Source of the DNA: Eledone cirrhosa
Taxonomy: Eukaryota
DNA length: 64,000 nt
Assembly: GCA_964016885.1 (NCBI GenBank)
Contig: OZ024751.1
Location: forward strand, 42,532,001 to 42,596,000
Direction: 5' to 3'
The notes under the pieces were generated by a model that saw only the letters and a program-made list of their open reading frames with translations, searched no databases and was not told the origin of the DNA. The position numbers and the translations under genes are program-made. Positions 1 through 64,000 of the stretch are shown one piece after another. Every line of letters starts with the position of its first letter. Within the stretch, counting starts at the first letter, position 1.

Positions 1-25947: not shown

Positions 25948-28900
25948 TCAACAGACCGTCTTTGTCATTTGTTGCAATGTTCTGGGCTGTTTAATCCACT
26001 GGATAAGTTCTGCAATACTGACGATATAAACATCGGACATGTTAACCAACTGAGAGATAAATTCATTCAAACCTTTCAAGCTACGCCAGTTTGATGGGTT
26101 GAACCAGTCGTGCCGCAGATGAACCCCCAGGGGAATTTTATCTTTGTAATGAACAGCAAAATTTCTCAGGAGAAAATCTAAAGTATCTTTTGCAGTGACT
26201 GGGTTAAATAAACATCCGTCAGCATAAAGGCATGTGTAGTTTAATTCGTCTAGAAATGGCATTACTGGGACTTCCCAAAATCCGTTGAAGTTGTCAGTCG
26301 GACATTTTCCAACAGAGCAGGTCCCTCTCCAACCGAAATCTAGAGTGAAGGGCCAAGAATGATAACCTTGTTTGTAAATCAATGTTGAATCGTAAAGAAA
26401 ATGCTCTGTTTGCAAAATCTTCATTTGATCATTGCCCAAAGGAAGCATACTAGGAGAGCGCCAACCGATTATTTTACTAGCTGGTATACCAGCAGTATGT
26501 GTCATTTTAAATCTTTGGTTTTGTATGTCTGAAGCTAACATAGTTATATTGGAGTAGAATGAAGTGCCGTTTCCTTGAAGAGAAATATCCATATTGGCAT
26601 CATATAATTTTCTGACAAGACCATAATTGGAGCCCACATCTGAAACAAAATATGTAGCTTTTATAGGACACCTCCTCGGGTTTAGATACGATGAATTAAA
26701 CAGAGGGATCATGCTGTAATAGAACTGATGTGTAATAGGTCCATCGAATGTAAAATAAACAAACTGGGGAATATTGTCCTTGTTGGTACCTACATTGGTG
26801 CTCATACAACGACAATCAGGCAAAAAACAATTATTTCTCTGTTGGCATGTCTTAAACACACTGCTGTTCACAGGTTTTCTTTTAATAGGGATTTTCTTTG
26901 AAAATCTAGAGTTAAAGTTCTGATTTCCGATGCCAAATCTCGACTGAAAGTCTTTGTTAACTTGGTTAGTTTTGTCAACAATATTTGATGTTTTCCATAC
27001 TTGATCAGGTTGTAGAGGTGACACTAACACCTGTCTGTCTAAAGAAAAACCTGTATTTGATTTTACATTAGATGAGTTGTTATTGTTACTTCCGCTTCCA
27101 TTTCTGTTGTTTCTGCTGTTGCCAATATTTCTATCAGTCATTAAAGAACCTGAACTAAATAGTTCCTGTACCGTTAAGGTATCTAAATCGTCTCTGTGTG
27201 TATTAGATTCAAAGGTCTGACCAGGGAATTGTTTTGTTTGTGTTTTAATTTGAACAATTTGAGTTGGTTTAAAGGAAATTTCTGATCTATTTAGTATTGC
27301 AAGTTTTTCCTTCTTGTATGTGCTTTGTTCTGGGAAATCCTTTGTGGGTCTTTGGTGGTAAGTAGGATCAAGTCTTGGAAAATAACTCCCAGAATATTTT
27401 CTAGAATGGTCGTCTGTTTTTGTTGATTGTTTATAATTATATATTTTTGTTTCTTTGTTTTCCCTGTCATGTTGTAGGGAGACTTTAGTATTTATTTGTA
27501 TCAAGGGATCTTCTCTTGTTAATTCTTTAACACGTTTCAAAATGTTACTTTGATCATCAATCTGATTCCTGCTATGATGAAAGTTAACATTTCTGTCAAT
27601 CAATTCACGGTTCTTCGTCTCAAGCTGTTCCATTATTTGCATTGGTTTCTTTCTTATTTCTGCTACACTGTTGCTTTCTTGGAAATGTTTTATTTCTTCA
27701 TTTTTCACTCTTGTCTCTTTGTAATCAATCTGTTTATTTGGAGACATTCTGAACTTATCGGAAATTGAATCACCTCCAATATTATATGAAAACTTATTGT
27801 TATCTTCTCCTAATGCTGATATATTATATAATCGATTTTTCTTCGCACCATATCTCTCTTCGAAAGATGTTTTGAATTGTTTTTTTAATAGATTTTCTCT
27901 GTGAATATTAATATATTTATATTTCTGAATGGAATTTTCAATAAAATCATATGAAGAATGACATTGCCAAGATTTCATAGAATTAATCTCACTGATTTTA
28001 ACTGGATTTTTAACCCATTCCAACATTTGCTTAACAGTTGTGATATAAACATCTGATTTTTTCAAAAGATCTTGAATAAACTGGTCCATTGCTTTCAAAC
28101 GATAAGGATCGGTCGGGTAATTGTAAAAAAACCAGGCTGCATGCATATTTATTCCCATTGGGGCTCTGTTACCATTATAATAATCCAAGAAATTTTTCCA
28201 TAAATAATTGTAAGCCTCGTCATATGTAGTTGGTGCTACAGTACAACCATCAGTATACACACAGTCATACATGGAGTCTTTATCTATCACAGATACAACC
28301 GGAACTTCCCAGAAGCCGGGATGTTGCATTTGGGGACAGTCTGGGATTTGGCAATGAAACGGCCAACCATAATCCAATGTGAAAGGATATACTGCTTTTC
28401 TACGTCTTTTAGAATAAGTTAGAGTTGCATCATAAATGTACCCACCTTCTTTGAGGATCTCAACTTGTTTGTCTCCAAACGGTTTAAGGAACGGACTTCT
28501 CCATCCGATGACATCTGCTTCAGGAACCTTTCCCAAACGTACTAGGTTGTCTTTTTGTCCGAGTATTTCCTCTCTAACTTGAGCAAGATTTATATCACTT
28601 CGATGGTTTATGCTGTGAGATGCTATTTCCATTCCTTGCTTATAAAAGTCATTCACAAGTCGATAGTCTGTGTAGTTATGAGAAACAAATAGAGTAAACT
28701 TGATTCGACATCCGTTTGGGTTCTTTCTCTCGGCTGAAAACAACCTCCTGTACATGATGGCTGTTTGAAGGGTTACAGCATCATCAAATGTAAAATAAAC
28801 TATTTGTGGGAAGTCTTTTATATGTGTTCCATTCACAGGAAGTGAATCTTTACAGCAGACACAGTTTGGTGGGTAACAGGTGCGACTCTCTTGACATGTG

Positions 28901-28983
28901 CTACAAGCTATCGGTGAACTGGAGCTAATGATTAGGATATGCAGGAGGAAAACATAAAGGCTAACTTCCAAATATATGTACAT
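25948..28983 (-). CDS. Secreted tandem two-domain chitin deacetylase-like (CE4/NodB polysaccharide deacetylase) protein, single coding exon
   Basis: 1011-aa ORF with a hydrophobic N-terminal signal-like segment. Domain 1: CxPPxCxC, PQIVYFTFDD, EIASHSINH, GWRSPFL, YPFTLDY, FWEVP, NRAPMGINMH. Low-complexity linker. Domain 2: PQFVYFTFDG, GWRSP, WPFTLDF, FWEVP, PLGVHLRH. Confidence 0.93.
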   Translation of the reverse strand: MYIYLEVSLYVFLLHILIISSSSPIACSTCQESRTCYPPNCVCCKDSLPVNGTHIKDFPQIVYFTFDDAVTLQTAIMYRRLFSAERKNPNGCRIKFTLFVSHNYTDYRLVNDFYKQGMEIASHSINHRSDINLAQVREEILGQKDNLVRLGKVPEADVIGWRSPFLKPFGDKQVEILKEGGYIYDATLTYSKRRRKAVYPFTLDYGWPFHCQIPDCPQMQHPGFWEVPVVSVIDKDSMYDCVYTDGCTVAPTTYDEAYNYLWKNFLDYYNGNRAPMGINMHAAWFFYNYPTDPYRLKAMDQFIQDLLKKSDVYITTVKQMLEWVKNPVKISEINSMKSWQCHSSYDFIENSIQKYKYINIHRENLLKKQFKTSFEERYGAKKNRLYNISALGEDNNKFSYNIGGDSISDKFRMSPNKQIDYKETRVKNEEIKHFQESNSVAEIRKKPMQIMEQLETKNRELIDRNVNFHHSRNQIDDQSNILKRVKELTREDPLIQINTKVSLQHDRENKETKIYNYKQSTKTDDHSRKYSGSYFPRLDPTYHQRPTKDFPEQSTYKKEKLAILNRSEISFKPTQIVQIKTQTKQFPGQTFESNTHRDDLDTLTVQELFSSGSLMTDRNIGNSRNNRNGSGSNNNNSSNVKSNTGFSLDRQVLVSPLQPDQVWKTSNIVDKTNQVNKDFQSRFGIGNQNFNSRFSKKIPIKRKPVNSSVFKTCQQRNNCFLPDCRCMSTNVGTNKDNIPQFVYFTFDGPITHQFYYSMIPLFNSSYLNPRRCPIKATYFVSDVGSNYGLVRKLYDANMDISLQGNGTSFYSNITMLASDIQNQRFKMTHTAGIPASKIIGWRSPSMLPLGNDQMKILQTEHFLYDSTLIYKQGYHSWPFTLDFGWRGTCSVGKCPTDNFNGFWEVPVMPFLDELNYTCLYADGCLFNPVTAKDTLDFLLRNFAVHYKDKIPLGVHLRHDWFNPSNWRSLKGLNEFISQLVNMSDVYIVSIAELIQWIKQPRTLQQMTKTVC

Positions 28984-30049
28984 AGTTTATCTTTCTTTTT
29001 AACACTATCTCGCTAAATGTTCGTGTATAAACTGGAATGAAGGAAGTAGCTATCATGTATTATATATTTGTCGCTGTATATCGTCCAAACAACAAAGCTA
29101 AACTACTTGACTGGACTAAAAATTCCACAACAAATTTATTATATTATATATATATATATCTGTCTGTTTCTCTTTCTAACTTTCTGTCACTCTATATTTC
29201 TCAGTCTCTCTCTGTCTCTTTCTTGTGTGTATGAATAACCTGTGTACATTAATTAAATAGATACAATATAAAAAATGAAAAAAACAACAACTTGTAAGCA
29301 AGAGAACCAGCTGTAACCCACCCAGACAAATTTGTCCATCAAATCAAACTGACAACTCTTAACTTTGATCTCTGAGCCAACTACAACAACAATATTAATA
29401 GCAGGTAGCAACCGTGTTTTATTGTGAGTAGTAGTACATCATATTTACTATTTAAATACAAGTTGATTGGTGACTTCTAAAGATCTTTCTTTAATTTCTT
29501 TTTCCTTTTATGACTTTTTCTGATAGATGAGTCTATGAGAAGAGATGGAATTTTTGATGTAATATATTTAGTTCCTTGCGGCAGTTGTCTACCAGACTAA
29601 AATAATATACAAAATGAATTAATAAATCATTATTTTAAAATATTTTTTTGGTGTTGTTGTTTTGATGTTATTTGTGGTTTTTGATATGTTTTTTGTTTTG
29701 TTTTGTTTTGTGTGAGTTTTTTTTTTCTGTTTCTTTTGTTGTTGTTGTTGTTGTTGTTATTTTTTAGTAGGGTGTTTTAATTATTGAAGTCGTTATTGCA
29801 GTCTGAAGATGGTTGAGATGACAAGAACCTGATCTACCAGTGCTGTGTCTGTTATATTTCGAATAAATATTCTGAATGATCCAGGGTCCCTCTCTCTACA
29901 ACCCACCCCACCCCTACCATAGGGAGGAGGTGCAATTCAGTGCTGTGTGCTGTAAATAGTAATTCAGGCAATTAATATATAATTCCTTAGCTTGCAGTGA
30001 TGACCCCGACCTCAACATTGACTTGTCATAACAAGAAATATAATGAAAC

Positions 30050-30084
<35 letters not shown>

Positions 30085-30131
30085 TCTCTCTCTCTCTATC
30101 TCTCTCTCCCCCTCTCTCTCTCTATACACAC

Positions 30132-30167
<36 letters not shown>

Positions 30168-30271
30168 CTGTCTATTGCACAATTTACTAAAGCACCAGCA
30201 TTCTCATTATAGCTTGTAAGTGTGTGTGAAGGTCTCTCATCTTTATTCCCTGATGTGGGTTCTTGACTATT

Positions 30272-31757
30272 CTAGTGTAAACTAAGTGTAGGTGATACAA
30301 GAAGTGTAAACTAAGTGTAGGTGATACAAGAAGTGTAAACCAAGTGTAGGTGATACAAGAAGTGTAAACCAAGTGTAGGTGATACAAGTGTAAACTAAGT
30401 GTAGGTGATACAAGAAGTGTAAACCAAGTGTAGGTGATACAAGAAGTGTAAACTAAGTGTAAACTAAGTGTAGGTGATACAAGAAGTGTAAAGTAAGTGT
30501 AAACTAAGTGTAGGTGATACAAGCAGTGTAAACTAAGTGTAAACTAAGTGTAAACTAAGTGTAGGTGATACAAGAAGTGTAAACTAAGTGTAGGTGATAC
30601 AGAAGTGTAAACTAGGTGTAGGTGATACAAGAAGTGTAAACTAAATGTAAGCTAAGTGGAACTTATATGTTGGTGATAAAAGAAGTGTAAGTTAAGTATT
30701 GGTGATAAGGGTAAACTAAGTGTTGGTGATAAAAGAAGTGTTAGCTGAGTGTAAACTAAGTGTAGGTGATACAAGAAGTGTTAGCTGAGTGTAAACTAAG
30801 TGTAGGTGATACAAGAAGTGTTAGCTGAGTGTAAACTAAGTGTAGGTGATACAAGAAGTGTTAGCTGAGTGTAAACTAAGTGTTGGTGATAAAAGAAGTG
30901 TTAGCTGAGTGTAAACTAAGTGTTGGTGATAAAAGAAGTGTTAGCTGAGTGTAAACTAAGTGTAGGTGATACAAGAAGTGTTAGCTGAGTGTAAACTAAG
31001 TGTTGGTGATAAAAGAAGTTTAAGCTGAGTGTAAACTAAGTGTTGGTGATAAAAGAAGTATTAGCTGAGTGTAAACTAAGTGTTGGTGATAAAAGAAGTG
31101 TTAGCTGAGTGTAAACTAAGTGTTGGTGATAAAAGAAGTGTTAGCTGAGTGTAAACTAAGTGTTGGTGATAAAAGAAGTGTTAGCTGAGTGTAAACTAAG
31201 TGTAGGTGATACAAGAAGTGTTAGCTGAGTGTAAACTAAGTGTAGGTGATACAAGAAGTGTTAGCTGAGTGTAAACTAAGTGTAGGTGATACAAGAAGTG
31301 TTAGCTGAGTGTAAACTAAGTGTTGGTGATAAAAGAAGTGTTAGCTGAGTGTAAACTAAGTGTTGGTGATAAAAGAAGTGTTAGCTGAGTGTAAACTAAG
31401 TGTTGGTGATAAAAGAAGTGTTAGCTGAGTGTAAACTAAGTGTAGGTGATACAATAAGTGTTAGCTGAGTGTAAACTAAGTGTTGGTGATAAAAGAAGTG
31501 TTAGCTGAGTGTAAACTAAGTGTAGGTGATACAAGAAGTGTTAGCTGAGTGTAAACTAAGTGTTGGTGATAAAAGAAGTGTTAGCTGAGTGTAAACTAAG
31601 TGTTGGTGATAAAAGAAGTGTTAGCTGAGTGTAAATTAAGTGTAGGTGATACAAGAAGTGTAAACTAAGTGTTGGTGATAAAAGAAGTGTTAGCTGAGTG
31701 TAAATTAAGTGTAGGTGATACAAGAAGTGTAAACTAAGTGTTGGTGATAAAAGAAGT
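30272..31757. repeat. Compound minisatellite with 29-bp then 40-bp units
   Basis: agtgtaaactaagtgtaggtgatacaaga (29 bp) to ~30650, then tgt(t/a)ggtgata(a/c)aagaagtgttagctgagtgtaaactaag (40 bp). Confidence 0.97.
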
Positions 31758-31964
31758 ATAATCTTGTGCAGTAGAAATTATCGATCAAGGCAATAATTTA
31801 ATAAGATAATTTAGATATTTTAGTTTTCTGTTTTATGAGTTAATGATAAAAGACATGCGTGATAATGTCACATAAATATTTAATTGAACTGTCTGATAAA
31901 GATGATTTGAAAACTAATTTCATTAAAGATATTTCGAGGCTATGAACTGCACACATACCCCCCC

Positions 31965-32077
<113 letters not shown>

Positions 32078-32470
32078 AGTATATATATATATATACATAC
32101 GTAAATATATATATATATACATACATATATATATGAATAAAATTAGTCCTTCATCAGTGATCGTCCAGCCTTCATTGGTATTTCATTGCTTTAAAGACCA
32201 TATACCTCTGGTTGGTGCGAGCAACGGCTAAAGAAAGTCGTTGGGACACGTAAAATAGGGTGAAATGAGCGAGACATGTAAACAAACAAAGATGGTAAAG
32301 CAACAAAAAGTGAGGAAGAAGGAGTCAAGTCTCTGAAATCGATGAACTTAAGTTCTGTGAAATCGTAGGCGAGAGATAAAGACCATCCAACCTGAGTGAA
32401 ATGTGAGCGAGAAAAGGATTTCACACAGGTCAAATGGGAGGAAGTGAGGGAGAGGGAGTAACAGATATAT

Positions 32471-32580
<110 letters not shown>

Positions 32581-32587
32581 CATACGT

Positions 32588-32619
<32 letters not shown>

Positions 32620-32678
32620 TTCCTTTCTGAATTTGTTTAGCAAGATTCTTTATCTGAAAACGTGTGTTGAAACCGATA

Positions 32679-33106
32679 TTGTTATGCTTTGGGAGGGTCA
32701 TGTTGCCAATAAGAAACACACGCACCAGTTGCTTTCACTTCAATTTATTATAATAAATTTATAAATTTAGGAATTTATAAATTTCTGGTTGGTTGGTTGG
32801 TTCCACAACCAGATGATTGTTTATATATTGTCAAAGTTCTTTCGTCACACATTCTGTGACCTCTTCAGTGACTGGGGATTCTTTTCTTTGTTTTTGTGCC
32901 TCTCCTTTGTTCTGTCCTACGCCATCTTGTTTTGTGTGACGAAAGAACTTTGACAATATATAAACAATCATCTGGTTGTGGAACCAACCAACCAACCGGA
33001 AATTTATAAATTCCTAAATTTATAAATTTATTATAATAATAAATTGAAGTGAAAGCAACTGGTGCGTGTGTTTCTTAGGCAACATGACCCTCCCAAAGTA
33101 TAACAA
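32679..33106. mobile_element. Long inverted repeat (~173-bp arms, ~81-bp spacer), probably an inverted Penelope pLTR pair
   Basis: Near-perfect arms 32679-32851 and 32933-33106; a hammerhead-like motif on - spans the left arm/spacer edge; embedded in (TA)n. Confidence 0.7.
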
Positions 33107-33135
33107 CATGTATATATATAGATATATATATATAC

Positions 33136-33324
33136 GTTATTCCGGGTTGAATCGGAGGTAACCACAGTAAGTAAGGTACTCAATACATTGTAGAGTATAA
33201 AAGTTTTAATATAGATGAGATTCTACAGGACTAGAACTGTTTCATTCTTTAGAAATCATCAGGATTCCTGATGATTTCTAAAGAATGAAACAGTTCTAGT
33301 CCTGTAGAATCTCATCTATATTAA

Positions 33325-33328
<4 letters not shown>
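33136..33328. mobile_element. Family A fold-back element (copy 2) with a perfect 63-bp-arm palindrome
   Basis: 33202-33328 is symmetric about T33265; contains CTGATGA...GAAA. Confidence 0.7.
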
Positions 33329-33365
<37 letters not shown>

Positions 33366-33724
33366 CACACACATACATATACATATATATATATATTATA
33401 TATGTATAGACAGATAGACTGACACACAGACAGATAGAGAGAAAATAGTAAAAAACTTTTGAAGATGTATATAATGTTTTTTCTATATACATTCAAATTT
33501 ACAGTATACAATGAAAATCAATTAGTTTATATAGAATCAATTATAGAGTGTATGACAAATAGATGGGCTTGCTGAAATAATCATGTTTATCTAATTGGTT
33601 TTTATATCGACTAGTTTTAGCTATGGTTAGATTTTCAAAGTTTCATTTTCAAGGTTACATTTGTACTGGTGTTGAGTTCTTTTTTTTTAACACCTATCAT
33701 TATGATGAATATATTTATATATAT

Positions 33725-33873
33725 GTGGAGGCGCCACGGAAAAAAGCACCCAGCACTCACTGTAAATGAGGTTGGTGTTAGGAAGGGCATCCAGCTGTAG
33801 AAATAAAGCCAGAATCAGTTCCCGTCCCACCCTTGCAAGCAGGGAAAAGCGGACGTAAAATGATGATGATGAT
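33725..33873 (+). mobile_element. RTE 3'-end fragment
   Basis: gttggtgttaggaagggcatccagc...ggacgtaaaa(tga)n is the reverse complement of the RTE 3' UTR at 6779-7010. Confidence 0.75.
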
Positions 33874-34766
33874 CATGATATATATATATGTGTGTGTCTG
33901 TATATATATATATAAGTTAAAATAGAAAACAAAAACAATAACGAAGAGTGCAGTACAAAGTGTTAGTATTAGGTTCACGCTTGAGAGTGGGGGATGGGGG
34001 ACGACGTTTCGGGCATAAGCCCTTCATCAGGAGATGAGTGGGAAGGAAAAGAGTTCCGAGGGTGTGAGGGGGAGTGGTGGAAGGACATTAAAAAAGGGGG
34101 GTGGGTGGAAATGAAGGGAAGGAAAAAAAATATATATATATACATACACTCACATATATATATATATATGGTGATTATGATGGTGGTGTGGTGGTGGGTT
34201 GGCAGTATTGGTAGGGAGGATGATGATGGTGGTGTTGCTGATGATGGCGGTGGTGATAGTGGATGTTGTGATGACAATGACACTGATGATGATGATGATG
34301 CCACACAGACCATAGACACAGTACTGAAGTATACATGTCACATAAATTCAGTTGACAAAAAAACCCCAATAAACCCAAACAAAAAAGAGCAACAAAAACC
34401 CCCAAACACAGGAAAAAATTATTTACATAAATTTTCTCACAGAGTAACATTTTTTACATCTTTTAATATTTCAGGTAATAATTGTCACCTTAACGAAGAT
34501 TACATACATGTCATTGTTGAAGGATAAGACTGTCACCCATGGTATATATTTGTCAAATTATTGTGGTTAGGATGACATAGAGACACTGGTGTGTTAATAG
34601 AAGGGTCTTTATTCAGAGGCATCGGGGAGGGGAGGGGGGTCTTTCTTGAGAGACACCTGAGGGGGTGGGGTTGAGGGATTTCTTGTAAAGCCAGTTGAAT
34701 AAAGAGACCAGTTAAACCTGCATATTTAATAGGCATTGCTCAGAAATCATTCATATATATATATGC

Positions 34767-34865
<99 letters not shown>

Positions 34866-34972
34866 AGTGCATGTGAGTGTATGTATATATATATATTATA
34901 TATTATGGAATACTGTTGGCTTTTTGCTACAATATTTTCTATACCTTTCATTTATATATATATATATATATA

Positions 34973-35046
<74 letters not shown>

Positions 35047-35077
35047 GGTACATATATATGTATGTATGACTCCCTCA

Positions 35078-35110
<33 letters not shown>

Positions 35111-35499
35111 CATTTGTACTCTCACAGACAAGAGAACGCTCTCCCAAACCGAACACGTCCGTACTACAGGGTGTTAGCGATACTGAGTTACACAGTACAA
35201 GTCAAGCACTCAATATACCATGGTTCCACCTGATTGATGAGCACACCGTAATCTTTGACAGGAAGTACTTTCTTCTTTAGGATGTAGAATGGAATTCTGG
35301 GTATGTAGTGTCAAACTGACATAACTTGAGATACGGTAAATAAAATAAGGGAGATAATCTTTGGCTTTTTATTTTTTCAAGGGACGCCACTCTTCCTTTA
35401 TCTATATGCCGACTATAATTATTCCCTTGTATTGCTACACTATATTACGACAGTAAACTATATCAACCATTATATACGACAGGCAATTCCCTGGAATAA

Positions 35500-35775
35500 T
35501 AATGGTCTCTGATTTAGGTACAAGGCCAGCAATTTTTGAGGGAGGGGTAAAACGACCCCAGTACGTAACTTTTACTTCATTTTAACGATTCCGTAAGGAT
35601 GAAAGGCAAAGCCAACCTCGACGGGATTTGAACTAAAAAGGCAAAGGGCCGTAACTCTATGCCGCAAAGCATGTTGTCCGACGCCAATCCACAGTAGTAA
35701 TAATTGTTTCTACTTTTGGCACAAGGCCAGCAATTACCCAGTACATTACTGGTACTTTATTTTATCGACCCCGTA
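35500..35775 (-). mobile_element. SINE family 1 copies (minus strand)
   Basis: Reverse complement of the family core: ctggtactttattttatcgacccc, ggatgaaaggcaaag. Confidence 0.8.
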
Positions 35776-36289
35776 AGTAATAATGATTTATTTTAGTCAC
35801 ATAAGGCTAACATTTAGTGAAGGCGCGTGGCTGAGTGGTTAGAGAATTGGATTCACAATCTTGAGGTTGTGAGTTCGATTCCTGGACCGGGTGATGCGTT
35901 GTCCTTGAGCAAGATACGTTGCTCCTTCTACCTGGAGTTGCGACCGATATATAGTATTAGCAATTGGAAAGACCAGCGGAAACATTGTTTCCTCGGTCCG
36001 ATTTGACGAAAGTCGATTGTTAAAAAAAAAAGGGCTAACATTAAACAAACAATAAAGAAGCGTCTGGACGATACAGTGCTGGATTTTGTGTGTTATAATG
36101 GGTTATAACAAAAACTAAACGAACATTAAAAAAAAACAAAAACAAAATAAATTTCCCAAGAGCAGGAGCCCCAAAGACTCCCAAGACTGCAGCTCTGTCA
36201 AGGAGACGAGCTCTGGATAAACACGTATAACAAACGGTGAGTCTAGACCTGTTTACAGTCAAGGAAGAGCTGGAATTGACATCGCCACA

Positions 36290-36665
36290 GCATGTCCAGT
36301 CCTATACGTAGCGAGCGTTGGCAGCAAATAGACCTCCTGCCTATTGGTACACATCCTTTCTACCACAAAAAGCGAAAGAGCAAACACTTCAGTGTAATCA
36401 GACGTGAACCAGGTCAAGGTACAAGGACCAGATGGTAGTAAATGACGGACGTAATGTATGAGTTCGCCACCTGTATCCGACCTTTCAGGGATAGCTTCCT
36501 CTCGGCCCATTTCTGGCGGACAGTGGTCACCCTACTCGTTACCTCTTTCCTGTTTTTGTCCATTTGGTTGTCCAGAGCAAACCAGAGCCCGAGCAATTTA
36601 ACCGCTCTGTCCGTCCAGTGCCTGGTGACACTGATGGACGGCATGGACCTGTCTCTCAAGCTGCT
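36290..36665 (-). mobile_element. Tx1/L1 ORF2 fragment
   Basis: VKLLGLWF...QKWAERKLSLKGRIQVANSYITSVIYYHL is homologous to the element at 54080 onward. Confidence 0.8.
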
Positions 36666-36839
36666 GTTCTCTACATTCTATCCACTTTGGTCTCATATTA
36701 CATCAAATTGACACGAATAAAGCTATAGTAAGGGAGATAATCTTCAGATTTCATTAATTTTTCAAGGGAGGCAACCTTGACTATGTGTCTATTTCAATTA
36801 TTTCCCTGCAAATCATATCTGCCACCGTATACGATGGAA

Positions 36840-37155
36840 TAATAATAATGGTTTCTGATTTAGGCATAAGGTCAACAATATTGGGAGAGGGGAAAGTCGA
36901 TTAAATCGATCTCAAAGCGTTACTGGTACTATATTTTATCGACACAGTAAGAGTAACAAAAAAAAAAAAAATTGTTTCTACTTTTGGCACAAGGCCAGCA
37001 ATTACTCCAGTGCATTACTGGTACTTTATTTTATCGACCCCGTAAGGATGAAAGGCAAAGTTAACCTCGGCGGGATTTTAACTCAGAATGGCAAGGGCTG
37101 TAACTCTATGCGTCAAAGCATGGCGTCCAACGCTTTACCGATACTGCCAATAATA
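36840..37155 (-). mobile_element. SINE family 1 copies (minus strand)
   Basis: Reverse complement of the family core and head. Confidence 0.8.
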
Positions 37156-37199
37156 ATTAGAAGAAGAGGCTTAACAAGAAGATTACCCAATAATTTGCT

Positions 37200-37500
37200 G
37201 ATCCCAGCATACATGGGCAAATATGTAACAAGATTTCCCTATAATTAGAGCAATCTACCTTGTCTTCCATTTTTGAGAATTGGGATTATCACTCCCGATT
37301 GCCATGGCTTTAGCTCCTTTCGAGAGATCCAGGTCACCCTGCACACGCAGTCAGAGCATACATTCCCTATTTAAATCTTTTAACATCTCAGGCCGAATTT
37401 CATCTTTCCCAGAGGCCATGTAACATTTGAGTGCTTTAATTGCTCTGATGACCTCAGCCACTATTGACCTTCACCCTTTGAGGCTCTCCATGTATGTCAG
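37200..37500 (-). mobile_element. Degenerate RTE RT fragment
   Basis: Minus-strand translation across frameshifts gives ASGKDEIRPEMLKDLNRE...WQSGVIIPILK...NYRE, typical of the RT N-terminal region. Confidence 0.65.
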
Positions 37501-37639
37501 AAGATGTTGTGACAGCAAAGTATTCTCTCCACCATGCAAGGACGAACCTGATAGTAAGCATGGTTAGGGACTTCTAATTACAAAGACGATGGATGGTCGT
37601 GTGCTAGTTTGAGGGTGGATGGTGGGTGCTGAAAAAGAT

Positions 37640-38180
37640 CAGGTTAAAAGAAGAACAGTGGGGCGTTTAGGCCGGTTCACTAAAAGTTTGGAGAGAAAAA
37701 ATAAGGTGCTGTTTTCTTCTCAGGCGTGAGCCCGGGGATCTGGAGTAAGTAACAAAGCTGAAAACAGCGAGATGATGGGTGGAAGGTCTGTCCGGTGGCG
37801 GAAATGTCGGGTGACCGGAAAGTGGTTGCAAAGATGGATATCCCGGAGATGCTCGGCGAACCTGTCCGCTACTCGATGACCGGTTTGTTCAATCTAGACA
37901 GCCTTGCATAACGTGCAACGGACCCCGTAGACAAAACTGGAGGAGGTGCAGCGGAGGGAATCTCTGACTCGGAAGGGTTAGTCGTTGGGGTAGCGGTGTT
38001 GGTGATGAAGTTGTATGTGTGGCAGCGGGGTAGAGTGTAGGGTGCTGGAATGGTGTCCGAGGAATGTGTTGAGGGAGGAAGGGAGCTGCCGACGAAGAGA
38101 TAAAGAATGTTGTGTGTGCACTTGAATGAATGGACGCGTGGGAGGGGGAAATGGGTGAGGTGGAGGGGTCTGACAGAAGG
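37640..38180 (-). mobile_element. Penelope-like element remnant (GIY-YIG endonuclease), pseudogenised
   Basis: Minus strand reads ...PRCHTYNFIT...(fs) VYGVRCTLCKAV*IEQTGHRVADRFAEHLRDIH...PVTRHF...KQHLIFSLQTF, the PLE GIY-YIG pattern, with a stop and frameshifts. Confidence 0.8.
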
Positions 38181-38410
38181 CGGCATACATATATATATAT
38201 ATATATACATTTACAAACACACATGCGAACACATGCACACGTACTCACCTCCACCCACACACTGACACATACACACAAAAACATACACACACACGCACAC
38301 ACACACACTCACACGCATACATACAGACAAACATGCGCAAACACACATACAACCACACACAAACACGCACGCACGCACACTAACACATACCCATTCTCTG
38401 TCTCTCTCTC

Positions 38411-38497
<87 letters not shown>

Positions 38498-38581
38498 CTC
38501 GGAGGTTGTTTTTCGTTATTTCATGGACCGAAATGCGAATCTCGATAATTTATGTTTGTTTATATATATATATATATATAT

Positions 38582-53364: not shown

Positions 53365-55470
53365 TCTGGGATGGACACACGCGTATAACTTGCTGAGTAA
53401 GTTCTGTTTAAATTTCTATAGAAATTCTTGTCTGATAACTTTAATTTTTGTACCATTTTGTAGAGGGACTGCCAGGTCAAACTTTGATCTGGTCAGTCTC
53501 TCAAAATATTCTACGCCTTTAGGCGAAATAGTTAAAAAAAAAGTTTTTTCTTGTTGAAAAGTCAATATTTTTTTAAATGGCCGAAGCTTCTTCACCAAAA
53601 TTCGAAGGAGGAAAGGGGAAGATGAACTTACAGCTTCCCCCTGCCACTGTCACAGTAGCAGAGGTCAAGAAGATAGGTCAGCCAGAGGAAGAATTCTCTC
53701 CACCTGTTAACCGACAACTTGACGTTGCCATGGCAACAACCCAAAGAACCAGCAGCAACAGCAACAACAACAACAATGCGACGGACGAAAACAACACCAA
53801 TAACAATAACAATAACAACAACAAGACCAATAACGGTGACAACAACAACAATGATAACAACAACACCACCAACGACAACAACAACACAAACAAACGAAAT
53901 TTCTCCTTCGCCGAGACGACAAGGAAAACCCTCGACTATCTGCCAGTAGATATAACAAAAGCGAAGGAGCTACTGGCGGATGCGAAAAAATATATAGTGT
54001 ACGGGGAAAATGGTTCATTCACAATCCATTCCCCCCCGGAACTAAAAAGCCAGAGACTCCTAAACACGGTCATGTTTAGGACAAACAGGGTGTTTGCACT
54101 GACTCAGAAGTGGGCCAGTTGCAAACTATCCCTGAAAGGTCGGGCAGAGGTGGCGAACACCTACATAGCGTCCGTCATCTACTACCGCCTGACCGTAGTG
54201 CCCTGCCCAAGGGAAACCCTCACCAAGATGGAGCGCGCGCTCTTCCAATTCCTTTGGAAGAGGCGGGCTCCTATGGTGAGGAGATCCATCTGCTGTCAAC
54301 ACCCTTCGAAAGGAGGGCTGGGGATGCCATGGCTAATGATGCGTAAACACGCATTAAGGCTACGGCACCTCTACGTATTCCTCACCGGACAACCGGTGTG
54401 GGCCTCGTTTGTGAGACGAACCTTTCCCAGACTCGTCTCACTCACCGAGCTGCAATCCTGGGTCAAGCAAAGACCGAGAAAACTGGGCGCCTGGCACACT
54501 GAGTGTGCCCAGGCGCTCACCGCCCTCTGGCAGGCGGATCCGGTTATCAGTGGAGACTCCACCGCAACATTCTATAGAGGGCTGGTACGCAGCAGGTGCG
54601 ACGACGCCCTCGGAGAAGCCCTAGACATGGAGGAGGACGAACTGGCCAGCCTGTTCGGTAGGACATTCAGCCCGGGACCTATGGACAACTTCCAGAAGTC
54701 CCTGGCCTGGCAGTGCTACCGAGGGGCTTTACCCGTTCGAGAAAGGCTCTACAGACACGGGCGCCCGGGTAGGGACCCCGCCAAAAAGATCTGTCCCAGA
54801 TGCGTGTGCGACGAGGAAACCGTTGCACACGCATTGGTACACTGCTCGGGCGTAGCCGATCTGTGGGGCTATGTCGAACAACTGCTGTCAAGGGTGGGAC
54901 CGATCCGGTTGACCACCGAGTCTATTGTAATGATCAAGCCGCCTCCCCCCTTCAAAGATGAAGCAGAGGCGGTGTTTCTGTGCGTAATAGCCATGGCGAA
55001 AGAGGTTGTATGGTGGACGCGTCTGAAAGGACTGAGGTCGGGCACCTTTCTCTCTGGCCAACAACTGGTCCGTTTCTTCCGATATCATTTCGGAAGAAGG
55101 ATCAGGATGGAGAGAGAGGTGCTGCACCCGAGCCGTTTCTATGAAAGATGGGTGAAAGTGGCGAGAATGGCCCGTGTGAATGGGCCTTCACTCTACATCA
55201 GACTATAGGTGAGGAAGATGAAAGACCAAGGGAGCACCCCTTCTCTGTGCTCCTGAGGAGTAGGGTTGCACACTTTTTTCGGGGGTGTGTGCGACCCCCC
55301 AAGGCGCCTCCTCTCTATTGAGGATTTTGTTAAAAATTTTATTTTTTGTTATATCTTATTTTATTTTTATATTTTGTTATTGCCTCCTCCTTATTGAGGA
55401 CGCCTTTTTGTGTAAACTCCCCCCTTTGTACTTGTCCCACTTTTGATGCCCTAGTGGCAAATAAAAGAAA
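53365..55470 (+). mobile_element. Internally deleted Tx1/L1 retrotransposon with a single 543-aa fusion ORF (53577-55208)
   Basis: About 168 aa of ORF1-like, poly-Asn N-terminus is joined in frame to the ORF2 C-terminus (KLSLKGRAEVAN, KGGLG, CPRC..EETVAHALVHC zf-RVT-like). No APE or YADD motifs. (TATC)n on both sides. Confidence 0.88.
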
Positions 55471-55484
55471 TATATCTATCTATC

Positions 55485-55547
<63 letters not shown>

Positions 55548-55642
55548 TTGTCTGTCTGTCTGTCTGTACGCCTGTCTGCTTGTCCGCCTGTCTGTCTGTC
55601 CGCCTGTCTGTCTGTCTGTCTGTCTGTCTGTCGGTCTGTCTG

Positions 55643-55723
<81 letters not shown>

Positions 55724-55731
55724 TTATCGAT

Positions 55732-56220
55732 GTAATAGCCATGGCGAAAGAGGTTGTATGGTGGACGCGTCTGAAAGGACTGAGGTCAGGCACCTTTCTC
55801 TCTGGCCAACAACTGGTCCGTTTCTTCCGATATCATTTCGGAAGAAGGATCAGGATGGAGAGAGAGGTGCTGCACCCCAGTCGTTTCTATGAAAGATGGG
55901 TGAAAGTGGCGAGAATGGCCCGTGTGAATGGGCCTTCACTCTACATCAGACTATAGGTGAGGAAGATGAAAGACCAAGGGAGCACCCCTTCTCTGTGCTC
56001 CCGAGGAGAAGGGTTGCACACTTTTTTCGGGGGTGTGTGCGACCCCCCAAGGCACCTCCTCTCTATTGAGGACTTTGTTATAAATTTTATTTTTTGTTAT
56101 ATTTTATTTTAGTTTTATATATTGTTATTGCCTCCTCCTTATTGAGGACGCCTTGTTTTGTAAACTCCCCCCATTGTACTTGTCCCACTTTTGATGCCCT
56201 GGTGGCAAATAAAAGAAACA
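55732..56220 (+). mobile_element. 5'-truncated Tx1 copy in (TATC)n
   Basis: Near-identical to 54984-55470; flanked by tatc repeats. Confidence 0.92.
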
Positions 56221-56619
56221 TATCTATCTATTTATCTATGATTTTTATCTCTATCTATCTGTCTGTCTGTGTGTCTGTATGTCTGTCTCTCTCTCTCTCT
56301 GTCACCCCCATATCTCTCTCTCCCCCTCTTTCTCTCCCTCTCTATCTACCTATACCCATATACCCAGGGAACGCCCGTACAACTCAATGCAGAACAAGCC
56401 ACGCAACAGAATTAATCCTTAATGTTTAAATTAATGTAAAAATCCTTGTTTCCATTGACTTTAGTGAAATTTAGATTAACTGATATTGGAATTATTTCCC
56501 TTGGTAGTTCTATCTTTTCAAAGGTTTTAAACACATTTTATCTGCTGATTGCAAGGATGCTCTCTGTTAATCGAAGTTTTTCAACTTCGATTAAACAAGA
56601 CAAGTGAAGGTGTGTGTGT

Positions 56620-56898
56620 GTGGCTTACTGGTTAGAGTGCGTGGTTTACAATCTTATTGTCGTGAGTTTGATTCTCCACACCGCGTAGTGTCCTTCAACA
56701 AGACATTTTACTCCACGTTACTCCAGTCCATTAAACCAGCAAAAAAATGAATTGTATCTGTAATTCAAGAGGCCAGATTTGTCAAAACCTGTCACAAACC
56801 GTTTTCACGCTGAATCTCCCTGAGAACAATGTTATGGGTACCAGTGTCTGTGGAGTACTCAGCCACTTGCACGTTAATTTCACGAACAGGTTGGCTGT

Positions 56899-56934
<36 letters not shown>

Positions 56935-57165
56935 TCAATTAATGTCGTGAGTTCGAGTCCTGGACTGAGTTGTGTGTTGTGTTCTTGAGCAAAACACTTC
57001 ATTTCACGTCGCTCCAGTATACTCAGCTGAAAATGAATACCAGAAGCAGTAGCTGGAGGTTTAACACTGCGATAGACTGGCGGTCGTTCCAGGGCTGGGG
57101 TTGTCTTGTACTCCCAGTCGCTTAATGCCACAGAAACCAGGATAAACTCCGACTCGAGACAAACT
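56620..57165 (+). mobile_element. tRNA-derived SINE copies (family 2 plus a related element)
   Basis: tggttagagtg...gtgagtttgattc head; second copy has gtgagttcgagtcctgg and a cagtcgcttaatgccacagaaaccaggataa tail also seen at ~12050 and ~39990. Confidence 0.7.
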
Positions 57166-57856
57166 TTATATTTTGTTTAGACTTCCTGGAAGCCGGAACT
57201 TGGTGATGTGAAGTGAATTTCTGAACTTGACTACAAAATAATGTAATAATATTTGTTATAGAAATATTGTAATATTTAAATGAAAGAAAAGAAAAGGTAA
57301 AGGAAAGAAGAAGAAGAAGAAGAAGAAGAAATAAAAAGAATGAAGCAACGAAAGAAAAAGAAAGAGAGACAGAATCTACATCCCAGTCTGAGATGTAGGC
57401 AGAATGGCCAGCAACGTCCACTGCATCAGCCACACCACCTCACGGCGCCCCTTCTTCATGCGGACTGTTGTCTTTACGACCTTACAAAAAAAAAGAAAAA
57501 AAAAGACAGTAAAATGTAAAAAAAAACAAAAAAACAAAAAAAAAACAAGAAAAAAGAAAAGAAAAGAAAAGAAAACAAAATAAAAGCCATTTCATTTGAC
57601 GCTTTCATCGTTGCCGCTGCCGCCATCTTGGTGGTGTTGTTGTTGATATTGTTGTTGTTGCTGGTGTTGTTGGTGTTGTTGGTGTTGTTGGTGCTGTTCG
57701 TATTGTTGTTGGTGTTGTTGGTGTTGTTGTGGGTATTGTTGGTGTTGTTGGTGTTGTTCGTATTGTTGGTGCTGTTGTTGTTGTTGTTGGTATTGTTGGT
57801 GTTGTTGTTGTTATTGGTATTGTTGGTGTTGTTGTTGGTATTGTTGGTATTGTTGG

Positions 57857-57893
<37 letters not shown>

Positions 57894-58184
57894 GGTATTG
57901 TCGTTGTTGTTTTTGGTATTGTTGGTGTTGTTGTTGTTGGTGTTCAAGTTAACACATGACATCATATAATGAGAAGTGTTCAAACCATCATAAACTCTTC
58001 TTTCTGGTGTGGGTTTAGTGTTCTATTTAGCTCTTACTTCTACTTAGTGTTGTTGTTGTTATGGTTGTTGTTGTTGTTGTTATTGTTGTTATTGTTATGG
58101 TTGTTCTTGTTGTTGTCGCTGTGGTTCTTTTAATTTCTATTGTTGTTGTTGTTATTGCTGTGATTCCTTTTGTTGCTGTTATTT

Positions 58185-58228
<44 letters not shown>

Positions 58229-58979
58229 CTTCTTCTTCTTCTTCTTCTTCTTCTTCTTCTTCTTCTTCTTCTTCTTCTTCTTCTTCCCCTCCTCCTCCTC
58301 TTTCTTCTTCCCCCTACCCCCCTCTCTGTCCATCACCTTTGATCACCATTTTGTCTTTTAAGAATTTTTCCCTTTGAAACCATAAAAGACTTTGTTGAGT
58401 GTCACTGTGGCATGTTTATCTCTCACTATGTGTGTGTGTGTGTGTTTGTGTGCGTGTGTGTATGTGTGTGTGTGTGTGTACAAGGGTGTGGATGTGTGTG
58501 TGTGTGTGAGTGGATGTGTGTGTGTGTGCGTACAAGGGTGTGGATGTGTGTGTGCGTACAGGGATGTGGATGTGAGTGTGTGTCTGGTTGTGTGAGTGTT
58601 TGTATGTGTGTGTATACAAGGGTGTGGATGTGTGTGTCAGTGGATGTGAGTGTGTGTGTGTGAATGTGTGGATATGTGGATGTGTGTATATGAGTGTGTG
58701 TGTATGTCAGTGTGTGAGTGTGAGGTACCTCTGTACGTGGGTGTATATGTGTCTGTTTTATATACCTCTGTATGTGTCCTATAAGTCTGTACGTGTATGT
58801 ATGTGTATGTATGTGTATGTATGTGTATGTATGTGTATGTATGTGTATGTATGTATACTATATCTCTACGTGTATGTATGTGTATGTATGTATACTATAC
58901 TTCTATGTGTATGTATGTGTATGTATGTGTACGTATGTGTATATATGTATACTATACCTCTGTACGTGTTTATATGTAT

Positions 58980-60242
58980 GCGTGCTATATATCTCTATAT
59001 GTGTGTATGTATCTATGTGTGCTCTATATCTCTATATGTGTATGTATGTGTGCTCTATATCTGTATATGTGTATGTATATATGCTATATATCTCTATATG
59101 TATATGTATATATGCTATATATCTGTATATGTATATAAATGTATATATATGTGTGTATATATGTGTATATATATGATATATATCTGTATATGTGTGTGTA
59201 TGTGTACCTATATATCTCTATATGTGTATATATGTATGTACTCTATATATCTCTATATGTGTATATATGTATGTGCTCTATATATCTCTATATGTGTATA
59301 TATGTATGTGCTCTATATATCTCTATATGTGTATGTATGTATGTGCTCTCTATATCTCTATATGTGTATATATGTATGTGCTCTATATCTCTCTATATGT
59401 GTATATGTGTATGTGCTCTATATATCTCTATATGTGTATATATGTATGTGCTCTATATCTCTCTATATGTGTATATATGTATGTGCTCTATATATCACTA
59501 TATGTGTATATATGTATGTGTACCTATATATCTCTATATGTGTATGTATGTGCTCTATATATCTCTATATGTGTATATATGTATGTGCTCTATATATCTC
59601 TATATGTGTATATATGTATGTGTACCTATATATCTCTATATGTGTATGTATGTATGTGCTCTATATATCTCTATATGTGTATATATGTATGTGCTCTATA
59701 TATCTCTATATGTGTATATATGTATGTGCTCTCTATATCTCTATATGTGTATATGTGTATGTGCTCTATATATCACTATATGTGTATATATGTATGTGCT
59801 CTATATATCTCTATATGTGTATATATGTATGTGCTCTATATATCTCTATATGTGTATATATGTATGTGCTCTATATATCTCTATATGTGTATATATGTAT
59901 GTGCTCTCTATATCTCTATATGTGTATGTATGTATGTGCTCTATATATCTCTATATGTGTATATGTGTATGTGCTCTATATATCTCTATATGTGTATGTA
60001 TGTATGTGCTCTATATATCTCTATATGTGTATATATGTATGTGCTCTATATATCTCTATATGTGTATGTATGTATGTGCTCTATATATCTCTATATGTGT
60101 ATATATGTATGTGCTCTATATATCTCTATATGTGTATGTATGTATGTGCTCTATATATCTCTATATGTGTATATATGTATGTGCTCTATATATCTCTATA
60201 TGTGTATATGTGTATGTGCTCTATATATCACTATATGTGTAT
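58980..60242. repeat. 35-bp minisatellite built from TA/TG microsatellite
   Basis: Unit gtgctctatatatctctatatgtgtatatatgtat; homogeneous from ~59230, degenerate upstream. Confidence 0.95.
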
Positions 60243-60292
60243 GTTTGAACTTTAACAACGAAACACTGACACAAGTTCAACGATTCCTTTTC

Positions 60293-60336
<44 letters not shown>

Positions 60337-60441
60337 TCCTTGTTTTTACATTTATTTCATTTATTTATTTGTTTCTTTCATTTAAAATTTTCTTTTAATT
60401 TTTGGCTTCAAAGATTTAATTAATGTTTTTAAAGGACGGTT

Positions 60442-61044
<603 letters not shown>

Positions 61045-61045
<1 letters not shown>

Positions 61046-61164
61046 GATTACTTTATTGGCCACAAGGGCCTCCATTAATAAAAATAATAATGGGTGGCTC
61101 AGGATCCATATTTGTGTCATAGACTCGACTCCAGCCCCAATCTGCTCATCAAGCAAAACCAGAA

Positions 61165-61168
<4 letters not shown>
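61045..61168 (-). mobile_element. Probable Tx1-like 3' end abutting (TAG)n
   Basis: Minus strand ends gcccttgtggccaataaagtaat, then (TAG)n; same terminal motif as the (TATC)n Tx1 copies. Confidence 0.55.
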
Positions 61169-61210
<42 letters not shown>

Positions 61211-61214
<4 letters not shown>

Positions 61215-61394
61215 AAGTATGACCCCGACGGCAGAGCTCAAGCCGTTTCGACTGCTATTTCTGGAAATAGCCGTCGAAACGGCTTGAGCTCTGCCGTCGG
61301 GGACATACTTTTTCCTATTTCCCACTCTACTACCCTAAGTATTGAGTACTCTGGTGCGTTATGGTCCATCTGTTTCCTTACCACAATTCCTTTG

Positions 61395-61396
<2 letters not shown>
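61211..61396. mobile_element. Fold-back element family B (copy 2)
   Basis: Hairpin 61211-61314 plus a tail nearly identical to 42689-42766; lies in (TA)n. Confidence 0.7.
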
Positions 61397-61493
<97 letters not shown>

Positions 61494-61549
61494 TGTATAT
61501 ACATATATATATATATCCACCTCGCTCTCTCTCTCTCTATATATATATA

Positions 61550-61618
<69 letters not shown>

Positions 61619-61656
61619 CCCCCCTCTCTATTTCTATATATATATATATATATATT

Positions 61657-61734
<78 letters not shown>

Positions 61735-62589
61735 TTTTGAAATTGCTAATAATACTTCAAAGACAATAACAGAAGCCAAAATCTCAGAAAATTTATTTCA
61801 CTCTTCATTGAGAAACGAAAAGCGAAAACAAAATCTCTGAACATCCGACATTTTATTCCTGTATCGTCTGGACATTGATTGACAATGATTCGCCATCGGA
61901 TTTCTAACCCGGATATTGAAAACCTACAGAATATGACATTTGCACTGAAATAAACAAGAATTCGAGATGAATCTGATTTAGATATTGGAATCAGTTACAC
62001 TTCCTTTATGACTGGAAAACTTATAAAATGAAATACACAAATTTAGTGTTGTCTTCCATCTTGGAAATACACTTAACACTTCCTTTCTTTGTGTACGCAT
62101 CATGGCCGAATGGCGAAGAAGGTTTGCTTTGCAATCATTAAGGTCACAAGTTGGATCTCTCTGCCTGGCATCTTGGACAAGTGTCTTTTACACACACACA
62201 CACAGACACACACAGGCACACACACAGACACACACATAAATACACACAGAGACACATACACACACATGTATATATAGGTAGATAGATAGGAATATAAAAA
62301 GTAAAAGAGGAGGAACATGTCATCATGGAATTTTAGACATTTTGTTACCTGACAACAAACATTTAACCACAAACGGATTCCTGTCTTATGAGTGAAATTG
62401 GGTAGACGGAAACTGTCTGGAAGCCTGTCAGATGGACTGTACCTGTAATTTAAATAGTCAACCGTGATACACACACACACATACACTGTGTAAAGCTGAA
62501 TCTCCCTGAGAATTTCGTTATGGTTATATGTCTCAATTGAATGCTCGTCATGGTATGTGTGTGTATGTCTTCTATATATTATATTGGTC

Positions 62590-62925
62590 GATTGGCGTCG
62601 GACGCCATGCTTTACAGCATAGAGTTACGTCCCTTTACGGTCTGAGTTCAAATCCTGCTGAGGTTAACTTTGCCTTTCATCCTTACGGGGTCGATAAAAT
62701 AAAGTACCAGTAATGCACTGGGATATCTGCTGGTCTATATAAGAAACCATTATATTATATTATATAAGGGCGGTGAATTGGCAGTATCGGTAGAGGGTTG
62801 GACGCCATGCTTTCTAGCATAGTTACGTCCCTTTACAGTCTGAGTTCAAATCTCGCCGAGGTTAACTTTGCCTTTCATCCTTACGGGGTCGATAAAATAA
62901 AGTACCAGTAATGTACTGGGGCAAT
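62590..62925 (+). mobile_element. Two tandem SINE family 1 copies
   Basis: Two cores tctgagttcaaatc...gtaccagtaatg.actggg. Confidence 0.85.
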
Positions 62926-63035
62926 TATATTATATTATATTATATCGAACATAAACACACACATATGTTATATATAATACACAATAATATAATAAGAAAT
63001 ATATCTAAGTGTGTTTGCAAACACATGACTGTAAG

Positions 63036-63066
<31 letters not shown>

Positions 63067-63161
63067 ACTTCTGGAAAATGTTTTCTTTAAACACGTATCT
63101 TAAAATAAAAGATTATTTTGTATCAAGGGATAACATTTTCACTTTTCACTATGGTTTTAGA

Positions 63162-63217
<56 letters not shown>

Positions 63218-63513
63218 CGTTTCTCATCACGCACGCAATTCTCTGTACCATAATATACCCCTATCCATATATATGTTCTTAAGAAGCTTTTATGCTTATA
63301 TCCTTTTAGTCTGTCGCTTTCTAATCTTTTGCCGTCTTAGGACTATAAGTGTACATATAAATGTAACACACGCATGCACAGGCACACACACATATATAAG
63401 CTTAAACACACACGCATACATATTTATATAAATATATATACACATGTTGATACATTTATTTATTTCCTTTTTCTTTATCTTTGTGTTTGTCTCATTTATT
63501 ATTGAACGATCTA

Positions 63514-63625
<112 letters not shown>

Positions 63626-63635
63626 AATCAATCAG

Positions 63636-63763
<128 letters not shown>

Positions 63764-64000
63764 GTTTCGACATTTTGGGACATCTAAATTCAATAATGAA
63801 CAAGTATATTCCATTCCTAAAACTTTTCATTCTCTTCTTTGTAAAGATTGTATCATACTTTTTTCTTTTATGTTTTTTTCCTTTTTTATATTTTAAAGTT
63901 ATACATGGTTAGTGACTCTCCAATGTAACCCCTTTCTGTTTTTCTGATGGGTACAATAAAGTGTTATAGATAACACGTTAATATCTTTCATAAGAAAGCA

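What the first reader, a model, noticed from the sequence alone, without database searches (positions are those of the whole stretch)
25948..28983. Intronless tandem chitin deacetylase pairing an active domain with a pseudo-enzyme domain
Seen: domain 1 keeps the CE4 Asp-His-His metal triad (TFDD; HSINH) plus RxP and the late His. Domain 2 keeps fold motifs and cysteines but reads TFDG, and DISLQGNG in place of EIASHSINH, losing all three metal ligands while the frame stays open. A ~365-aa polar linker with dibasic sites (e.g. IKRKP) separates them, and there is no evident CBM14 or LDLa module. Inference: the dead domain may serve as a chitin/chitosan-binding or scaffolding module, or be released by cleavage, in beak, radula or sucker cuticle. 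A 3-kb single coding exon in an intron-rich genome hints at retroposition or intron loss.
Basis: partly seen in the sequence, partly recalled or inferred. Interest (0 to 1): 0.75.

Follow-up and report, generated by a model that had tools for sequence, protein, structure and literature searches.

The report
Mollusc chitin deacetylase with disabled twin
This octopus gene encodes a likely secreted protein with one intact chitin-deacetylase domain and a second copy that has lost its metal-binding residues; clams, snails and other octopuses share the pairing and the disabled copy stays conserved, so it likely anchors the enzyme to chitin rather than acting as an enzyme.

Summary
One 1,011-codon ORF encodes an intact CE4 domain (D1), a 365-aa disordered linker and a second CE4 domain (D2). 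D2 lacks all three metal ligands and also the catalytic His.

It is not an octopus oddity. 76 of 120 listed homologues have two domains, across cephalopods, bivalves and gastropods. The dead domains form one clade, and none of its 81 members keeps the metal Asp. D2 is under constraint: 76% identity to the O. bimaculoides orthologue, against 50% for the linker. In a paralogue lineage where D1 also lost its triad, D1 drifted to linker level (32-38%) while D2 stayed at 74-75%. D2 is therefore kept without D1 catalysis in the same chain.

Retroposition is not needed: 9 of 10 CE4 loci in this genome have unbroken domains. Cleavage is unsupported: IKRKP is not conserved and furin motifs are scarce. 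A beak- or radula-specific role does not fit the bivalve copies.

Ten literature searches found no description; Pfam sees only D1. Verdict: an ancient, apparently undescribed molluscan enzyme-plus-pseudoenzyme subfamily. D2 is likely a binding or anchoring module (untested).

The parts
25948..28983 (-). Single-ORF coding sequence, 1,011 aa, tandem CE4 (insect-type chitin deacetylase) protein
   Evidence: 69% identical and colinear with O. bimaculoides LOC106880611
28915..28983 (-). Likely signal peptide (about residues 1-23)
   Evidence: Hydrophobic N-terminus read from the sequence; helix 2-20 in the AF2 model; no signal-peptide predictor was run
27955..28908 (-). D1: intact CE4 chitin deacetylase domain (residues 26-343)
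   Evidence: PF01522; BmCDA1 5ZNS E 1.6e-55 and BmCDA8 5Z34 E 3e-50; pLDDT mostly 85-98
28780..28791 (-). D1 motif 1 TFDD (catalytic base D67, metal ligand D68)
   Evidence: roles from PMC6463723 passages
28603..28617 (-). D1 motif 2 HSINH (metal ligands H123, H127)
28141..28143 (-). D1 motif 5 His281 (general acid)
   Evidence: role from PMC5855634 passages
26860..27954 (-). 365-aa polar, basic, predicted disordered linker (residues 344-708)
   Evidence: pLDDT below 50 over nearly all of 370-708; 49.6% identity to the orthologue; pI 9.7; 0 of 5,000 shuffles open
26872..26886 (-).
   Evidence: IKSKN in O. bimaculoides
25951..26859 (-). D2: CE4 pseudo-enzyme domain (residues 709-1011), member of a pan-molluscan dead-domain clade
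26740..26751 (-). D2 motif 1 TFDG: base Asp747 kept, metal Asp replaced by Gly748 (Gly in 73 of 81 D2 domains)
26563..26589 (-). D2 motif 2 DISLQGNGT: both His lost; Gly804 (Gly in 78 of 81 D2 domains, Ser in 75 of 79 D1 domains)
26113..26115 (-). D2 Arg957 in place of the general-acid His (Arg or Lys in 46 of 81 D2 domains)

Best explanation
The gene encodes a likely secreted two-domain protein of an old molluscan CE4 subfamily, in which D1 keeps a complete chitin-deacetylase active site and D2 is a duplicate that has lost its metal ligands and likely serves as a non-catalytic module tethering the enzyme to chitin, chitosan or the chitin-rich matrix. Shown: motif status; a single origin of the dead domain by internal duplication before cephalopods, bivalves and gastropods split; constraint on D2; a remodelled rather than randomly decayed pocket (Gly at 748 and 804, often Lys or Arg at 803 or 957); a linker free to vary from 37 to 1,034 aa; and persistence of D2 where D1 has decayed. 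Inferred: D1 removes acetyl groups from GlcNAc by the usual Zn-assisted acid/base mechanism. D2, on a flexible tether, would hold the enzyme on the insoluble substrate or bind matrix partners, doing the job that CBM14/LDLa modules or the accessory protein CPAP3-A1 do for insect CDAs. The tissue is unknown; it is most likely a chitinous secretion common to all three classes.
For: Motifs. Distribution: 76 of 120 listed homologues have two near-complete domains and 2 have four; named ones span Octopus, 13 bivalve genera and 7 gastropod genera. The triad is intact in 75 of 82 first domains and in 1 of 82 second domains, the exception being a reversed-order protein, P0118. The dead-domain clade has FastTree support 0.997 (81 domains) and 0.953 (89 domains), contains no metal Asp, and is sister to the D1 clade. 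Constraint, as % identity D1/linker/D2: 83.6/49.6/75.6 to O. bimaculoides; 84.5/55.1/82.3 for the second paralogue against O. sinensis; 87.5/40.5/70.2 between two oysters. Natural control: in the dead-dead paralogue lineage the values are 32-38/34-36/74-75, and this genome's member L014 keeps D2 with no detectable D1. Both domains fold with high confidence and match insect CDAs. Insect BmCDA1 needs an accessory chitin-binding protein (PMC6463723 passages). CDA-domain proteins occur in gastropod shell proteomes (passages).
Against: There are no binding, activity or expression data. D2 conservation could reflect a protein partner rather than a sugar. IQ-TREE gave the D2 clade only SH-aLRT 76.8 on a 66-domain subset, and the bootstrap run timed out, though it recovered the same clade. 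D1-only members exist, including Hyriopsis/Sinohyriopsis CDA isoforms and this genome's C5 copy, so D2 is not needed to keep D1. The shell-proteome CDAs were not shown to be of this two-domain type. Constraint was measured as amino-acid identity, not dN/dS.
Confidence: 0.55

Rival explanations
1. D2 is a protein-interaction or scaffold domain. It binds matrix proteins or partners with CE4 catalytic domains, in cis or in trans, as a built-in activator comparable to CPAP3-A1 for BmCDA1.
For: D2-specific conserved positions lie away from the motifs as well (N968, G971, L972, T934, P909, L793). BmCDA1 is inactive without an accessory protein.
Against: A purely cis activator is hard to square with D2 staying at 74-75% identity while its own D1 decayed. 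The linker varies from 37 to 1,034 aa.
Confidence: 0.27
2. D2 is a metal-independent enzyme with changed chemistry, like the CE4-fold PuuE allantoinase, using the retained Asp747/Arg842 pair and a basic residue in place of the metal.
For: Asp or Glu at 747 in 70 of 81, Arg or Lys at 842 in 78 of 81, and Lys or Arg at 803 or 957 in 60 of 81 D2 domains. PuuE is among the fold neighbours (PMC10967932 passage).
Against: The closest orthologue (O. bimaculoides) has Asn at 747, and 11 of 81 domains have neither Asp nor Glu. Positions 803, 807 and 957 vary widely. No new invariant polar set replaces the triad.
Confidence: 0.07
3. The protein is a polyprotein cut in the linker by a convertase, releasing D1 and D2.
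For: The linker is disordered and basic; 61 of 75 linkers hold at least one KR or RR. Each domain survives without the other in some paralogues.
Against: This protein has no RxK/RR site and IKRKP is not conserved. RxK/RR motifs number 12 against 27.1 expected from shuffles, and 14 of 75 linkers have no KR or RR.
Confidence: 0.08
4. D2 is a decaying relic, or the gene is a recent retrocopy peculiar to octopus.
For: D2 evolves faster than D1 (mean pairwise identity 0.40 against 0.54 over 76 pairs). The coding sequence has no intron.
Against: The clade is pan-molluscan, with near-invariant cysteines and core. A truly released D1 drifts to linker level while D2 does not. Unbroken CE4 domains are the norm in the family.
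Confidence: 0.03

Closest known systems
Insect-type chitin deacetylases BmCDA1 (5ZNS/5ZNT) and BmCDA8 (5Z34), CE4
   Same: Fold, cysteine pattern and motifs 1-3 and 5 in D1 (PMC6463723 passages)
   Different: The insect structures hold one catalytic domain. This protein has no CBM14 or LDLa domain and carries a second, ligand-less CE4 domain.
Sinohyriopsis (Hyriopsis) cumingii chitin deacetylase isoforms A and B (UniRef J7FHX7, J7FHI0)
   Same: D1 is 49-50% identical and falls in the same D1 clade
   Different: They have a single CE4 domain plus a tail and no D2.
CE4 pseudoenzymes BA3943, BA0150 (4M1B) and ECU11_0510 (2VYO)
   Same: NodB fold without a working metal or catalytic set (titles; PMC5855634 and PMC10967932 passages)
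   Different: These are bacterial or microsporidian proteins. I saw no report of one paired in a single chain with an intact CE4 twin, and none is metazoan.
Other tandem-CE4 animal proteins (Strigamia T1JA58; unnamed P0175 and P0182)
   Same: Two or more CE4 domains in one chain; P0182 also pairs an intact with a degenerate domain
   Different: They fall outside the molluscan D1/D2 clades, so they are independent duplications. T1JA58 and P0175 keep the catalytic motifs in every domain.
PuuE allantoinase (3CL6)
   Same: CE4-like fold put to another use; a fold neighbour
   Different: Only 13% identical. No replacement catalytic set is conserved in D2. That PuuE is metal-independent is recalled, not read here.

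Membership tests
CE4 / insect-type chitin deacetylase (D1) | NodB (beta/alpha)7 fold, PF01522 | tested here: met
   Pfam 30.8 bits, above the 23.1 cut-off; Foldseek to 5ZNT/5Z34 E about 1e-27
CE4 / insect-type chitin deacetylase (D1) | Asp-His-His metal triad (motifs 1, 2) | tested here: met
   D68, H123, H127
CE4 / insect-type chitin deacetylase (D1) | Catalytic base Asp with motif-3 Arg, and motif-5 general-acid His | tested here: met
   D67, R162, H281
CE4 / insect-type chitin deacetylase (D1) | Deacetylation of chitin or chito-oligosaccharides | not testable with these tools
   Needs an assay
Active CE4 enzyme (D2) | NodB fold | tested here: met
   Full-length alignment to D1; AF2 pLDDT mostly above 85 with the same order of elements. 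Pfam does not report D2.
Active CE4 enzyme (D2) | Asp-His-His metal triad | tested here: not met
   G748, Q803, T807; 0 of 81 clade members keep the metal Asp
Active CE4 enzyme (D2) | General-acid His in motif 5 | tested here: not met
   R957; His in 10 of 81
Insect CDA groups I/II (CBM14 + LDLa + catalytic domain) | CBM14 and LDLa modules | tested here: not met
   Absent in Pfam scans; the linker has no Cys
Retrogene | Intron-less copy of an intron-containing parent | tested here: inconclusive
   The CDS is intronless, but so are the CE4 domains at 9 of 10 loci. A related clam-like gene has a likely intron in the linker (L019). No parent was identified.
Retrogene | Poly(A) remnant and dispersed location | tested here: not met
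   No poly(A) tract in 450 nt downstream (weak for an old gene). Three family members lie on C11, and paralogues appear linked in six named molluscs.
Carbohydrate-binding module (D2) | Non-catalytic binding to a polysaccharide | not testable with these tools
   Needs a binding assay

The most novel reading that the evidence does not exclude
D2 is an unrecognised class of chitin/chitosan-binding lectin evolved from a CE4 enzyme in an early mollusc. Its pocket was rebuilt around two conserved glycines and a basic residue, it replaced the CBM14 module in a mollusc-wide deacetylase subfamily, and it works on its own, since a cephalopod-like paralogue lineage keeps it after losing the enzyme domain. 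It would be a missing organiser of chitin frameworks in shell, gut lining and cephalopod hard parts.
Probability: 0.35. Interest if true: 0.62.

Novelty: new variant of a known kind. Interest (0 to 1): 0.42.

Why it matters
Molluscan chitin frameworks (shell matrix, pen, beak, gut lining) are studied mostly through chitin synthases and CBM14 proteins, and molluscan deacetylases are barely characterised. A dead CE4 domain conserved across three classes, missed by Pfam, and kept even when its enzyme twin decays gives a concrete, expressible 300-aa target. It can be used to ask how deacetylases reach crystalline chitin and how chitin and chitosan are organised. If D2 binds chitosan or crystalline chitin it would be a new binding module of practical use. 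It is not a new system: CE4 pseudoenzymes and enzyme/pseudoenzyme tandems are known kinds.

Tried and rejected
Expression: no RNA holder was listed for this stretch, which is no evidence either way. The three runs laid were contigs of one sample and show only the DNA, so splicing of the linker could not be tested directly.

D1-D2 contact: the complex predictor was not available, so there is no verdict. Single-chain AlphaFold2 gave pTM 0.52 for the full protein and 0.60 for a natural short-linker homologue, P0069, with pLDDT 88. My rough expectations for P0069 were about 0.55 undocked and about 0.8 docked. This gives no support for a rigid interface, but it had no controls and is no evidence against one.

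Other searches: the ESM Atlas did not answer. A search for short stand-alone D2-like proteins found one hit with intact motifs, P0174, at low sensitivity. No D2 exon was found in 30 kb downstream of the single-domain C5 paralogue. No CE4 similarity was found in the N-half of L014. The IQ-TREE bootstrap timed out. dN/dS was not computed because no orthologous DNA was at hand.

Rejected: cleavage at IKRKP, retroposition, neutral decay and a beak/radula-only role (see rivals). Look-ups of earlier findings gave nothing relevant.
Full report
Observation. The window holds a stop-to-stop frame at 25948-28986 on the minus strand, whose ATG at 28983 gives 1,011 residues. Residues 26-343 (D1) and 709-1011 (D2) align end to end. 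D1 has TFDD, HSINH, RSP and MHAAW. D2 has TFDG, DISLQGNGT, RSP and LRHDW. By the motif roles given for BmCDA1 (PMC6463723, passages seen) and for CE4 generally (PMC5855634, passages), D1 keeps base, triad, Arg and general acid. Pfam reports one Polysacc_deac_1 stretch, on D1 only, and at most one stretch for four other two-domain homologues scanned. This may be why the architecture has gone unnoticed (inference). The best solved relatives are BmCDA1 and BmCDA8 by sequence and by fold. AlphaFold2 with a 73-sequence alignment models both domains confidently and nearly all of residues 370-708 below pLDDT 50. The linker is coding: 0 of 5,000 shuffles were open, its other frames hold 21 and 46 stops, and it is colinear with O. 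bimaculoides LOC106880611.

Distribution. The protein search gave 126 hits, of which 120 were listed. Counting the query, 77 of 121 proteins have two near-complete CE4 domains, 2 have four and 42 have one. Named two-domain hits come from Octopus; from Mytilus, Crassostrea, Saccostrea, Pecten, Mizuhopecten, Mercenaria, Ruditapes, Mya, Dreissena, Tegillarca, Sinanodonta and Potamilus (plus a partial Ylistrum entry); and from Haliotis, Gigantopelta, Babylonia, Nucella, Pomacea, Aplysia and Plakobranchus. One four-domain form is from Mytilus. With a looser length threshold, the triad is intact in 75 of 82 first domains (4 truncated, 3 altered) and in 1 of 82 second domains (P0118, reversed order).

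Phylogeny. In a tree of 210 domains of 240 or more residues (shorter ones dropped), the dead C-terminal domains form one clade of 81 with support 0.997. In a wider tree of 331 domains, which added the profile search over 1.84 billion representatives (best 150 listed), they form a clade of 89 with support 0.953, sister to the D1 clade, with two unplaced degenerate domains beside it (supports rechecked by split). IQ-TREE on a 66-domain subset recovered the clade with only SH-aLRT 76.8, and the bootstrap run timed out. No named non-mollusc falls in the D2 clade, but many records are unnamed and chitons were not seen. Tandem CE4 proteins arose independently elsewhere: Strigamia T1JA58 (two intact domains), unnamed P0175 (four intact) and P0182 (intact plus degenerate).

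Is D2 maintained? Identity for D1/linker/D2 is 83.6/49.6/75.6% to O. bimaculoides, 84.5/55.1/82.3% for this genome's second tandem paralogue against O. sinensis, and 87.5/40.5/70.2% between two oysters. Across the clade, 0 of 81 keep the metal Asp. That position is Gly in 73, the residue after the first His is Gly in 78 (Ser in 75 of 79 D1 domains), and Lys or Arg sits at 803 or 957 in 60. This looks like a rebuilt pocket rather than random decay (inference). The strongest evidence is a natural control. Four unnamed, cephalopod-like proteins (P0184, P0192, P0296, P0297) have lost the triad in D1 as well. Against P0184, their D1 is 32-38% identical, like the linker (34-36%), while D2 is 74-75%. 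Their D2 groups with this genome's L014 (SH-aLRT 98.7), an 895-codon frame that keeps D2 and has no detectable D1. So D2 is selected for something that does not need D1 catalysis in the same chain. Conversely, D1-only members exist.

Gene structure. Two own-genome searches each returned 13 matches at 10 loci (lower bounds). CE4 domains lie in a single open frame at 9 of them; only the C10 copy is split. The C23 and C1 copies examined (L007-L009) show acceptor-like sites just before the domain, while C5 and the two other C11 genes are single frames that include a hydrophobic start. Among five metagenome loci, L017 and L018 are bivalve-like single ORFs of 806 and 860 codons. L019 has D1 and D2 in separate frames about 3.9 kb apart, with phase-compatible donor and acceptor sites, so a likely intron in the linker. 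Paralogues report the same longest-contig length in Sinanodonta, Pecten, Mercenaria, Dreissena, Haliotis asinina and Mytilus edulis, and three lie on C11 here, which suggests local DNA-level duplication. An intron-poor coding region is therefore a family trait, and retroposition is not needed. Whether a linker intron was gained or lost cannot be told from these data.

Cleavage. IKRKP is IKSKN in the orthologue. Over 75 linkers of 37-1,034 aa, RxK/RR occurs 12 times against 27.1 expected, and not at all in this protein; 61 of 75 contain some KR or RR, as long basic linkers would.

Mechanism. Most likely (0.55) D1 is a Zn-dependent chitin deacetylase and D2 a tethered non-catalytic binding or anchoring module. 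This is by analogy with BmCDA1, which needs the chitin-binding accessory protein CPAP3-A1. Rivals are a protein-partner or scaffold role (0.27), cleavage into two products (0.08), a metal-independent enzyme (0.07; weakened by Asn at the base position in O. bimaculoides) and a relic or retrocopy (0.03). Presence in bivalves (no radula or beak) and in shell-less octopuses (established knowledge) points to a chitinous secretion common to all three classes. Polysaccharide-deacetylase proteins are reported in shell proteomes of Euhadra, Cepaea and Lottia (PMC6368272, PMC4023409, PMC3374290; passages) and in a Hyriopsis nacre-tissue transcriptome (PMC3544910, passage), without domain detail. I could not link these to the two-domain type, and their supplements were not read.

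Literature. Ten full-text searches (listings and abstract starts seen) showed no paper describing a molluscan tandem active/dead CE4 protein. PMC11871041, PMC13425148 and bioRxiv 2021.07.10.451900 had no 'deacetylase' or 'deacetyl' passage. The PMC3396651 passages describe the nematode PDAs with all five motifs conserved. The library lacks most subscription journals, so a description may exist there. CE4 pseudoenzymes as such are known.

Verdict. The feature is real, ancient and mollusc-wide, and apparently undescribed: a new variant of a known kind. The octopus-specific story (retroposition, cleavage, beak or radula) is not supported. The interest lies in the independently conserved pseudoenzyme domain. 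Interest 0.42.

Noticed in passing
L014 = G000:C11 about 50.79 Mb, and L015 = about 50.81 Mb (8 Mb from the window): A pair of paralogues about 13 kb apart. L015 has an intact D1 plus a dead D2. L014 keeps a dead D2 behind a Cys-containing N-half of about 500 aa with no detectable CE4 similarity. Likely orthologues in unnamed records still show a decayed D1.
   Followed up: yes
P0003 (Mytilus cluster), P0004: Four-domain CE4 proteins of about 1,400 aa in which all four domains are partly or fully degenerate at the triad; the last one belongs to the D2 clade.
   Followed up: partly
P0182 (unnamed ENA record): An independent intact-plus-degenerate tandem CE4 protein outside the molluscan clades, suggesting convergent evolution of the same design.
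   Followed up: partly
G000:C1 149.79-149.93 Mb (L008-L011): Four tandem single-domain CE4 loci. Three of them give an identical 352-residue frame at about 32-kb spacing: a recent segmental duplication or an assembly duplication.
   Followed up: no
window 500-5865: A 47-bp satellite, about 115 copies, 95% matches.
   Followed up: no
window about 5850-14880, + strand: Exon-like ORFs of a Q/P-rich gene that resemble KHDC4/BLOM7 (recalled, not confirmed; one exon gave no Pfam hit). It appears to end about 11 kb before the deacetylase gene.
   Followed up: no
window 7513-8712 (-) and 53577-55208 (+): Non-LTR retroelement ORFs: RVT_1 with a PHD finger, and a zf-RVT-like ORF with further fragments near 44.0-44.4 kb and 55.7-56.0 kb.
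   Followed up: partly
window 25480-25840: Two adjacent copies of a very high-copy short interspersed repeat, starting about 110 nt beyond the stop codon.
   Followed up: no
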